From positions 1 to 64,000 of IMG/VR virus record IMGVR_UViG_3300015608_002982: a stretch of DNA of 64,000 nucleotides, one strand, 5' to 3'. Position numbers and translations under genes: made by a program. The DNA is from a virus. Its lineage: Duplodnaviria; Caudoviricetes. Shown in pieces: positions 1 to 64,000 of this stretch (positions are counted from its first letter, which is position 1; the number at the start of each line of letters is the position of its first letter). The notes under the pieces are model-generated. The model did not search any database and was not told the origin of the DNA. It was given only the letters and a program-made list of their open reading frames with translations.

Positions 1-504
1 ACGGAAGAGCATAAAAATAAAATTTCCTCTTCTAATTCTAAACCACATACTGAAGAAAGAAAAAAAAATATATCAAATTCTCATTTGGGTAAAAAAATAA
101 GTGAAGAACATAAAGATAAAATTAGATTAAAATTTATAGGATTGAGATTGGGTGATAAGCATCCGATGTGGAAAGGCGGTATTTCAAAAATTAGAAACAG
201 ATTATATCAATCATATAAATATAAAATTTGGAGAAGTTTAATATATGAGAGAGATAAATTTACTTGTCAAATGTGTCTTAATATTGGTATGAAATTAAAT
301 TCTCACCATATTGTGAAATTTTCTAAAATAATTGAGGATTATAATCTCTCAGATTATGAAGATTTTATCAATTGTAATCTTTTATGGAATATAGATAATG
401 GAATAACACTATGTGAAAATTGTCATCATGGTATAAAAGGAAAAGAAGAAGATTATGAACAGAAATTTAAAAATATAGTTTATGAAAAAAAGAAAAATGT
501 ATAA
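1..504 (+). CDS. HNH homing endonuclease with NUMOD3-type repeats (5' partial; frame is open from base 1)
   Basis: Frame 1 reads TEEHKNKIS..HTEERKKNIS..ISEEHKDKI (NUMOD3-like), then HPMWKGG, RDKFTCQMC, SHHI..GITLCENCH (HNH). Confidence 0.85.
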   Translation, partial: TEEHKNKISSSNSKPHTEERKKNISNSHLGKKISEEHKDKIRLKFIGLRLGDKHPMWKGGISKIRNRLYQSYKYKIWRSLIYERDKFTCQMCLNIGMKLNSHHIVKFSKIIEDYNLSDYEDFINCNLLWNIDNGITLCENCHHGIKGKEEDYEQKFKNIVYEKKKNV

Positions 505-1456
505 TTTGGTAGATGTGGTTAACTTAGTTCACCCTGTACCAACAGAAAGAAACAAAGCGGCTCTTGAGTCTCTTGTTAAAGGTGAGTTGAAAAACACTCA
601 AACTTGGGAATCTATGTTGTCTCAAGCTGGTCAAATGGCTGAGTCTGAAGAAGACTTGACCAAGTTGAAGGCTGATGCTTGGAGTGAGCTTATCTCTACA
701 AGAAAGGTTGGTTACTTTGCTCTTCTTAGAAACTTGAGAAACATCATCACTCAAGCTCCATCTGCTGTTAAGTCAGCTTGTGAATTGTTAGTTGATGAAA
801 AAATGATTAAGAATTCAAGAGTTCTTCCATTCCGTTTCTCAACTGCTTATGAAGAAATCTCTAAGTTAGGTTCTTCTAAAGAAGTTCGTGATGTTCTTGT
901 TGCTATTAACCAAGCATTGGATATCTCAGTATGTAACGTTCCTAAGTTTGACGGTGAAACACTTGTTGTTATGGACGTTTCTGGCTCAATGAGTGGAAGA
1001 CCATCAGAGATTGCGTCATTATTTGGTGCTATCTTGGCTAAAGTTAATAACTGCGATGTTATGACTTTCTCTACAAGTGCTCAATATAAGCAATACAACC
1101 TAATGGATTCTGTATTGACTATTAGAAGTTCTTTTAGATATTCTGGTGGTGGTACAAACTTCAAGGCTATCTTTGAGAAGGCTAACAAGAAGTATGATAG
1201 GGTTATTATCTTGTCAGATATGCAAGGTTGGATGGGTTATACCACTCCTGCTTCTGAGTTCGCTCAGTACAAGAAGAAGTACAATGCTAACCCATATGTA
1301 TATTCTTGGGATCTTGCTGGCTTGGGTACTTTACAGTTCCCAGAACAAAACGTCTTTGCACTTGCTGGTTTTAGTGACAAAGTGTTTGACATCATGAAGA
1401 TGATGGAGCTTGACAAGAAAGCTCTTTACAATGAGATTAAAGCTATCAAGCTTTAA
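482..1456 (+). CDS. Ro60/TROVE family RNA-binding protein, C-terminal half (end of TROVE + vWA); probable start ATG 497
   Basis: LVDVVNLVHPVP and TWES, GYFALLRNLRNI, SRVLPFRF TROVE motifs; vWA MIDAS DVSGSM, GGTN, IILSDMQ. The N-terminal half of TROVE is missing. Confidence 0.85.
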   Translation: MKKRKMYNLVDVVNLVHPVPTERNKAALESLVKGELKNTQTWESMLSQAGQMAESEEDLTKLKADAWSELISTRKVGYFALLRNLRNIITQAPSAVKSACELLVDEKMIKNSRVLPFRFSTAYEEISKLGSSKEVRDVLVAINQALDISVCNVPKFDGETLVVMDVSGSMSGRPSEIASLFGAILAKVNNCDVMTFSTSAQYKQYNLMDSVLTIRSSFRYSGGGTNFKAIFEKANKKYDRVIILSDMQGWMGYTTPASEFAQYKKKYNANPYVYSWDLAGLGTLQFPEQNVFALAGFSDKVFDIMKMMELDKKALYNEIKAIKL

Positions 1457-1458
1457 TT

Positions 1459-1488
1459 AAAAACCCACTCAATTGAGTGGGTTTTTTT
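1459..1488. terminator. Bidirectional intrinsic terminator
   Basis: AAAAACCCACTC-AATT-GAGTGGGTTTTTTT between convergent genes. Confidence 0.9.
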
Positions 1489-1489
1489 A

Positions 1490-2209
1490 TTAGTCTCTAA
1501 AAGTATGAGCATCTATTGAATTGGCTATTTCTTCTTGATCTATTGTGAATCTCTTAGTATTCCTATTATATGTACCTACTACATATAAATCTTCGTCTAT
1601 AAATACACCGACCATAATATGTTCTTCGTCTTCGGTTGTATCCATATATCTATCAAAGTCAATATTATCCTCTCTATAGATTTGTCTTAATCTTTTTAGA
1701 CCTTCTAAGTATTCTTTATCTTGAAAATTGGCATAATCCGTATAAGATTTTTTCAATTCTTCTGTATTTATTTCTTCGCCTAAAAATGATATAGAAAATG
1801 TGTGAATAACTCTTTCATGACCTGTTGTTTTATCTAATAAATATTCATTACTTTCAAGTTTTAATCCTTCTGATTCAACTCTATCAATCATTTCATCTAA
1901 TGATATTTTAATAGTATTTAAATTATCAAGAATTTTATTGAAATCATTTTTACCCGGAACTAAACTGTATTGAATTTGACAAGTGTAAAGCATTTTATAT
2001 CTTTCATTATCATAAACCTCTGTATTAACAGGGTGACCTTTTGAATCAACTAAATATCTGTAGTTATTAACTCTAGCAAATGTTTTTACATCAAATAAAC
2101 TATCATTAAATATATCACTTGGAATAGCCTTAGAAGTTAAGAAATCAGCATATTCTTGAGATGTTCCAAACGACTCATTGATAAAATCACCATATCTTTT
2201 TAACTTCAT
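1490..2209 (-). CDS. Hypothetical protein with capsid-targeting-like N-terminus
   Basis: MKLKRYGDFINES resembles the T4 internal-protein CTS (MKTYQEFIAE). Confidence 0.6.
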   Translation of the reverse strand: MKLKRYGDFINESFGTSQEYADFLTSKAIPSDIFNDSLFDVKTFARVNNYRYLVDSKGHPVNTEVYDNERYKMLYTCQIQYSLVPGKNDFNKILDNLNTIKISLDEMIDRVESEGLKLESNEYLLDKTTGHERVIHTFSISFLGEEINTEELKKSYTDYANFQDKEYLEGLKRLRQIYREDNIDFDRYMDTTEDEEHIMVGVFIDEDLYVVGTYNRNTKRFTIDQEEIANSIDAHTFRD

Positions 2210-3039
2210 TTGAATGATTGATTTTTTATTATCATTTTAACATGAGTAGAATGTGTTAATTCAACATTAAAGTCTCTTTTAACCTCTTGTCTTAGATATG
2301 GTAGTACAAAATCATCTTCATACGTTATTGAGTAGTCACTTGGTATTTTAGATTTAAGAGTTTCTAATGTTATAGGTAAGTAATTCTCATTCACTTCTCT
2401 ATCCCAATTGTCTGTGTATTTGTATTTTAATAAGAAATGTATAAAATTTCTATAGTCTGCATTTATACTACCCCAAACTTCTTCAAATGAAAGTAAATAT
2501 CTCTTATCTGCCTTTTGTCTCACCTTTCTAGCATCATCTTTATAGTTTGTAATCTCATTTCTTGTTAATTCTACCGATGGCATCATATCACGAATTGTGA
2601 TGTGTTTGAAGTTTCCAGCAAATACTTGTTGGTTCCAAAATTTACTAACAGTTTTACTATTAGAATATGAATACACTTCATGTATAACAGAGCTTAAATT
2701 TAATAAAGGATGCTTATAACCTGATATTTCTTTTATTACTTCATTCCAATTGTCAGTTAAAATAGCATTTTTTGGCAACTTACTACTTGCTTTATCTAAC
2801 ATAGTTTGGTCTAAGTCATATCCTATTATTTTAACATTTGGTCTCATTCTTGAAATACTCTGTAAAAAAGTACCATCTGCACAGCCAAAATCAACAATAA
2901 CATCAAATTTAATCTCATCTAAAAAGAATAACTTATCCGACATTGTTGTGTTCATGTCTATGATATATTGATCGTAGTTTGAAATTGGTTTTTCACCAAC
3001 TAACTCTTCTAAAAATAATTGCCAAGATAAAATTCTCAT
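2206..3039 (-). CDS. Class I SAM-dependent methyltransferase with CTS-like N-terminus
   Basis: VIVDFGCADG motif I; SSVIHEVYSY; N-terminus MRILSWQLFLEE. Confidence 0.75.
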   Translation of the reverse strand: MRILSWQLFLEELVGEKPISNYDQYIIDMNTTMSDKLFFLDEIKFDVIVDFGCADGTFLQSISRMRPNVKIIGYDLDQTMLDKASSKLPKNAILTDNWNEVIKEISGYKHPLLNLSSVIHEVYSYSNSKTVSKFWNQQVFAGNFKHITIRDMMPSVELTRNEITNYKDDARKVRQKADKRYLLSFEEVWGSINADYRNFIHFLLKYKYTDNWDREVNENYLPITLETLKSKIPSDYSITYEDDFVLPYLRQEVKRDFNVELTHSTHVKMIIKNQSFK

Positions 3040-3055
3040 TATTGTATATATTAAA

Positions 3056-3826
3056 TTACTTCCAAATTTTTTCTAAGTCTATCTTAGAATTTATTTCAAT
3101 TATTTTATTTCCTCTTTTAAGTGAGTACTTTTGAATTGGATTGAATGATTTTATAATCTTTTTAATCTTTTTTCTATCTTCTAATTCAATATCATAATTG
3201 AATATTTGAATTAAATTATCTACTTCATTAAATGTTACACTTCTTTTATTTCCTAAAAAGAATATGAAGTCATAATTATATTCATTGTATTTTACAGCAT
3301 CATGATCATCTGATTTACTAATTAAGTAATTAGTTACACAATTTTCTACGCCAATAGACGGTAAGCTGAATTTAAAATCTTCTATTATAAATTGTCTTGA
3401 TTTCTTATCGTAGTTTTTCAACATTGTTTCATCTAATCTAAAGTAGTTAAAATGGTTTGATGAGAACTCTATCATATTCTCTTTTCCTAATTCATCATCA
3501 AAGTAAGTAAGACTAACCGCTTTTCCTTTTGTGAATTTTACTATTTCTAAAAATAAAAATATTATATCAATACTTTTTAAGTCGTTAAACTCATATCCTT
3601 CTGAGAATATAGAATTTTTCTCTACTATTTTTTTAAGTTTATTGATAATTAACCCTAAATCATCTTTTATATAATTGTGTTCATACTCAATTATATCTTC
3701 AACATTGGCTTTTTTTATTGTAATTTCAAAGTCTTCTGGGTAGAATAAGCCTTGAGATGGAAGTGATCTAACATCTACATTTTTTTGAAGATTTAATAAC
3801 CCCTTTAATAGATTCACTAAGTTCAT
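3056..3826 (-). CDS. Baseplate hub protein, T4 gp26-like
   Basis: LPSQGLFYP N-terminal motif, DIIFLFLEIVKFT; AATATATA-type motif upstream. Confidence 0.6.
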   Translation of the reverse strand: MNLVNLLKGLLNLQKNVDVRSLPSQGLFYPEDFEITIKKANVEDIIEYEHNYIKDDLGLIINKLKKIVEKNSIFSEGYEFNDLKSIDIIFLFLEIVKFTKGKAVSLTYFDDELGKENMIEFSSNHFNYFRLDETMLKNYDKKSRQFIIEDFKFSLPSIGVENCVTNYLISKSDDHDAVKYNEYNYDFIFFLGNKRSVTFNEVDNLIQIFNYDIELEDRKKIKKIIKSFNPIQKYSLKRGNKIIEINSKIDLEKIWK

Positions 3827-3903
3827 TATATGGTTATATTTTTCTTATATATTATTTCTATGAAGGTCATGTTGTCTAATATATACTTTGATGATTTTAC
3901 AAG

Positions 3904-4608
3904 GTGATTTTTTATCACTCGTTTTTTCAATTTCAAATTTTAATATATACTAAAAAATCAATGATATATATGGGTAAAGTTATATATGAGAAGTTAGTGA
4001 TAAATAATATTGTAGAATTATATAGTAGTGGTTTAACTATTAAGGAAATATCAAAATTGTGTAATATTTGTAGAGTGAATATTAGTAGAATTTTAAAAAA
4101 TGAAGGTGTTAATGTTGTTAAAAAAACAAAACCTTTTTCAGAAGAGCATAGGAATAATATATCTAAAGGTTTGATGGGTAAAAAAAATTCATTGGGTATA
4201 AAAAGAACTAAAATGAATAATTATAAAAATATGAAAAACCATTTACTATTTGATGTTGATTTGGATTGGTTATGTCTATTTGATGATATTAATAAGTTAA
4301 AGTTTTTAAATAAAATAGTATCTAATATAAGAAAACACAACAAAAATGAATATTGGGAGACCGATTTTTATAAAAAATTCATAGAAAAATTTTACTATGA
4401 TGATAAATTTAATAAGATATATAACATCTGGTTGGATACTAAAGACAGTTGGAAAAAACCATCAATAGACCATATAAACTGTGATAATAGGTCTAATGAT
4501 TTGAATAATTTTCAGTTTTTAACTTGGTTTGAAAATAGATGTAAAAATAATATACCACAAAGCAAATGGATAAAAATGAAGGAGAATATAAATGAATACT
4601 TCATCTAA
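3904..4608 (+). CDS. HNH homing endonuclease with N-terminal HTH and NUMOD3 (likely start 3961 or 3970)
   Basis: ELYSSGLTIKEISK HTH, FSEEHRNNIS, PSIDHIN..NDLNNFQFLTWFENRCK. Confidence 0.75.
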   Translation: MIFYHSFFQFQILIYTKKSMIYMGKVIYEKLVINNIVELYSSGLTIKEISKLCNICRVNISRILKNEGVNVVKKTKPFSEEHRNNISKGLMGKKNSLGIKRTKMNNYKNMKNHLLFDVDLDWLCLFDDINKLKFLNKIVSNIRKHNKNEYWETDFYKKFIEKFYYDDKFNKIYNIWLDTKDSWKKPSIDHINCDNRSNDLNNFQFLTWFENRCKNNIPQSKWIKMKENINEYFI

Positions 4609-5323
4609 GATAATAAATGCTGACTGTTTTGATGAACTACCTAATATAGAAAGTAGATCGATATCTTTAATACTAATTGACCCTCCTTATCTAATATCCA
4701 AATCATCTGGATTTTCAAACATTTCTGAAAATACATCTAAAGAATTAGTAACTAAGTATGGTAATATCTCCATAGATTTTGGTGACTGGGATAAATCTGA
4801 GATTGATTGGAATTTTTTATTTAAGGAGTACCACCGAATCTTAAAAGATGGTGGTACGTTGATTATATTTTATGATATATGGAAGTCAAATGAGATTAAA
4901 CAAGTAGCTGATAAATATAAATTTAAACAACCAAGAGTTTGCCAATGGCAAAAAACTAATCCAGTTCCTATAAACTCAAAAACTAATTACTTATCAAATG
5001 CAATTGAGTATTTTTTCACATTTGTAAAAGGTAAGAAGCCAACATTTCACTCTGTATATGATAATGGTGTTTATAAATATCCTATTTGTCATGGTAAAGA
5101 AAGATATGAACATCCAACTCAAAAGCCATTACAGTTGATTGTGGATATAGTTAGTAAACATTCTAATCCAGATGATGTTGTACTTGACACATTTGCAGGT
5201 ACTGGTACAACAGCACACGCTTGTGTTTTGACTGATAGAAGGTATATAGCCATTGAAAGAGATGAGCAATATTTTAATATAATAAAATCAAGAATAGAAC
5301 CAATTATAAAATCTACAATATAA
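4592..5323 (+). CDS. DNA N6-adenine/N4-cytosine methyltransferase (beta class)
   Basis: LILIDPPY catalytic motif precedes HPTQKP and VLDTFAGTGTT SAM-binding motif. Confidence 0.92.
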   Translation: MNTSSKIINADCFDELPNIESRSISLILIDPPYLISKSSGFSNISENTSKELVTKYGNISIDFGDWDKSEIDWNFLFKEYHRILKDGGTLIIFYDIWKSNEIKQVADKYKFKQPRVCQWQKTNPVPINSKTNYLSNAIEYFFTFVKGKKPTFHSVYDNGVYKYPICHGKERYEHPTQKPLQLIVDIVSKHSNPDDVVLDTFAGTGTTAHACVLTDRRYIAIERDEQYFNIIKSRIEPIIKSTI

Positions 5324-5339
5324 AAATAAAAATAAAATT

Positions 5340-5741
5340 ATGTCTATAATAGTAAGAAACTCACAGCTAAATGATGAAACAGTTGCATCTCTAAATAAAT
5401 TAGTTGATGTTGATATTAATGCTAATGTTGCATTCAAATTAATGAGAATTATTAAAGAAATTTCTTCAATAATTGAAGATAAGACAAAGATGGAACAAAT
5501 GATTATTAATAAGCACGCTGAGAAAGACGAAAACGGTAAGGTAATTCAAGCAATGGATAATAATGATAATCCAATTCCAGGTGGTATCAATATTAAAGAT
5601 ATGGATGCCTTTTCAGCAGAGATGTCAAATTTGATGGAAGTTGAAAATGAGATTGGTTATGAAAAAATAAACTTTGAGGATTTAAATCTAAAAACTGCTA
5701 GAGTTAAAGATTTAATGAAACTAGAATTTTTATTCAATTAA
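5340..5741 (+). CDS. Hypothetical phage protein
   Basis: 133-aa ORF in operon context. Confidence 0.6.
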   Translation: MSIIVRNSQLNDETVASLNKLVDVDINANVAFKLMRIIKEISSIIEDKTKMEQMIINKHAEKDENGKVIQAMDNNDNPIPGGINIKDMDAFSAEMSNLMEVENEIGYEKINFEDLNLKTARVKDLMKLEFLFN

Positions 5742-5830
5742 TGGGACTTCCATACTTTTCAAAAATACTTATTAAAAGACAAATTAGAAAGTCTAAGATT
5801 AAAAATTTGTTTCCTAACGAATTTAAATAG
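5741..5830 (+). CDS. 29-aa micro-ORF MGLPYFSKILIKRQIRKSKIKNLFPNEFK (not in ORF track)
   Basis: ATG overlaps the previous TAA; carries the recurring RxxKIxxL motif. Confidence 0.5.
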   Translation: MGLPYFSKILIKRQIRKSKIKNLFPNEFK

Positions 5831-5836
5831 TTGGTC

Positions 5837-5865
5837 TTCTTTTTTTAATATATACAAAAAAAGAA
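5837..5865 (+). promoter_or_regulatory. Putative late promoter AATATATA in the loop of a 10-bp inverted repeat
   Basis: TTCTTTTTTT-AATATATAC-AAAAAAAGAA, 10 nt before ATG 5875. Confidence 0.55.
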
Positions 5866-5874
5866 TAAGACTAA

Positions 5875-7458
5875 ATGCCGGCTACATATAGTATAAATGT
5901 TGGAACATCAACAGAAGCTTTAAGAAAGCAAGATATTAATAGTGTATTGTTAGATTTACCTGATAATACTCAAAAATTAATATCACCTAAAGATGTAAGG
6001 GATGCCTTTTTAACATCATGGGCTAACTCTGCTTTTAAGCAAACAATTGGTCAGGCTAATATTGAGTACTTAGGTATTGACTCTGGTAATCCTTCAGATA
6101 GAGATATTAAACAAAAGATTTTTATTGGTAAAAGAAACTATGCTGGTTCTGATATTATGACCAGTAATCTTTTGAATGATAATAATTCTGATATTTATAT
6201 TTATAATACAAAGCCAGATAGTTATTCAACACAAAGCACATCTATAGTAATATTAGCTGGTACTAACTCATCGTTGCATCAAAATGCTCCTTATATACGT
6301 TCTAATGTTGTTGCTTCTGGTTCGGCTCTTAGTTTAGATTTTGTAAATCCTTCCATCTACTCTGGTCCAATAAATATTTATAGCTCAACTGGTAGAGTTG
6401 CTATAAATGGAATTATGTTTCCAACCGTTGCTGAAACATCAGCATCGGCTTCAAATGGTAAGATATTAAAGTACTTTGGTACTTATCCAAATGGTGTATT
6501 AAAATGGGCAGAACCTTCTGTTAGTATTGCTAACATTGGTAGTGTTGGATCACCAACAAACATTTATGGTAGTCCAAGTAATGTTAATGGTCATTCTCTA
6601 GAATTCGTTGATAATAGTATTGTTCCTCAAGATATTGGTGGTGTTTTACAAGGACAGTCCTTCCCGGCTGGTAATTTTAATGGTCAGAATTGGCCATTAT
6701 CTGAAGTTATTAGAAAGATACTTTATCCTTATGTATCACCTGCATTATCATTAAATATCAGTCTAGGTGGATATCCTTATTTTTCTACAGGTATAACACA
6801 ATCATCTTTATTTAGTTATTCTGTTTATAGATATTCAAATATTATTTATAGTTATAACATAAGTGGCACTACATATTCTGGATTATCATATAGTGGTTCT
6901 GTAGGAACTGGAATAAGTCCTACTTTTTCTTATAATGTTTATTCTAATTCAGAAGGAACACAGAGTTATGTTTTATCTGCAAGAGATAATCAGTCACTTA
7001 TTACTTTCTCTCATAGTGCTACAGCATCTATTAGATTTGTTCATCCAATTTTCTATGGATTTAATTCTACTATGGTTGATTTTTATACAACTGGAGTTCC
7101 AGCCGCAAACCTTAGAGCTTCACAGACAGGTACTATTATGAACAATTCAACAAGATATGCTTATCCTTATACTGGTGCTTCTCAATCAATGTCTTTTAAT
7201 ATTGCAGGATCTGGGTATGTTTATTTTATGATTCCTTTTACTACATTTCCATTGTTATCAAAAATAAAAGATCCAAATGGTTTTGTAGTTTTTGACTCTT
7301 CATTCACACAATCGATTACACCGTCAGCATTTACATATTCTCTGTCTATAACACCAACTGGTGCTAACAATCTACCAAGTGGGGTTTCTTATAGAGTTTA
7401 TAGAACCGCTGCAACTTGTAGTTACACAGGTAATGATAAATTTCAATTTATTTTTTAA
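5875..7458 (+). CDS. Virion structural/fibre protein (paralog of 7462..8979)
   Basis: S/T/G/N-rich beta-type composition; shares TYSIN.GTS, DNT.K.ISP..R..LTSW..SAFKQT with the next ORF. Confidence 0.65.
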   Translation: MPATYSINVGTSTEALRKQDINSVLLDLPDNTQKLISPKDVRDAFLTSWANSAFKQTIGQANIEYLGIDSGNPSDRDIKQKIFIGKRNYAGSDIMTSNLLNDNNSDIYIYNTKPDSYSTQSTSIVILAGTNSSLHQNAPYIRSNVVASGSALSLDFVNPSIYSGPINIYSSTGRVAINGIMFPTVAETSASASNGKILKYFGTYPNGVLKWAEPSVSIANIGSVGSPTNIYGSPSNVNGHSLEFVDNSIVPQDIGGVLQGQSFPAGNFNGQNWPLSEVIRKILYPYVSPALSLNISLGGYPYFSTGITQSSLFSYSVYRYSNIIYSYNISGTTYSGLSYSGSVGTGISPTFSYNVYSNSEGTQSYVLSARDNQSLITFSHSATASIRFVHPIFYGFNSTMVDFYTTGVPAANLRASQTGTIMNNSTRYAYPYTGASQSMSFNIAGSGYVYFMIPFTTFPLLSKIKDPNGFVVFDSSFTQSITPSAFTYSLSITPTGANNLPSGVSYRVYRTAATCSYTGNDKFQFIF

Positions 7459-7461
7459 TAT

Positions 7462-8979
7462 ATGATGACATATAGTATTAATACAGGAACTTCAATACAA
7501 GCAACCGTTTATAATATAATTGGTGCTACAGCTGTTGATTTGAGTCCAGTTTTAAATGCTTTACACGATAATACTAGTAAAGAGATAAGTCCAGAGGTGA
7601 TTAGAAATTCTATTTTAACCTCTTGGTCTAGTTCCGCTTTTAAACAAACACAATCCACTCAATCTAGTATATACTATATAGGAGTTGATAATGGTAACTA
7701 TGCGACAGCTAGTAAAGATGTTAAAAGTAAGATATTTTTAGGAAAAAGATCATACTCTGGTACATATTCATACTCATTAAATCATGATATAATGACATCT
7801 AATATGTTGAATAGACTTGACGATGTTTTTCTTTTTAATACTAAAAAAGATACAGTTACAAATTATAGAACTAGAGTTTCTATTTTGGCTGGTACAAAAT
7901 CTTCTTTATTTACAGATGCTCCATATATACAATCACAGATAGTTACTGTTGGTACATATTCTTCTTTATCACTAGATCTTATTAACCCAACACTTAATGG
8001 TGGAACATATTCGGTATTGAATATTAATAGTGTTTTTGGAACAGCTTCTATTAATAATATAGTCTTTCCAACTATTCAAAATTCATCTACAAATTCTGGA
8101 GATGGTAAAATTTTAAGTTGGAATAATGGAAATTTAGTTTGGGATATTGCGTCATTCTCTGCAACAAGTTATATTGGTGTTACTGGTAGTGCAATTAATA
8201 TTTACGGAACACCGGTTAATGTTAATGGTTATTCTTTAGAATTTACAGAGTCAAGACCTTGTCCTATACAAATTGGTGATATTAAGTTTGGTGAAACATT
8301 CACAAATGAATCAATAGGTGAGATGTTAAGAAGAATTATATATCCTTATCTACCACCATTATGTACATTGTCTTTACAACAACCTTACACATCTGGTTAT
8401 GTTGAGGTTGGTTCATCACCATTAATTAAGTTAGACTATACAATAACAAAGAGAAGCTTGCCTACACAAACTTCTATTTTATCATATATGATACCTAGTA
8501 GTTATCCAGTGATATCAACCCCTGGTAAAGTGGTTATCTCAGGATCCGCTAGTGGTGTTATTGTTACACCAGTTACTTCAGCTACTACTTCGTTTTATAT
8601 TACTGTATCTGATGGAACCCAATCAAATTCAGCAACTGCAAGTGTTAAAGGTATTTATCCATACTTTTACGGATTCTCTTCTGTTAATCCTATTACAACT
8701 GCGGGTTTAGCTTCTTTATCAAAACTTGTTGAGGCTAAGAGTAATAAAACTGTTGAAATTTATGGAAGTGGTAATTTATATTTTATGTATGATAGTGATT
8801 ATCCATTATTAAATAGCATACTTGATGAGTTTGGTAACAATATAACAGGTAGCTTCTCTTCGAGTTTAGTAACACTTTCATCACCTACTGGATTATGGGC
8901 TTCTAAACAATTTAGAGTTTATCAGTGGAATTCACATCCTTTAGTTTCACCATCAGTAAATTATCAATTCAAATATTAA
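7462..8979 (+). CDS. Virion structural/fibre protein (paralog of 5875..7458)
   Basis: Shared motifs KIFLGKRSY, APYI, GYSLEF, RIIYPY. Confidence 0.65.
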   Translation: MMTYSINTGTSIQATVYNIIGATAVDLSPVLNALHDNTSKEISPEVIRNSILTSWSSSAFKQTQSTQSSIYYIGVDNGNYATASKDVKSKIFLGKRSYSGTYSYSLNHDIMTSNMLNRLDDVFLFNTKKDTVTNYRTRVSILAGTKSSLFTDAPYIQSQIVTVGTYSSLSLDLINPTLNGGTYSVLNINSVFGTASINNIVFPTIQNSSTNSGDGKILSWNNGNLVWDIASFSATSYIGVTGSAINIYGTPVNVNGYSLEFTESRPCPIQIGDIKFGETFTNESIGEMLRRIIYPYLPPLCTLSLQQPYTSGYVEVGSSPLIKLDYTITKRSLPTQTSILSYMIPSSYPVISTPGKVVISGSASGVIVTPVTSATTSFYITVSDGTQSNSATASVKGIYPYFYGFSSVNPITTAGLASLSKLVEAKSNKTVEIYGSGNLYFMYDSDYPLLNSILDEFGNNITGSFSSSLVTLSSPTGLWASKQFRVYQWNSHPLVSPSVNYQFKY

Positions 8980-8997
8980 AAAATTTATATATAGATT

Positions 8998-10620
8998 ATG
9001 CCAATACAAATAATAGACGGATTTCAAGTTAATACAGCACTACCAATCGACAATAGAATTGTTGCTTCAGGTTCAGCTGCAAGAAATGCTCTGCCTTATA
9101 AATATGAGGGTTTAAGAGTTTTTGATACATCGGATAGTTTGGCATATGTTTGGGTAAATGGTGCTTGGGCAAATGAAAATGCTTCAGGGGTTAATGGTAG
9201 TGGGACAACAGCTAATTATGTTCCATTAATTACATCTAGTAATGTTATTGGTAATAGTGTTATCTATCAAAATACTAATAAGATAGGAATAAACACAACA
9301 TCACCTTCAGAGTTATTTGAGGTGGCGAACGGTAATATTAAAGTATCTGGAACGGGATATTTTATAGGAAATGGTCAGGCTATAACAAATCTAAATGCAT
9401 CTAACGTATCTTCTGGTTCTTTACCTCTTGCTAGAATATTTAATGGTTCTACTGGTTATTTACTTGCAGGTGGCTCAAGTGGTTCTCCAGTTTATCTTGA
9501 TCCAACTCAAGTTACTGTTGGTACTTCATCGACTTCTATTAATACTTCTGTTGTTAATAACAGTAGTAATGCTAGTAATTACGTTACTTTTGTGGGAAGT
9601 TTAGCTTCTCAGCCTTTGAGAGTTAATAATTCTTTATTATATAATCCTGCAATTAACTTATTAACAACTGGAACTATTAGTGTTGTTAAGATAAATTCAC
9701 CGGGTGGCAATTTATCAAGTACTAATGGATCTATAATAAATCATGCTAACTTTACATCATTTTCAACAAATGCTAATAGACTTGAAATAAATACATTCAG
9801 AAATTCGGCTGGTAGTAGTTGGATATCATCTGGTCATAGAATTCAAGCTAAGGTTGATAATGAATATATGGGTTATATTCAATTTAATGGCACTGGTAAT
9901 GAAACAGGTATTTCTTTTGGTACTGGTTATATGAATAATAATAACTATACTGATGCTTTTGAAAAAATGAGAATTAACTATAATGGTGTGGTTATAATTG
10001 CTGGTACAAGTAGTTATGGTAGTCCAATACAGACGAATTTAACAGCTCAGCTTTATGTTGGAACAACCCAGCCTTTGTATGGTCCAAATCTTGTTCAAGT
10101 TCAAGCTAATTCATATTCATATGATGGTTTAGTACACAGAGCTTGGAATAATACTAACTGGATATTTTCATTTCAAAATTCATCAGGTACAACCAGAGGT
10201 AATATTCAAGGTAATGGGTCTAGTGGCGTTGTATATAATACAAGCTCTGATAGAAGATTAAAGACTAGTATTGAGGATATGCCAAGTATGTATGATAAGA
10301 TTAAAAATCTAAAACCTTCTAAGTTCTTTTGGAAAGAAGATAAAAAAGAAGACTTTGGTTTTATTGCTCAAGATGTTTATAAAGTACTGCCAAATTTAAG
10401 AGGTGATATGTCTAGCGACTATTTTAATTTAGATGATCCAAATTTTGATATTGATAATCCAGTAAGAAAAGATGGAACTGATCACTATTATGGACTAGAC
10501 TATGGTAAATTTACACCGTATTTAACAAAGGCTCTTCAAGAAACTATGGAAAAACTTGAGACTTTAACTAATAAGATTAAGACGGCATCTTCACTAGAAG
10601 ATTTAAAGAATAGTTTGTAA
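8998..10620 (+). CDS. Tail fibre/spike with C-terminal intramolecular chaperone (peptidase S74) domain
   Basis: SSDRRLKTSIEDM..GFIAQDV..YGLDYGKF..KALQE followed by a coiled coil; IGINTTSP fibre motif. Confidence 0.85.
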   Translation: MPIQIIDGFQVNTALPIDNRIVASGSAARNALPYKYEGLRVFDTSDSLAYVWVNGAWANENASGVNGSGTTANYVPLITSSNVIGNSVIYQNTNKIGINTTSPSELFEVANGNIKVSGTGYFIGNGQAITNLNASNVSSGSLPLARIFNGSTGYLLAGGSSGSPVYLDPTQVTVGTSSTSINTSVVNNSSNASNYVTFVGSLASQPLRVNNSLLYNPAINLLTTGTISVVKINSPGGNLSSTNGSIINHANFTSFSTNANRLEINTFRNSAGSSWISSGHRIQAKVDNEYMGYIQFNGTGNETGISFGTGYMNNNNYTDAFEKMRINYNGVVIIAGTSSYGSPIQTNLTAQLYVGTTQPLYGPNLVQVQANSYSYDGLVHRAWNNTNWIFSFQNSSGTTRGNIQGNGSSGVVYNTSSDRRLKTSIEDMPSMYDKIKNLKPSKFFWKEDKKEDFGFIAQDVYKVLPNLRGDMSSDYFNLDDPNFDIDNPVRKDGTDHYYGLDYGKFTPYLTKALQETMEKLETLTNKIKTASSLEDLKNSL

Positions 10621-11304
10621 TTAGTCTTCTAATTTTTCAAACCACCAGTTGAAATAGATAAAGTTATCTCCAACTAAATTATAGTAATCACTCTCATTTT
10701 TTATAATGATTTTACTATCATGTGATCTTATTAATTCAACTTCAATTCCTTTTTCCATTCTTAGTTGCTTACCTGTTTCCGTAGAATAACAGATTACTTC
10801 ATCATTTATAAGTCTATACATACCCGGTTCTGGTTTAAGCCAAGTTTTGATAGCTTTAATTATAAGACCTTTTATTTTAATAACCCACTCTTTTGTTTGA
10901 TATAAATCATAGTCTTTAAAAACTTCGGATGTTAATTCTGGATTAGAACTCATTATGTTCTCTACAACACCCCAATATTCATAATCATCAATTACGAAAG
11001 TTATATAAACATCATAATTTATATTATTTGATTTTACTATTCTAAGAATTTTCATCTTTTGAATATCTTGATGTTCTAAAGCTAATTTACTTCTTAAACT
11101 ACGATAAGCACTTGTACCTGATAAATTGTAAAGAATGTCATTAATTCTTGACATTGCTTGTCTTATGGCATCTTGATGTTTATCAAATGCGTTTATAGAT
11201 AATTGAGGATCATCAACATGTGTTGATATATGTGCAGAATCCGGATTCATTTTTTGCAAATTGAATTCAGTAAATTCCAAAATTAGCTTGTTCTTACGTT
11301 TCAT
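10621..11304 (-). CDS. Hypothetical phage protein (start ATG 11304 preferred)
   Basis: Long ORF directly downstream of an AATATATA motif. Confidence 0.6.
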   Translation of the reverse strand: MKRKNKLILEFTEFNLQKMNPDSAHISTHVDDPQLSINAFDKHQDAIRQAMSRINDILYNLSGTSAYRSLRSKLALEHQDIQKMKILRIVKSNNINYDVYITFVIDDYEYWGVVENIMSSNPELTSEVFKDYDLYQTKEWVIKIKGLIIKAIKTWLKPEPGMYRLINDEVICYSTETGKQLRMEKGIEVELIRSHDSKIIIKNESDYYNLVGDNFIYFNWWFEKLED

Positions 11305-11340
11305 AATTAATATATATATTAAAATATCAAAACTATTATT

Positions 11341-11658
11341 ATGAAAATAAGAAGATTTAATGAAGATGAACAAGTAGATATCTCATCTGAGAGAGTTAAT
11401 GAAATAATTGAGGAGCTTAAAGAGTTTTCTGATATTATGAATGATAAGTCTAAGTATGTTGAGGCTTTGTTAAATGAGCTTAATAACTATAAAAGTGACT
11501 CTACAAAAGGTAACGACCAAATAGATGATTCTATTGCCGCACTTCAAGTAATTAAAAAGGACGCTGATGATTCTGCTGATAAAATTGATACTGTTGTTAA
11601 TAACCTATTAGACTACAACGAGAGTGGTAGAAAATATATGTACACTGAAAACAAGTAA
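11341..11658 (+). CDS. Coiled-coil protein with CTS-like N-terminus
   Basis: MKIRRFNEDE; heptad-rich acidic body. Confidence 0.6.
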   Translation: MKIRRFNEDEQVDISSERVNEIIEELKEFSDIMNDKSKYVEALLNELNNYKSDSTKGNDQIDDSIAALQVIKKDADDSADKIDTVVNNLLDYNESGRKYMYTENK

Positions 11659-11680
11659 TTAAATTTATTGTATAAATTTT

Positions 11681-11833
11681 ATGTCAATTTGGGAAAACAT
11701 ACCACTGTGTAAAAGAGAATCAATTACTAAGTCTTTATCTAAATTTAATAGAGTTTGGACTAGAAAACAAAAGATTAAAAGATTATGTCAATTGCAAGAG
11801 GTTGGGGCAAAGACGGTGAATCACATCGATTAG
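11681..11833 (+). CDS. 50-aa small ORF (MSIWENIPL..RKQKIKRLC..)
   Basis: Hand-translated; carries RxxKIxxL motif. Confidence 0.4.
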   Translation: MSIWENIPLCKRESITKSLSKFNRVWTRKQKIKRLCQLQEVGAKTVNHID

Positions 11834-11934
11834 AAGATGAGTTAAAGAAAGAAACTCTTATACTTTGGCGTAAAGAACTTAGACATAAATATAGAAAAAA
11901 TAAAATCAAAAGGATATTTAATGTTAATTGGTAA
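11785..11934 (+). CDS. 49-aa small ORF (MSIARGWGKD..RKNKIKRIFNVNW)
   Basis: Hand-translated; C-terminal RxxKIxxIF motif; overlaps the next start. Confidence 0.5.
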   Translation: MSIARGWGKDGESHRLEDELKKETLILWRKELRHKYRKNKIKRIFNVNW

Positions 11935-12178
11935 AAAAGGAAATTTAGAGCAAGGATACGTTTATGCTCCTTATATACCAATGACAACATCTCAAGTTAT
12001 AGTTGGTTATGGTTTTAAGAATATAAGTAGAAAAAGAAAGATTAATAAGATATTTGATTTAGGTTTAGATATTAAAGATGAGTTTTCACCTAATAAATCA
12101 GTTATGAGTAGATATTCTAAACAAGTTATAAATTCTAAATATTACGGAACTATAGAAATAAAAAAACCCACTTTGTAA
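11921..12178 (+). CDS. Small protein with gp23-like YAPYIP motif and RxxKIxxIF motif
   Basis: GYVYAPYIPM and SRKRKINKIFD. Confidence 0.6.
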   Translation: MLIGKKGNLEQGYVYAPYIPMTTSQVIVGYGFKNISRKRKINKIFDLGLDIKDEFSPNKSVMSRYSKQVINSKYYGTIEIKKPTL

Positions 12179-12190
12179 GTGGGTTTTTTT
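12160..12190. terminator. Bidirectional intrinsic terminator
   Basis: AAAAAACCCACTT-TGT-AAGTGGGTTTTTTT. Confidence 0.9.
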
Positions 12191-12759
12191 TATTTATTAT
12201 AAGTTAGTTTATATATTGTCTTGTATTGTAGAGCTATCAACTCGTCAATAATGTTGTGAATGTGTGTATCTTCTGCTTTAATGCAAGTTCTATTTGATTT
12301 AACAAACTCTACAGTTTCTTTGAAGTAATCTAATCTGTCCTTTGATCTAGAATCAGCTGTGTCGATTACATCATAACCTTCAATTAAACCATATTGACCT
12401 TGATATATTTCAACTATATCATCAATGAATTCAATAACTTCATTATAGTAAGCCTCAAGAGCTAAGTGAGCCGCGTGAGAACCCATATCACCTTTAACTG
12501 TCCAGTGATAAACTTGAGCCATCTCTCTACTTTCTAATAACTTAGAAATAAATTTTGAAACATCTCCAGATGCTTCAGATTTTTCAGAAGTACCTTCGGC
12601 TTTTTCTTCTTCAGATTCATCATCTCTATTTTCTTCTGATTTAGATTGACCAGACATTAACTTAATCAATTCTTCTTTTGACATATCTTCAAAATTTTCA
12701 GGAAGATTTGCCTCATTTATTTTCTTTTTAACGGGTTTGAAATCGGAAAACTTTTTCAT
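12190..12759 (-). CDS. CTS-bearing ferritin/Dps-like protein (DUF5856-like)
   Basis: MKKFSDFK..INEA N-terminus; VYHWTVKG, AAHLALEAYY..IDDIVEIYQGQYG. Confidence 0.7.
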   Translation of the reverse strand: MKKFSDFKPVKKKINEANLPENFEDMSKEELIKLMSGQSKSEENRDDESEEEKAEGTSEKSEASGDVSKFISKLLESREMAQVYHWTVKGDMGSHAAHLALEAYYNEVIEFIDDIVEIYQGQYGLIEGYDVIDTADSRSKDRLDYFKETVEFVKSNRTCIKAEDTHIHNIIDELIALQYKTIYKLTYNK

Positions 12760-12790
12760 ATTATCTTGTTTTATTTTATATTTTTATATA

Positions 12791-13189
12791 TTATTTTACC
12801 GAGTTCAAAAACTCTTCGTAATTAAATTTAATTTTTTCTTTTTTGAACTGTGATATCATATCATTAGCAATCTCCATTCTATTTTCTTTATCTTTGACTT
12901 TTTTAATTATGTCGATTATTCCTGATACCATTTGATAGTCATTTCCATCAATTTCTTTTTTAATATTTGATTTAGATTCACCCATAAAAGAATCAGAAAT
13001 TCTATCTTCTGTCTCTTCAATTAGTTGAATTGTGTAGTCATAACCATCTTCAACAGATGCTAGTGTTGAGTCTGCTATATAACCAGCTTCACCTTCGTTT
13101 TCAGCTGGTATAATTAATTCTATTTTCGCAAATACTTTGTAGTATTTTTGATTTGAATTATCTTCTAATATTTTAGTGAATTTTTTCAT
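12791..13189 (-). CDS. Hypothetical protein with CTS-like N-terminus
   Basis: MKKFTKILED. Confidence 0.55.
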   Translation of the reverse strand: MKKFTKILEDNSNQKYYKVFAKIELIIPAENEGEAGYIADSTLASVEDGYDYTIQLIEETEDRISDSFMGESKSNIKKEIDGNDYQMVSGIIDIIKKVKDKENRMEIANDMISQFKKEKIKFNYEEFLNSVK

Positions 13190-14309
13190 ATTCTACGTCA
13201 CTTTTAATTTTATTTATCTTCTTTTTAAGATATCTACCGTTTTTATTAAACTCTTTACCCCAGTAGTCAATAAATTGCTTACAACTCATTTTTTCTAAAG
13301 TTGATATAGAGATTATTGGACTGGCTTTTTGTTCTTTTAACTCATTTTTATAAACATCTACCCACATTTCTTTTAATTTATCTGCTACATCTTCTTCAGT
13401 TTCACATCCTACTAAAAGAGCATTGCCCATATCTTTCCAATTGTAATGGCTTGATATTTGATTAATCAATGATGTATAAAACATATCTGCATCGAATTTT
13501 TCCATCTCATTTGCAGTTCTCCATATTTTAAATTGACTTAGGTCTTTATCTGGATATGTATTTATGAAATAGTGAATCTCTTGAATGTTTGCGTTCATCT
13601 CATGTGACTCACTCATATAAATATATCTAATGAATTCTGTAGTCCATTTATACCATATCGCTTTTGGAAACTTCCATTTATTATTTTCTGCATAAGTTAA
13701 AGAAGTATTAAATGATCTACCATATATTGGCTTTCTATATTCACCTCTTTTAGGAGCTCTCATTGTTCTTTTATAGTGTTCGTAACAGTGGTTTAGTTCA
13801 TGATATAATGTAGAAACAATACCATCTATTAATGATTTTTTATTTTCTTCATTTTTAATATCAAACATTCTCTTATTAATATCGATACCAACACTAAGTT
13901 GAATTATTAATCCATGATCAGTAACCTTTTTAACTGGTTTTATAATTTTAGAATAGTTTTTCCAATTTTTATTTCCAAATCCAGAAGCCCAGCCACCTAT
14001 AGCAACGTGGTTTTCATAATTATCCCCATACAATGAGTGAAACTTCAAAGGTGTCATCTTTTTGAACTCTAATACTAATTCAAATCCAACTACTGGAAAT
14101 TCTTTATAAAGTTCTTTGTCTTTGATATAAGGGGTTAGATATCTATATTTTACTTCAACTGTTTCATCTAATCTTGTTTCTCTTGATTTTAAGAATTCAG
14201 TAAAAGCATAGTAGGTTTTTCTTTGTAAAATATCAACATACAATAAGCTTGCTTCAGAAGCTCCATGTCTTTCATTGATACTAAAGTCTTTAAAATTTAA
14301 AATCCCCAT
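13173..14309 (-). CDS. CTS-bearing putative zinc metallopeptidase
   Basis: MGILNFKDFSINE; HExxH (YHELNH) with downstream SESHEMNA as candidate third ligand. Confidence 0.6.
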   Translation of the reverse strand: MGILNFKDFSINERHGASEASLLYVDILQRKTYYAFTEFLKSRETRLDETVEVKYRYLTPYIKDKELYKEFPVVGFELVLEFKKMTPLKFHSLYGDNYENHVAIGGWASGFGNKNWKNYSKIIKPVKKVTDHGLIIQLSVGIDINKRMFDIKNEENKKSLIDGIVSTLYHELNHCYEHYKRTMRAPKRGEYRKPIYGRSFNTSLTYAENNKWKFPKAIWYKWTTEFIRYIYMSESHEMNANIQEIHYFINTYPDKDLSQFKIWRTANEMEKFDADMFYTSLINQISSHYNWKDMGNALLVGCETEEDVADKLKEMWVDVYKNELKEQKASPIISISTLEKMSCKQFIDYWGKEFNKNGRYLKKKINKIKSDVEYEKIH

Positions 14310-14340
14310 AGGTGTATATATTAAAAACCTATGGGGATTT
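14300..14340 (-). promoter_or_regulatory. Perfect 14-bp inverted repeat with late promoter in the loop and the start codon in one arm
   Basis: AAATCCCCATAGGT (14300-14313) / ACCTATGGGGATTT (14327-14340); the loop holds AATATATA on the minus strand; ATG at 14309. Confidence 0.8.
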
Positions 14341-14356
14341 ATTCTATTTTATTTAA

Positions 14357-14785
14357 TTAGTTTAATATTTGGCTTATTTGTTTCTCTCTTAAAGACTGCA
14401 AGTCAATATCTGTCTCAACAGCCTCATAAAAACTCAACTTAACCATTTTCATGTATTTTTCAGTTTCCTCTTCATTAGCCATTGGATGTAGTCTATTTTC
14501 AAAAGAATCCCATTTATTTTTAGATTCTGGCTTACCATACTTAGTATTTAGAGACTCATTGAAATCCTCATACTCACTAACTTCTACATTTAGAGAATCT
14601 TCTAAATCGTATGAGTATTCGTGTAAAGAACACTCTTTATACTCTTTAATATTTAACTCTTTTACCTTTAGATTTGCATCTTCTTTAGAAAATACAATTA
14701 AACTTGGACTACCACCTTCAGATTCATTGTATATATTATCATCATACTCAAAACCTTTCTTCAAAATTACATACGCTTTTTCCAT
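14357..14785 (-). CDS. Hypothetical protein with C-terminal RxxxIxxIL motif
   Basis: Ends LREKQISQILN. Confidence 0.6.
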   Translation of the reverse strand: MEKAYVILKKGFEYDDNIYNESEGGSPSLIVFSKEDANLKVKELNIKEYKECSLHEYSYDLEDSLNVEVSEYEDFNESLNTKYGKPESKNKWDSFENRLHPMANEEETEKYMKMVKLSFYEAVETDIDLQSLREKQISQILN

Positions 14786-14786
14786 A

Positions 14787-15272
14787 TTATTTTATCTCTA
14801 TATTTTTCATCCATTTATTAACTTGACTTTCCGCCATTTCACAAATCTCATCTTTTGAAAATTCCATTTGTGACATTATATCAAATATCATTATTAGACA
14901 GTCTGTTGATTCTAATAGAATATTTTTTCTAATTTCTTCTTTACTCTCGTTTGTTCTTTTATAATTGACAAGTTTTAGTATTTCTGCTGATAGTTCTCCA
15001 TATTCTTCACCTAGCTTTAATCCTCTTTCTATTAGACCTGGATTTTCAAACTTTGAAGCGTTTGTTACTAAATCATAGACGTAATCTATAAGTGGCTCTA
15101 AAACAGCATGTTCTTTTATCATTTCACCTTTTCTTTCAAAGTCTTCAATGAGTACTTCTAAGATAGCTACATTGTTTGACTCTTCAGGTGTTAGTTCTTT
15201 ATGAAAAACAGACTCTAAATATTTTTGAGCCTGGTTGTAATCATAGATATTTTTAATTGGTTTTATTTTCAT
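14787..15272 (-). CDS. Fusion of HigA-like antitoxin N-terminal domain and MazG-like NTP pyrophosphohydrolase
   Basis: MKIKPIK..DYNQA..LE..F..ILEVLIEDFE (HigA N-domain pattern, no HTH), then LKLGEEYGELSAE..LLESTDCLI (MazG EExxE..ExxD). Confidence 0.7.
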   Translation of the reverse strand: MKIKPIKNIYDYNQAQKYLESVFHKELTPEESNNVAILEVLIEDFERKGEMIKEHAVLEPLIDYVYDLVTNASKFENPGLIERGLKLGEEYGELSAEILKLVNYKRTNESKEEIRKNILLESTDCLIMIFDIMSQMEFSKDEICEMAESQVNKWMKNIEIK

Positions 15273-15322
15273 TTTTAACAATTAGAAATTAATATATAAG
15301 GAGTAAAAATATAAAGTTATAT

Positions 15323-15523
15323 ATGGGATTAATTAAAAAGTTTGATAGTTTTGTTTCCGAGAAATTAGTTGTAGAACTTAAACCAGTAAAGACCATTTCT
15401 AAGCCGGTTGAGGCAGAAATATCAGAAGAGGCCGCAGCACAGCAAGTAATTGATAGATTATCAAGAATTTATAAAGAATTACCAGCTGATAAAAAATCAG
15501 ATGTGGATAAATATTTCCAATAA
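15323..15523 (+). CDS. Small protein with CTS-like N-terminus
   Basis: MGLIKKFDSFVSE. Confidence 0.55.
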   Translation: MGLIKKFDSFVSEKLVVELKPVKTISKPVEAEISEEAAAQQVIDRLSRIYKELPADKKSDVDKYFQ

Positions 15524-15528
15524 TTAAT

Positions 15529-17244
15529 ATGAAAAGATTTTCAGATTTTATAAAAGAAGAAGTAGATTTAAGAGGAAGTAAAGGTATTCCTTCTGACTTT
15601 ATGTCAAAGGCGGACCAAGAAGCAAGAGCCTCTTTAGGTATTAGACCTGATGATGAAAGCCAGATGAGAACATTATGGCCCGAATTTGAAAGAAATATGA
15701 GAGAGTCTAACCAGATTCTAACTCAAGGTTTATCACAGGCTCAGGTTAAAGAAAGAGTTGAAAAACTTGAAAAATTAGCAGAAAAAGTTGTTAGAGATAG
15801 ATTTGATGAAATATTAGACTCTGCTATTAAACCAATTGAATTGAAAATTAAATTAGTTCCGATGGGTCAGGTTTCTCAAGAAATTAGAGATATTACTAAT
15901 GTGCCTCAACAAGCTAAACAACCAACTGAAGAACAACAAGAAGAACAAGACGAAAAAGACGAAGAAAATAGAAATAAGGAACAAGAGGAACAAACACCGG
16001 AAGAAAGACTTGAAGGTGAAGAGACTCCTGGTACTGATTTAGTTGCAGCAGTCGATAAGAAGAAAATTCTTAATATGATTACTCAAGCCGCTGGTAAATC
16101 CACAAAGGATATTATCAGAGCATCTGATATTGTTGATGAAGGCTTACAAGAAATATTTGGTGATTCCTGGAGAAGAATTTTAGATTGTTGGATTAGAATG
16201 TCTGATATCGCAGATAAGATGGATTGGGTTATTCCTATTGGTAGAAAATCTCAAATGATGAAAGATATGCCTGGTGGAATGGCTGGTGCTTGTCAAGTTA
16301 AGTGGGAAAGTCATTCAGGTAATTTTTATGACATGAAACTTCTTTTAGAAAAAGAAGCAACTAAAATTGTTATTCATGCTACTGGTGTTGATTTTCCAAT
16401 GTTAATACATGAAACAATTAAAGGTATTTATCTTTTCTTACAATCAGGTGCTATTAAAAAAGATAAAGAAACTGCTAAGATAGTTAAAGCGGCTACATCT
16501 TCTTTTTCAGATGAGGCTCAAGACTTTAGATATGGTCCTCCAGCCTTTCAAATGTTGTTAAATTTTGTAAATATGTTTCCTGAATCAAATCAATATAAAA
16601 GATTGGATACAAGAGTATTTACCATTTTAGCACTTGATAAAGAAAGAGCAATGGTTGAAGCAAAATCATCAAAGCCAGAGTTTAAGGAATACTTAGATAA
16701 AAAAGCTGATGTTGCTAGAACAGATGAACAATTTTTAGAGATAATGAAAAGTCTTTTCTCTGTATTTGATTTACAAGGTACTAATTATGTCGTAAATGAA
16801 GAAAAGTTCAATACATCTTTAGCTAAGAGAGAAATCAAAAAGATAATTGATTATATAGTCGATGATATAGAATCTTACAAGTCAGAAATTGAAGAGTGGG
16901 AAAAAGAACAAAGAGAAAGAGAAGAAGAATCTAAATATCGTCAAGAGTATAATGATGAAGAGGGAACTATAGAACCTGGTCAAGAAGAAGAATCAGATAT
17001 AGATGCTTTAATTAAAAAGACATTATATGGTGGTCAAGAAGAAGAATCTCCAGAATCAACTGAGGTTGATTATACACAGTTAAGTCAGAGAGAACTACAG
17101 GATCTTATTGATGATGCCTTAGATGCAGGTGATTATAAAAAAGTTCAAATGCTTGCTCAGTATATGAAAGAAGGTAAAGAAGTATATCTAAAAGAAATTG
17201 AGAGAATAAATGAATCTCATAATTTTCATACAAGAAGAAAATAA
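15529..17244 (+). CDS. Large acidic CTS-bearing protein with C-terminal IDEAL/UVR-like helix pair
   Basis: MKRFSDFIKEE; FPMLIHETIKG; LQDLIDDALDAGDYKKVQML. Confidence 0.65.
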   Translation: MKRFSDFIKEEVDLRGSKGIPSDFMSKADQEARASLGIRPDDESQMRTLWPEFERNMRESNQILTQGLSQAQVKERVEKLEKLAEKVVRDRFDEILDSAIKPIELKIKLVPMGQVSQEIRDITNVPQQAKQPTEEQQEEQDEKDEENRNKEQEEQTPEERLEGEETPGTDLVAAVDKKKILNMITQAAGKSTKDIIRASDIVDEGLQEIFGDSWRRILDCWIRMSDIADKMDWVIPIGRKSQMMKDMPGGMAGACQVKWESHSGNFYDMKLLLEKEATKIVIHATGVDFPMLIHETIKGIYLFLQSGAIKKDKETAKIVKAATSSFSDEAQDFRYGPPAFQMLLNFVNMFPESNQYKRLDTRVFTILALDKERAMVEAKSSKPEFKEYLDKKADVARTDEQFLEIMKSLFSVFDLQGTNYVVNEEKFNTSLAKREIKKIIDYIVDDIESYKSEIEEWEKEQREREEESKYRQEYNDEEGTIEPGQEEESDIDALIKKTLYGGQEEESPESTEVDYTQLSQRELQDLIDDALDAGDYKKVQMLAQYMKEGKEVYLKEIERINESHNFHTRRK

Positions 17245-17253
17245 ATTTAAACA

Positions 17254-19206
17254 ATGAAATTATTTAAGTATAACCAATTTTTAGGTGAAAAACCACTAAA
17301 TGAGAATCTTGATAAGGCAAAAAAGTTTATGAAAGAAACATATTTGCTGAAAACTGTTGCTACTGATCTTGGATTTATTGAAGGTGAATTAAAAGCACAG
17401 TTAGACCATAAAGAAAAGAGAAGTCTTACTTTAGGTGATTTTACTCCTGAGCAACAAGAAGAAATTAAACAAAAGTTAAGAACTACTAAATTAACAGACC
17501 AAGAAGTAAGAACTATTGAAAGAGATCCTGAATTCTTAAAGATTAGAGAGTTATTAGGTAATCAATATATTGGTTGGACTTATCCATTTACTTATTTCTA
17601 TTTTGTTGAAATGGTTTCATTAGATGAATTATTTAATAGTGAGGATTCTATATTTAATAAGTTAATTGAGTATAAAGGTTTGCTAGATAAACTACCAAAA
17701 AAGTTTGACCAAAACTTTATTGATGTTAATATTCCTAATAATGCTGAGGTTTTAATAGATGGCTTAGATTCATTAGAGGATTATAGAAAGATTAAGAAAG
17801 TATTTGATAAATTAACACCTGTTTTGAAAAAAGACTATACTGATTCACCTGAAGTTATTAAACAACAATTTGCTGAAGTTTGTAGAGGATTTGATCAATT
17901 AGGTGGTGATGATGAAGCCAAGAAAGAAAAACTTTGGAAATCATTTTTTGGTGAGGTGAGAACTATTGAAGCTGACCAAGTTATTCACGGTAGAGCATAT
18001 AAGAAAGGTGACAAGAGATACTTTGGTCCTCTTAACAGATATACAAATATTAGAGAATTCATCAAAGCTGGTCAAAACTATTTGAAATCATCTGAGAATG
18101 AAACAGTATTGGCTTTCTATGATAAGATTAATAACTGTAATGATAAATATGGTGCTTTAGGTGCTGATACAGTATTTGAAGAAAATGGTATCTTAATTAT
18201 TGAAGTTAAATCATTCCAAGCTAATCAATTCTTAAATGGACATACAAGACACTGTATTAAAGATTATTCTTCTCAGTGGGAAAACTATGTGGCTTCACAC
18301 GATAACAAACAGTATTATATCTATAACTTTAATATTCCTCAATATGATAACCTTTCAACAATTGGTATTACAATTGAGCCTGGTCAAAGAATTAGAGCTT
18401 GTCACGCTAAAGATGATGCTGGTATCTCAAGTAGAATTAAAGATATTCTAAAAGGCTGGGAAAGAGAATATGGTATTAAAGATGACCTTTTTGCTGAACT
18501 TAAACCAATGACCGGTGAAGAAGTTGAAAAGAGAAGAAGAGCTAAAGTTGCTGAAAGAGAGATTGTTAAGAAAGGTCTTACAATTGAACAAATCACAAGA
18601 TATGTAAAAGAAGATGGTGCTAACATCAATAAGGATAATTGTGTTGCTCTTTTACACGCAGTTGAGGAAAATGATTTAGATAAAGCAAAAGTAATTCTTG
18701 ATTTAGGTGGTTCGCCAAACTTGAGAAGTAAAGCAGATGCTATTATTAATAAAGCAACTACACTTGATATGATTAAGTTATTAGTTGCTAATGGTTCTGA
18801 ATTAACAGGTGAAGTATTTAATAATATTTGTGATGATTTAGATGCTGTTGAGTATTGCTTAAAGCAAGGATTAGATCCAAACTTTGATAACTTCCTTCCT
18901 ATTAGAAGATGTGTTAAAGGCTCTTGGAAAACTAAAGATGATATTGGTGAAGGTTACTTTGATGTGATGAAGCTACTTGTTAAATATGGTGCTAAATTAC
19001 AATCTGAGGGTAATAGATATATGCAACTTAAATGGGCAGCAGAATATGGTCGTTTAGATTTTATTGATTACATGATTGAAAAAGGTGTTAAAACTGGTTT
19101 CAAAGCGGCTCTTTCTTGGCTAAATCACAGTAGAAAAATTCCTGATGCTAAAAAGAAAGAAGTTGTTGCTTACTTAGAAGAGAAGATTAAACAATACGGA
19201 GAATAA
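17254..19206 (+). CDS. CTS-bearing protein with C-terminal ankyrin repeats
   Basis: MKLFKYNQFLGE; ALLHAVEENDLDKAKVILDLGG, LKWAAEYGRLDFIDYMIEKG. Confidence 0.75.
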   Translation: MKLFKYNQFLGEKPLNENLDKAKKFMKETYLLKTVATDLGFIEGELKAQLDHKEKRSLTLGDFTPEQQEEIKQKLRTTKLTDQEVRTIERDPEFLKIRELLGNQYIGWTYPFTYFYFVEMVSLDELFNSEDSIFNKLIEYKGLLDKLPKKFDQNFIDVNIPNNAEVLIDGLDSLEDYRKIKKVFDKLTPVLKKDYTDSPEVIKQQFAEVCRGFDQLGGDDEAKKEKLWKSFFGEVRTIEADQVIHGRAYKKGDKRYFGPLNRYTNIREFIKAGQNYLKSSENETVLAFYDKINNCNDKYGALGADTVFEENGILIIEVKSFQANQFLNGHTRHCIKDYSSQWENYVASHDNKQYYIYNFNIPQYDNLSTIGITIEPGQRIRACHAKDDAGISSRIKDILKGWEREYGIKDDLFAELKPMTGEEVEKRRRAKVAEREIVKKGLTIEQITRYVKEDGANINKDNCVALLHAVEENDLDKAKVILDLGGSPNLRSKADAIINKATTLDMIKLLVANGSELTGEVFNNICDDLDAVEYCLKQGLDPNFDNFLPIRRCVKGSWKTKDDIGEGYFDVMKLLVKYGAKLQSEGNRYMQLKWAAEYGRLDFIDYMIEKGVKTGFKAALSWLNHSRKIPDAKKKEVVAYLEEKIKQYGE

Positions 19207-19209
19207 AAT

Positions 19210-19236
19210 AAAAACCCACCAATTGGTGGGTTTTTT
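19210..19236. terminator. Bidirectional intrinsic terminator
   Basis: AAAAACCCACC-AATT-GGTGGGTTTTTT. Confidence 0.9.
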
Positions 19237-19237
19237 A

Positions 19238-19897
19238 TTAGATAGATAAGAATATTTCTTTATCACCGTTTACCTCTTGTAGTAAGTATTTCTCGCCGTG
19301 TAAGGCTTTTACTCGTTTAAGCCAATCTAAGGTTTTAACTTTTACCACCCAAACTTCATCCTTTTTGTTTTTTGTTTTTGTAATTCCTTTTACAATAACA
19401 CCTTCTTTTAGATTGTAATCATTATTTCTAATAGATTCTATAAAGTCAAGTGTATAAGGTCCCTGATATACAACATCCGGTATATGTAAGTGACCAAAGT
19501 CTTCAATAAAGTTTTTTGGTGTCACAAATCCATGCTTATACATATTAACATCAAATAAAATAATGTCTTTTTTATCTGAGTCGTAATGTCTACCGGCAAA
19601 TGAGTTCTCACCTACATATTCAGCAAAAACAACAAAGCTTTCAATTCTTTTATAGCTTTTGTTATCTCTGAATACTTTAGGTAAAGTATCACCATATTTA
19701 TTTTTAAATAAAGTAATAGCCTCACCAAATTGTTCATGTGTTTCATCTATCATCGTGTTTCTGGTACCAAACTTATACCAACCACGTTTAGGATTCCATT
19801 CAGCACGAATATTTGAACCATCAAGCTTATCAAAAGCATAGATGTATTCGTTGAATAAACCTTTATTATAATAAGGTATTTTACAATATGTCTTCAT
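19238..19897 (-). CDS. RNA ligase, Rnl2-like nucleotidyltransferase core
   Basis: Motif I FDKLDGSN, VFAEY, ILFDV, KEGVIVK, KVKT. Confidence 0.8.
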   Translation of the reverse strand: MKTYCKIPYYNKGLFNEYIYAFDKLDGSNIRAEWNPKRGWYKFGTRNTMIDETHEQFGEAITLFKNKYGDTLPKVFRDNKSYKRIESFVVFAEYVGENSFAGRHYDSDKKDIILFDVNMYKHGFVTPKNFIEDFGHLHIPDVVYQGPYTLDFIESIRNNDYNLKEGVIVKGITKTKNKKDEVWVVKVKTLDWLKRVKALHGEKYLLQEVNGDKEIFLSI

Positions 19898-20762
19898 TAA
19901 ATAGTATATTTAACCATTTATTTTTATATGATGCAGCGTATGCGCCTGAGTTATTTTTTTGAAAATCATTTTTGTTTTTATATTTTAATGACTCTTTTTT
20001 ACACTCCTCAAAGTTCCAGTGTCCCTTAGGTTTTCTTATAGATAACATGTGTGAGCATATTTCATTAAGCCATCCATTTTTTTGAGCAGATCGATAGGCA
20101 CTTTGAGATTTCACTTGAAATTCTGATCTATATTTATATTTTAATGATTCTTCAAGACATCTATCTTTTGTCCAATATAAAGACTTATTCATATCACCAG
20201 TGCTACCTATACCACCAGCTTTTATTTTATTTAAAATATTAAAGCCTTTTGTCTTATATAGACTAATATATTCAACCTCTTTTTTTATAGCCTCTTGTAT
20301 ATCTATATAATCTGTTAATTTAATCAATTTAAAATCCCCGCATTTTTTTAAGTGGTTAAAAACAGTTCCTTTTAACATGTGTTGTTGATTTCTCCTTTCT
20401 ATGTTTTTTGTCAATCCAACATAAATAAATTTATCAGCAAATTCATAAACATATATACATCTTTTATCGTTAACGTAGTTATTACTCATGTGTGAGAACA
20501 TATAAATCCATCCATTTTTAATTATTTTTTTATACACACTTGGATTATTTGAATATAATTTAGACCTATTTCCATACTTTAAGGATTCAATATGACATTC
20601 ATTTTTACTCCATATTTTTACTGGCATCATGTGAGTGCATATTTCATCTAACCAATTATTTTTTAAAGCTGACATATATGCTCCTCTGTGATTTTTTTCA
20701 AATTCGCTTCTTTTTTGATAATATGAAGCAACCCTTATACATTCATCCTTCGTCCATTTCAT
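19881..20762 (-). CDS. GIY-YIG-type homing endonuclease with repeated WTKDxC..ESLKY modules
   Basis: CIYVYEF..IYVGLT..RRNQQH..EVEYI..GFNILN. Confidence 0.75.
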   Translation of the reverse strand: MKWTKDECIRVASYYQKRSEFEKNHRGAYMSALKNNWLDEICTHMMPVKIWSKNECHIESLKYGNRSKLYSNNPSVYKKIIKNGWIYMFSHMSNNYVNDKRCIYVYEFADKFIYVGLTKNIERRNQQHMLKGTVFNHLKKCGDFKLIKLTDYIDIQEAIKKEVEYISLYKTKGFNILNKIKAGGIGSTGDMNKSLYWTKDRCLEESLKYKYRSEFQVKSQSAYRSAQKNGWLNEICSHMLSIRKPKGHWNFEECKKESLKYKNKNDFQKNNSGAYAASYKNKWLNILFNEDIL

Positions 20763-20804
20763 TTTTTTGATTTTTATTTTATATATTAAAATTAAAAAAT
20801 GAAA
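20757..20804 (-). promoter_or_regulatory. 11-bp inverted repeat enclosing a late promoter and occluding the HEG start codon
   Basis: TTTCATTTTTT (20757-20767, contains the start) / AAAAAATGAAA (20794-20804); AATATATA on the minus strand at 20780-20787. Confidence 0.6.
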
Positions 20805-20835
20805 AATTATACAATTACTACAATAAAGGATTTCA

Positions 20836-21540
20836 TTATTTTAATTTATTTTTAATTAGTTCTGATGTGTTGAAATCGTCTCTTCTTGTAAATTGACTAT
20901 TTACAATCTTAAATGATCTATCAACCCAACCATTTTTACATTGTTTAATAACAATACCTTCTCTTATACCATCTCTATAGTCAGACGATAGTTCTGATTC
21001 CATTACAATCTCATTAATGCTGTTGAATTTCATATATTTAGACTTTATGAAACTAATTTTAGTATTTGACATAAGTTCTTCAAATATATCTGTTGATAGA
21101 TATTTTTTATCCTCAACAACATAGATATCAAATGCTAAAAACCAATCAGGTAGTTTATCATAATGTATTGAGTGTTGCGCAATCATCCACTCACCATATA
21201 TTGTTATTGGAGACATTAACTTTTTTGAAAGGTATTTAATATCTTCGCTGTGTTCATGTATCCAATTCCAAGCTGGACGAAATTGTAGCTTTGCTGGTGT
21301 TTCTTTTTTGATATAACCTTTTCTTAGAACTTTATTTCTATTTCTAAGTATAGCTGAGTCAAGCCAAGAAACACCAACATTTGATCCATCTACTTTTTCT
21401 TGAACATAGCCCTCAAATGGTAGTTCAACATCAATCAAAATATCATCATGTGTCATATTAGATATGTTTTTATCTAAATGTGCAATCCTTGTATATTCTG
21501 GGGATATATTGTATAAATTATTTATCTGTTTCATTTTCAT
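20836..21540 (-). CDS. RNA ligase, Rnl2-like
   Basis: VQEKVDGSNV, IYGEW, FLAFDI, REGIVIK, FKIV. Confidence 0.85.
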   Translation of the reverse strand: MKMKQINNLYNISPEYTRIAHLDKNISNMTHDDILIDVELPFEGYVQEKVDGSNVGVSWLDSAILRNRNKVLRKGYIKKETPAKLQFRPAWNWIHEHSEDIKYLSKKLMSPITIYGEWMIAQHSIHYDKLPDWFLAFDIYVVEDKKYLSTDIFEELMSNTKISFIKSKYMKFNSINEIVMESELSSDYRDGIREGIVIKQCKNGWVDRSFKIVNSQFTRRDDFNTSELIKNKLK

Positions 21541-22168
21541 TTAGTATTAGTAATCTATCTACACCTATAGCGAAGCCTACTCCACCTTCATATGAACCAC
21601 CGCCACAAACTTGTTTTGATGATCCTAACTCAGGACAAGCAATTTCAAATCCTTTACCACCTTTATAGTAGTCAAGTCCTCTAGTTGCATCTAGATTGAT
21701 TTCATAATTTTTTGTAACTAATTCAATTAGTTTAGTAGCAATCTCAACCATTTCTTCTGAATAGTCTTTAGAAGGATTTAAAACTTCAACACCGAATTGA
21801 GTGAATTGTCTCCATCTTCCAGCTTGTGTGTTTTCACCTCTAAAACATTCACCAATGTAAAACATCTTTACATCTTTTGTGAACTTGAACTTTTCAGTTG
21901 ACAATTGTTGAACAATTGCTGTGTATTCAGGACTTAAACATAAATCACGATTACCTCTATCTTTGAAGTTAAACATCATGTTTCTGTTTTCGTCTCCTAC
22001 TTTAGATTGAAATGTTTCTTGTTTCTGGATAACGGGTATCATTATTTCTTGATACCCATATGATTCCAGAATTTCAATCATTTGATTGAGTAAAACTCTT
22101 TTACTTTTAGCTTTATTAGCAAAAAGGATTCTTGTTCCTTTATATGTGCTATTTAATTTGATTTCCAT
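21518..22168 (-). CDS. hisS: Minimal histidyl-tRNA synthetase (catalytic core only, no anticodon-binding domain)
   Basis: KGTR, YGYQEI..P (motif 1), DRGNRDLCLSPEYT, FRGENTQAGRWRQFTQ (motif 2), GLDYY, GGGSY..GFAIGVDRL (motif 3); only 216 aa. Confidence 0.8.
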   Translation of the reverse strand: MEIKLNSTYKGTRILFANKAKSKRVLLNQMIEILESYGYQEIMIPVIQKQETFQSKVGDENRNMMFNFKDRGNRDLCLSPEYTAIVQQLSTEKFKFTKDVKMFYIGECFRGENTQAGRWRQFTQFGVEVLNPSKDYSEEMVEIATKLIELVTKNYEINLDATRGLDYYKGGKGFEIACPELGSSKQVCGGGSYEGGVGFAIGVDRLLILNENETDK

Positions 22169-22204
22169 TTTTTTATTTTTTTTAGTCTTTGTTTAATCAC
22201 TATA

Positions 22205-22909
22205 TCATTCTTTATATCTAAAAATGTATTCACATTTAGCATATCTACCAGTTAGAAATTTACTAATTTTAGACCTATTTATATTTAAATTTCTAGATGC
22301 TTCGCTTATTGAGATGAACTCGTAAAGTAAGTTTCCTTCTCCATCATATACCAAAATAGATTTATTAAAAGCATTATTCTTTTTAATTAGATTAATTGTA
22401 TTTTCTGAATATACGCCACTTCTACCCTTGTTCCAGGGAACTTGACCAATATGTGATAATGATTGTTTTCTTCTATGTTCTTCACTTCTATTTGTTTTTT
22501 TAGTTCCTTTTAAGATTTTGGACATTTTTTTACCAAAGTCAACTTTATATTCATCTGAAACTTCTCTCCAAAATTTTTTAGACCTTTCTGATATTACCTT
22601 TTTATACTCTTCACTGTATGGTTTTCTACTTGAGTTTCCACTTCCACCATTTATCTTATTCACTAATTTAAATCCAATTTCATTGAATATGTTAATGCAG
22701 AATTTTTCAAAAAAATTAGCATCTTCTCTACTCATTTCCTTCTTTAGAAATCCATAATAGTAGCCTTCTTTGTCCACAATCTCATTCCACTCTTTACTTC
22801 TTCTTGATTTTGTCTTTATTCTATTCTTTTGTCCAAATCCTATGTAAAACGGTAGGTCTGTTTCTTTAGAAATATGTATATAAACATAAAATATATTTTC
22901 TTTATTCAT
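22205..22909 (-). CDS. GIY-YIG homing endonuclease with NUMOD3/NUMOD1 modules
   Basis: FYVYIH..PFYIG..NRI; RSEEHRRKQS, PWNKG, FISISEASRNL. Confidence 0.8.
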   Translation of the reverse strand: MNKENIFYVYIHISKETDLPFYIGFGQKNRIKTKSRRSKEWNEIVDKEGYYYGFLKKEMSREDANFFEKFCINIFNEIGFKLVNKINGGSGNSSRKPYSEEYKKVISERSKKFWREVSDEYKVDFGKKMSKILKGTKKTNRSEEHRRKQSLSHIGQVPWNKGRSGVYSENTINLIKKNNAFNKSILVYDGEGNLLYEFISISEASRNLNINRSKISKFLTGRYAKCEYIFRYKE

Positions 22910-23105
22910 AATAATTTTCTATTTCATTTTTTATGTATATATTAATATTTCTACGCTCTGCTCTTTTAGCCGCTCTTTGTTCTCTTTTAAGATCATCTTT
23001 AATTCTTTTTCTGACCTTAGGTTCAGTGATATGATGGAGTTTTCTTTTTCTTTTCCTGATACTTTCAACTTTGTCTTCGTACCAAGTTATATCTTTTGTT
23101 TTCAT
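22902..23105 (-). CDS. Small, highly basic protein; first gene after the attenuator
   Basis: 67 aa, K/R-rich (RKRKRK, KREQRAAKRAERR). Confidence 0.65.
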   Translation of the reverse strand: MKTKDITWYEDKVESIRKRKRKLHHITEPKVRKRIKDDLKREQRAAKRAERRNINIYIKNEIENYYE

Positions 23106-23131
23106 ACTTTATTTTCTAATTTTTTTAAAAT

Positions 23132-23160
23132 AAAAAAGCCCAGTCGTTGATTGACTGGGC
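23132..23160 (-). terminator. Attenuator terminator hairpin
   Basis: Minus strand GCCCAGTC-AATCAAC-GACTGGGC-TTTTTT, located between the leader ORF and the first gene. Confidence 0.9.
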
Positions 23161-23184
23161 CATACATAAAAATGCTTAGCTGGG

Positions 23185-23229
23185 CTATGTCCAGTCAATC
23201 GGAATTTTGTATGTATGTAAAGTTCTCAT
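23185..23229 (-). CDS. 14-aa leader peptide MRTLHTYKIPIDWT
   Basis: Its GATTGACTGG segment is complementary to CCAGTCAATC of the terminator 5' arm and loop. Confidence 0.75.
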   Translation of the reverse strand: MRTLHTYKIPIDWT

Positions 23230-23274
23230 TGTTCGTTATATATTACTTTTTAATATTGTTTATTTTCTACTATG

Positions 23275-23305
23275 CAAATATAGTAAATATTTTTTACTTA
23301 CCAAA
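23275..23305 (-). promoter_or_regulatory. Bacteroidota housekeeping-sigma promoter driving the leader
   Basis: Minus strand TTTG (23305-23302) - 19 nt - TATATTTG (23282-23275). Confidence 0.75.
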
Positions 23306-23343
23306 TTAAACATATCTAGTTTTTGTAATTTAATATATAACTT

Positions 23344-24144
23344 ATGGAAAATACAAAAGTTTGTAAAAACTGTTTAGATATTAAAACATTTGATTGTTTT
23401 TATAAAAAACCAAATGGTAAAAAAGGCTATATATCAATATGCAAAGAGTGTCATTTGAAAAAAAGTAAGAAATATAATACTAAAAATTCAGAGTCACTAA
23501 AGGAATATAAAAAACAATATAGAGAAGAAAATAAAGAATTTATCTTAAAAAAAGAAAAAGATAAAAGAGATAGTTTGACAGATTATGAAAAGGAGTTAAA
23601 AAGTTTATATCAAAAAGAGTGGAGACAGAAAAACGCTGATAAAATGAAAGAATATGATAAGAATTATTATAACGATAATAAAGATCTAATACTTACTAGA
23701 GCTTCAAAGTATAGAGTTGAGAATAGAGAGAAAATTAAAGAATATCTATCAAATTATAAGCCCATTAGAAATGAAAAAAGAAATGAAAGATTAAAAACTG
23801 ATATTGTTTTTTTATTAGAGAAAAAAATTAGAAATTATATATATGAATCATTTAAGAACAACGGGTATAAGAAATCTTCAAAAACTGAAAGTATTTTAGG
23901 TTGTTCATTTGACGACTTTAGACTATACTTAGAATCAAAATTTGAACCTTGGATGACCTGGGAAAATAGAGGTCTATATAACGGTGAGTTAAACTATGGT
24001 TGGGATATAGACCATATTATACCTATTTCGTCTGCAGAATCAGAAGATGATGTGATAAGATTAAACCATTATACTAACTTGCAACCTCTATGTAGTTATA
24101 TAAATAGATATATTAAGAGAGATTCAATAAATATTGATAGATGA
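23344..24144 (+). CDS. HNH-type homing endonuclease (Cys-rich N-terminus, long helical linker)
   Basis: CKNC..CKEC; LGCSFDDF..WMTWEN..WDIDHIIP..HYTNLQPL. Confidence 0.8.
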   Translation: MENTKVCKNCLDIKTFDCFYKKPNGKKGYISICKECHLKKSKKYNTKNSESLKEYKKQYREENKEFILKKEKDKRDSLTDYEKELKSLYQKEWRQKNADKMKEYDKNYYNDNKDLILTRASKYRVENREKIKEYLSNYKPIRNEKRNERLKTDIVFLLEKKIRNYIYESFKNNGYKKSSKTESILGCSFDDFRLYLESKFEPWMTWENRGLYNGELNYGWDIDHIIPISSAESEDDVIRLNHYTNLQPLCSYINRYIKRDSINIDR

Positions 24145-24829
24145 TATAAGAATCACAAAGATCTTCATATGGCTTTGGTGTAGTAGACATTGGTAGGATA
24201 TCATCTTTTATCTCAATACAGTGTTTTGTCCAAAAATCTTTATTTTTTTCATTTTCAACAATAGACCTAAATATTTCAGTTTTGGTAAATTTTCCACCAG
24301 GAATACCCATATTGTTTCTCCATATGTATTCAAATCTTGCCTTTTTACCACCTATTTCCTTTATTGTTGGTTTGTATGTTAATTTGCACGCCTCCAACTT
24401 GAGTGTTGACGGAGATAGAACTGTTATATCTTCTGAAACTCTATCAAATAGTTTCTTTCTTAAAAGTGTTGAGAAGGTAACAAGGTCAATAAGGTCACCT
24501 ACTTGAGCACCAAAGTTATAACCTTCAATTCCAATCTTAGTCTCTTTTAGAGGATCGATATTAGCAAGAATATCTTTAACTATTTCATCAGTAATTAAAT
24601 CATAATCTTTTAATTTAACTAACTCACCTTCAGAGTAATCCTCAAATTCTCTGTATTCAATAAATTTATAAGTTACATATTGTTCGGCTGATTTGAACCA
24701 CTTAGTGATTCCTTTCTTACCAAATACTTTAGATTCTCTACAATAGTTGTAGATTTTAAATGTATCACCAGAACTAACCACAAGTGCTGTTGATATTAAT
24801 GAAGGGTCAATTGCGACAATATTACACAT
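24113..24829 (-). CDS. RuvC-like Holliday junction resolvase
   Basis: IVAIDPSL, IGIEGY, SPSTLK, EDLCDSY acidic tetrad pattern. Confidence 0.75.
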   Translation of the reverse strand: MCNIVAIDPSLISTALVVSSGDTFKIYNYCRESKVFGKKGITKWFKSAEQYVTYKFIEYREFEDYSEGELVKLKDYDLITDEIVKDILANIDPLKETKIGIEGYNFGAQVGDLIDLVTFSTLLRKKLFDRVSEDITVLSPSTLKLEACKLTYKPTIKEIGGKKARFEYIWRNNMGIPGGKFTKTEIFRSIVENEKNKDFWTKHCIEIKDDILPMSTTPKPYEDLCDSYIIYQYLLNLS

Positions 24830-25442
24830 TAGCCTTATCTACTTTTATATCTCTGTTAAATTTAGAACAGAGTGGTTGTAGGTTTGTGTAGTGATTTAAC
24901 CTTATTATATCTTCTTCCGATATTGCACTTGATACTGGTATTATGTGGTCTATATCCCAACCATAATATAACTCACCGTTATATTTTCCGTAATTTTCCC
25001 AAGACATCCAAGATTCAAACTTTGATTCTAAATACGCCTTGAAATCTTCAAACTCACAACCAAGTATGTCTATAGTTTTTGATTTTTTTGAATATCCGTT
25101 TCTTCTTATAGAATTACCTATCAATGACCTTATTTGACCTTTTAATTTGTAAAAAGAATCTTTATCTCTCTTTTCTTTGTTGTATCTTTTCTTATTTTCG
25201 TTAAGTCTTTCTTTATTTAATTGGTAATATATTGATTTCTTTTCTTTTATCTTATTAGATGATTTTAATCTATATTCTTTATTCTTTATAAGAATAATTT
25301 CTTTATTTTCTTTATAGTGATCTTTTGCATAAGACTTTCTACATTCTTTGCATTGATTTCTATACCCATCAATTGAATTATCTCTCTTTGTAAAACAATT
25401 TATTTCTTTATTTTCTTTACAAGTTATACATATCTTATACAT
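24822..25442 (-). CDS. HNH-type homing endonuclease, paralog of 23344..24144
   Basis: CITC..CKEC; LGCEFEDF..WMSWEN..WDIDHIIP..HYTNLQPL. Confidence 0.8.
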   Translation of the reverse strand: MYKICITCKENKEINCFTKRDNSIDGYRNQCKECRKSYAKDHYKENKEIILIKNKEYRLKSSNKIKEKKSIYYQLNKERLNENKKRYNKEKRDKDSFYKLKGQIRSLIGNSIRRNGYSKKSKTIDILGCEFEDFKAYLESKFESWMSWENYGKYNGELYYGWDIDHIIPVSSAISEEDIIRLNHYTNLQPLCSKFNRDIKVDKANV

Positions 25443-25485
25443 ACAACTATATATTAAATTTATTGCCTTTAATCATTTAATATAT

Positions 25486-26109
25486 ATGATTATGAGAAAC
25501 ATCAAAAAATACGAAGACTTCCTAAATGAAGAAGTCAATTTAAAGAAAGCTTTAACAACTGGTGCTTTAGCTGCTGGTATGATGTTGAGTAATCCAGTTT
25601 ATTCACAGACAAAAACAAATACAACAAAAACAGAGGAAACTTCTAAAAAAGACAACCTATATTACATATCAACATCTTCTAAATCAGGTCTTAATGGACC
25701 TTACAATAAAGATCCTGTTAAAAATATTAAATTCGCAGTTACACCTTATGTTGTTGATACATTAGGTTTGAGTTTGGTAGAGTTAGAAAAAATTTATTTA
25801 AAAGCTCTTGAGACTGCCAAGATAAAACTATTATTATCTAGTAGTTTAAAAGATAAAAAAACATTTGATTATAAATCAAATGAAAATGGTATTATTGGTG
25901 GTATAGTTTCAATTGAAGAACTTCGTAGACAAGGTCCTGAATTTAGTAGTGATAAAGATTTATACATATCTTTTAGTTTTACTTGTGATGGTAATGAATA
26001 TGTTGTTGGTATAGAATGTTATCTCTCTGCTGCAAAAAGTGGAAATATCCCCTATAATGCTATAGGTGTTACAAAGGTATGTTGTGGTCCTTGGGAGCCA
26101 TTTGAATAA
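25486..26109 (+). CDS. CTS-bearing protein with internal signal-peptide-like segment
   Basis: MRNIKKYEDFLNEE then VNLKKALTTGALAAGMMLSNPVYS-Q. Confidence 0.65.
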   Translation: MIMRNIKKYEDFLNEEVNLKKALTTGALAAGMMLSNPVYSQTKTNTTKTEETSKKDNLYYISTSSKSGLNGPYNKDPVKNIKFAVTPYVVDTLGLSLVELEKIYLKALETAKIKLLLSSSLKDKKTFDYKSNENGIIGGIVSIEELRRQGPEFSSDKDLYISFSFTCDGNEYVVGIECYLSAAKSGNIPYNAIGVTKVCCGPWEPFE

Positions 26110-26511
26110 CTACCACCTCTTTTCTGTATCTTTTGGTGTGTGTCCTATTTTACTTACTACTAACTCATAATAAGCATCATTTACTCCAAAATCAGATGAA
26201 TAGACATAAAGATTAAACTCTTTTAGGTGTTCATTTACATCACGAATTAACTCAAATATTTTTGGCTCAACGTAATGTAAGACCGGTAAGTCACTTGGAA
26301 AATCTATATCTTTATGATTAAAAACCACAATAAAACATTTGTCATCTTTTTCTACTAATGATGATTGTAGAGAATCTTCAACATAATATTCTAGCGAAGG
26401 AAACTCATCAGTTATGTGATAAAGTATTTCGGATAAGTCTTGGTGTGTAATACCAAAATCATTTTTTAATGAAAATCCTTCAGTTATAAATTGTGAGTAT
26501 TTCTTTATCAT
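26110..26511 (-). CDS. Hypothetical protein with CTS-like N-terminus
   Basis: MIKKYSQFITE. Confidence 0.6.
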   Translation of the reverse strand: MIKKYSQFITEGFSLKNDFGITHQDLSEILYHITDEFPSLEYYVEDSLQSSLVEKDDKCFIVVFNHKDIDFPSDLPVLHYVEPKIFELIRDVNEHLKEFNLYVYSSDFGVNDAYYELVVSKIGHTPKDTEKRW

Positions 26512-26633
26512 TAAAACATTTTAATTGATTGTATAAAAGCTACTTGTAGTCTTATCCAAGCTCTTTTTCTCCAAGGAAGTTCCTTGAACTCTTTTGTTAA
26601 AAAAATATCTTCTAATTCCGTAGTTCTATATAT
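26511..26633 (-). CDS. Possible 40-aa ORF with ATA start (IYRTTELEDIFLTKEFKELPWRKRAWIRLQVAFIQSIKMF)
   Basis: Fills the intergenic gap and its stop abuts the next start; no ATG in frame. Confidence 0.35.
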   Translation of the reverse strand: MYRTTELEDIFLTKEFKELPWRKRAWIRLQVAFIQSIKMF

Positions 26634-26636
26634 TTA

Positions 26637-26668
26637 TTTGTATATTTTACTTATTTACCTTATATTTG
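26637..26668 (+). promoter_or_regulatory. Bacteroidota sigma-A-type promoter
   Basis: TTTG - 20 nt - TATATTTG. Confidence 0.75.
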
Positions 26669-26687
26669 TATTCTAAATCACTACAAA

Positions 26688-27140
26688 ATGGAAGGTCGTA
26701 AACTTAAAAACTCAGATGCTCTCAAATTTATGTTTGCTGGTAAATCAATTTTTACTTTTCTGAATACTCAGTCTGGTAACCGATTTACTTTTAAGATTAA
26801 AGCCGCTAAAGATTCTAACCTTTTCTTTGTTAGTGTTCTTACACGACCTGATACATATACTTATATTGGAACTTGCATTGAAGGTAACTTCAAGCACGGT
26901 CGTAAATCCTCAATCTCAGAAGATGCTCAAAGTGTAAAAGTTTTTCAATATGTTTTAAGTAAACTAAAGGCTGGTAATTTAGCTGAGTTTATTGAGGTTT
27001 GGCACGAAGGTCATTGTGGTAAATGTGGTAAACGATTGACTGTACCTTCTTCTATTGAGAATGGTTTGGGACCAGAGTGTATTAAAACTCTTTCAAAGAT
27101 GGAAAAAAGAGATAAATTTTTACAATTAATTTTGGGATAA
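26688..27140 (+). CDS. DUF6011-like zinc-binding protein
   Basis: GHCGKCGKRLTVPSSIENGLGPEC. Confidence 0.75.
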   Translation: MEGRKLKNSDALKFMFAGKSIFTFLNTQSGNRFTFKIKAAKDSNLFFVSVLTRPDTYTYIGTCIEGNFKHGRKSSISEDAQSVKVFQYVLSKLKAGNLAEFIEVWHEGHCGKCGKRLTVPSSIENGLGPECIKTLSKMEKRDKFLQLILG

Positions 27141-27141
27141 T

Positions 27142-27690
27142 ATGAGTGCTTTTATTAGTATATTAGTTTCTTTAACTCCTTTTATTTTTATCATTTATTA
27201 CTTTAGAATGATAAAAACAACAAAGTACATTTCTACCGACCTCCAAAGTGGTCAACGTTGTTATTCATGTAAACAAGATATTGAGATTGATAGTGATGAA
27301 CTTCTTGATATATTAGTACATAATAAAACTAACTATCGTCTGTGTAAATCTTGTCTTCGTGATGAAAAACTTGATAATCTAATTAATAAAAACAAATCAT
27401 CAAAGTTTCATAAACTAAAACTTTTACTTGTTAGTAAAGATTTTGATAAAATATCTAAAATCTTAATAGGGTCTATGGTCTTTTTACTTTGTGTTGACTT
27501 ATTATTAAAGATGTTATTTGATGTAAAGTGGTTTTCTTACTTCTATAACGCTTTTTTAGCTTGTTATTGGTCAATTATGATTTATAGACATAAAGTTATT
27601 TCAATAAAAAACCCTCAGAATAATCTGAGGGTTTTAGGGCCGACCGGAATTAACACGGTTCAGTTTCCACCAACTTATTTTTCTAAATAA
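27142..27690 (+). CDS. Membrane protein with CxxC zinc motifs
   Basis: N-terminal TM segment, CYSC..CKSC, two further hydrophobic segments. Confidence 0.55.
   Translation: MSAFISILVSLTPFIFIIYYFRMIKTTKYISTDLQSGQRCYSCKQDIEIDSDELLDILVHNKTNYRLCKSCLRDEKLDNLINKNKSSKFHKLKLLLVSKDFDKISKILIGSMVFLLCVDLLLKMLFDVKWFSYFYNAFLACYWSIMIYRHKVISIKNPQNNLRVLGPTGINTVQFPPTYFSK
27606..27635. terminator. Intrinsic terminator, strongest for the minus strand
   Basis: AAAAAACCCTCAG-AATAAT-CTGAGGGTTTT. Confidence 0.85.
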
Positions 27691-27893
27691 GTAAACTTAT
27701 TCTTTTCAATGTAGTTTATTATACCACGGATGAAAAGCTCTTTAATTACAGACTCACAGGTATATGTTTTGTCGTAATAAAATTCTATGTTATTTCTAAC
27801 ATTTTCCATTCCAACTTTATATAAAACTTCCAAAGGAAAGTTTTTATTTTCCACATTTCTTTCTAAAAGAAGTTCTTTAACTATGTGTATCAT
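27675..27893 (-). CDS. Hypothetical protein
   Basis: 72-aa ORF co-oriented with uvsX and the Hc1-like gene. Confidence 0.5.
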   Translation of the reverse strand: MIHIVKELLLERNVENKNFPLEVLYKVGMENVRNNIEFYYDKTYTCESVIKELFIRGIINYIEKNKFTYLEK

Positions 27894-27912
27894 TAGAATG
27901 GATTATTTTTTA

Positions 27913-28089
27913 TTACTTGCTTGCTTTACCTTCTTCTGTAGATGCTGCTCTATAAGGAGTAACTAATTTCTTAATTTCACCTAAAGCTTTACGAGCTCTA
28001 GCATCTGAAACTTTACTTGTAGCTGTGTGGTTTTTTTCAAACTCAGCCCAAAGTTGTTTTAATTGTTCAAAAATTTCATTCTTGTTCAT
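27913..28089 (-). CDS. Histone H1-like Hc1 family nucleoid protein (58 aa; not in ORF track)
   Basis: MNKNEIFEQLKQLWAEFEKNHTATSKVSDARARKALGEIKKLVTPYRAAS matches the ARARKA..EI.KL...R..S pattern. Confidence 0.7.
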   Translation of the reverse strand: MNKNEIFEQLKQLWAEFEKNHTATSKVSDARARKALGEIKKLVTPYRAASTEEGKASK

Positions 28090-28138
28090 TTTATTTACAT
28101 TTTATTTTTATAACCTCTTAGTATTAAAGAGGTTTTAA

Positions 28139-29368
28139 TTATCCAAAAATATCATCAGCATCAGAGGCATCAGTGAATCCGTTTGAATCATCTTCATCAC
28201 TTCCTATCATTTCATTAAACTGACTTTCTACTTTGTCCATTTCATCAATTGATTTGAAACGGAAGTAGTCATTAACAATTGGTGCCATTTTTTCTAAAAC
28301 TTCTTGTGTAAAGATTTCAGAATTAAAAAGTTGTTTTGTGGTCACAGTTTTATCAAGGTGTGATACATACCATCTGTTTCCACCTGGTGTAAATTTCATC
28401 TCACCTGTTGATTTATCAACTTCCATTTTACCCTGAGCAATACCAATTTGTTCAAAAAATTCTGGACGACAAAAAGCATCTAAGCCAGTATAAGGATTTA
28501 GACCATTTAAAAAAGATATATCAAATCTAATTTTCTTAGGTTTAGCTAAACGATTCTTTTGAGTTTTGAAGAGAACAGATATACCTGACTGACCTAAGTC
28601 CATATCATCTTCTTCACCAGTTTTTAATTTAGATTTAGAAAGAAAACCTAAAACACTTGCGGAATAAACTAGACCCATCCCACCCTTGCTAATCTCTTTT
28701 GGATAGAGATCTTGTGTTAGATATGTATGATTGCAGCATACCATAGGAATATCTAAATAACCTAAATCAGAACTAATACTTCTGAAAAGAGCATTTAATT
28801 GTTTTGCTCTTGTCATATCTTGTTTAATATCCCCTTTTAGTAAGTCCGCCTTTTCTTTATTAGAAGACATCATACCAATTGAATCTAGTACAATTAAAAT
28901 TTTTGGAATTTCATATCCACCCATTTTAGCCTCTTTTAACTCATCTAATAACTGAGTTAATGAGATATTGATATCTTCAACTTTGTTTGATCTTATTAAT
29001 CTAAATTTATCAGTGCTATTATCAATACCCATTTTAGTGATACCCTCTAAATCAATAGAGTTTTCTGTATCAATGTAGATTACAGAGTATCCATCTTTTT
29101 GTGCCGACTTACAAATAGAGTAAGCGATAAATGATTTACCTGCCCCTGATTCACCTAATAGACCAAAAATACGACCTGCTAAAATACCACCACCAACTAA
29201 TTTAGCAGATAAGGCAGCATCTAGTAAATAAACACCGGTAGAGATGTAACTCCTTTCTTTGATTTCTTTTTCAATTTGAATTGGAACGGATTTAGCGATA
29301 TTATCTAAAATTGTTCCTACTTTACTAAATTCAAACTTCTTTGTTTCTTTTCCTGTTGTTTTTGCCAT
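28139..29368 (-). CDS. uvsX: UvsX/RecA-like recombinase
   Basis: ISTGVYLLD, GESGAGKS Walker A, IDTEN, IVLDS, GGMG, KNR. Confidence 0.88.
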   Translation of the reverse strand: MAKTTGKETKKFEFSKVGTILDNIAKSVPIQIEKEIKERSYISTGVYLLDAALSAKLVGGGILAGRIFGLLGESGAGKSFIAYSICKSAQKDGYSVIYIDTENSIDLEGITKMGIDNSTDKFRLIRSNKVEDINISLTQLLDELKEAKMGGYEIPKILIVLDSIGMMSSNKEKADLLKGDIKQDMTRAKQLNALFRSISSDLGYLDIPMVCCNHTYLTQDLYPKEISKGGMGLVYSASVLGFLSKSKLKTGEEDDMDLGQSGISVLFKTQKNRLAKPKKIRFDISFLNGLNPYTGLDAFCRPEFFEQIGIAQGKMEVDKSTGEMKFTPGGNRWYVSHLDKTVTTKQLFNSEIFTQEVLEKMAPIVNDYFRFKSIDEMDKVESQFNEMIGSDEDDSNGFTDASDADDIFG

Positions 29369-29485
29369 TTTAATAATTTTTATTTTATAATTTATATATT
29401 AATAATGAATTCTCCCCTTTTAACTTTTTTATAAATTTTCACCATATTTTTCTTAAAGGAGGAAATATAATTTAATATATAGTAT

Positions 29486-30556
29486 ATGACTAAATATGAA
29501 TTTTTAGAAAAGGCGAGAGAAAAACATGGATATAAGTATCAATATCCTAATCTAAAAGATAAGATATTATCAACTGATGATATAGATATAGTTTATAATG
29601 GCGTTTTGTATAAACAAAAGGTTGTTAAACATATCCTACTAGGTAGATGTCCTGAAAAAAACACACCTGCTAAAACAACTGAGCAGTTTATTAAGGAAGC
29701 AAAGCAAGTTTGGGGTGATAAATATGACTACTCGTTGACCGAGTATAAAGGTGCATTAAAAAAATTAAAAATTATATATGATGGTATTATATTTGAACAG
29801 ACTGCCTCAAGTCACCTTAAATATGCACCAGAGTTAAGAATGAATAAAGAATATTTTATAAAGCTTGCTAAGTATAAATGGGGTGATAGGTATGATTACT
29901 CACTAGTTGAATATACGGATTGTAAATCAAAGGTAAAAATAGTTCTTAAAGAGACGAATGAATTATTTGAACAGACACCGTTTAATCATTTACAATATTC
30001 ACCAGAAAATATAAATAAAAGAAAATCAACAGAACAATTTATTAATGAATCAAACGCAGTTCATGATTTTAGGTATAACTATGATAAATCTGACTATATT
30101 TCTAATCAAACAAAAGTTACAATAACTTGCCCGGTTCATGGTGACTTTACACAGAGACCTTTATCACATATACAAGGGAATGGATGTCCAAATTGTAATG
30201 AATCTAAAGGAGAAAAAGAAATAGCTAAGTTTTTAGATAAATATAATATTTTCTACGAGAGACAAAAAAAATTTCATGATTGTCGTAATATATTTGAACT
30301 GCCTTTTGACTTTTACATACCAAGTGCTAGAACCTGTATAGAGTTTGATGGAAAACAACACTTTCAACCTATGAAGTTTTTTGGAGGATTAAAAGCATAT
30401 GAATCTCTTAAAATAAATGATAAAATAAAAGAGAATTATTGTGAGGATAATTACATAAATCTTATAAGGATAAGATACGATCAGTTTGATGAAATTTACC
30501 AGATATTGTGGAATAATTTAAAGAACTTGATAGTTCTTAACAATAAAATCAACTAA
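29486..30556 (+). CDS. Homing endonuclease: DUF723-like repeats + PD-(D/E)XK nuclease
   Basis: Repeated WGDKYDYSLxEY, CPVHG, GCPNC, SKGEKEI, LPFDFY..IEFDGKQH. Confidence 0.8.
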   Translation: MTKYEFLEKAREKHGYKYQYPNLKDKILSTDDIDIVYNGVLYKQKVVKHILLGRCPEKNTPAKTTEQFIKEAKQVWGDKYDYSLTEYKGALKKLKIIYDGIIFEQTASSHLKYAPELRMNKEYFIKLAKYKWGDRYDYSLVEYTDCKSKVKIVLKETNELFEQTPFNHLQYSPENINKRKSTEQFINESNAVHDFRYNYDKSDYISNQTKVTITCPVHGDFTQRPLSHIQGNGCPNCNESKGEKEIAKFLDKYNIFYERQKKFHDCRNIFELPFDFYIPSARTCIEFDGKQHFQPMKFFGGLKAYESLKINDKIKENYCEDNYINLIRIRYDQFDEIYQILWNNLKNLIVLNNKIN

Positions 30557-31141
30557 TTCATCGCAGAATTTTTGTATATCTGCTTTCATATCATCTGTGA
30601 TTTCAAATGATTCTTTCATGTATTGAGATAAAAACTTAACCTTATCAAAGTCTCTATCATCAAGAGCTTGGTCAATAAGTGCGTTTATTTCAGACTTAGA
30701 CATATCTTCATAGTCTTTTTCTTTAGCTTGCTTCCATTCTTCACCTTCGGATTCTGCTGACTTTTTAATAGCTTCTAAAAATTCTACAAAGAAATCAAGT
30801 GACTTATCAAGTCCTTCCTTAAATGATTTTTCAATAAATATTGATTTTGAGTTTTTTAATGATTTATCAAATTTTTCAAGAACTAAGTCTTTAAATTCTT
30901 CAGATAAATCAGGATTAGAATTTACAGATTGAACAAACATATTAAACAAAAGCTCAATTAAGCTATCAGCTCCTTCACTTAGGTTTTCAACATCACCAGT
31001 CATTCTTATATTTTTCTCCATAGAAAAAATAGGTTCTAACATAGCATAAAGTGATAATTTAAGATTTTCAAGCTTTCTCTTGAAATCATCATCATCTTTA
31101 ATACCTTCTAAAAATAGTTTATATGTTTTAATTCTTTTCAT
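30518..31141 (-). CDS. CTS-bearing protein with IDEAL/UVR-like motif
   Basis: MKRIKTYKLFLEG; INALIDQALDDRDFDKVKFL. Confidence 0.6.
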   Translation of the reverse strand: MKRIKTYKLFLEGIKDDDDFKRKLENLKLSLYAMLEPIFSMEKNIRMTGDVENLSEGADSLIELLFNMFVQSVNSNPDLSEEFKDLVLEKFDKSLKNSKSIFIEKSFKEGLDKSLDFFVEFLEAIKKSAESEGEEWKQAKEKDYEDMSKSEINALIDQALDDRDFDKVKFLSQYMKESFEITDDMKADIQKFCDELVDFIVKNYQVL

Positions 31142-31143
31142 AA

Positions 31144-31368
31144 TTATTCTTCTGGTTTTCCAGGTATTTCTAAATATTGGTCTAAAACTTCTTTAGTTTC
31201 AATATCTGATTCATCGTATTTTACTTCATCATCATATAAACTTACCTTCTTATCAGAAATAAGTTTTTGTAAAAGAGGTTCTTGATTAAATAAACCAACT
31301 TCTTCATCACTAAGTTTTATAGTCTTTGTGTGTGATTCTTTAATGAAATCTGCGTACTTCTTTATCAT
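31144..31368 (-). CDS. Small CTS-bearing protein
   Basis: MIKKYADFIKES. Confidence 0.6.
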   Translation of the reverse strand: MIKKYADFIKESHTKTIKLSDEEVGLFNQEPLLQKLISDKKVSLYDDEVKYDESDIETKEVLDQYLEIPGKPEE

Positions 31369-32125
31369 AATCTGCTGTTGTTTGTGGTTTTATTTTATAA
31401 TATAATATAACTGCCAATATTAAGATATTAGTAGCATAGTTTAATAATAATGGTAAATCTAATTTATCATACACATAAGCAAGTGCGAATATTTCACCAA
31501 ATGCCCAAAGTAAAACAAATCCCCATGAAATACCATATGAGTGTTTGTCTTTGAATGATTGCCAAGCCTGTGGAAGACCACATATAGCTAAACATATAGA
31601 ACCTAACCAACCAAGTATTTCAAAAATTGACATACCTTTTGTTTGTTCTGATATACCGGCTGATGATAACTCAGATAAGTCTTTTTGTTCAATTTTATAA
31701 TTATACTTAGATTCAACGTGACTAGATAGTCTATCAAATAATTCTTTATATTCTTCTTGACTACCTGATTCTAATTTACTTTGAATCTCTTGTAATATAT
31801 TACTTAACTCTACATCTTTTGGTGTAAGTTCTGTTTTTCTAATATCTGATAATTCAATTACTTGATTCTTTGCAACAACTACACCGTCTTTAGCCATTGG
31901 ATTTGTTAGCTCAGTTTTTATGGGAACTTGTGCTTGTAAGTTTGGAGAACTTGCTAATAAAGAAGCACCAAGTGTCGCACCAAGTATTCCTTTTTTCAAA
32001 TCAAGTTCTTCTTTTACTTTAGTAACTTTTACTTTAGGATCTGGCATCCAACCAAAAGTCTTTTTAGAAGGTTTTGGATTAAAATTGGACTTAATGAATT
32101 GATTATATGTTTTAATATTTTTCAT
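31340..32125 (-). CDS. CTS + signal-peptide-like segment + PQ-loop/SemiSWEET domain
   Basis: MKNIKTYNQFI; LKKGILGATLGASLLASSPNLQA-Q; GWLGSICLAICGLPQAWQS..GISWGF three-TM PQ-loop. Confidence 0.7.
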   Translation of the reverse strand: MKNIKTYNQFIKSNFNPKPSKKTFGWMPDPKVKVTKVKEELDLKKGILGATLGASLLASSPNLQAQVPIKTELTNPMAKDGVVVAKNQVIELSDIRKTELTPKDVELSNILQEIQSKLESGSQEEYKELFDRLSSHVESKYNYKIEQKDLSELSSAGISEQTKGMSIFEILGWLGSICLAICGLPQAWQSFKDKHSYGISWGFVLLWAFGEIFALAYVYDKLDLPLLLNYATNILILAVILYYKIKPQTTADYDKEVRRFH

Positions 32126-32136
32126 TATGATATATA

Positions 32137-33036
32137 TTAATTTGATTTAACAGTTTTTCCAAACCAATTTGAACTTGTTATAAACATCTCACAAAAAGAT
32201 ATTTTATAATCAATTGGATTCATCTCATCATCCATTATCCAACCTTTGTAAAATCTAATTTTATCCATTCTATTATTATGACTTTTTTCAGGTATGTATA
32301 TCTCTACACTATATCCTTTATCTGTCATAAAATCTTGTATTCTTTCTAAAGTTTCTTTTATATCATATATATTGAATGGTGACCTATAGCCTTTTCTAAA
32401 ATCATCAATAGTTACTTTAATTTTAATTTCACCTCTTTTAAAAGAAGGTATTTCATCAGCTTTAGTTCTAAAACCAATATCATTTAGTTCTAAGCAAATA
32501 TCTCTTATCTCTTGAACCTCTGGTTCTTCTTCAATTAATGATTCCTCAACCGGTTCATCTTCAATTAAATCAGCCGCCTTATTAATATTAACTTTAATTC
32601 TTTCAATTCTTCTGGCTTCCTTGTCATTTTCATATACTGACTTAACTAACTCAGCTAATTGTTTAAGAATCTTTGGCTTTGCTTTACAATTTTCCGGTTC
32701 ACCTTCACATATAACATTTAAGCCATAAAACTCTTTATCACTATATCTTGCTAACTTTTTACTAATTAAAAGATCTTGAGATTGTTCATCAAATCCATTT
32801 CCTCTCAATGAAATAACAGACCATAATTTAATAGGTGTATCTTCAAAATCAACTATCCATTTATCAATTTCAAAGTTATTTCCCTCTCTATTTCCAGGAT
32901 CATAAGTTATCTTATATGGTGAAATACCTTTAACCTTTTTTAGACGAGCAATATACTCTAAAGCAATCTCATCATCGGCTGATGGTTTGCTTTTGAAAAG
33001 GTCAAAAAATCCTTCATATGTTTTAAGACTTCTCAC
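32137..33036 (-). CDS. CTS-bearing protein, paralog of 33521..34333
   Basis: MRSLKTYEGFFDLFK; RIERIKVNINKAADLI. Confidence 0.6.
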   Translation of the reverse strand: MRSLKTYEGFFDLFKSKPSADDEIALEYIARLKKVKGISPYKITYDPGNREGNNFEIDKWIVDFEDTPIKLWSVISLRGNGFDEQSQDLLISKKLARYSDKEFYGLNVICEGEPENCKAKPKILKQLAELVKSVYENDKEARRIERIKVNINKAADLIEDEPVEESLIEEEPEVQEIRDICLELNDIGFRTKADEIPSFKRGEIKIKVTIDDFRKGYRSPFNIYDIKETLERIQDFMTDKGYSVEIYIPEKSHNNRMDKIRFYKGWIMDDEMNPIDYKISFCEMFITSSNWFGKTVKSN

Positions 33037-33524
33037 TATTTTGGTAGTTTTATTTTTATTGTAATATTTCTTTTTCTATTAGGTGAATCTGTTTTACTTA
33101 TTGTTTTGCCAATCATTGTCATAAATTCTGACCACTCTTTATCACTGGAACTACCTTCATCAAACCCCCAACCAATAAAAAATGACATCTTACAATTATA
33201 AATTTCTAATTTAGATTTACAATCTAATAATAGCTCATTTACTTCATTGTCCGATATTGAATTAGGTGAGTAAGTCATTTCAAATGATATTGCTGATTTA
33301 TTACCTGAGAAATTAAAGTCTCCAATTTTATGATTTGATACTTCTGATTTTCCCCAAATAACATCATCTGATGCAAAAATACCACCTAGTATATTACCTT
33401 TCTCAATTCTTGACTCGTCAATAATATCATATAAACATTCAATAATATCGTTATATGTTACTTCAACTTTTTCCTTTTTTTTGAAAAGGTCAAAAAATCC
33501 TTCGTATGTTTTTAAGTTTTTCAT
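33036..33524 (-). CDS. CTS-bearing protein
   Basis: MKNLKTYEGFFDLFK; 24-nt identity with the 5' end of the neighbour. Confidence 0.6.
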   Translation of the reverse strand: MKNLKTYEGFFDLFKKKEKVEVTYNDIIECLYDIIDESRIEKGNILGGIFASDDVIWGKSEVSNHKIGDFNFSGNKSAISFEMTYSPNSISDNEVNELLLDCKSKLEIYNCKMSFFIGWGFDEGSSSDKEWSEFMTMIGKTISKTDSPNRKRNITIKIKLPK

Positions 33525-34333
33525 TTGAATTTATTAGGAAAGATGTGTCTCCATTCATGTCCTTGAGGAACATCAGATGTTTTTACACCAAATATCTTTT
33601 TTTCTGGACAAGTATCTTTACCGTCCATTAAGAAGTTGTTATTACAAGCCCAAACTTCAACATTTCTTTGTAATAATTGACCAACTGAAAAAGGAAATCT
33701 AATACCAGTTTCATTTTCAATATTAGTAATTCTACCATCCGGTGATTTAGTTACAACTATTTCCAATCTTGGGTTTCTTTTATTAGTGAATTTAACTTCT
33801 CTTTCGTGTAATCCTTCATCAATTAAGTCCGCTGATGGATTAATTTCAGTTTGTATTCTTTCAATTCTTTTTCTTTCTCTATCCTCATTATAGATTTTAT
33901 CTACTAATTGAAATAATTTTTTACGATAAGATTCTTTGGATCTAATTCTCTCAGCTAATCCTGAGTTATTACCAATAAAAAATTTCCAAGGATTTTTACA
34001 CTTTTCATAGCCAACCATTACTCCGTTTTGATTAACTAAAGTGTGTCTATCATTTGATATTACAATGTCAACATCATCAAATCTAACTAAATATATTTTA
34101 CTGAAATATTCAGTTTCTTCGTTATTTCTATGATCTGGTGTTGGATCGCCTACAAATTTACTCATCCAAGATGGTAGTTGGGCAGCGGTATTCATTATCT
34201 CATCTATCTGATAAGGATTTCTGTCTTTAACTTTTTCAAGACGGTGTATAATATCTAGTGTGATTTTATCATCACCGGTATCTTTCTTAAAATAATCTAA
34301 GAAACCTTCGTTATATTTCTTTAAGTGTTTCAT
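33521..34333 (-). CDS. CTS-bearing protein
   Basis: MKHLKKYNEGFLDYFK; RIERIQTEINPSADLI. Confidence 0.6.
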   Translation of the reverse strand: MKHLKKYNEGFLDYFKKDTGDDKITLDIIHRLEKVKDRNPYQIDEIMNTAAQLPSWMSKFVGDPTPDHRNNEETEYFSKIYLVRFDDVDIVISNDRHTLVNQNGVMVGYEKCKNPWKFFIGNNSGLAERIRSKESYRKKLFQLVDKIYNEDRERKRIERIQTEINPSADLIDEGLHEREVKFTNKRNPRLEIVVTKSPDGRITNIENETGIRFPFSVGQLLQRNVEVWACNNNFLMDGKDTCPEKKIFGVKTSDVPQGHEWRHIFPNKFK

Positions 34334-34341
34334 TATACTAT

Positions 34342-34806
34342 TTATTTATTTTCAATTATCATGAAATCAAACTCGCCATTTTTATGAGTTGATAATAAAA
34401 AGAAATAACCCATAGACTCAATTCTATATTGAACATCTTTAGTTATTTCAAAAAATTTATATAAATTATTATTTGGTACACCAAATACTCTTTGATTATC
34501 ACCTCTTTGTATATCGGTTGCAAAGTAACCATCTTTAAAAAATTCACTAAAAGAAACTTGAATTCCTTTATGAAGATTTGGTTGGCTTTCCCAATAGTTA
34601 GCCGGAATGTTGACAAATCCTTTAGTCAATTCATTACCAACTGGCATGAAATCTTGACCATCAAAAATCTTAAATGCTTTATATTTCAATGTATATTTAG
34701 CGTCACATTCTACATACTCAGATAAAATGTCGTGGAGTATTGATTCGTCAGAGAAAATATCTTCTTCGTTTGATTCATTGAATTTTTTTAAGTGTTTCAT
34801 TAACAC
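34342..34806 (-). CDS. CTS-bearing protein
   Basis: MKHLKKFNESNEE. Confidence 0.6.
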   Translation of the reverse strand: MLMKHLKKFNESNEEDIFSDESILHDILSEYVECDAKYTLKYKAFKIFDGQDFMPVGNELTKGFVNIPANYWESQPNLHKGIQVSFSEFFKDGYFATDIQRGDNQRVFGVPNNNLYKFFEITKDVQYRIESMGYFFLLSTHKNGEFDFMIIENK

Positions 34807-34817
34807 TATATATTAAA

Positions 34818-34929
34818 TTAAAGACATGATAAATATCTTTCACCCCTATCACACAGTATAGTAATAACTCCACCTTCCTGATATTTTTAGAAGAGGTGTT
34901 TTACCGACTTCGGAAGATAATTTTTCCAT
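34818..34929 (-). pseudogene. Cysteine synthase (CysK/CysM family) remnant: N- and C-termini joined out of frame
   Basis: MEKLSSEVGKTPLLKIS (GxTPL) then, in the +1 frame, EGGVITILCDRGERYLSCL* (DxGERYLS). Confidence 0.75.
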
Positions 34930-34945
34930 TAAAAAGAAATAATTT

Positions 34946-35992
34946 TTATGTTTTATATAATTTATAAAATGTTTTTTTTGATATTTTTAGCTTTTTTATT
35001 ATGTCAGAGTTTTTAAATCCAACTCTTTGTAGCTTCAATATCTCATCTTTTACTATTATATATTTTTCTTGCCTTGTTAGTCTATCTTCGTCTATGTTAT
35101 CCCATTTTCTCTTCATAATAGGCAAATTTAATCTAAGGCATTCTTTTTTTATTTTCCTTAAAAGTATGTTATTTGATATTGTTAAAATTGAATATCCGTC
35201 ATTTCCTATTCTAGAATATGTTTTTTCTTTATTAATCAAGAAATATTCATATAGAAAATTTTCAATAAATAATAAATTATTTAACCATGATTTATGAAGA
35301 TGTATTCTTATATTTGAATCCTCTCTTTTATACACTTTTGATATATTACCATCACCATCAATGATTCCAATTATCAGAGAGAATATCAATTCTTTATTGA
35401 ATGTGTATAAATTGAAGTTCGGAGGATTATATGTCTTTTTTGGTCTAATCTGAAATTTTTCACATATTTTAGGACAAATTTCTTTATTTTGTATAGAAAC
35501 TAAGCACATTTTATCATTGATTATTATTTTCGAACATTCAATATAATTTTTAAACTTTTCTAAATGGTTAATATCCTTAGTGGATAATATTATTTTTATT
35601 CTTTCGCCGTTTAATATAGTACCATCTGCTAGTATAAATCCTATCCAATAAAAACTCTCTAATTCATCATTAATCAAAATAGACATATCAGAATCTCTGA
35701 GAAAATCATAACTCCTACTTAAATTTAGGCTATTTGATTTTAACTTTATTGAATCCCAACTCCTGTTTGGTAATAGATTTACTAAATCCTCTTTGATCAT
35801 ATTTTCGTAATTTTTTACAACTATATCTATTTCATCTTCTGTCCATTTTAGACAGCTTTTAATTTTATTTGGTAGTAACTTTTTTCTTTTTTTCCTTATT
35901 GAATTCCAATTTCTATTAATTAATATTCTCAATAAGTCTTCTTTACTTTCATAAGTCTTTAAAATCTCTATTTCATCTTCTGTCCATTTCAT
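34946..35992 (-). CDS. LAGLIDADG homing endonuclease with N-terminal Myb-like repeats
   Basis: KWTEDEI repeats; YWIGFILADG and LIIGIIDGDG; start MKWTE follows an ATATATA motif. Confidence 0.85.
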   Translation of the reverse strand: MKWTEDEIEILKTYESKEDLLRILINRNWNSIRKKRKKLLPNKIKSCLKWTEDEIDIVVKNYENMIKEDLVNLLPNRSWDSIKLKSNSLNLSRSYDFLRDSDMSILINDELESFYWIGFILADGTILNGERIKIILSTKDINHLEKFKNYIECSKIIINDKMCLVSIQNKEICPKICEKFQIRPKKTYNPPNFNLYTFNKELIFSLIIGIIDGDGNISKVYKREDSNIRIHLHKSWLNNLLFIENFLYEYFLINKEKTYSRIGNDGYSILTISNNILLRKIKKECLRLNLPIMKRKWDNIDEDRLTRQEKYIIVKDEILKLQRVGFKNSDIIKKLKISKKTFYKLYKT

Positions 35993-36072
35993 ATAAAGTC
36001 TAATATTTATTGTATATATAAAATTTTGTCCTCTTCCTTTCATGTTAATCAAAAATATACTATATTTGTGTT

Positions 36073-36681
36073 ATGAAAAATATATGGTTCACAAGTGATA
36101 CTCACTATTCTCATTCCAACATAGCCGGTGAGTCTGTTTCTCGTTGGCAAAGAGGTTACAGAGATTTTAACTCTGTTCATGAAATGAATATGGCACTTGT
36201 TAATGGTATTAATAAATATGTAAAGGAAGATGATATTCTTTATCATCTTGGTGATTGGAGTTTTGGCGGAGTTCATAATATATTTCAATTTAGGAACCTC
36301 ATTATTTGTAAAAATGTACATTTAATTTTAGGTAACCATGATCAACATATTGTTGATAAAGAAATAAAATATCATGACACCTCATTTAACCCAATTGAAC
36401 TTTTTTCATCTGTTCAAGATGTTTTAACTTTGAATATAGGTAAGACAAGATTATTTCTTTCTCACTATTCACACCGAGTTTGGTTGGGTAGTCATAAAGG
36501 TGTTATACATCTTTATGGCCACTCACATGGTTCAATTCCTGATTATGGAAAGTCAATGGATGTTGGAGTTGATGTTGCTTTTAAGAAATTTGGTGAGTAT
36601 CGTCCATTTAACATTGGTGATATTACTAACATAATGTCTAAAAGAGATATAGAGAAGATAGACCATCACGGGGATTTGTAA
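36073..36681 (+). CDS. Calcineurin-like metallophosphoesterase
   Basis: SDTH, LGD, GNHD, HLYGHSH; TATATTTG at 36061. Confidence 0.9.
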   Translation: MKNIWFTSDTHYSHSNIAGESVSRWQRGYRDFNSVHEMNMALVNGINKYVKEDDILYHLGDWSFGGVHNIFQFRNLIICKNVHLILGNHDQHIVDKEIKYHDTSFNPIELFSSVQDVLTLNIGKTRLFLSHYSHRVWLGSHKGVIHLYGHSHGSIPDYGKSMDVGVDVAFKKFGEYRPFNIGDITNIMSKRDIEKIDHHGDL

Positions 36682-36848
36682 TGAAGTATTTACAAAATAG
36701 ATTAGCAGTATTAAAAATAATGCTTAACTCACATTATGGTGAAGGTAAAATTATTAGTAATGTTTATGAGGAAACTTATAAAATAAAAAAGAAGATTTTT
36801 GTTATAAAAAGCCGAAGAGAAAAAATAAAAAGAATATTCAATGACTGA
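36681..36848 (+). CDS. 55-aa ORF ending RREKIKRIFND (not in ORF track)
   Basis: Overlaps both neighbours; RxxKIxxIF motif. Confidence 0.55.
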   Translation: MKYLQNRLAVLKIMLNSHYGEGKIISNVYEETYKIKKKIFVIKSRREKIKRIFND

Positions 36849-37164
36849 TAGATTTGAATTGGGTGATAGAGTGGTTTGTATTAAAGAATATGAAACACTT
36901 AAAGTTGGTTCACACTACCGAGTTAATGGTAGTGGTGATTTGAGTTGGAATGCTGCTACTGATAAAAAGGGTTATGGATTTATGATTGAAGATCAAAATT
37001 ACCTATATGTTTTAGGGGTAAAAGATAGTTGGAAGCTACCATATGAAAAACAGATTAAATATTACTATTTCACCGAAAAAGAAATGGATGAATATTTTAT
37101 TACAGAACAAGAAGATTATAAAGCTTATTTAAGAGACCAAAAAATAAAACAAGTATTATCATGA
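36841..37164 (+). CDS. SH3/KOW-like hypothetical protein
   Basis: LGDRVVCIK; ends LRDQKIKQVLS. Confidence 0.55.
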   Translation: MTDRFELGDRVVCIKEYETLKVGSHYRVNGSGDLSWNAATDKKGYGFMIEDQNYLYVLGVKDSWKLPYEKQIKYYYFTEKEMDEYFITEQEDYKAYLRDQKIKQVLS

Positions 37165-38030
37165 GAGACGTGAAAGGATTTTTTAAGCTTATGGATATAA
37201 GTGTTCCTTCTTATGAACACTATGATTATTATGTAGAACAACTTTCAAAAACCGAAAAGTGGAAAAATATAAAAGAACTTATTAAGTTGTTTGAAGATGC
37301 TGAAGAAAAGTATGGCGATCTTTATGAATATAGGTTCAAAAAAGCCAATGAAATTATAGAGTATTTAAAAAATACAAGAGCTTATAATGAGCTTATCTAT
37401 GATAATTTAATTCCTGATTACCCTACAACTAAAAGCTTTGAGTATTCAGAGCATAAAAAGTATCTTTCTATTGATATTAGAAAAGCTAACTGGGTAGTCT
37501 TGAAAAAGTATGATCCTGAATTTGCACCAGAGTTAGGAAACTCATATGATGATTTTATTTCTAAATTTGATGTACCTGAAATATTCAACCATTCTAAACA
37601 GCTAAGGCAGTTTATTTTTGGTAATATCAATCCCAAAAGACAAGGCAAGGCTCAACGAGTTATTGTCCAAGATTTAATAGACCGATATGCTCATTTGAAC
37701 CTTGATATAGCATGTATTAAGAATGATGAAATTATTTATTCTTTTGATACACTTGACCAAATAACTGAAATACTAAATTCAGTTGATACAGAAAAGTTTA
37801 AAACTAAACTTTTTACTGTTAAAAGAATAGAAGATTTCCGAATTAATACATACCTATCTGAATCAGGAGAAGTTCTATACAGTGAAATGGTTGGATGCAA
37901 TGGCAACTTGTTTTTTCTTTACTTAAAGAAATACATACTAAACGAACCTTTAGATATTAGAGACTTGTATTTTAGAATGGATGGTAATCTTGCTATCTGG
38001 AGTGTAGAAGGATTAAAAGTTAGCTTATGA
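37161..38030 (+). CDS. Hypothetical protein, possible polymerase-palm-like fold
   Basis: LSIDIRKAN, RQFIFG, KNDEII. Confidence 0.4.
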   Translation: MRDVKGFFKLMDISVPSYEHYDYYVEQLSKTEKWKNIKELIKLFEDAEEKYGDLYEYRFKKANEIIEYLKNTRAYNELIYDNLIPDYPTTKSFEYSEHKKYLSIDIRKANWVVLKKYDPEFAPELGNSYDDFISKFDVPEIFNHSKQLRQFIFGNINPKRQGKAQRVIVQDLIDRYAHLNLDIACIKNDEIIYSFDTLDQITEILNSVDTEKFKTKLFTVKRIEDFRINTYLSESGEVLYSEMVGCNGNLFFLYLKKYILNEPLDIRDLYFRMDGNLAIWSVEGLKVSL

Positions 38031-38281
38031 TTAGGATAAATATTTATTATAAAGGACAGCTTTCTGATGGATTTAATATACATACTGGTAGCAAAATAAA
38101 CACCATTGATGATGCAAGGTATGTTGTTATATCACATCTTGATAAATTCTATTCTGATGTTAAGTATAAACTAAATTTATTTAGACCACATGATGGTCAA
38201 TCAGAAATAAACTTATACTTTGAAGATGATTTGGGTTTATCAAGAGAACTTAAACTAAGACAAATATTAGAAAATGATTGA
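38027..38281 (+). CDS. Hypothetical protein
   Basis: Ends SRELKLRQILEND. Confidence 0.55.
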   Translation: MIRINIYYKGQLSDGFNIHTGSKINTIDDARYVVISHLDKFYSDVKYKLNLFRPHDGQSEINLYFEDDLGLSRELKLRQILEND

Positions 38282-38900
38282 TATTTTTGATAAAAAGCCT
38301 ATTGATAAGACAAATGTAGTTTGTCACTCTGGTGGCGCACCAGGTGCTGATACTGTTTGGGAAACCGACGGTTCACTATTTAGTGTTTCTACCAGAGCTT
38401 ATTCATATAAGACTCCAAAACATCAATCAGTCAACAAAGTTGAGATATCTGATGAAGACTATAAGGAAGGTATAGTTGAAGTCAATAAGGCTAATAAATG
38501 GTTAAATAGATACGGGATTCATAAATATATGAATCTCTTAGCACGCAACTGGGCTCAAGTAAAATACTCAGAACAGATTTTTGCCATTGGTACTATCATC
38601 AAACCTGGTGACAAAAACACAAAAGGTTACTACAATAAGGGAAAATATGAAATAGTTGATGGTGGTACTGGTTACGCTGTTATGATGGGTATAAACAATA
38701 AACGTGATGTTTTTGTATTTGACCAAACTAAAGATAAGTGGTTTAGATGGTCATATTCAACAATGAGTTTTATTGAAATGAAAGATATTCCTGAAATAAC
38801 CACTCAGAATTTTGCTGGAATAGGAACCAGAGAAATTAAAGCTAATGGTGAAAAAGCCATTAGAGATGTATATGAAAAGACATTTAAAAATAAAATATAG
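38274..38900 (+). CDS. SLOG-superfamily protein
   Basis: HSGGAPGAD, LARN, GGTG, FAGIGTR. Confidence 0.7.
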   Translation: MIDIFDKKPIDKTNVVCHSGGAPGADTVWETDGSLFSVSTRAYSYKTPKHQSVNKVEISDEDYKEGIVEVNKANKWLNRYGIHKYMNLLARNWAQVKYSEQIFAIGTIIKPGDKNTKGYYNKGKYEIVDGGTGYAVMMGINNKRDVFVFDQTKDKWFRWSYSTMSFIEMKDIPEITTQNFAGIGTREIKANGEKAIRDVYEKTFKNKI

Positions 38901-38902
38901 AA

Positions 38903-39370
38903 ATGAAAACAATCCTAACAAAAGAGGGTAAAGTGAAAATTCAAGAAGAGTTGAATTTTCTTCTAACAATAGAAAAGAATAGAGTTATAACTGAACTTGC
39001 GGATGCTCGCGAGGCTGGACAACTTGAAGAAAATACTCAGTACTTAGTAGCTAAAGACGAGTATGAAAAGTTACAATCAAAAATTGAGAAACTGCAATCT
39101 GTTTTATCAAATGCTACAATAGTTGACTCAAATGACTTAACAACTGATAAGGTAATGATTCTATCAAAAGTTAGAGTATTAAATACTAACAATGGTAAAG
39201 AAATGACTTTTAGTATTGTTCCTGAAAATGAAATTGACTTAAAATCTTTTAAGATTTCACCAAATAGTCCGATTGGTTCTGGTCTAATGGGTAGAAAAGT
39301 TGATGAAGTTTGCCAAGTAAAAACACCAGCCGGTACATTTGAATTTAAAATTCTTGAAATATCATTATGA
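38903..39370 (+). CDS. greA: GreA/GreB family factor with atypical acidic tip
   Basis: LTKEG, AREAGQLEENTQY (canonical GDLSENAEY), ISPNSPIGSGLMG, TPAG. Confidence 0.85.
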   Translation: MKTILTKEGKVKIQEELNFLLTIEKNRVITELADAREAGQLEENTQYLVAKDEYEKLQSKIEKLQSVLSNATIVDSNDLTTDKVMILSKVRVLNTNNGKEMTFSIVPENEIDLKSFKISPNSPIGSGLMGRKVDEVCQVKTPAGTFEFKILEISL

Positions 39371-39774
39371 AAAAATTAATTAGTTTTGACTTTGATGGTA
39401 CTTTAGTTGATGAGTTTGGAGGACACCCAATGAATAGTCAAAAAGATGAAATCCAATCACTTGCTAAAAAGTATATTAGTCAAGGTCATGAAGTTATAAT
39501 CGTTACAAAAAGGTATGGTCCTGAAAATCCACACCTTGGTCTTAAAAACGAGCATGTAGAAGTATATGAATTAGCTAAGAAATTAGGAATACAAAGAGTC
39601 TATTTTACAAATAGAGAATGGAAGTTTGGATATCTAATGAACTTAGGAGTTAATATGCATTTTGAAAACTCTGATAGTGAGATTGATTACATGAATAGAG
39701 CATTTGAAGAACAAAATTACAAGTGCTTAGTTGTTCCTGTAGAAGATCCATATTGGAGAGATTTAGTTTATTAA
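39367..39774 (+). CDS. HAD-superfamily hydrolase
   Basis: SFDFDGTL motif I, VTKR. Confidence 0.75.
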   Translation: MKKLISFDFDGTLVDEFGGHPMNSQKDEIQSLAKKYISQGHEVIIVTKRYGPENPHLGLKNEHVEVYELAKKLGIQRVYFTNREWKFGYLMNLGVNMHFENSDSEIDYMNRAFEEQNYKCLVVPVEDPYWRDLVY

Positions 39775-39786
39775 AATAAGTTTACT

Positions 39787-40182
39787 ATGATAAAGATGCC
39801 AGATAAGATTTATGTTGATAAATCACCAATACACGGCTGGGGTGTTTTTGCCAAGGAAAAAATACTAAAAGACGAAATAATTGAAGAGTGTCCTATTCTT
39901 ACCTTACCAATTAAAAAAGATGAGAGTACTTCTCTTCTAATTGACTATAGGTTTAATTTTCCAACTGGTACACAAGATTGGACTGAACAAGTTATTCCTT
40001 TTGGTTATGGTTGTCTTTATAATCACTCAAATCAACCAAATGCTTATTGGTGTTCTATTGGTGTTAAGAGAACATTTATTTTTGTCGCTTTAAGAGATAT
40101 AGAACCTGGTGAGGAAATATTTACCTATTACGGTGATGATAACTATTGGAATGATGGTAGAACACATACTGAAGTAAAATGA
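39787..40182 (+). CDS. SET-domain protein lysine methyltransferase
   Basis: HGWGVFA, YNHSNQPN, ALRDIEPGEEIFTYYG. Confidence 0.92.
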   Translation: MIKMPDKIYVDKSPIHGWGVFAKEKILKDEIIEECPILTLPIKKDESTSLLIDYRFNFPTGTQDWTEQVIPFGYGCLYNHSNQPNAYWCSIGVKRTFIFVALRDIEPGEEIFTYYGDDNYWNDGRTHTEVK

Positions 40183-40550
40183 CAAAAGAAGATTTTATAG
40201 AATTTATAAAAGAGTTAGGTTTTACTCAAACTTGGAGGTCAGAGGGTAATTCCTTTTCTATGGCAACTGATGTAGTTGGACTACCAAACTCAAACTATGC
40301 AGCTTTTGCTGACCAGTTAAATATAACTATAAGTGATGATCATGATTTGTTTCAATTATCACTTTCACAAATGAGTTCACACATGATGGGTGGTAAAAAC
40401 TTTGGTAAATTTAGTTTGAAGACATTTGGTGAAAAAAACGACTTTCAAATAGAGATATTTATGAGTTTTATTAAAGGCTCATTTAAAAAGGCACCTGATA
40501 GTATTATTCAGTTTATGAGAGATAGAAAAATCTCCGATATTTTAAAATAA
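40179..40550 (+). CDS. Hypothetical protein
   Basis: Ends MRDRKISDILK. Confidence 0.55.
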   Translation: MTKEDFIEFIKELGFTQTWRSEGNSFSMATDVVGLPNSNYAAFADQLNITISDDHDLFQLSLSQMSSHMMGGKNFGKFSLKTFGEKNDFQIEIFMSFIKGSFKKAPDSIIQFMRDRKISDILK

Positions 40551-40562
40551 TTTCATATATTT

Positions 40563-40946
40563 GTGACTATGAATGAAGGCGATGTAGTTATAGAAATGAC
40601 ACCGTTTATATTTGAAGATGGTAATACCTACTACTTTCAGATATTAAAGCGTAGTCACTCTAATGATTATCATGATATTTATGTATATGAGAAGATTAGA
40701 GAAGAAAAAAGCTTTTTTGGTATAAAAAGAGTTAATGAGTATTTTAAACAGATTAATAAAAGTCCAGAATTGGTATCAGTTGATTTAAATACTGATAAAA
40801 TTAAAAGAGATATCAAAAAAATATTGATAGCAACAAAAGCTTTTCACCAATTGAAAAATTGGGATGGTTTTGTTGGTGATATACCTAGTGATGTAAAAGT
40901 GGCTCTTAAACGAGAGAACTCTTTGAAAAACATTTTAGGTGAGTAA
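40563..40946 (+). CDS. Hypothetical protein
   Basis: Ends KRENSLKNILGE; TATATTTG at 40556. Confidence 0.55.
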   Translation: MTMNEGDVVIEMTPFIFEDGNTYYFQILKRSHSNDYHDIYVYEKIREEKSFFGIKRVNEYFKQINKSPELVSVDLNTDKIKRDIKKILIATKAFHQLKNWDGFVGDIPSDVKVALKRENSLKNILGE

Positions 40947-40956
40947 TATATACATT

Positions 40957-41442
40957 ATGATTAAATTTAGTGAAATGGTTAGTGAAAATGTAAGTGATAA
41001 ATCTAATTTTAAGTTAGGATTAGATGTACATGGTGTTGTTGATGCTCTTCCTGAGTTCTTTGCTTTTTTAGCAGACTCATTTATTAAAAATGGAGGAGAA
41101 GTACATATTTTAACAGGTGGACATTGGAATGAAGAATTTGAGAATCAACTAAAGTCTTTAGGTATTAAATGGACTCATAAGTTCTCAGTCTATGATTACT
41201 TGATTGAAAAAGAAACCGGAATAGTTGGTGAAATAGAATTTCCAGATGGAACTATTCAAAAGAAGTTTGAAGATGGTGCTTGGGATAAAGTAAAAGCAGA
41301 ATATTGTAGACAGAATAATATATCACTTCATATTGATGATACTCTTATCTATAATGATTTCTTTACAACACCATTTGCTAGATTGTGGTCACACAATCAA
41401 AAACCTAAAGCATCTCATAAAGATGTTAGACATTTAGACTAA
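40957..41442 (+). CDS. HAD-like hydrolase with CTS-like N-terminus
   Basis: MIKFSEMVSE after AATATATA; LGLDVHGV, LTG, HIDD. Confidence 0.65.
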   Translation: MIKFSEMVSENVSDKSNFKLGLDVHGVVDALPEFFAFLADSFIKNGGEVHILTGGHWNEEFENQLKSLGIKWTHKFSVYDYLIEKETGIVGEIEFPDGTIQKKFEDGAWDKVKAEYCRQNNISLHIDDTLIYNDFFTTPFARLWSHNQKPKASHKDVRHLD

Positions 41443-41921
41443 TGATTAATAAGATTAATAAATTTTTTGAATTTAACCCTTACGAAAGCAAAATGAAACA
41501 ATCAGCTGGTGTTATAATTATTTTAAATAATGAAAAAATATTAATTTGTCATCCATCAAATGCTAAGTGGATGGCATCATATTCATTTCCAAAGGGCGGA
41601 ATTGATGAAGGTGAAACTATTAAGCAAGCTGCTATAAGAGAGTTGTTTGAAGAAACATCAGTCCTTGTTGACGAATCTAAAATATCAAAAGAGCCTTTAG
41701 TTCTTGATTACATGAACTACAAGAAAAAAGATTTAGTTTATAAAAGAATATACCTTTACACTATGTATATTAATGATGTTTCTGAAATTGGATTAGACTC
41801 TGAGGTAATTCCTAAAGAAAAACTGCAATTAGAAGAAATTGACTGGGCTGGTTTTGTAACTAAGGAAGAAGCTAGAGTTAGACTTTTTCATAAGAGTGTT
41901 CCTATACTTGATAAGATTTAA
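41442..41921 (+). CDS. NUDIX hydrolase
   Basis: PKGGIDEGETIKQAAIRELFEET. Confidence 0.92.
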   Translation: MINKINKFFEFNPYESKMKQSAGVIIILNNEKILICHPSNAKWMASYSFPKGGIDEGETIKQAAIRELFEETSVLVDESKISKEPLVLDYMNYKKKDLVYKRIYLYTMYINDVSEIGLDSEVIPKEKLQLEEIDWAGFVTKEEARVRLFHKSVPILDKI

Positions 41922-41966
41922 ACAAATCTTAGTTATTTTGGTATAACTAAAAAATAAAATTTAGTT

Positions 41967-42395
41967 ATGCCTTTGCCATATTTTAATAATCCTAATAATG
42001 TTAATTTAAATTCTGCTATTAATTCTATTCCTTTTGCTATGAATTATCAGGTAGAAGAAAAAATTGAACTTGATTTAAATAATCCTATATTTGTAGCTTA
42101 TGTAAATACAAATGGTCATAGTAGACAAGCCGCAGAAGAACATTTACATAGTGTGAAAAAAATGTTTAGTGTTTATAAGAATATAACTGTTTGGGTTATA
42201 GCTTCTAATGAAACTAGAATTGAGTGCGTTTATGATGGTCAATGTAGAACTCGTGATATGGAAATAAGTGACCTAATAAAAGAAATAAATACAAGGATAG
42301 ATATAATGTCTAGATCAAACTCTTTTGACGATTTCAAAATTAACATTAGAGATTGGCGAATAAATGAACTTGTAAATGGCTCACAGGAAAAGTAA
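41967..42395 (+). CDS. Hypothetical protein
   Basis: Ends IRDWRINELV. Confidence 0.55.
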   Translation: MPLPYFNNPNNVNLNSAINSIPFAMNYQVEEKIELDLNNPIFVAYVNTNGHSRQAAEEHLHSVKKMFSVYKNITVWVIASNETRIECVYDGQCRTRDMEISDLIKEINTRIDIMSRSNSFDDFKINIRDWRINELVNGSQEK

Positions 42396-42753
42396 AATAG
42401 AAATACTTGATAAAATAATAACAAAACAAGAAATTCAGGAAGGTCTTGAATATGGTTGTTGGTGGGATTATGATGATTGGGACTATCATGATGATTATTG
42501 TGACTGTTATGCTTGTATGCCAATTGACTACGAATACTTACCTGATGAATTTCAACCTAAGTCAATTACACATATAAGCAAAAGAGGCATTAGAATAACT
42601 GAACACACATTTTCACCGGGGAAGCTTATAGATATGACTTCTATTTATTCTAAGGAAGTTTTAAGACAAAAAAGAATTAACCATATTTTAGGCATAGAAT
42701 TAATGGAAAATTCTCGTCCAACTTTAGCTGATATTTTGAATATTAAAAAATAA
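42376..42753 (+). CDS. Hypothetical protein with W/D/Y-rich and CxCxxC segment
   Basis: WWDYDDWDYHDDYCDCYAC; LRQKRINHIL. Confidence 0.55.
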   Translation: MAHRKSKIEILDKIITKQEIQEGLEYGCWWDYDDWDYHDDYCDCYACMPIDYEYLPDEFQPKSITHISKRGIRITEHTFSPGKLIDMTSIYSKEVLRQKRINHILGIELMENSRPTLADILNIKK

Positions 42754-42765
42754 TTCGTATCTTTG
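42735..42765 (+). promoter_or_regulatory. Bacteroidota sigma-A-type promoter
   Basis: TTTG - 19 nt - TATCTTTG. Confidence 0.75.
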
Positions 42766-42784
42766 TATAACAAACATAAAAGAT

Positions 42785-42925
42785 ATGGATACAACAACTG
42801 TAGTTTCGGATGTTCTTGATAAACAAGATTTAGATGTTAATTTGGTTGGTGATTTTCTTCAGATGGCTGAAGATTATAAGTATCAAGTCTTAATGGATGA
42901 ACTCAACGCTGAGTTAAATTCTTAA
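42785..42925 (+). CDS. 46-aa acidic protein (MDTTTVVSDVLDKQDLDVNLVGDFLQMAEDYKYQVLMDELNAELNS)
   Basis: Has its own host-type promoter; hand-translated. Confidence 0.65.
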   Translation: MDTTTVVSDVLDKQDLDVNLVGDFLQMAEDYKYQVLMDELNAELNS

Positions 42926-43760
42926 AATTAGGATATTTATTATTCCACTTTTCTATATCTTTAATTAATTCTTCTATAGAAATTGAGTTTTTAGTACCTT
43001 TAGATGAATTTTTTGTCTGTTGTATCAATTGACAATTAGCTGGGTGTGATATTATACTTGGATCTATTTTATTTTCAAATCCATATTTAACTGATACTTT
43101 GTGGTCCCTACTCACCCCAATTGGATTATCACCATTATTTTTTGCTTTATACCACCCAAAGGACTCTATTAGAGTAAAATCAAATTCTTCTTTGAAGTCA
43201 TTTAAATTGAAATTAAATGAACACATTTCTCTATAGTCTTGATAATTTTTATCTATATCTTTTGTTTTAATTTTTCTTTTTCCAGAAATTAAACTATATT
43301 GATAAGCTTCTTTTAGGCTTCTAAATTTTATCTTACCTTCTTTCTGAGCTTTTAATATTTTTTGAGGTGTAATTTTAAATTCATTAATAATATCTTTATA
43401 TGTTTTACCCGAATCATATTCATCTTGTAATTTACTCCAATTTATTGTCTCACTTTCTTTGTGTTTATAATTTGTTGAGACTTTTATATTTAATCTATTC
43501 ATTTTCTTTCTTACAGAATCAATTGATCTATTTAGTTCCTTTGAAATTTCAATTATATTTAATTTATCTTTTGTCATACTTATTAATTTAACTTCCTCAT
43601 CTTTTGTCCAAAATAAATTTCTACCATTATACTTATTCATTCTTTTTAATTTTTTGTATATTGATAGTTCACTTTTATTTAACTTTATTGACATTTCTTT
43701 TAGAGAAATATTTGAGTCATAGAGTAAAACTAAATTATTAACTTCTTCTTCTTTCCACAT
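42903..43760 (-). CDS. HNH homing endonuclease with Myb-like/HTH repeats
   Basis: MWKEEE, FWTKDEE; SRDHKV..HPANCQLI..NSSK. Confidence 0.75.
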   Translation of the reverse strand: MWKEEEVNNLVLLYDSNISLKEMSIKLNKSELSIYKKLKRMNKYNGRNLFWTKDEEVKLISMTKDKLNIIEISKELNRSIDSVRKKMNRLNIKVSTNYKHKESETINWSKLQDEYDSGKTYKDIINEFKITPQKILKAQKEGKIKFRSLKEAYQYSLISGKRKIKTKDIDKNYQDYREMCSFNFNLNDFKEEFDFTLIESFGWYKAKNNGDNPIGVSRDHKVSVKYGFENKIDPSIISHPANCQLIQQTKNSSKGTKNSISIEELIKDIEKWNNKYPNFKNLTQR

Positions 43761-43840
43761 ATAAGTATATATTAAAAATATACTCCTACATTTGACCATT
43801 AGGACATTTTTAACTATTTTTGTAAAAAATAAAAAATAAT

Positions 43841-44437
43841 ATGGCAAAGGTTCATACCAATTTTCTAACTACAGATGAACTAAAATCTGAATTTCGTGAT
43901 TATAAGTTGAAGGTTTTAAGTGGTGAGATTAAATTTACACCTTTAAATTATCCTTTAGATAGTGTTTATTTATCCTCTAAAAAGCATAAAGATTTACTTT
44001 ACTTTATTTCAGACACATTTCCTAACGATATTGTTAGTGGCTCATTAGCTTTAAGCTTGTTTGGTCTTTTGCATAGACAAACAAATGATATTGATATTAT
44101 CATTGATGATAGAAATCGTTATGATAAGTATGATAAAGATGGATATGCTGATGATGAATTCTCAACACCTAATAGATTAGGTTATAGAGAGTTCAAGTAT
44201 AAAAAAGGTATTTTTACTTCTGAAAAAGAATACATTGTTGATTTCTTTGAGAATGTTGGTGCCTCTTTTATCACAATTGATTTTGGTAGTAGGAAAATCA
44301 AAGTTCATAATCCTTTAGAAATTATGGATTATAAATTAAATATGGCTATCAACTCTAAAGTTATTAGATCTACTTCTCGAAAACATAATGAAGATTTGAC
44401 TCAAATTTTTGGTCAAGCTCCTTGGCAAGTTAAATAG
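43841..44437 (+). CDS. Pol-beta-type nucleotidyltransferase-like protein
   Basis: VSGSLAL..TNDIDII..VDFF; KHNED. Confidence 0.65.
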   Translation: MAKVHTNFLTTDELKSEFRDYKLKVLSGEIKFTPLNYPLDSVYLSSKKHKDLLYFISDTFPNDIVSGSLALSLFGLLHRQTNDIDIIIDDRNRYDKYDKDGYADDEFSTPNRLGYREFKYKKGIFTSEKEYIVDFFENVGASFITIDFGSRKIKVHNPLEIMDYKLNMAINSKVIRSTSRKHNEDLTQIFGQAPWQVK

Positions 44438-44456
44438 TTTTTCTTATCTTTGTGTT

Positions 44457-45092
44457 ATGGCAAAGTACCTCAACTATCGTTATATTTTTCCTCCAAGACC
44501 TAAGAACGCAATTCCCGATACGGAATTAAACTTCTGGGATAATGGTTCGTTGATTGCTCAACCAAAACTTAATGGTTCAAATTGTGTTATCTTTACAAAT
44601 GGTGTAAAGACAATTGTTATGAATCGTCATAATCAAAAACTTACTAATTTCAATATATCTGATAATGAAATCAAAGACATTTATCGTGGAAATGGTTGGA
44701 TGATTTTGAATGGTGAGTATATGAATAAGTCTAAATCGGACGAAAACTCTCAAGTATTTAATCATAAGTTTGTAATCTTTGATATTCTTGCCTTTGATGG
44801 TGAATATCTTGTTGGTAAAACATTTGAAGAAAGAATTAAACTACTTGATGAATTATATGGTCAAGTAGATTCTGAAAAAGAATACCTTTTCAAAGTAACT
44901 GAAAATGTTTATCGTGTAAAATCTTATTTAGCAAATTTCAAAAATATTTTTGATAGACTAACTCCAATTGATATGATTGAGGGTTTAGTTATGAAACGTA
45001 AGAACGCACGTTTAGAATTGGGTACTTCTGAGAATAATAATACTAAAAGTCAGTTGAAATGTCGTAAGGCAACCAAAAACTACAAGTATTAA
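44457..45092 (+). CDS. ATP-dependent ligase, adenylation domain only
   Basis: AQPKLNGSN, ILNGEY, FVIFDIL, IEGLVMK, QLKCR; TATCTTTG at 44445. Confidence 0.75.
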   Translation: MAKYLNYRYIFPPRPKNAIPDTELNFWDNGSLIAQPKLNGSNCVIFTNGVKTIVMNRHNQKLTNFNISDNEIKDIYRGNGWMILNGEYMNKSKSDENSQVFNHKFVIFDILAFDGEYLVGKTFEERIKLLDELYGQVDSEKEYLFKVTENVYRVKSYLANFKNIFDRLTPIDMIEGLVMKRKNARLELGTSENNNTKSQLKCRKATKNYKY

Positions 45093-45123
45093 TTTAATAT
45101 ATAAGAAAAACAATTAAATTAAC

Positions 45124-45693
45124 GTGGATAAGTTCTCAAAATTAAAACCGAAATCAGAGTTTGAACAAGATAAAGAAAAAGTACTTTACCAAGACAATCA
45201 TTTTCAAATAGTTCAGTTTGAGGACTGGTCAATTCTAAAAGAAAGAGACGCTGTTGTTTGTATTCCTTATTTGATTGAAACTAATCAAGTAGTTTTAAGA
45301 TATGAATATATTCCTACGTTTAAGTATGCTGATGGTCAAGAATATCATCTAACTTTAGTTTGTGGTGGTATTGAACAGGGTGAAACCGTTGAGAAGGCTT
45401 TGAGAAGAGAGCTTGAAGAAGAAGCGGGTATTGTTTTAAGAGAAGACTTTCAATTTGAAGAAGTTTTAAAGCCACTTTTTATTAATAAAGCATCGGCTAA
45501 TAAATATTATCCTTATATCTTACCTCTTAATGAAAGAGACTATCACGAGGTAGTTGCTAAAGGTGACGGTTCTAAAGAAGAGCAAATGTCTAAATCTGTT
45601 AAGGTTGATGCTAAATATATTAGCTCGTTAAATGCTTCCGATTTGATAACAGACTATATGTTGTTAAAGTTGAAAGAGTATTTGAATGCTTAA
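45124..45693 (+). CDS. NUDIX hydrolase (GTG start)
   Basis: CGGIEQGETVEKALRRELEEEAG. Confidence 0.9.
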   Translation: MDKFSKLKPKSEFEQDKEKVLYQDNHFQIVQFEDWSILKERDAVVCIPYLIETNQVVLRYEYIPTFKYADGQEYHLTLVCGGIEQGETVEKALRRELEEEAGIVLREDFQFEEVLKPLFINKASANKYYPYILPLNERDYHEVVAKGDGSKEEQMSKSVKVDAKYISSLNASDLITDYMLLKLKEYLNA

Positions 45694-47027
45694 TTTTTTA
45701 AGTATCTTTCTAAATCTCCTTTTATTTCTCTATTAAGTGCTTTTGAATCTACATCACCGTAGTCTGAGAAATTTGGATCCATTCTATAAGTGAAGTATTG
45801 TTCTCCACACCATTGTTTGAATATATCAACTAAGCTATTACCTTTTAATCTTTCAGCATCTTCATTATCTATCCAATCATTGTTGTAAGGAATAGTATAA
45901 AATGTATCAATATCTTGATACTCTTTTCTTGTTTGAGTACCGTCAGCATTTTTTTGAGTGTAGTATTTAGTAACCTCTCTCTTTTCCTTTGTGAATGTAA
46001 ATTCTTTTTCAACGATTTCATCAAATTCATCAAGAATTGATTGATAGTTTGCATCAACGTGAGCATTCATTTCCCAATCACCAATAGTTTGTTTAACCTC
46101 TTGACAGATTTCAGAATCTTTACACATTGATTTTAAAGTTTCATAGAATCTCTCTTTTAGTAAAAACTCAATAGCTTCTTCTTCAGACATACCGGCTATG
46201 TTATCATTCTCAATTTGCTCTAAGCCACCCATTTCTTTAATCATAGCTTTAACTAATAATTGAGCATTCTCTTTATCTAATGTATATTGAAACATTGATA
46301 CAGTATCTGGTTGATAGTCAGATCCGTAATAGTTATCATACATATTTTCTTCACCTTTTACTAAAATATCTTTATAACTGGAATCTCTTGATAACATAAT
46401 ATCAGACATATCTTCTATATCTAATTCGACATAAACTTTGTCTTCTTTTATAATAGCATCTGACCAATTGTAATATTCAACAAGATCTTTTTCTTTGAAT
46501 GTAACTGTTTCTTTACATTTAGCAAAAATAGCAATATAATCACCATTTGCTTCTAATAATTCAGGTTCTGATGAATTCCAATTATCTGTATAGAAAAAAC
46601 CACCTTTAATTTCTATTTCATCTACATCTCCAAGATTACCATCTTGGTCATGTATTGATATTTCTACATTAGCTTCTTCTTGTATAATTGAACAAGCAAA
46701 TTGAAATGTAGAAGTAACATCAGTGTCTTTAATCTTACGACCGTATGCTTTGTGAATAGATATCCAGTAGGCAGGTATAACCTCATCACCTGATTTAACC
46801 TTTTCCGTAAAAACATCTTTTTCGGTTTCTACCCATTCACCATTCTTATAAGCACCTTTTTTAACTTTTTCTGAAAAGCCGAATTCTACTGAAACATAAT
46901 ATCCAGCATCTGTTATCTCTAACATATATTCTTCAATATCTTGTTCAGTGAGTTTCCATAACTTACCTTCCTCAATATCTTCTTTGAGTGATTCTTTAAT
47001 AAAGTGGATATACCTTTTAAGTTTCAT
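45690..47027 (-). CDS. Acidic CTS-bearing protein
   Basis: MKLKRYIHFIKES. Confidence 0.6.
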   Translation of the reverse strand: MKLKRYIHFIKESLKEDIEEGKLWKLTEQDIEEYMLEITDAGYYVSVEFGFSEKVKKGAYKNGEWVETEKDVFTEKVKSGDEVIPAYWISIHKAYGRKIKDTDVTSTFQFACSIIQEEANVEISIHDQDGNLGDVDEIEIKGGFFYTDNWNSSEPELLEANGDYIAIFAKCKETVTFKEKDLVEYYNWSDAIIKEDKVYVELDIEDMSDIMLSRDSSYKDILVKGEENMYDNYYGSDYQPDTVSMFQYTLDKENAQLLVKAMIKEMGGLEQIENDNIAGMSEEEAIEFLLKERFYETLKSMCKDSEICQEVKQTIGDWEMNAHVDANYQSILDEFDEIVEKEFTFTKEKREVTKYYTQKNADGTQTRKEYQDIDTFYTIPYNNDWIDNEDAERLKGNSLVDIFKQWCGEQYFTYRMDPNFSDYGDVDSKALNREIKGDLERYLKN

Positions 47028-47040
47028 TAGTGTATATATA

Positions 47041-47070
47041 AAAAAAGAGAGACCATTTTAGTCTCTCTTC
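47041..47070 (-). terminator. Intrinsic terminator
   Basis: Minus strand AAGAGAGAC-TAAAATG-GTCTCTCTT followed by a T run. Confidence 0.85.
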
Positions 47071-48146
47071 TTAGCTGTTCGTTTATTTGTTTTAGATTTT
47101 AGATAGTAGTTCTGCTTTCTTTTCTGAGAACTCTTCATCTGTTAAGATACCAGCTGAATGTAAGTCTGCTAATTTTTTAATTAGTTCGATTACATCTTCT
47201 GCTTCTTTCTTAAACTTAATTTCACCAGTTTTTTTATTGAATACTTCTTTTACTTCTGCTGGTTTTCTACTTTCTGGTAAGATTTGAATAATAGTAGAAG
47301 CAATATAATGTTTCTCAAAATCCATATCTACTTCAGTAAATTTTTGTTTTGATACTTCACCTTTTTCAACTCTACCTGTTTCAATCGAATTGATAGGTGT
47401 CATATTACTTGAAAGTGATCCACCAATGTTTAGATTTGATAAATCAACACTACTACTGTAACTACAATTTACAGCATTATTACTTGAGTAATAAGCATTT
47501 GTAGTTGTTGTTCCACCGATTAATCCAGAACCATTTGTAGTTACACAATTACCACCAATTGTAGGTGATGATGTACCAAACCAAACACTTGGTCTATAGT
47601 AAGGATAAACAGGGTAAGTTGGGTAATAAACAGGATACCACTTTTCAACAATTACTCTATCGAATTTAGACTTCCAGTTATCTAAAGTGATAACATCTTC
47701 TTTATAAAAGAAAACTTCTAAAAGACCATTGTTCTGAGTAGCATCTAATGATTCGCCAGAGTTTTCAATTTCGTAAGTTGAAAATTTGAATTTTTTTCTA
47801 TCATCAATAAAGCAGTCTAAATAAACCCTTTGTCCTGGTTTTACTACTAATCCTGTTTTTGAGATTGATTGACCGTTTAATTTAATATCAGCGAGAACTG
47901 AAACGGTTAGTGGGTTGAATAATTCGATTTCGAATTCGTCTCCATCATTTAAGAAGACTTTCCCATTTTTAATTGATTTTCTCCCTCTGTCGTTAGGAGA
48001 TACAATCCAAGCATTTGGCTTGGAATTGCTACTTGCAATTTGTTTTGCCATAGTTATTCTTTTTTATTTTATCCTATATCTTTGATTCATTTCTAAATCT
48101 CAATGGCATCCTATTGATACCCGACATAAGTGTAGCGAACAGCTAA
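47071..48146 (-). repeat. 11-bp perfect inverted repeat bracketing the transcription unit
   Basis: TTAGCTGTTCG at 47071-47081 and CGAACAGCTAA at 48136-48146. Confidence 0.75.
47092..48051 (-). CDS. Hypothetical protein with C-terminal SHOCT domain
   Basis: IKKLADLHSAGILTDEEFSEKKAELL; beta-rich N-domain; Y/P-rich and low-complexity linker. Confidence 0.7.
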   Translation of the reverse strand: MAKQIASSNSKPNAWIVSPNDRGRKSIKNGKVFLNDGDEFEIELFNPLTVSVLADIKLNGQSISKTGLVVKPGQRVYLDCFIDDRKKFKFSTYEIENSGESLDATQNNGLLEVFFYKEDVITLDNWKSKFDRVIVEKWYPVYYPTYPVYPYYRPSVWFGTSSPTIGGNCVTTNGSGLIGGTTTTNAYYSSNNAVNCSYSSSVDLSNLNIGGSLSSNMTPINSIETGRVEKGEVSKQKFTEVDMDFEKHYIASTIIQILPESRKPAEVKEVFNKKTGEIKFKKEAEDVIELIKKLADLHSAGILTDEEFSEKKAELLSKI

Positions 48147-48164
48147 ATTATATATTGAAAAGTT

Positions 48165-48704
48165 TTACGCCTGTTTTAAATTTGTTCCACAGTTTGGACA
48201 GAATTTAAATCCTTTGTTTTCGGTTCCACAGTTAAAACAGAATTTGAAATTGTTATTGACTACAATATTTTTCTCAACTACTTCTGTTTTTTTCATGTGT
48301 ATTATATTTTTATTTAAGTATATTTTATTGGCTCTTCCTAATATGTCAATTACTGGGTTTCTATGAACTTCAAATGTCCAAGGACTTCTAATCCATCTTG
48401 TAAATACTTTGGTCTTTTTTTCCATCTCGTCTTTATCGTCTGCTTGAATTATAGAAACGATTTCCTTGATATTTTTACTTTCTAATAATCCATCTTTTTC
48501 GGTTAGAACTTCAAACACTTTACCCATTGTTTGATATATTTCTTTGGCATTTGGTTTATTACTATCAGACATCAATATTAGGTCTAAGAACCAGATATTT
48601 GAATCTTCTGCCGTTTCAGTCATTAATATCTTATAAGCCACTCCTGATTCAGATCTGAGTGTTATTTGATTCCATTCTAATTCTCTTTCTATTGAATATG
48701 ACAT
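48165..48704 (-). CDS. Protein with C-terminal double zinc ribbon
   Basis: KFCFNCG..KFCPNCGTNL. Confidence 0.65.
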   Translation of the reverse strand: MSYSIERELEWNQITLRSESGVAYKILMTETAEDSNIWFLDLILMSDSNKPNAKEIYQTMGKVFEVLTEKDGLLESKNIKEIVSIIQADDKDEMEKKTKVFTRWIRSPWTFEVHRNPVIDILGRANKIYLNKNIIHMKKTEVVEKNIVVNNNFKFCFNCGTENKGFKFCPNCGTNLKQA

Positions 48705-48722
48705 AATTTATATATTGAAAAG

Positions 48723-48754
48723 TTTGTTTTTTGTTAAAAAATGTCTTATATTTG
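48723..48754 (+). promoter_or_regulatory. Bacteroidota sigma-A-type promoter
   Basis: TTTG - 20 nt - TATATTTG. Confidence 0.75.
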
Positions 48755-48779
48755 TGTATTATAAATAAATTATACCAAA

Positions 48780-49985
48780 GTGGATAGACAAGAAAACCTT
48801 ATTTTAGAAACCTTTTTACGATTAACAAGTCGTACATATCCTTATGGTACTGAGGATGATTTGGTGCAGTCTATGATTGAGCAAGGTGTTTTTCCATCTG
48901 ATTTGCAGAAGGATGAACATGGAAACTATTTTTATAAAATTGGAAACTCAAGAACTATATTCGCCTCTCACTTAGATACTGTTAGCAAAGAATCAACGGA
49001 AGTTATACATACCTTTGAAGATTATATTATTGGTACAGATGGAAAGACTACATTAGGCGCAGATGATAAAGCCGGTGTTACTGTACTTCTTCATTTAATG
49101 AAACATAATGTTCCAGGTCTTTATTATTTTTTCATTGGTGAAGAGGTTGGATGTATTGGTTCTGGCTTAGCATCTTCTAAGTCTATTTCTCAATTCAAAG
49201 GAAAATATGACAGGATTATTTCTTTTGACCGCAGAGGTACAGACTCTGTTATTACTTACCAATCATCAACAAGATGTTGTTCAGATGAATTTGCTGATTC
49301 TTTGGCAAAACAATTGAATATTTCTGGAATGTCTTACAAAAAAGACGACGGTGGTGTTTATACAGACTCTGCTGAATTTACTGATATTATTCCTGAATGT
49401 ACTAACATTTCTGTTGGTTATTATAAAGAACACACTGTAAATGAAATTCAAGATATTAAACATCTTGAGTTATTGTCAAATGCTTGTCTTTTAGTTGATT
49501 GGGAAAATCTTCCAACTAAGAGAGATATGACTAAAAAAGAATACAAGGCTTACAAATCTTGGGGTAGCTCATACGGTAACTATGGAAACTACGGTGGTTC
49601 ATACACTGGTAGAAACTGGAGAAGTAGAGACTATGGATATCATGACGATTGGTATGACCAGTCAACTGTTTCAAATTTCAAAACTAATGATGGTTTAGAA
49701 GATTGGGAAGTTGAATACAGTAAGTATAAAAAATCTCGTAGAAGTAACAAGAAAAAGGGTAGAGAGTTTTTTGATGCTGGAGGTGGTAATTTAGTTCCGT
49801 TCAAGAACTCTAGTAAAGTTACTATTAATCATGATAGAAACTATTATGATAGTCTTATTGATAAAATTGTTAAAGAAGATTTAACAAGAGAAGAATTAGA
49901 GATTATAAAAGACCAGTATCTTGATATGAGTACAGAAAGTGATAGAGCTTTCTATCAGTACCTATTGGGAAATATTATCGACTAA
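48780..49985 (+). CDS. M28/M20-family zinc peptidase-like protein (GTG start) with low-complexity tail
   Basis: SHLDTV, LGADDKAG, GEEVG, SFDRRG, ECTNISVGY..EH. Confidence 0.8.
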   Translation: MDRQENLILETFLRLTSRTYPYGTEDDLVQSMIEQGVFPSDLQKDEHGNYFYKIGNSRTIFASHLDTVSKESTEVIHTFEDYIIGTDGKTTLGADDKAGVTVLLHLMKHNVPGLYYFFIGEEVGCIGSGLASSKSISQFKGKYDRIISFDRRGTDSVITYQSSTRCCSDEFADSLAKQLNISGMSYKKDDGGVYTDSAEFTDIIPECTNISVGYYKEHTVNEIQDIKHLELLSNACLLVDWENLPTKRDMTKKEYKAYKSWGSSYGNYGNYGGSYTGRNWRSRDYGYHDDWYDQSTVSNFKTNDGLEDWEVEYSKYKKSRRSNKKKGREFFDAGGGNLVPFKNSSKVTINHDRNYYDSLIDKIVKEDLTREELEIIKDQYLDMSTESDRAFYQYLLGNIID

Positions 49986-51207
49986 AATCAATAATATCTG
50001 AGGATTTTATGATTTCATCAGGAGCATTAAAAATTTTAGAATTTGGTACATTATGACTAACTTTGTAACTCCTTCCAATCTTATCTATTATTACAACTTC
50101 ACATATCATATCATTATACCAATATTCTATAAGAACTCTATCTCCTATTTTATAAAACTCGTTTCTCTCAATTAAATATTTTAACTTTTCATTTTCATTT
50201 TTCTCTTCTATGACTTTCATATGTGAAGTAAATTCTTTTAATAAGCCCAAATAGTGTAATTTATTATAAATATTTTTTTGTTCTTTAATAAACTTTGAAT
50301 AATCATTATACTTTAGACAGATATTTTTGATTTTATCAATATCAAATAGATTTTTAAAAACATTTTCTTTTTTTATTTTAAATTTGTCTATATCTTCTTT
50401 TGTAATTTTTGTATTTAAGTAAAAATTCATATCATCAAGGCTTTGTTTAATTTGATTTTTTATATTAATAATATATGATTCGAATCCCCTTCTTGTTAAA
50501 TTTGTTTCTCTTATTGTTATTAATTTTATATTTTTAGCTTTACAAATATTATCCTTTATAGATGATATATCATGATAGTATGAACCATCATACTCAATTC
50601 CCATATTATAATTTTTAAAATAAATATCAATTTCATATGGTCTAATTGCTTCTCTGTCATTATAATTAAAGTCTCTATTGAATATTTTAACAATTTCTGA
50701 TAATATCAACTGGGGTGTGCTATAAGATATATTCATCATATGTTTGCTAACATCCTTGATTTTACCATTTTTATATAACCAAGCATATAGATTGGGATCA
50801 GCTAATCTTAATTCCGATTTTGTTATATACTTTAAACATTCCTTTTCAATATATTCTTTATTATATTTTCTATCTCTTTTAATATCTAACCTACCAAACA
50901 TAGATACAATCGAATCTATACTTCTATTTAGTGATACTGAAAGTTCTTTATTATCTAAAGTATTTATATTATCTACTAAAAAGTTAATATCATCTTTAGT
51001 CCATGTTTTTTCTTTCCATCTTTTATTAATTACTCTATCTTTATTTATTTGACTGATATAATCACTATTTTTTTTAAGATTTAATTTCAATGACTTAGAA
51101 TTAATTGATAATAGGCTTTTATTCAAATAATTAGATATTTCTTTATTTGACATCTTACTGTGGTTTTTTATTAAAAAATCAACTTCTTCTTTTGTCCATT
51201 TATTCAT
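49975..51207 (-). CDS. PD-(D/E)XK homing endonuclease with Myb-like repeats, fused to a C-terminal SH3-like domain
   Basis: KWTKEE/TWTKDD; EIDIYF..GIEYDGSYYH; tail IGDRVLIEYW. Confidence 0.65.
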   Translation of the reverse strand: MNKWTKEEVDFLIKNHSKMSNKEISNYLNKSLLSINSKSLKLNLKKNSDYISQINKDRVINKRWKEKTWTKDDINFLVDNINTLDNKELSVSLNRSIDSIVSMFGRLDIKRDRKYNKEYIEKECLKYITKSELRLADPNLYAWLYKNGKIKDVSKHMMNISYSTPQLILSEIVKIFNRDFNYNDREAIRPYEIDIYFKNYNMGIEYDGSYYHDISSIKDNICKAKNIKLITIRETNLTRRGFESYIINIKNQIKQSLDDMNFYLNTKITKEDIDKFKIKKENVFKNLFDIDKIKNICLKYNDYSKFIKEQKNIYNKLHYLGLLKEFTSHMKVIEEKNENEKLKYLIERNEFYKIGDRVLIEYWYNDMICEVVIIDKIGRSYKVSHNVPNSKIFNAPDEIIKSSDIIDFSR

Positions 51208-51246
51208 TTTTTCTTATATTTGTATTTATATACTATATATTAAAAT

Positions 51247-52194
51247 ATGTCAATGCTTATTTTCAATGATGATATGATTAACTTTTTGAACTTTGCTCAA
51301 AAAGAATCAATTATTGCAGCACTTCTACTTCAAGGCAATGAGTCACATCTTTTAGATGAAGGTAACTATATTAAGATAGAGCCAACCGAAGTTGATGTTA
51401 TATCTTTTTTACCTAAATCCAAGTATGATAAAGTAGAAAATCCCTGGGAGAATGGTCGTGTTAAAATTAAAATAGGAAGATTTGTTAAAAAGTTTTTAAC
51501 TGAGTTTTCAGTTAAAAATTTCAGTGTAGATGATAAACTAATTGAGAAGTTTGTAAATATCTATAAGTCTTACTTTTCAAGAGACACATCTAAACTAAAA
51601 ATTGTTGAGGGTGATGATATTCTAAAATACTACTTAGAGTATAACTATCATACTTCTAATGGTAATAGAAATGGTTCACTTTGGAACTCTTGTATGAGAC
51701 AGAGTGAGAGAAATAAGTTTATGAGACTTTATTCAGAAAATCCTGATAAAGTTAAAATGCTTGTTTTCTTTTCAGATGAAGGTAAAGTTAGAGCAAGAGC
51801 ACTACTTTGGTATGGTGTCAAGGATCACAAAAATCCTGATGCTGAGTATAAGTTTATGGATAGAATTTATTTCTACTATGATCATGATGTTAACTTTTTT
51901 AAGGATTGGGCTAAAGAAAATGGTTACTTAACTAAGATGGAACAAAGTGCAAAAAGTCAAATTTACTTTATTGAGAATGGAGTTGTTGTCGCTAAGAACC
52001 TTTATGTAATTTTAGATAAGGTTGATTTTTCTTACTACCCTTATTTAGATACTTTTAAGTTTTTTAACTATAATAGATCAAGATTTTCTAATTCTGACTC
52101 TTACAACTTTGACTATATTTTGGTTCAAAGTAATGGAATGACAGAAAGAGAACCTGAGCCAGAACCAGAAGAGTTCTATGATGAAGAAGATTAA
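51247..52194 (+). CDS. Conserved phage protein of the NSCM / MDRIY type (often near amidoligase modules)
   Basis: KIGRFV, LWNSCMR, RARALLW, FMDRIY, YPYLDTF; TATATTTG at 51216. Confidence 0.5.
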   Translation: MSMLIFNDDMINFLNFAQKESIIAALLLQGNESHLLDEGNYIKIEPTEVDVISFLPKSKYDKVENPWENGRVKIKIGRFVKKFLTEFSVKNFSVDDKLIEKFVNIYKSYFSRDTSKLKIVEGDDILKYYLEYNYHTSNGNRNGSLWNSCMRQSERNKFMRLYSENPDKVKMLVFFSDEGKVRARALLWYGVKDHKNPDAEYKFMDRIYFYYDHDVNFFKDWAKENGYLTKMEQSAKSQIYFIENGVVVAKNLYVILDKVDFSYYPYLDTFKFFNYNRSRFSNSDSYNFDYILVQSNGMTEREPEPEPEEFYDEED

Positions 52195-52196
52195 AT

Positions 52197-52225
52197 AAAA
52201 AAACCCACTTAATTGTGGGTTTTTT
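52197..52225. terminator. Bidirectional intrinsic terminator
   Basis: AAAAAAACCCAC-TTAATT-GTGGGTTTTTT. Confidence 0.9.
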
Positions 52226-52227
52226 AT

Positions 52228-55161
52228 TTATAAGTCTTTTTGTTCAGATCTATATTTATCGTATCTATTTGCTATTTCAACTAAGAATTTATTTCTAACT
52301 ATATCTTCGTTTGTAAATTCATGCATATATAAATCATTCATTCCGTCTACCATCTTTATAAAGTCATTATATCCTGAGTCTCTTCTTTTAACATCATATT
52401 GTGATGTATCTCCCATCATTACTGCTTTTGAATCCTTACCTAAACGAGTTACCCATAACATAAGTTGTTTAATTGAAGCATTTTGGCAGTTATGAACCAA
52501 TATATTTTCAACAAAATAATTGTGATTACCATCAACCTCTATGTTATATACATAATCTGGTTCAGAATCTTCAATATTTACAATCTCGGTTGTTGATAAA
52601 TTTTTGTTATATGATATTCTATATAAACTATTATCAAAATTATTAGTATCACTATTCAATTTATAAGACATTGATGGGTGTATATATTTTGATATAATAT
52701 CAAACATTTTTAAAGAGTTAATTCTATTTAAACATAGTATTACACCTTTTGATGTTTTATAAATACTACTATCTAAACTGAATTTATTTTTCAATATTTT
52801 AGATAATACATTGACTTCCTCGTAACTCATGGAATTGGTTGAGAATGTTACAGACCCACTTGATTTTGAAATAGATCCATCATCCATATACCATATAGCT
52901 AAAGTTCTTTCTGTGAACCATCTACTTATCTCACTACTTATGAACTTCTTAGACCCATTATACATAGAGTTATAAAACTCATTTGATATATTTATAGATT
53001 TTGTTTGAAATCCACACTGCTCTTCACCTGTATATCCAGACTTTAAAGAATTTCTATATGATGATATTTCACCAAAAATATTTTTTTTGAAATTCATATA
53101 GTCATATTGTTTAATAGAATGATTTGTTAGTATTCTATATGACTTTTTAACTTGCTTATTTTGTAGTAATGATGAATCACCCAGACACATTCCTAAAATT
53201 ATATCATATGAGTCATTTGTAATAATTGTGGAATCATTTGTGTTATAGCCTTTATACCTACATATACTATCACCTATGTTTAAGTTGTCAACTTCAATCC
53301 ATTTAATTTCTCCATCTTTAAATATCGCAAATGGATGATTTTTTGTTGTCTTTATAGGTTTTATTCTATCCTTTGTATATATTTTAGTGATATTTTTTAT
53401 ACCATTTTCAAAAACTCCAGTTACTTTTCTATTTTCTAAAATTTTCATATCTTCATTCCAACTAGAAACATACACATCTTTACCTAATTTAAACATATTA
53501 ACGATATCTTTTATTCTAAGATAATTAAAAGATCCTCTAGTTCCATGTTTTGTAACAACCCTTGTGTCACCCGTGAAACACTCATCTAACAACATTATGC
53601 AATTGTCATAAGTTGATCCTCTCATGTAAGCTAAAGGTTCAAAACAAATTTCTTCAGTAGCAAACAAAAAGTCAATTGTTGGTTTTCCCAAAATTTTACA
53701 AAATGTTGTGTAATATGATTGTTTGTATGGATCTATTTTTTCTGCAATGTTACCAGGAAGTGCTCCTAAGTTTTCACCACTTTCCTGAATTGGCTTAGTG
53801 ATAATGATTTTTTCTATTTTTTTATCAGCTAATAATGCTAGAGCTGTGTAACAGGTTGTATATGTATTGTGTGTTACAATATAATCATTTGTCAAATAGA
53901 GATGAGATGGATTATCCACACTAATACACTGAGCTTTCTTTTTACCAATTAGTTTAGCAGATACTATATATCTAGTTGGTTTATATTTTGACTTTGGTTT
54001 TACTAATTTAAATTTTCTATTTAATGAAAATGGATTTATTTCCGAATTCATTTTTATAGTTATTTTATATGACGTTTTTCCATATATTTTTTCACCAGAT
54101 TTAATATAGTAACTATCTGATGGAGTGTGATCTGTTGCAACTCCACCTAGTGATTGAACCAACTCTTTAACATCATTGATTAATCTTTTGGATGTTGATG
54201 AGAAGCTTACAAAGGTACCATCTTTAGATACAGATCCGTCCGAATCCATCAGTCCTCTTAATATAGATATTCTATTTTCTATAGAATTGAATTTATAACA
54301 ATCCGGGATAAATTTTTCTTGTGAGAGTTTATTCCAAAGTCCTATTTTAGTTAAATATTGTTTAATTTTGTTTTCTCTTACTTCGGGTTCTTTTACCAAT
54401 GAGTAGTCATAACAACCTCTATAAATTACAGAAATTTCTTCATCAATTAAATTTTCAATACGTTCTACTATCTCTAAATCAGATGTCGTGAAATTAACAC
54501 TTCCTCTAAAACATCCATCTCCAATTAGGAATCCCATAATATATGGATCTATGTCTACTTTTATTTCGTTAAATTGAACAGGCTTTGTAATAGGAATTGT
54601 GTGGTTTATCCTACCTCTTTTAGTATAGAGTGTTTCTATAATTTCCGAAGTTGATTTAACACTTCCTTCCTTTTCATCTTTATGTCTACTTCTTTTACCA
54701 TTTATGGTTTTAGTCCATTTCCTATTATTTCTATCACTTTCGGTTTGAGTAAACCATAAATGGTCACCACAGCACTCTACTTTAGAACTATCAGAAAAAG
54801 TTAGCTCCCAAATATCTTTTTCACCTTGTGGATAAACTCCCGTGACAATTGTTGGTAAGCCATCAACAGAGATAACTCTATCACCTATTTGTATTTCACC
54901 CATCTTAACCCAACCATTTGGTGTTAAAATTGGTGAATCTAATGGTTGGGCTTTGCTTGTCCCGGCTGGCCCATGAACTACTGACAAAATATTGTTTCTT
55001 ATTCCTTTGTATAAGAGTTGTTGTTTATCAGATAAATGTACATTTGATTTTTGAAATTCCTCTTTAGTTAAAGAGTTCTTTTTTCTAAGATTCTTTTTGT
55101 ATTCAAATTCTTGAATTCCGTCCTGAATCTGACCGTTAAGTTCGCTTTTGTACTTGCTCAT
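52228..55161 (-). CDS. phoH: PhoH-family ATPase containing two inteins (about 251 aa after splicing)
   Basis: GPAGTSK/T Walker A, EPLAYMRGSTYDN, LLDE/CQN, TRLG, GDTSQYD, DIVRN. Confidence 0.9.
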   Translation of the reverse strand: MSKYKSELNGQIQDGIQEFEYKKNLRKKNSLTKEEFQKSNVHLSDKQQLLYKGIRNNILSVVHGPAGTSKAQPLDSPILTPNGWVKMGEIQIGDRVISVDGLPTIVTGVYPQGEKDIWELTFSDSSKVECCGDHLWFTQTESDRNNRKWTKTINGKRSRHKDEKEGSVKSTSEIIETLYTKRGRINHTIPITKPVQFNEIKVDIDPYIMGFLIGDGCFRGSVNFTTSDLEIVERIENLIDEEISVIYRGCYDYSLVKEPEVRENKIKQYLTKIGLWNKLSQEKFIPDCYKFNSIENRISILRGLMDSDGSVSKDGTFVSFSSTSKRLINDVKELVQSLGGVATDHTPSDSYYIKSGEKIYGKTSYKITIKMNSEINPFSLNRKFKLVKPKSKYKPTRYIVSAKLIGKKKAQCISVDNPSHLYLTNDYIVTHNTYTTCYTALALLADKKIEKIIITKPIQESGENLGALPGNIAEKIDPYKQSYYTTFCKILGKPTIDFLFATEEICFEPLAYMRGSTYDNCIMLLDECFTGDTRVVTKHGTRGSFNYLRIKDIVNMFKLGKDVYVSSWNEDMKILENRKVTGVFENGIKNITKIYTKDRIKPIKTTKNHPFAIFKDGEIKWIEVDNLNIGDSICRYKGYNTNDSTIITNDSYDIILGMCLGDSSLLQNKQVKKSYRILTNHSIKQYDYMNFKKNIFGEISSYRNSLKSGYTGEEQCGFQTKSINISNEFYNSMYNGSKKFISSEISRWFTERTLAIWYMDDGSISKSSGSVTFSTNSMSYEEVNVLSKILKNKFSLDSSIYKTSKGVILCLNRINSLKMFDIISKYIHPSMSYKLNSDTNNFDNSLYRISYNKNLSTTEIVNIEDSEPDYVYNIEVDGNHNYFVENILVHNCQNASIKQLMLWVTRLGKDSKAVMMGDTSQYDVKRRDSGYNDFIKMVDGMNDLYMHEFTNEDIVRNKFLVEIANRYDKYRSEQKDL
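52489..53580 (-). mobile_element. Class 1 (Cys1) intein with LAGLIDADG endonuclease, 364 aa
   Basis: Starts CFTGDT, TKNHPF, VYNIEV, ends LVHN/C; LGMCLGDS, IWYMDDG. Confidence 0.88.
53866..54951 (-). mobile_element. Class 3 (Ala1, WCT) intein with LAGLIDADG endonuclease, 362 aa
   Basis: Starts AQPL, block B DHLW, block F AQCISV, ends VTHN/T; MGFLIGDG, LRGLMDSDG. Confidence 0.85.
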
Positions 55162-55264
55162 TAAAAATGATTTTTCTTTTATATATTGATATCTTTTATA
55201 CTCCTTTTTCTAATTATAAGAGCTACCATATTTTAATATATAAGTCAAATAGTATTCTACTCGG

Positions 55265-55483
55265 ATGAAAAAAAACGAAGATGACTTAATTTATGATTTG
55301 ATTTTTTCTGATAAAGAAAATTTTAAAATCGATATTTCTGACTACTTATCGGATATATACAAGTACGAAGAATTCATTGAGAAGATTAAAAAAATATTAA
55401 AAAAATCAAAAGTTAAAATAATCATTAGTGACACACTAATGATTAGTAAAACTGTGATTTGGGAACTAAAAGTTAAAAAATAA
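55265..55483 (+). CDS. Hypothetical protein
   Basis: 72-aa ORF after AATATATA. Confidence 0.55.
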   Translation: MKKNEDDLIYDLIFSDKENFKIDISDYLSDIYKYEEFIEKIKKILKKSKVKIIISDTLMISKTVIWELKVKK

Positions 55484-55485
55484 TT

Positions 55486-58400
55486 ATGTGGATATATAAT
55501 AGCGATTATAAGAAGTGGTTTGCCAAAGATGACTCAATTTCCAAAAATGACTTTGATTATCTAAAACAAGAACTAAAATCAACTAGACTTTACTCAAGAG
55601 TATTGAGTGGTGCTACTTATTTGCCGGTAAATGACTTAAATAACTTATATGATATATTAGTTGATTATCAACAAAGAGATTGGTATGTAAGTGCTGATCC
55701 TACAAATGGTTCTTTATATAGTGCTACTTCTATACCACCGCAACATGCAAGTCCAATAGATAAAAACTCTTCAAATAACTATTATACAAAATATTTATCT
55801 GAATATGGTTTGACACTTAAAAATCTATTCACACCTTATCGACTTATTAAAGATTCTTCAAAGAATTATTATGATGTTGATGTTGCTACAACTGAGACCT
55901 TAGACCTTACCAATATACCTAAGTCTATAGATGGAGTTAATCTTATAGAAGGTCATAGAGTTTTAGTTAAGGATCAAGTTTCTACAACTGTTTTGTTAGC
56001 AACTGCTGATCCAACTACTTATTTTACAGGTAACTATATAATCACACAGGACTTAGGTGCTACAATAGAATATCAGTACTATAACGAAGAAAATGGTATT
56101 TACAAATTTACAAATGGTAGCTTAGTTAGAGAGAAAGACCTTGATGATTATAGTAAGTGTGTAAGATATAGTGTTCTTGTAAAGTTAGGCTTATCTAATG
56201 CAAATAAACAATATCATTTATCAAGACTATTAGATGGTTACTACCCATCAACTTCTCTTACACAGCCTATTGAGTTTAAGGAAAAACATAATTGGATATT
56301 AAGAAATAGAGTTGATTATAATAACCTATTTGAGATTAATTATTATGATGTTCTAAAACATGGAACACAATCTTATAACTTTGAAGGAATGACTTATAGT
56401 ATTCCAGAACGAACAATAGCTATTGGTGAGTTTGGAGTTATATTAAATACACAAGAAGGTAAATCAAATATTATAAAAAACAAATATAAGGTAAATCTTA
56501 GAGGTATTACTCAAACTTCTAAATACTATTGGATTTGTGGAGATGAAAATACACTTTTAAAAGTTAGAAAACATGACTTTTTTATTGATAGAATTATCGT
56601 TGAGAATATACCAACTACTCTTCCTAATATAATTAAGTCTAATCTTTCATCTGTTTCATTTTTTGATGATTTGAATGGTGCTGTTGTTGGTGAGTTAAAT
56701 ACAATTCTTTATACAAAAAATGGTGGTCTAAATTGGAATCGTATAGAAGTTTCTGATTTTACCGGTTATAACTATAATAAAGTTTTATATTCAACAAACT
56801 CTAGCTTTTTTGTTGCCGGTAATACTGGTGTTTTAATAGAGTTTGTTAATACTTTAGCTGGTTGGGTTGCTTATAAAAGAAGAGTTTCAAAAATTGAGGA
56901 TTCAGTTGATGAGTATTTGTTAGTTGAAAATATTAATGATTTATATAAAACAACTTTAACATCTTGGTCAATATCTTATAATTATTATACGCAATCAATA
57001 CCGACTAATAAAGAGCTTTTGTTCTTAGTAACAAATAATAATAACATTATTGCTTATGATATCAACAATTCTTTTTCACAAGTAGGAACAGACTTTATTT
57101 ATTTTGATTTTGGCAAAAATTATGGAGATGTTAGAAACATTACACAGAAAGCTGGTACAAATAAATTTTATTTTACCGGAACTGATCCTATAAGTGGAAA
57201 TGATGGTATTTTCTCTTTTGATATTTCAACTTTTAACCTACTAGGTACTGGTAGTTCTTATTCAAATACTACCGTTGCGAATACTACCGCTGTTTATGAA
57301 TATTCATCATATCTTAATAAAATATTTGATTATAACGGCAATCAAATGTTGGCTTGTGGTAATAATTCTATTTTAGGAATTTCTACATATCCTACATTAA
57401 GTTTCAGTACATTAGATTCTACATTTAATAACAAGTTAAAATCTAAGATGCTATTTGTTGATTATGATATTGCATCTAAATTAAACTTCTTTACAGACCA
57501 AGGAGAGTATAGATTGCCAACATCTCTTACATTTAGTACTTCATTAACTGCATCGGGTAGTAAATTAGAGTTTTTACCAATTCAACACGGAATAACATCT
57601 ACGAATAATGGTACTTATTCAGAAACTAACTGGATTACATATATGACAGATAGTATGAAAACATTTGAGTACTACAGTAATGCTCCTTTAGATGAATCAA
57701 CTAAGGTTTTAATCTCAACTACTTTCTCATATACTAGTCAAATAACATCAATTACATATAGTAATGTGAATATTACTGCATCTGCTTCGCAAATTAGCTA
57801 TTTAGCACCAATGATAACATATGCAACCGCTAGCAGATATGATGGTCAGTTTTTACCTGCCATAACAGCACCTCCATCAAGTTCTTATAATATATACCTA
57901 TATGATTACTTAATGGTTTATAAAGTACCTACAAGTTATCTTGTTTCAAAGGGAGATGTTTTACTATTTAAGAGTCCGATGGTCGATACTCATCTAACTG
58001 TAAATAAAATAGTTGATATTGGTTCTTGGAGATATATTTATTTATATACTGAGTTTAATCAAAATATTATTACCGATTTAACAAAGACATCTGGTGTTAT
58101 TACTGTAACTAACTTGAATAAGTACTCTAATATGGGTCAATTAAAGTATAGATTTAATAATCATCCAATCTCTGATGGTTATAAAATAGAATATGTTGAT
58201 ACATATGGAAATGTTACTTCAGCAACAACTAGTGTTTTTCAAATAACACCTAGATTTAACTATGAGACTGCCTACTATAATTTACAATATAGAGGATTAG
58301 TAAGTGCGGCATCTCAAAATATTAATTATAATAATACTTATTATTTTAATGGTGGTGCGACTGCTACAGTAGCTACTTCTTTGAATTATTTTGGTGGTGG

Positions 58401-61400
58401 TCATACTCAAAATAACTATCCTGCTTGGTCAGGTCAGTTATTAAATATGATTAATCTACCAATTCCTGGTGAGCAAGTTATTGTAAAACTCAACAACATA
58501 GCTCAAATATTTACATTCACTGCAGGTCCTTCAAGTGGATTAAATGTTAATATAGACACAGATCCTTTTAATGGAATACCAAATACACTTAATAATTTAT
58601 TAAATGCTATTACAACCAATCCAACATTAGCTCCGTTTTTATACATTCCACTTTGTCAGGTTGGCTCTTTACCACCTTCATTAAATTGGCTCGAATTATG
58701 GACTAATCCAATCTTTGGTTCTCTTCCAAATAGTAATCCGGCTTGGCAAATAGTAACCAATCCTGCTTATCCAGCATCTATAACTTGGCAGTTTGCTGGT
58801 CCATCTATTCAATTTACTGGTGGTATAACTGATCCAATACCTACTACATCAGCAACTGTTAGTGCTACAATGTCTTCTTTGCCATTAAATAATGACACTT
58901 GCTTAGTTTATGTCGGTTCTACGCCATATACATTTACTTTTAAAAACTCGCCTATTTTATCAACAGATGTTCAAATTACAGGTAGTATTAATTCTACATT
59001 GATAGACCTTAAAAACAAGATACTTGCATTGACTGGTCTAAATGCTAAGGTTAGTTCAGCTACAGTTGTTGGTAATCAAATACAACTTTCTGCTTTTTCT
59101 ACTTTTGGCTCTACACCTAACACTAATTGGTATATAAGATTTAATTTAACAACATCTTTAGGCTCTTTCTCATATGTTAATGCAACTATGTCAATAGTAC
59201 CAAGTAATGGTGATACATGTGTTGTTACAGTTAATTCTACACCATATACATTTACATTTGTAAGTCCTGGTCCTGCTGTTGGTTCATATCAAGTTCAAGT
59301 AGGTGGTACAATAAACACAACATTAACTAATTTAAGAACAAAGATAAACTCATCTCCTGTATTGTCTTTCTTATCCGGTTCATCTGTTAATGGTAATCAG
59401 ATTGGATTGACTGCTACACCAATTGGACCTACACCAAATAACAATTGGAATATTAATTTTTCACTAAATACTGGATCGTATTTTACTTCATCTATATATG
59501 ATGCTAAATACACAGATTCATTTTTGAAATTTGGATATTCACCTACTTATAATCTAATGGATTATTTAACAGGTATAAATGATCCAAATGATGTTAATCC
59601 TAAGTTCTACGCAACTAAAGAGTATTTAGCAATGCCAATTTATAATGGATTGCCTTTAGGTAGCTTATCAACATCAACAGTTTATATTGATTATAACGGT
59701 ATGACATATTCTGGTGGTAGTTATAGCTTGCCGGTAAATAAGATTTTATTTGGCTCAGACTTTAAATTAGAATGGGAAAGTATATTCTTAAATACATTTG
59801 TTGATGTAAAGATACATGGTATCTCTCAAACATATACTACTGAGAAAATGCTAGTTACTGATAAGTATTATGATTCAATAAATGATACTTATATTGTTGA
59901 ATTTCATAAGAGATTTAACTTGCCTTTAGGTATTAATATTTTACAATCAGGTTGTACTTTAGATATTATCTCAAGAAGACATTTATATCAGATAAGTGAA
60001 GATCTACAAGAATTGAATAATATTCAAAGAACAAAAGGCAAAGTTAATAAAGTTCATCCAGATTCAAGTAGGGTAAATTACTCATATGAATCTTATGAAA
60101 ATGAGTTAAATTATAAGATACCTACAGATTCTTATGCTAAAATTCTTTTATCGGACTCAGATACAATTCAACAATTATCAGCTGTTATTTATATTGACTA
60201 TAAGAATGAACTTGCTATGAATATAACAAGGCTAGTAAAAGAGTATAATGTGCCTATAGTTAATACTATAGATTACAGCGGTAAGCTTTATATTTCATGC
60301 GCACAAAATCATGATTTAATAACTGGAGATGGTGTTGTACTTGATTTTATAGGCGGTACAGGATCTTCTCAAGAATTAAATCCACAATACTCTGGTTATC
60401 ATGTTATTACTAAAATAAATAACACAGACTTTGTAACAGATATTAACTATGGAGTTGCACCTACTGTTGGTTTAGATAGTGGTTATGTTAGATATACTAA
60501 ACAAGATCCTTTCTTAAATTATCAACCAGTTGATTTAATTGACTTGGGAATTGATGGTAAGGGTAAAATAGCTATAGAGTTATCAGTAGATAATGTAAAA
60601 CTTTCTGAAGGTATTTATAGCCTTGTTGATGTAGATTTTGAGAAATATAGATTTAGATTAATAGATGGTCTAAACATAGAAACAGTCAATCTTCAATACT
60701 CTTGGTTACTTGAGGCGGAGTTGTCAGATGCTTTAATTGGATTTAATGGTCAGTTAATTTGGTACAAAGGAACTTGGGTATATGGTAGATGGTTTGGTGG
60801 TGTTTGGCAGTCGGGTGTCTGGATGGCAGGTGATTGGTATGGTGGTGTTTGGAATTCAAATATAGAATCAATTTGGTATTCAGGTAGATGGTTTGATGGT
60901 ACTTGGAACGGTGGTGTTTGGAATAATGGTAGATGGTATGGAGGTACTTGGAATAACGGTATGTGGCACAGAGGTACTTGGAATGATGGCACTTGGAACG
61001 AAGGTTCTTTTGAAGGAGGTATCTGGGTTTTAGGAACTTGGAATAAAGGTGTATTTAGTTGTAAAAACGAACCAGCTTACTGGTTAGATGGTAAGTGGTA
61101 TGGTGGTGATTTTGAGAATGGTATGTGGTACAACGGTTACTGGGAACAAAAAAATAAACTTGCAAGATTTGGTACTAAGTCTTTCAATAGTAGAACAGCC
61201 AACTGGCAAGCAGGTATCTGGGTTAGTGGATCATTCTATTCTTATATAAATACAAATGATCAAGGAATACTTGATGTTTCTGATGTACATAAATATTCTA
61301 TTTGGAAAACTGGACAATGGTTATCAGGTGAGTGGTATGGTGGTATTGCTTACAATATGGATTTCAAAACAGGTACTTGGTATGGTGGTATATTAGAAGA

Positions 61401-61788
61401 AATAGAGGTTATTGGAATAGACGCGGTTAATAACACATTTATACTTAATGGTATATTCAAATTCAATATAGGTGATAAAATATACATCATAGATAATGAA
61501 CTAAATAATTCTAACTCGGTTTATGGTAGTAACTTATCACCAGGTGAGTATGTTGTTCTTTATCAAAAAGAAGACTCCCTAAACAAAAGAACTATACTAT
61601 ATGTAGATACTAAATTATCTACACTTGGTTCATCTGTAACTCCTGCGGTTGATACTGGTTTAAGAGTTGTTTCTAGATTTAGAAATCTAAACTGGAAGTC
61701 TGGTATATGGACAAATGGTATCTATGATTCTGGTCTTTGGGAAGGTGGTATTTGGTATAATGGTGTATTTAGTGGTACTTGGACATAA
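55486..61788 (+). CDS. Very large virion structural protein (2100 aa)
   Basis: IDGVNLIEGHRVLVKDQ..ENGIY baseplate/fibre-type motif, beta-propeller-like GGLNW region, duplicated YTFTF domains, C-terminal W-G repeats. Confidence 0.7.
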   Translation: MWIYNSDYKKWFAKDDSISKNDFDYLKQELKSTRLYSRVLSGATYLPVNDLNNLYDILVDYQQRDWYVSADPTNGSLYSATSIPPQHASPIDKNSSNNYYTKYLSEYGLTLKNLFTPYRLIKDSSKNYYDVDVATTETLDLTNIPKSIDGVNLIEGHRVLVKDQVSTTVLLATADPTTYFTGNYIITQDLGATIEYQYYNEENGIYKFTNGSLVREKDLDDYSKCVRYSVLVKLGLSNANKQYHLSRLLDGYYPSTSLTQPIEFKEKHNWILRNRVDYNNLFEINYYDVLKHGTQSYNFEGMTYSIPERTIAIGEFGVILNTQEGKSNIIKNKYKVNLRGITQTSKYYWICGDENTLLKVRKHDFFIDRIIVENIPTTLPNIIKSNLSSVSFFDDLNGAVVGELNTILYTKNGGLNWNRIEVSDFTGYNYNKVLYSTNSSFFVAGNTGVLIEFVNTLAGWVAYKRRVSKIEDSVDEYLLVENINDLYKTTLTSWSISYNYYTQSIPTNKELLFLVTNNNNIIAYDINNSFSQVGTDFIYFDFGKNYGDVRNITQKAGTNKFYFTGTDPISGNDGIFSFDISTFNLLGTGSSYSNTTVANTTAVYEYSSYLNKIFDYNGNQMLACGNNSILGISTYPTLSFSTLDSTFNNKLKSKMLFVDYDIASKLNFFTDQGEYRLPTSLTFSTSLTASGSKLEFLPIQHGITSTNNGTYSETNWITYMTDSMKTFEYYSNAPLDESTKVLISTTFSYTSQITSITYSNVNITASASQISYLAPMITYATASRYDGQFLPAITAPPSSSYNIYLYDYLMVYKVPTSYLVSKGDVLLFKSPMVDTHLTVNKIVDIGSWRYIYLYTEFNQNIITDLTKTSGVITVTNLNKYSNMGQLKYRFNNHPISDGYKIEYVDTYGNVTSATTSVFQITPRFNYETAYYNLQYRGLVSAASQNINYNNTYYFNGGATATVATSLNYFGGGHTQNNYPAWSGQLLNMINLPIPGEQVIVKLNNIAQIFTFTAGPSSGLNVNIDTDPFNGIPNTLNNLLNAITTNPTLAPFLYIPLCQVGSLPPSLNWLELWTNPIFGSLPNSNPAWQIVTNPAYPASITWQFAGPSIQFTGGITDPIPTTSATVSATMSSLPLNNDTCLVYVGSTPYTFTFKNSPILSTDVQITGSINSTLIDLKNKILALTGLNAKVSSATVVGNQIQLSAFSTFGSTPNTNWYIRFNLTTSLGSFSYVNATMSIVPSNGDTCVVTVNSTPYTFTFVSPGPAVGSYQVQVGGTINTTLTNLRTKINSSPVLSFLSGSSVNGNQIGLTATPIGPTPNNNWNINFSLNTGSYFTSSIYDAKYTDSFLKFGYSPTYNLMDYLTGINDPNDVNPKFYATKEYLAMPIYNGLPLGSLSTSTVYIDYNGMTYSGGSYSLPVNKILFGSDFKLEWESIFLNTFVDVKIHGISQTYTTEKMLVTDKYYDSINDTYIVEFHKRFNLPLGINILQSGCTLDIISRRHLYQISEDLQELNNIQRTKGKVNKVHPDSSRVNYSYESYENELNYKIPTDSYAKILLSDSDTIQQLSAVIYIDYKNELAMNITRLVKEYNVPIVNTIDYSGKLYISCAQNHDLITGDGVVLDFIGGTGSSQELNPQYSGYHVITKINNTDFVTDINYGVAPTVGLDSGYVRYTKQDPFLNYQPVDLIDLGIDGKGKIAIELSVDNVKLSEGIYSLVDVDFEKYRFRLIDGLNIETVNLQYSWLLEAELSDALIGFNGQLIWYKGTWVYGRWFGGVWQSGVWMAGDWYGGVWNSNIESIWYSGRWFDGTWNGGVWNNGRWYGGTWNNGMWHRGTWNDGTWNEGSFEGGIWVLGTWNKGVFSCKNEPAYWLDGKWYGGDFENGMWYNGYWEQKNKLARFGTKSFNSRTANWQAGIWVSGSFYSYINTNDQGILDVSDVHKYSIWKTGQWLSGEWYGGIAYNMDFKTGTWYGGILEEIEVIGIDAVNNTFILNGIFKFNIGDKIYIIDNELNNSNSVYGSNLSPGEYVVLYQKEDSLNKRTILYVDTKLSTLGSSVTPAVDTGLRVVSRFRNLNWKSGIWTNGIYDSGLWEGGIWYNGVFSGTWT
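60760..61785 (+). repeat. Five-residue W-x-x-G-x coding repeats
   Basis: e.g. RWFDGTWNGGVWNNGRWYGGTWNNGMWHRGTWNDG. Confidence 0.85.
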
Positions 61789-61816
61789 ATTTAAAATTTA
61801 ATTTAATATATACATT

Positions 61817-62182
61817 ATGATTAAGAAATATCTTCAATTTATAAAAGAAGCTGATGAGCCTGTAAAAGATAATAATAAATATACAGAGCTTAAAGAAGAA
61901 ATCAAATCAATGATTGAAAAAACTATCGAGAAGAGTGGTGGTGAGTATAAATCATTTGTAGATAAGTTTATTAAGTCACCTGATGATGTTAAGATAGAGG
62001 GTCTTATAAATGATTCAGATATATATGACTTCTATCTTAAATTTAGAAATGATATAGATGAATTGCTTAATGATATTAAGTACTTTGATGAAGTTCCAAG
62101 CGAGTCTAATACTTTTGGACTATATGACTATATCATAAATGGCACAGAGAAAGCAATTATAGAGGCTGTTAAACTTTTATAA
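61817..62182 (+). CDS. CTS-bearing protein
   Basis: MIKKYLQFIKEA after AATATATA (61805). Confidence 0.6.
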   Translation: MIKKYLQFIKEADEPVKDNNKYTELKEEIKSMIEKTIEKSGGEYKSFVDKFIKSPDDVKIEGLINDSDIYDFYLKFRNDIDELLNDIKYFDEVPSESNTFGLYDYIINGTEKAIIEAVKLL

Positions 62183-62618
62183 TTCTTCTTTTTTCTGACC
62201 TAATAAATGTAATACCCTTAAATTTTAATAATTTATCTGATATGTCAAAGTGATGTAGTGTATTTATAACTACGATAAGTTGAAATTTATTATATTCTTT
62301 TTCTAATTCTAAAAGCTCTAATAGGAAATTAAATAAGTTTTTTTTATCATACTTTAAAAAGTTTATAGGGTCTATGACAACATAAGATAGATTATTATTA
62401 AGTAACCCACCATGATTTAATATCTCATATTCTAAATCATCTAGGTGAGTGCTTTTATTTGGAAAGGCAGTAACTTGAATATTTTTGTTTTTTAATTCAA
62501 TACTTTTTATTCTCTTATCAAAATCAAGTGCAAAGTATAAAGTTTTTTTAGACTTATCAATTAGATTAAAAACCTTACTTGATTTACCCGAATTTCTTTC
62601 ACCATGAATTACTATCAT
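62169..62618 (-). CDS. Small degenerate P-loop protein
   Basis: IVIHGERNSGKSS; YVVIDPI. Confidence 0.5.
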   Translation of the reverse strand: MIVIHGERNSGKSSKVFNLIDKSKKTLYFALDFDKRIKSIELKNKNIQVTAFPNKSTHLDDLEYEILNHGGLLNNNLSYVVIDPINFLKYDKKNLFNFLLELLELEKEYNKFQLIVVINTLHHFDISDKLLKFKGITFIRSEKRRIIKV

Positions 62619-63058
62619 TTTGATATTTTGTTTAGTATAAAGCTATATGTATCTATGTGTAGATAAAAATGATTAACTACCAAGTACAAATATAACGATA
62701 TCTTTACTAAAAGAAAAAGAAATAATGATATTTTGTAAAATATTGTCCATTTAATCGGCTTTAATATCCAGTTTAATATAAATGATAATGATAAAAGAAA
62801 GCCAAAAATATACCAATTGTGTGTAAATAATCCAATAAATACCCAAAATAGTTCAAATAGTGATAGTATGTGATAAGCTTCAATTATAGAATATTCCTTC
62901 TTAGTTCTAAACTCTCTTCTATTGGGTTTTTTACCTATTACTTTTTCATACTTTTCTTTCCATTCTTTTATTGAATAGATTTTACCAAATCTTACAGTAC
63001 TTGATAATGTTGATAGTAGTACTAAAATTCCTATTGCGTAATATATAGTTGCTAACAT
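62615..63058 (-). CDS. Multi-pass membrane protein
   Basis: About four hydrophobic segments. Confidence 0.6.
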   Translation of the reverse strand: MLATIYYAIGILVLLSTLSSTVRFGKIYSIKEWKEKYEKVIGKKPNRREFRTKKEYSIIEAYHILSLFELFWVFIGLFTHNWYIFGFLLSLSFILNWILKPIKWTIFYKISLFLFLLVKISLYLYLVVNHFYLHIDTYSFILNKISK

Positions 63059-63155
63059 ATGTTTTATATCTATTAAAAATCTGTTTGTTTCTTTTTTAAA
63101 ACAAACAGAAGATGTAAATAATTATATATAGATAATAAAATTAATTGACAATTAA

Positions 63156-64000
63156 ATGGCATCTACACCTCTTTATAAATTTTTAAAGTCAAACGGAACA
63201 TCATTCTATGCTTTTCCAGGTGCGGCTGAAGATATATCAGCAGCTTATCAGAATTCAAACTACAAGATGTATTTTTCAAAATTTGTCTTGTTAAATTTCC
63301 CTAAGCAAAATTTGACATCGGGTACAATGTCAAACCCTATTGTTTTTGACTTTGATGGTTCATTTCAAAAATCAGTTAATGCGACACCTCCAGGTACTTT
63401 TAATGAGTCTATAATAGAATCTCTAAGAAACTATGTAGCTAATCATGAAGTTGTAATGAGAGAAAGTAGATTAAACAATACTAAGTATTATTATGATACT
63501 AATGCTTTAGAAACACCTACTGAGAAAATATTCTTTAAATGGGCTAAAAAGTTGAATCTTATTGACTTTGAACCTGCTATTCCAGATGATGAGTATTTCA
63601 GTAATCTTAAAGAGTTCGAAAGAGGAAATATAAATGATGATGCTTATTTTCCAGAATATTTATGGAAGGAAAGAGAAGTTATTTCTTGGGATGCTATTTC
63701 TTTTTATCAAAGTGGTGTTTCTGGATATGGCACTAACTTAGAAGTTGAGTTTGCTGGTACTACAAATTTTAAAGTAGGTGATAAAGTAAGAATATTTAAT
63801 GTTAGTAACTCTGCAATTTATTCTGATCCAGGTTTAGCTGGTTCAAATACTGTAGATGGTATTCAGACTGATGTTCTTTATATAACACCAGCTGGTGCTA
63901 CACAAGGTCAAAAAATAGTATTTGATATAAATACTACAATTTCTCAACAGTTTGAAACTACTGGTCAAATAGAATTGGTTTATAACAGATTTGTTCAATA
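63156..64000 (+). CDS. Probable virion structural protein (3' partial; not in ORF track)
   Basis: MASTPLYKFLKSNGTSFYAFPGAAEDIS..; frame appears open toward the window end; follows an ATATATA motif. Confidence 0.65.
   Translation, partial: MASTPLYKFLKSNGTSFYAFPGAAEDISAAYQNSNYKMYFSKFVLLNFPKQNLTSGTMSNPIVFDFDGSFQKSVNATPPGTFNESIIESLRNYVANHEVVMRESRLNNTKYYYDTNALETPTEKIFFKWAKKLNLIDFEPAIPDDEYFSNLKEFERGNINDDAYFPEYLWKEREVISWDAISFYQSGVSGYGTNLEVEFAGTTNFKVGDKVRIFNVSNSAIYSDPGLAGSNTVDGIQTDVLYITPAGATQGQKIVFDINTTISQQFETTGQIELVYNRFVQ

Follow-up and report, generated by a model that had tools for sequence, protein, structure and literature searches.

The window analyzed in this report, a stretch of 64,000 nucleotides, comes from a very large uncultured T4-related phage of Bacteroidota. 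Its source contig has a length of 89 kb and is about 45% complete according to CheckV. Two genes in the window encode proteins in which a predicted signal peptide follows a short N-terminal tag that matches the capsid targeting sequence (CTS) of phage T4. The signal peptide is preceded by 14 residues in gene 1 and 40 residues in gene 2, and so is not at the extreme N terminus of either protein.

Gene 1 (25492-26109, forward strand) probably starts at the third codon of a frame that begins at 25486. Position 25492 is the most likely start because the database entry and all relatives begin there. The tag of 14 residues (25492..25533, forward strand) has Y, F, L and E in the spacing of the T4 CTS, includes the processing-type site L-N-E and ends in Glu-Glu. 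The signal peptide (25534..25605, forward strand) consists of Lys-Lys, a core rich in Gly, Ala and Thr, and Ser-Asn-Pro before a predicted cut between Ser and Gln, with V and S at positions -3 and -1. The mature part (166 residues and the stop codon; 25606..26109, forward strand) has no assigned fold, and its four Cys residues are kept in the sole distant homologue, which also retains the arrangement of tag and signal. The gene 1 body had no match in Pfam, PHROGs or NCBIfam and no structural look-alike above TM 0.45 in the ESM Atlas. AlphaFold models of genes 1 and 2 (mean pLDDT of 38 and 48, respectively) are too poor for fold searches.

Gene 2 (32125-31340) and all its parts are on the reverse strand. 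Its tag (residues 1-13, 32087..32125) retains Y, F and I but has Ser in place of the processing Glu, and the next candidate site, V-K-E, lies 26 residues downstream. A basic linker (residues 14-40, 32006..32086), which only long-form family members have, ends in Glu-Glu and leads to a signal peptide (residues 41-65, 31931..32005) with a predicted cut between Ala and Gln and L and A at positions -3 and -1. An acidic helical domain follows (residues 66-165, 31631..31930); it is predicted to be periplasmic, has a net charge of -5 and contains helices in the low-confidence AlphaFold model. The remainder (31340..31630) comprises a PQ-loop/SemiSWEET-like three-helix membrane domain, a basic C-terminal tail and the stop codon.

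A promoter-like motif, TAATATATA, is found 5 nt upstream of the probable start codon of gene 1 (25478..25486, forward strand) and 5 nt upstream of the start codon of gene 2 (32131..32139, reverse strand). Many genes, among them head genes of relatives, have the same motif either 4-5 nt or about 20-35 nt upstream.

The peptides quoted in the initial annotation of both loci are present in the sequence as given. We considered whether the hydrophobic stretches could be ordinary N-terminal signals translated from internal start codons. The gene 1 frame has no ATG, GTG or TTG between the tag and the hydrophobic core, and the single TTG candidate in gene 2 is not a general feature. These observations, the retention of the tag as protein and the promoter-like motif before the ATG of the tag rule out internal starts. 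Chance was likewise ruled out by using a crude pattern (K/R, an uncharged core of 10-19 residues, small-x-small, Gln). This pattern has a background of ~0.0016 per 45-residue window elsewhere in these phage proteins, which predicts ~0.03 matches among the 18 tagged proteins of the contig, versus two observed.

A module shared by unrelated proteins

When the N-terminal 40 residues of gene 1 were used as a query, 63 protein clusters were found that have this module at residues 1-40, followed by unrelated bodies. Among 56 aligned proteins, F10 is invariant, the Glu-Glu pair (E13, E14) is 98-100% conserved, and conservation reaches at least 90% in nine further columns. The Tyr and Phe of the tag are present in 97% and 100% of modules, and Lys-Lys or Arg-Lys precedes the core in 92-99%. 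The residue at P3 before Glu varies (V, T, I, C or L). The c-region, Ser-Asn-Pro-x-x-Ser|Gln, is conserved, and residues after the cut site are variable. When the module was compared with 50,697 phage records by using tblastn, the sole match was in an uncultured 642-kb record, and we found no cultured relative with virion proteomics.

To characterize the signal, we analyzed 68 module starts, which combine the search hits with homologues of their bodies. Of these, 63 resemble substrates of signal peptidase I (SPI), and five have a lipobox at the same place. The position of these lipoboxes identifies the hydrophobic part as a genuine Sec signal peptide. Gln follows a small residue in 53 of the 63 SPI-like starts, a tally that covers positions -1 and +1 only. 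Sec/SPI substrates of Bacteroidota have Gln at +1, a preference known as the Gln rule (PMC5837995, PMC10653852). Thus, the initial annotation correctly recognized a basic n-region, a hydrophobic core and a small residue followed by Gln as a Sec signal that obeys this rule. No phage-encoded signal peptidase I was found in this contig or two relatives.

The core is uncharged, with a median length of 14 residues and a Gly/Ala/Ser/Thr fraction of 0.71. Its hydrophobicity is low: tag-linked cores have a Kyte-Doolittle value of 1.7, versus 3.1 in 17 ordinary signal peptides of related phages (p about 5e-10). Acidic residues, such as the Glu-Glu pair, are unusual beside the n-region of a signal peptide. 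It had been suggested that the signals are cryptic until trimming at Glu-Glu, which is not supported by the charge of the full-length N terminus. Before the core, this charge is already neutral to positive (median +1), and the N-terminal 45 residues of gene 2 have a net charge of +8. Moreover, Sec signals with an N-terminal extension of this length are functional (PMC2805444).

The bodies that carry the module include a TonB C-terminal domain (TonB_C, 1e-16), a Hint domain, a T9SS sorting domain and a shared C-terminal domain that appears barrel-like by eye. All these bodies need Sec export. For one module body, no untagged homologues were found; all eight full-length matches carry the module.

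In T4, four residues of the CTS are important: positions 4 and 7 for targeting, and positions 8 and 10 for processing (PMC9026906, PMC8442874). The phage tag matches the targeting residues as Y and F and has candidate processing residues, I/L/V and E, at the other two positions; gene 2 has Ser in place of this Glu. The proposal that the signals are situated behind a T4-like capsid tag is supported at the level of the motif, and the Glu-Glu pair looks like a site of the gp21 type. A looser form of the tag is present on 140 of the 987 genes of a complete relative, versus 1.9% at internal Met residues. It opens about a tenth of the proteins of this phage lineage, many of which lack a signal peptide. 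Membrane proteins are not depleted among tagged proteins (9% versus 14%, not significant), and the tagged set includes proteins with C-terminal or anchor-type membrane helices. Both synonymous codons are used for the Tyr and for the Phe of the tags, which indicates that selection acts on the peptide.

The gene 2 family

The predicted three-helix domain of gene 2 matches the PQ-loop family PF04193 above the cut-off (E=9e-12, 45 bits, cut-off 22) and matches NF037968 over the whole model (E=9e-8). For the NCBIfam subfamily SemiSWEET_2, with the whole model covered, the score of 32 bits is below the cut-off of 80. Based on these sequence matches, we classify gene 2 as a predicted polytopic inner-membrane protein of the SemiSWEET/PQ-loop type with three transmembrane helices.

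The charges of successive segments (+8, -5, +1, -1, +2) fit a signal with its N terminus inside the cell, a periplasmic domain and helices that begin on the outside. As judged from this pattern, the signal would be required to act during synthesis and membrane insertion. If gene 2 needs its signal during its own membrane insertion, then delivery of the protein by way of the phage head is very unlikely for this gene.

The arrangement of tag and signal is present in all 121 members of the gene 2 family. By pattern match, 115 of them have A|Q (107 members) or S|Q (8 members). Short-form members have His in place of the targeting Phe. The long form has gained a new tag at the extreme N terminus, and the old tag position has decayed. 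Gene 2 and more than 100 homologues carry degenerate versions of the module, and the 642-kb relative encodes a canonical module on a SemiSWEET-type protein with three transmembrane helices.

Possible routes of the tagged proteins

The explanation that we favor, to which we assign about even chances, is direct export in the infected cell, in which case the tag would be a conserved extension at the N terminus of phage signal peptides of a special class. The amphipathic 14-residue tag, joined by the near-invariant Glu-Glu to a Sec signal (Lys-Lys n-region, weakly hydrophobic Gly/Ala-rich core and Ser-Asn-Pro-x-x-Ser|Gln), forms one conserved module of ~40 residues. Host Sec machinery would export the proteins in the cell that makes them. 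With the tag remaining on the cytoplasmic face, tag and signal would be cut off in one piece by the host's signal peptidase I (II in the lipobox variants). Together, the tag and the weak core may make export post-translational, perhaps restrained by a phage partner that reads the tag. The gene 1 product would then be a soluble, Cys-containing envelope protein of the periplasm, and that of gene 2 a SemiSWEET-type envelope protein of the inner membrane with a periplasmic N-terminal domain. Some observations count against direct export. The tag resembles the T4 CTS at Y, F, I/L/V and E, a plain export signal would not need a weak core, the Glu-Glu junction is not expected of one, and genes 1 and 2 share their promoter-like motif with head genes of relatives.

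The initial annotation proposed a two-step address instead, which is analogous to a bipartite presequence. The tag would load the precursor into the prohead, the head protease would cut at Glu-Glu and unmask the Sec signal, and the trimmed protein would enter the next cell with the DNA, where Sec would export it to the periplasm or outer membrane. The tag does have the targeting (Y, F) and processing (I/L/V, E) residues of T4 (PMC9026906), and the Glu-Glu junction is near-invariant. Among the genes of relatives are those for a portal of the T4 type and a Gp23 capsid protein, and a gp21-like protease domain is weakly matched (Peptidase_S77, 20-23 bits in two relatives, below the cut-off of 27). 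In a weak local BLAST match aligned by eye, the L-T-E after which T4 gp23 is cut corresponds to I-N-E in the capsid protein of one relative; a phmmer search with this capsid protein found no match among PDB chains. A weakly hydrophobic core would keep the precursor soluble and allow it to escape SRP. Also, the Pfam-annotated tagged proteins are effector-like enzymes, and the 25 families listed for tagged proteins include no polymerase, helicase or virion-structure family. However, the module occurs on proteins of the three-helix SemiSWEET type, both in the 642-kb relative and, in degenerate form, in the gene 2 family, and because such proteins insert co-translationally, their storage in a head is hardly possible. 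The variable P3 residue, the His at the targeting position in short gene 2 proteins and the lack of charge masking in the full-length N terminus also disagree with this model, and T9SS-secreted or barrel-like bodies would be hard to explain if each cell received just a few copies. We regard the two-step address as very unlikely for gene 2 and as unlikely for soluble cargo such as the gene 1 product.

Several properties of the tag fit a docking helix for another phage partner, such as a holdase, a membrane-associated assembly site or a regulator. This helix would act at the cytoplasmic face before the cut by signal peptidase, or the released peptide of tag plus signal would itself be the product. 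Consistent with such a role are the abundance of the loose tag in the complete relative, its presence on proteins with C-terminal or anchor-type membrane helices, its selection as a peptide and the fact that long gene 2 proteins regained a tag at the extreme N terminus as the old one decayed. Nevertheless, the partner is putative, and docking alone does not account for the Glu-Glu junction; we judge this explanation to be unlikely. A hydrophobic stretch that is not cleaved, whether a signal-anchor, an SAR-like releasable anchor or a glycine-zipper oligomerization helix, is improbable. SAR domains are rich in Gly, Ala, Ser and Thr, as is the module core, and in the 642-kb relative, a tag and a Gly-rich helix occur with no cleavage motif in two paralogues. 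These points are opposed by the conserved c-region, the lipobox variants at the same place and the variable sequence beyond. Finally, low-hydrophobicity cores rich in Gly and Ala are typical of Tat signals, which the module core recalls. Lys-Lys is found where the twin arginine is expected, and no NCBIfam Tat model was matched, which argues against a Tat signal; also, the lipobox and barrel-like cargo need Sec. Given this evidence and that described above on start codons, both a Tat-type signal and a misassigned start codon are extremely improbable.

Significance and relation to known systems

If direct export is correct, the plain reading is that the module represents an undescribed class of signal peptides, namely, a near-fixed 40-residue start on varied envelope proteins of huge phages, with an extension that is acidic and conserved and a hydrophobic core that is unusually weak. 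The module provides a sequence handle for finding secreted and membrane proteins of uncultured Bacteroidota phages. Among its carriers, the TonB-like and possibly barrel-like proteins might modify receptors or prevent superinfection. N-terminal tags of huge phages are popularly considered to be capsid-loading signals, and the tag described here offers a sharp test of this idea, because it is located on proteins that must enter a membrane. The literature search yielded nothing relevant on ejected proteins in which a propeptide precedes a signal peptide. The two-step address, if true, would be the first bipartite targeting signal described for a bacterial virus, as far as the searched literature shows, and a new route for protein delivery to the periplasm.

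Like the CTS of the T4 proteins IPI-III and Alt, the tag consists of ~10-14 residues at the N terminus of proteins with unrelated bodies, has Tyr and Phe three residues apart followed by a candidate I/L/V-x-Glu site, and belongs to a lineage that has T4-type head genes. Unlike the CTS, it precedes a Sec signal on membrane and secreted proteins, its loose form is found on about a tenth of all genes, and its packaging and cleavage are putative. Gene 2 shares with SemiSWEET/PQ-loop transporters three helices, a Pro-Gln motif and the matches to PF04193 and, at full length, NF037968. Unlike them, it has a tag, a signal peptide and an acidic domain of 100 residues ahead of the three helices, and its score is below the NCBIfam subfamily cut-off.

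Presequences of proteins destined for the thylakoid lumen or the mitochondrial intermembrane space have a first address that is removed by one protease, exposing a bacterial-type signal that is cut by a type I signal peptidase. The two-step proposal has the same logic, but these presequences serve organelle import systems, and the first step here is putative. As in the phage module, a conserved motif stands before a working Sec signal in the ESPR of autotransporters (PMC2805444) and in the YSIRK and KxYKxGKxW signals of Gram-positive bacteria. Such motifs are common to a class of cargo and may tune the route or speed of export. The phage module has no sequence similarity to these three motifs, and the phage-encoded tag also opens many proteins that lack a signal peptide; Pfam profiles of ESPR and YSIRK had no match among the 56 module proteins, nor any in gene 1 or gene 2 with E values of up to 1. 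With Gln-rule Sec/SPI signals of Bacteroidota, the module shares a basic n-region, a hydrophobic core, small residues at -3 and -1 and, in 53 of 63 cases, Gln at +1 (PMC5837995, PMC10653852). In contrast to them, its signal comes after 14-45 extra residues, its core is far less hydrophobic than that of ordinary signals in related phages, and it is near-identical, residue by residue, across unrelated proteins.

The tag-plus-signal N-terminus and its bearers

Inspection of the sequence confirmed the N-termini that an initial annotation had quoted for gene 1 (25486-26109, plus strand) and gene 2 (32125-31340, minus strand). The third codon of gene 1 (25492) is its probable start: it is used by the database copy and all relatives, and the promoter-like motif TAATATATA stops 5 nt short of it. 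From this start, the protein reads as a 14-residue tag ending in Glu-Glu, then Val-Asn-Leu-Lys-Lys, a 13-residue core rich in Gly, Ala and Thr, then Ser-Asn-Pro and a Ser-Gln junction. In gene 2, a strongly basic linker of 27 residues, likewise ending in Glu-Glu, separates the tag from Leu-Asp-Leu-Lys-Lys, a core like that of gene 1 and an Ala-Gln junction. A crude signal-plus-Gln pattern, whose frequency in the rest of these proteomes is about 0.0016 per 45 residues, was observed twice behind the contig's 18 tags, versus about 0.03 expected. Gene calls followed a simple longest-ORF scheme and tag and signal patterns were hand-made regular expressions; all such counts are approximate. A normal N-terminal signal made from an internal start of gene 1 was ruled out, because no such start codon exists. 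Profile and family searches with the gene 1 body gave no family and one distant homologue; structure predictions for genes 1 and 2 were too low in quality for use.

Residues 1-40 of gene 1 define a module that recurs on other proteins. A phmmer search of 1.84 billion representative proteins (E up to 0.001) returned 63 clusters, 61 of which match inside their own first 42 residues. The proteins are 35 to 479 residues long, with bodies unrelated to each other. Aligning 56 of them showed no variation at Phe10, Glu13 and Glu14 and at least 90% conservation of Met1, Lys5, Tyr7, Asn12, Asn16, Lys19, Ala25, Leu26 and Pro35. We analyzed 68 module starts, taken from the search matches and from homologues of a module body. 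Signal peptidase I-type ends occur in 63, with Gln after a small residue in 53 of these, and a lipoprotein box occupies the same position in the other five, which bears out the earlier proposal of a signal peptide obeying the Gln rule. That the same tag and core are found with either of the known cleavage classes is, at the sequence level, the strongest argument for a functional Sec signal in the hydrophobic part. Sec export is also indicated by the bodies, among which are TonB C-terminal domains (E=1e-16), Hint domains and a T9SS C-terminal sorting domain, and by a family whose conserved C-terminal domain looks barrel-like by eye, without profile or fold support, and whose full-length homologues all carry the module (8 of 8 found).

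One module gene lies on a further IMG/VR phage contig, flanked by topoisomerase genes. The metagenome protein P0132 (314 aa) has a tag and lipoprotein signal both at residue 1 and near residue 147, which suggests a fusion of, or read-through between, two tandem module genes.

The gene 2 product matches PQ-loop at residues 168-218 (E=9e-12, above cut-off) and, at residues 172-246, aligns to the NCBIfam SemiSWEET_2 model over its full length (E=9e-8), with a score under the subfamily cut-off. Its net charge is +8 before the signal, -5 over the 100 residues after it, +1 and -1 in the loops and +2 in the tail. By the positive-inside rule, these values predict that the signal is N-in, that the acidic domain lies in the periplasm and that the three helices run out-in-out-in, the orientation known for SWEET-type bundles; the signal would thus be needed during the protein's own insertion. 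All 121 of 121 family members keep tag and signal. The majority are a short form in which the tag adjoins the signal and has His at the Phe position. The long form found here carries a 29-residue N-terminal addition made of a fresh tag and a very basic linker (32006-32086, minus strand), and its older tag position has decayed with Glu-Glu kept. Because a new tag was gained while the old one decayed, selection seems to act on the presence of a tag at the extreme N-terminus. For two distinct homologues (P0041 and P0064), the longest contig on record is 816,658 bp in each case. If this is a single phage contig, it would be larger than the huge phages known so far; it could also be a concatemer or misassembly.

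Phage, host and promoter-like motif

The window covers the initial 64 kb of an IMG/VR virus contig of 89 kb (29% G+C) that codes for a UvsX-like recombinase, tail-fibre proteins and a 977-residue PhoH-like/terminase-like ATPase (52228-55161, minus strand). Residues 647-838 of the ATPase match a LAGLIDADG homing-endonuclease family, probably marking an intein. Comparison with 50,697 phage records gave two uncultured phages, 635 and 642 kb long, as the only relatives at the DNA level; no cultured relative was found in the phage collection. Further comparisons drew on all of the 642-kb record (W01) and on 140 kb of G001, an IMG/VR contig of 143 kb. W01 has three module genes, one a gene 2 homologue with a canonical tag. 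G001 has a T4-type head module (Portal_T4, E=1.5e-57; Gp23, E=8.6e-29), with which W01 ORFs are collinear and similar at their N-termini. A 714-residue G001 protein matches the T4 prohead protease family weakly (20-23 bits, under the cut-off of 27). This weak Peptidase_S77 domain opens a roughly 700-residue protein, the long remainder of which is coiled-coil-like (G001 62725-64869; W01 225272-227371); the protein may be a protease-scaffold fusion. Ordinary signal peptides in both genomes end in Ala, Ser or Gly followed by Gln, or in a lipobox, which fits a Bacteroidota host, given the published Gln rule (PMC5837995). No phage-encoded signal peptidase I was found on this contig or in two relatives.

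The motif TAATATATA occurs at 37 sites on the 89-kb contig, versus about 16 expected from base composition, and lies either 4-6 nt or about 17-30 nt before ATG. The closer class, which includes sites 5 nt before the ATG of gene 1 (25478-25486) and gene 2 (32131-32139), would give leaderless or nearly leaderless mRNAs. In relatives, the motif precedes the genes for portal, protease and capsid by 25-35 nt. It probably serves as the main (late?) promoter of the phage; its presence upstream of uvsX and homing-endonuclease genes means that it does not fix timing.

Proposed direct export and its alternatives

We give about an even chance to direct export in the producing cell. The initial annotation had proposed that the signal stays cryptic until the head protease cuts at Glu-Glu. 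This was not supported: the full-length N-terminus is not charge-masked, with a median net charge before the core of +1, unchanged by a cut behind the first Glu. Moreover, working Sec signals with conserved N-terminal extensions are known (PMC2805444), and the bodies suit export by the producing cell, for which SemiSWEET-type membrane proteins, T9SS cargo and barrel-like proteins are natural, and odd as phage-head cargo.

Several features speak for something beyond a plain signal. Tag-linked cores are much less hydrophobic than those of 17 ordinary W01 and G001 signals (best 10-residue Kyte-Doolittle 1.7 vs 3.1; p ~1e-10) and richer in Gly, Ala, Ser and Thr (0.71 vs 0.29; p ~1e-10). Glu-Glu immediately before the n-region is 98% conserved, and acidic residues beside an n-region are unusual. 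The G001 capsid protein, aligned by eye, has I-N-E at about the T4 gp23 cut site (after L-T-E), several tags carry Phe-Ile-Asn-Glu, and the promoter-like motif is shared with head genes. A tag that docks to another phage partner, with export held back, is considered unlikely. The two-step route of the initial annotation, with packaging, cleavage and export in the next host, is slightly less likely still and would apply mainly to soluble cargo such as gene 1; the unmasked N-terminus and the odd head cargo count against it. A literature search for ejected proteins in which a propeptide precedes a signal peptide gave no relevant result. An uncleaved anchor, set beside the two classes of cleavage site, is very unlikely, and a Tat signal or artefact can nearly be dismissed, no Tat model having matched.

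The tag across genes

The strict tag pattern occurs in 18 of 106 genes on the contig, 33 of 987 in W01 and 9 of 166 in G001; the loose pattern [IL]-K-x-[YF]-x-x-F occurs in 140 of 987 W01 genes, versus 1.9% at internal methionines. Tyr and Phe are each encoded by both synonymous codons among tags, indicating selection on the peptide. A Pfam family could be assigned to only about 20 of the 122 tagged W01 proteins, namely NUDIX, methyltransferases, SET, GNAT, ankyrin, PPK2, RNA ligases, CCA-type nucleotidyltransferase and ClpP, the last probably a chance match of the loose pattern. Because none of the 25 families listed is a polymerase, helicase or virion-structure family, a capsid-cargo role of the tag is plausible. 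Membrane helices are about equally frequent in tagged (9%) and untagged proteins (14%; p=0.14).

Individual tagged proteins vary in layout. A 185-residue G001 protein (90121-90678, plus strand) combines a soluble N-domain with two very hydrophobic helices at its C-terminus in a holin-like arrangement; its tag must lie in the cytoplasm. Directly after the major capsid gene, G001 encodes a small tagged protein (66703-67092; 6703-7092 in locus L044) with an NFACT-R_1 RNA-binding domain (E=9e-17). Two W01 paralogues (95990-96634 and 544849-545472, both minus strand) share a tag, a glycine-zipper-like membrane helix without cleavage motif and a 170-residue domain, and are predicted tag-plus-signal-anchor variants.

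The strict tag has Tyr, Phe, Ile/Leu/Val and Glu at the same spacing as the T4 capsid targeting sequence (PMC8442874), in which targeting requires residues 4 and 7, and processing requires residues 8 and 10 (PMC9026906). Seven tagged genes, three of them paralogues (32137, 33036 and 33521), stand in a row on the minus strand (30518-34806), a run similar to the hypervariable internal-protein loci of T-even phages.
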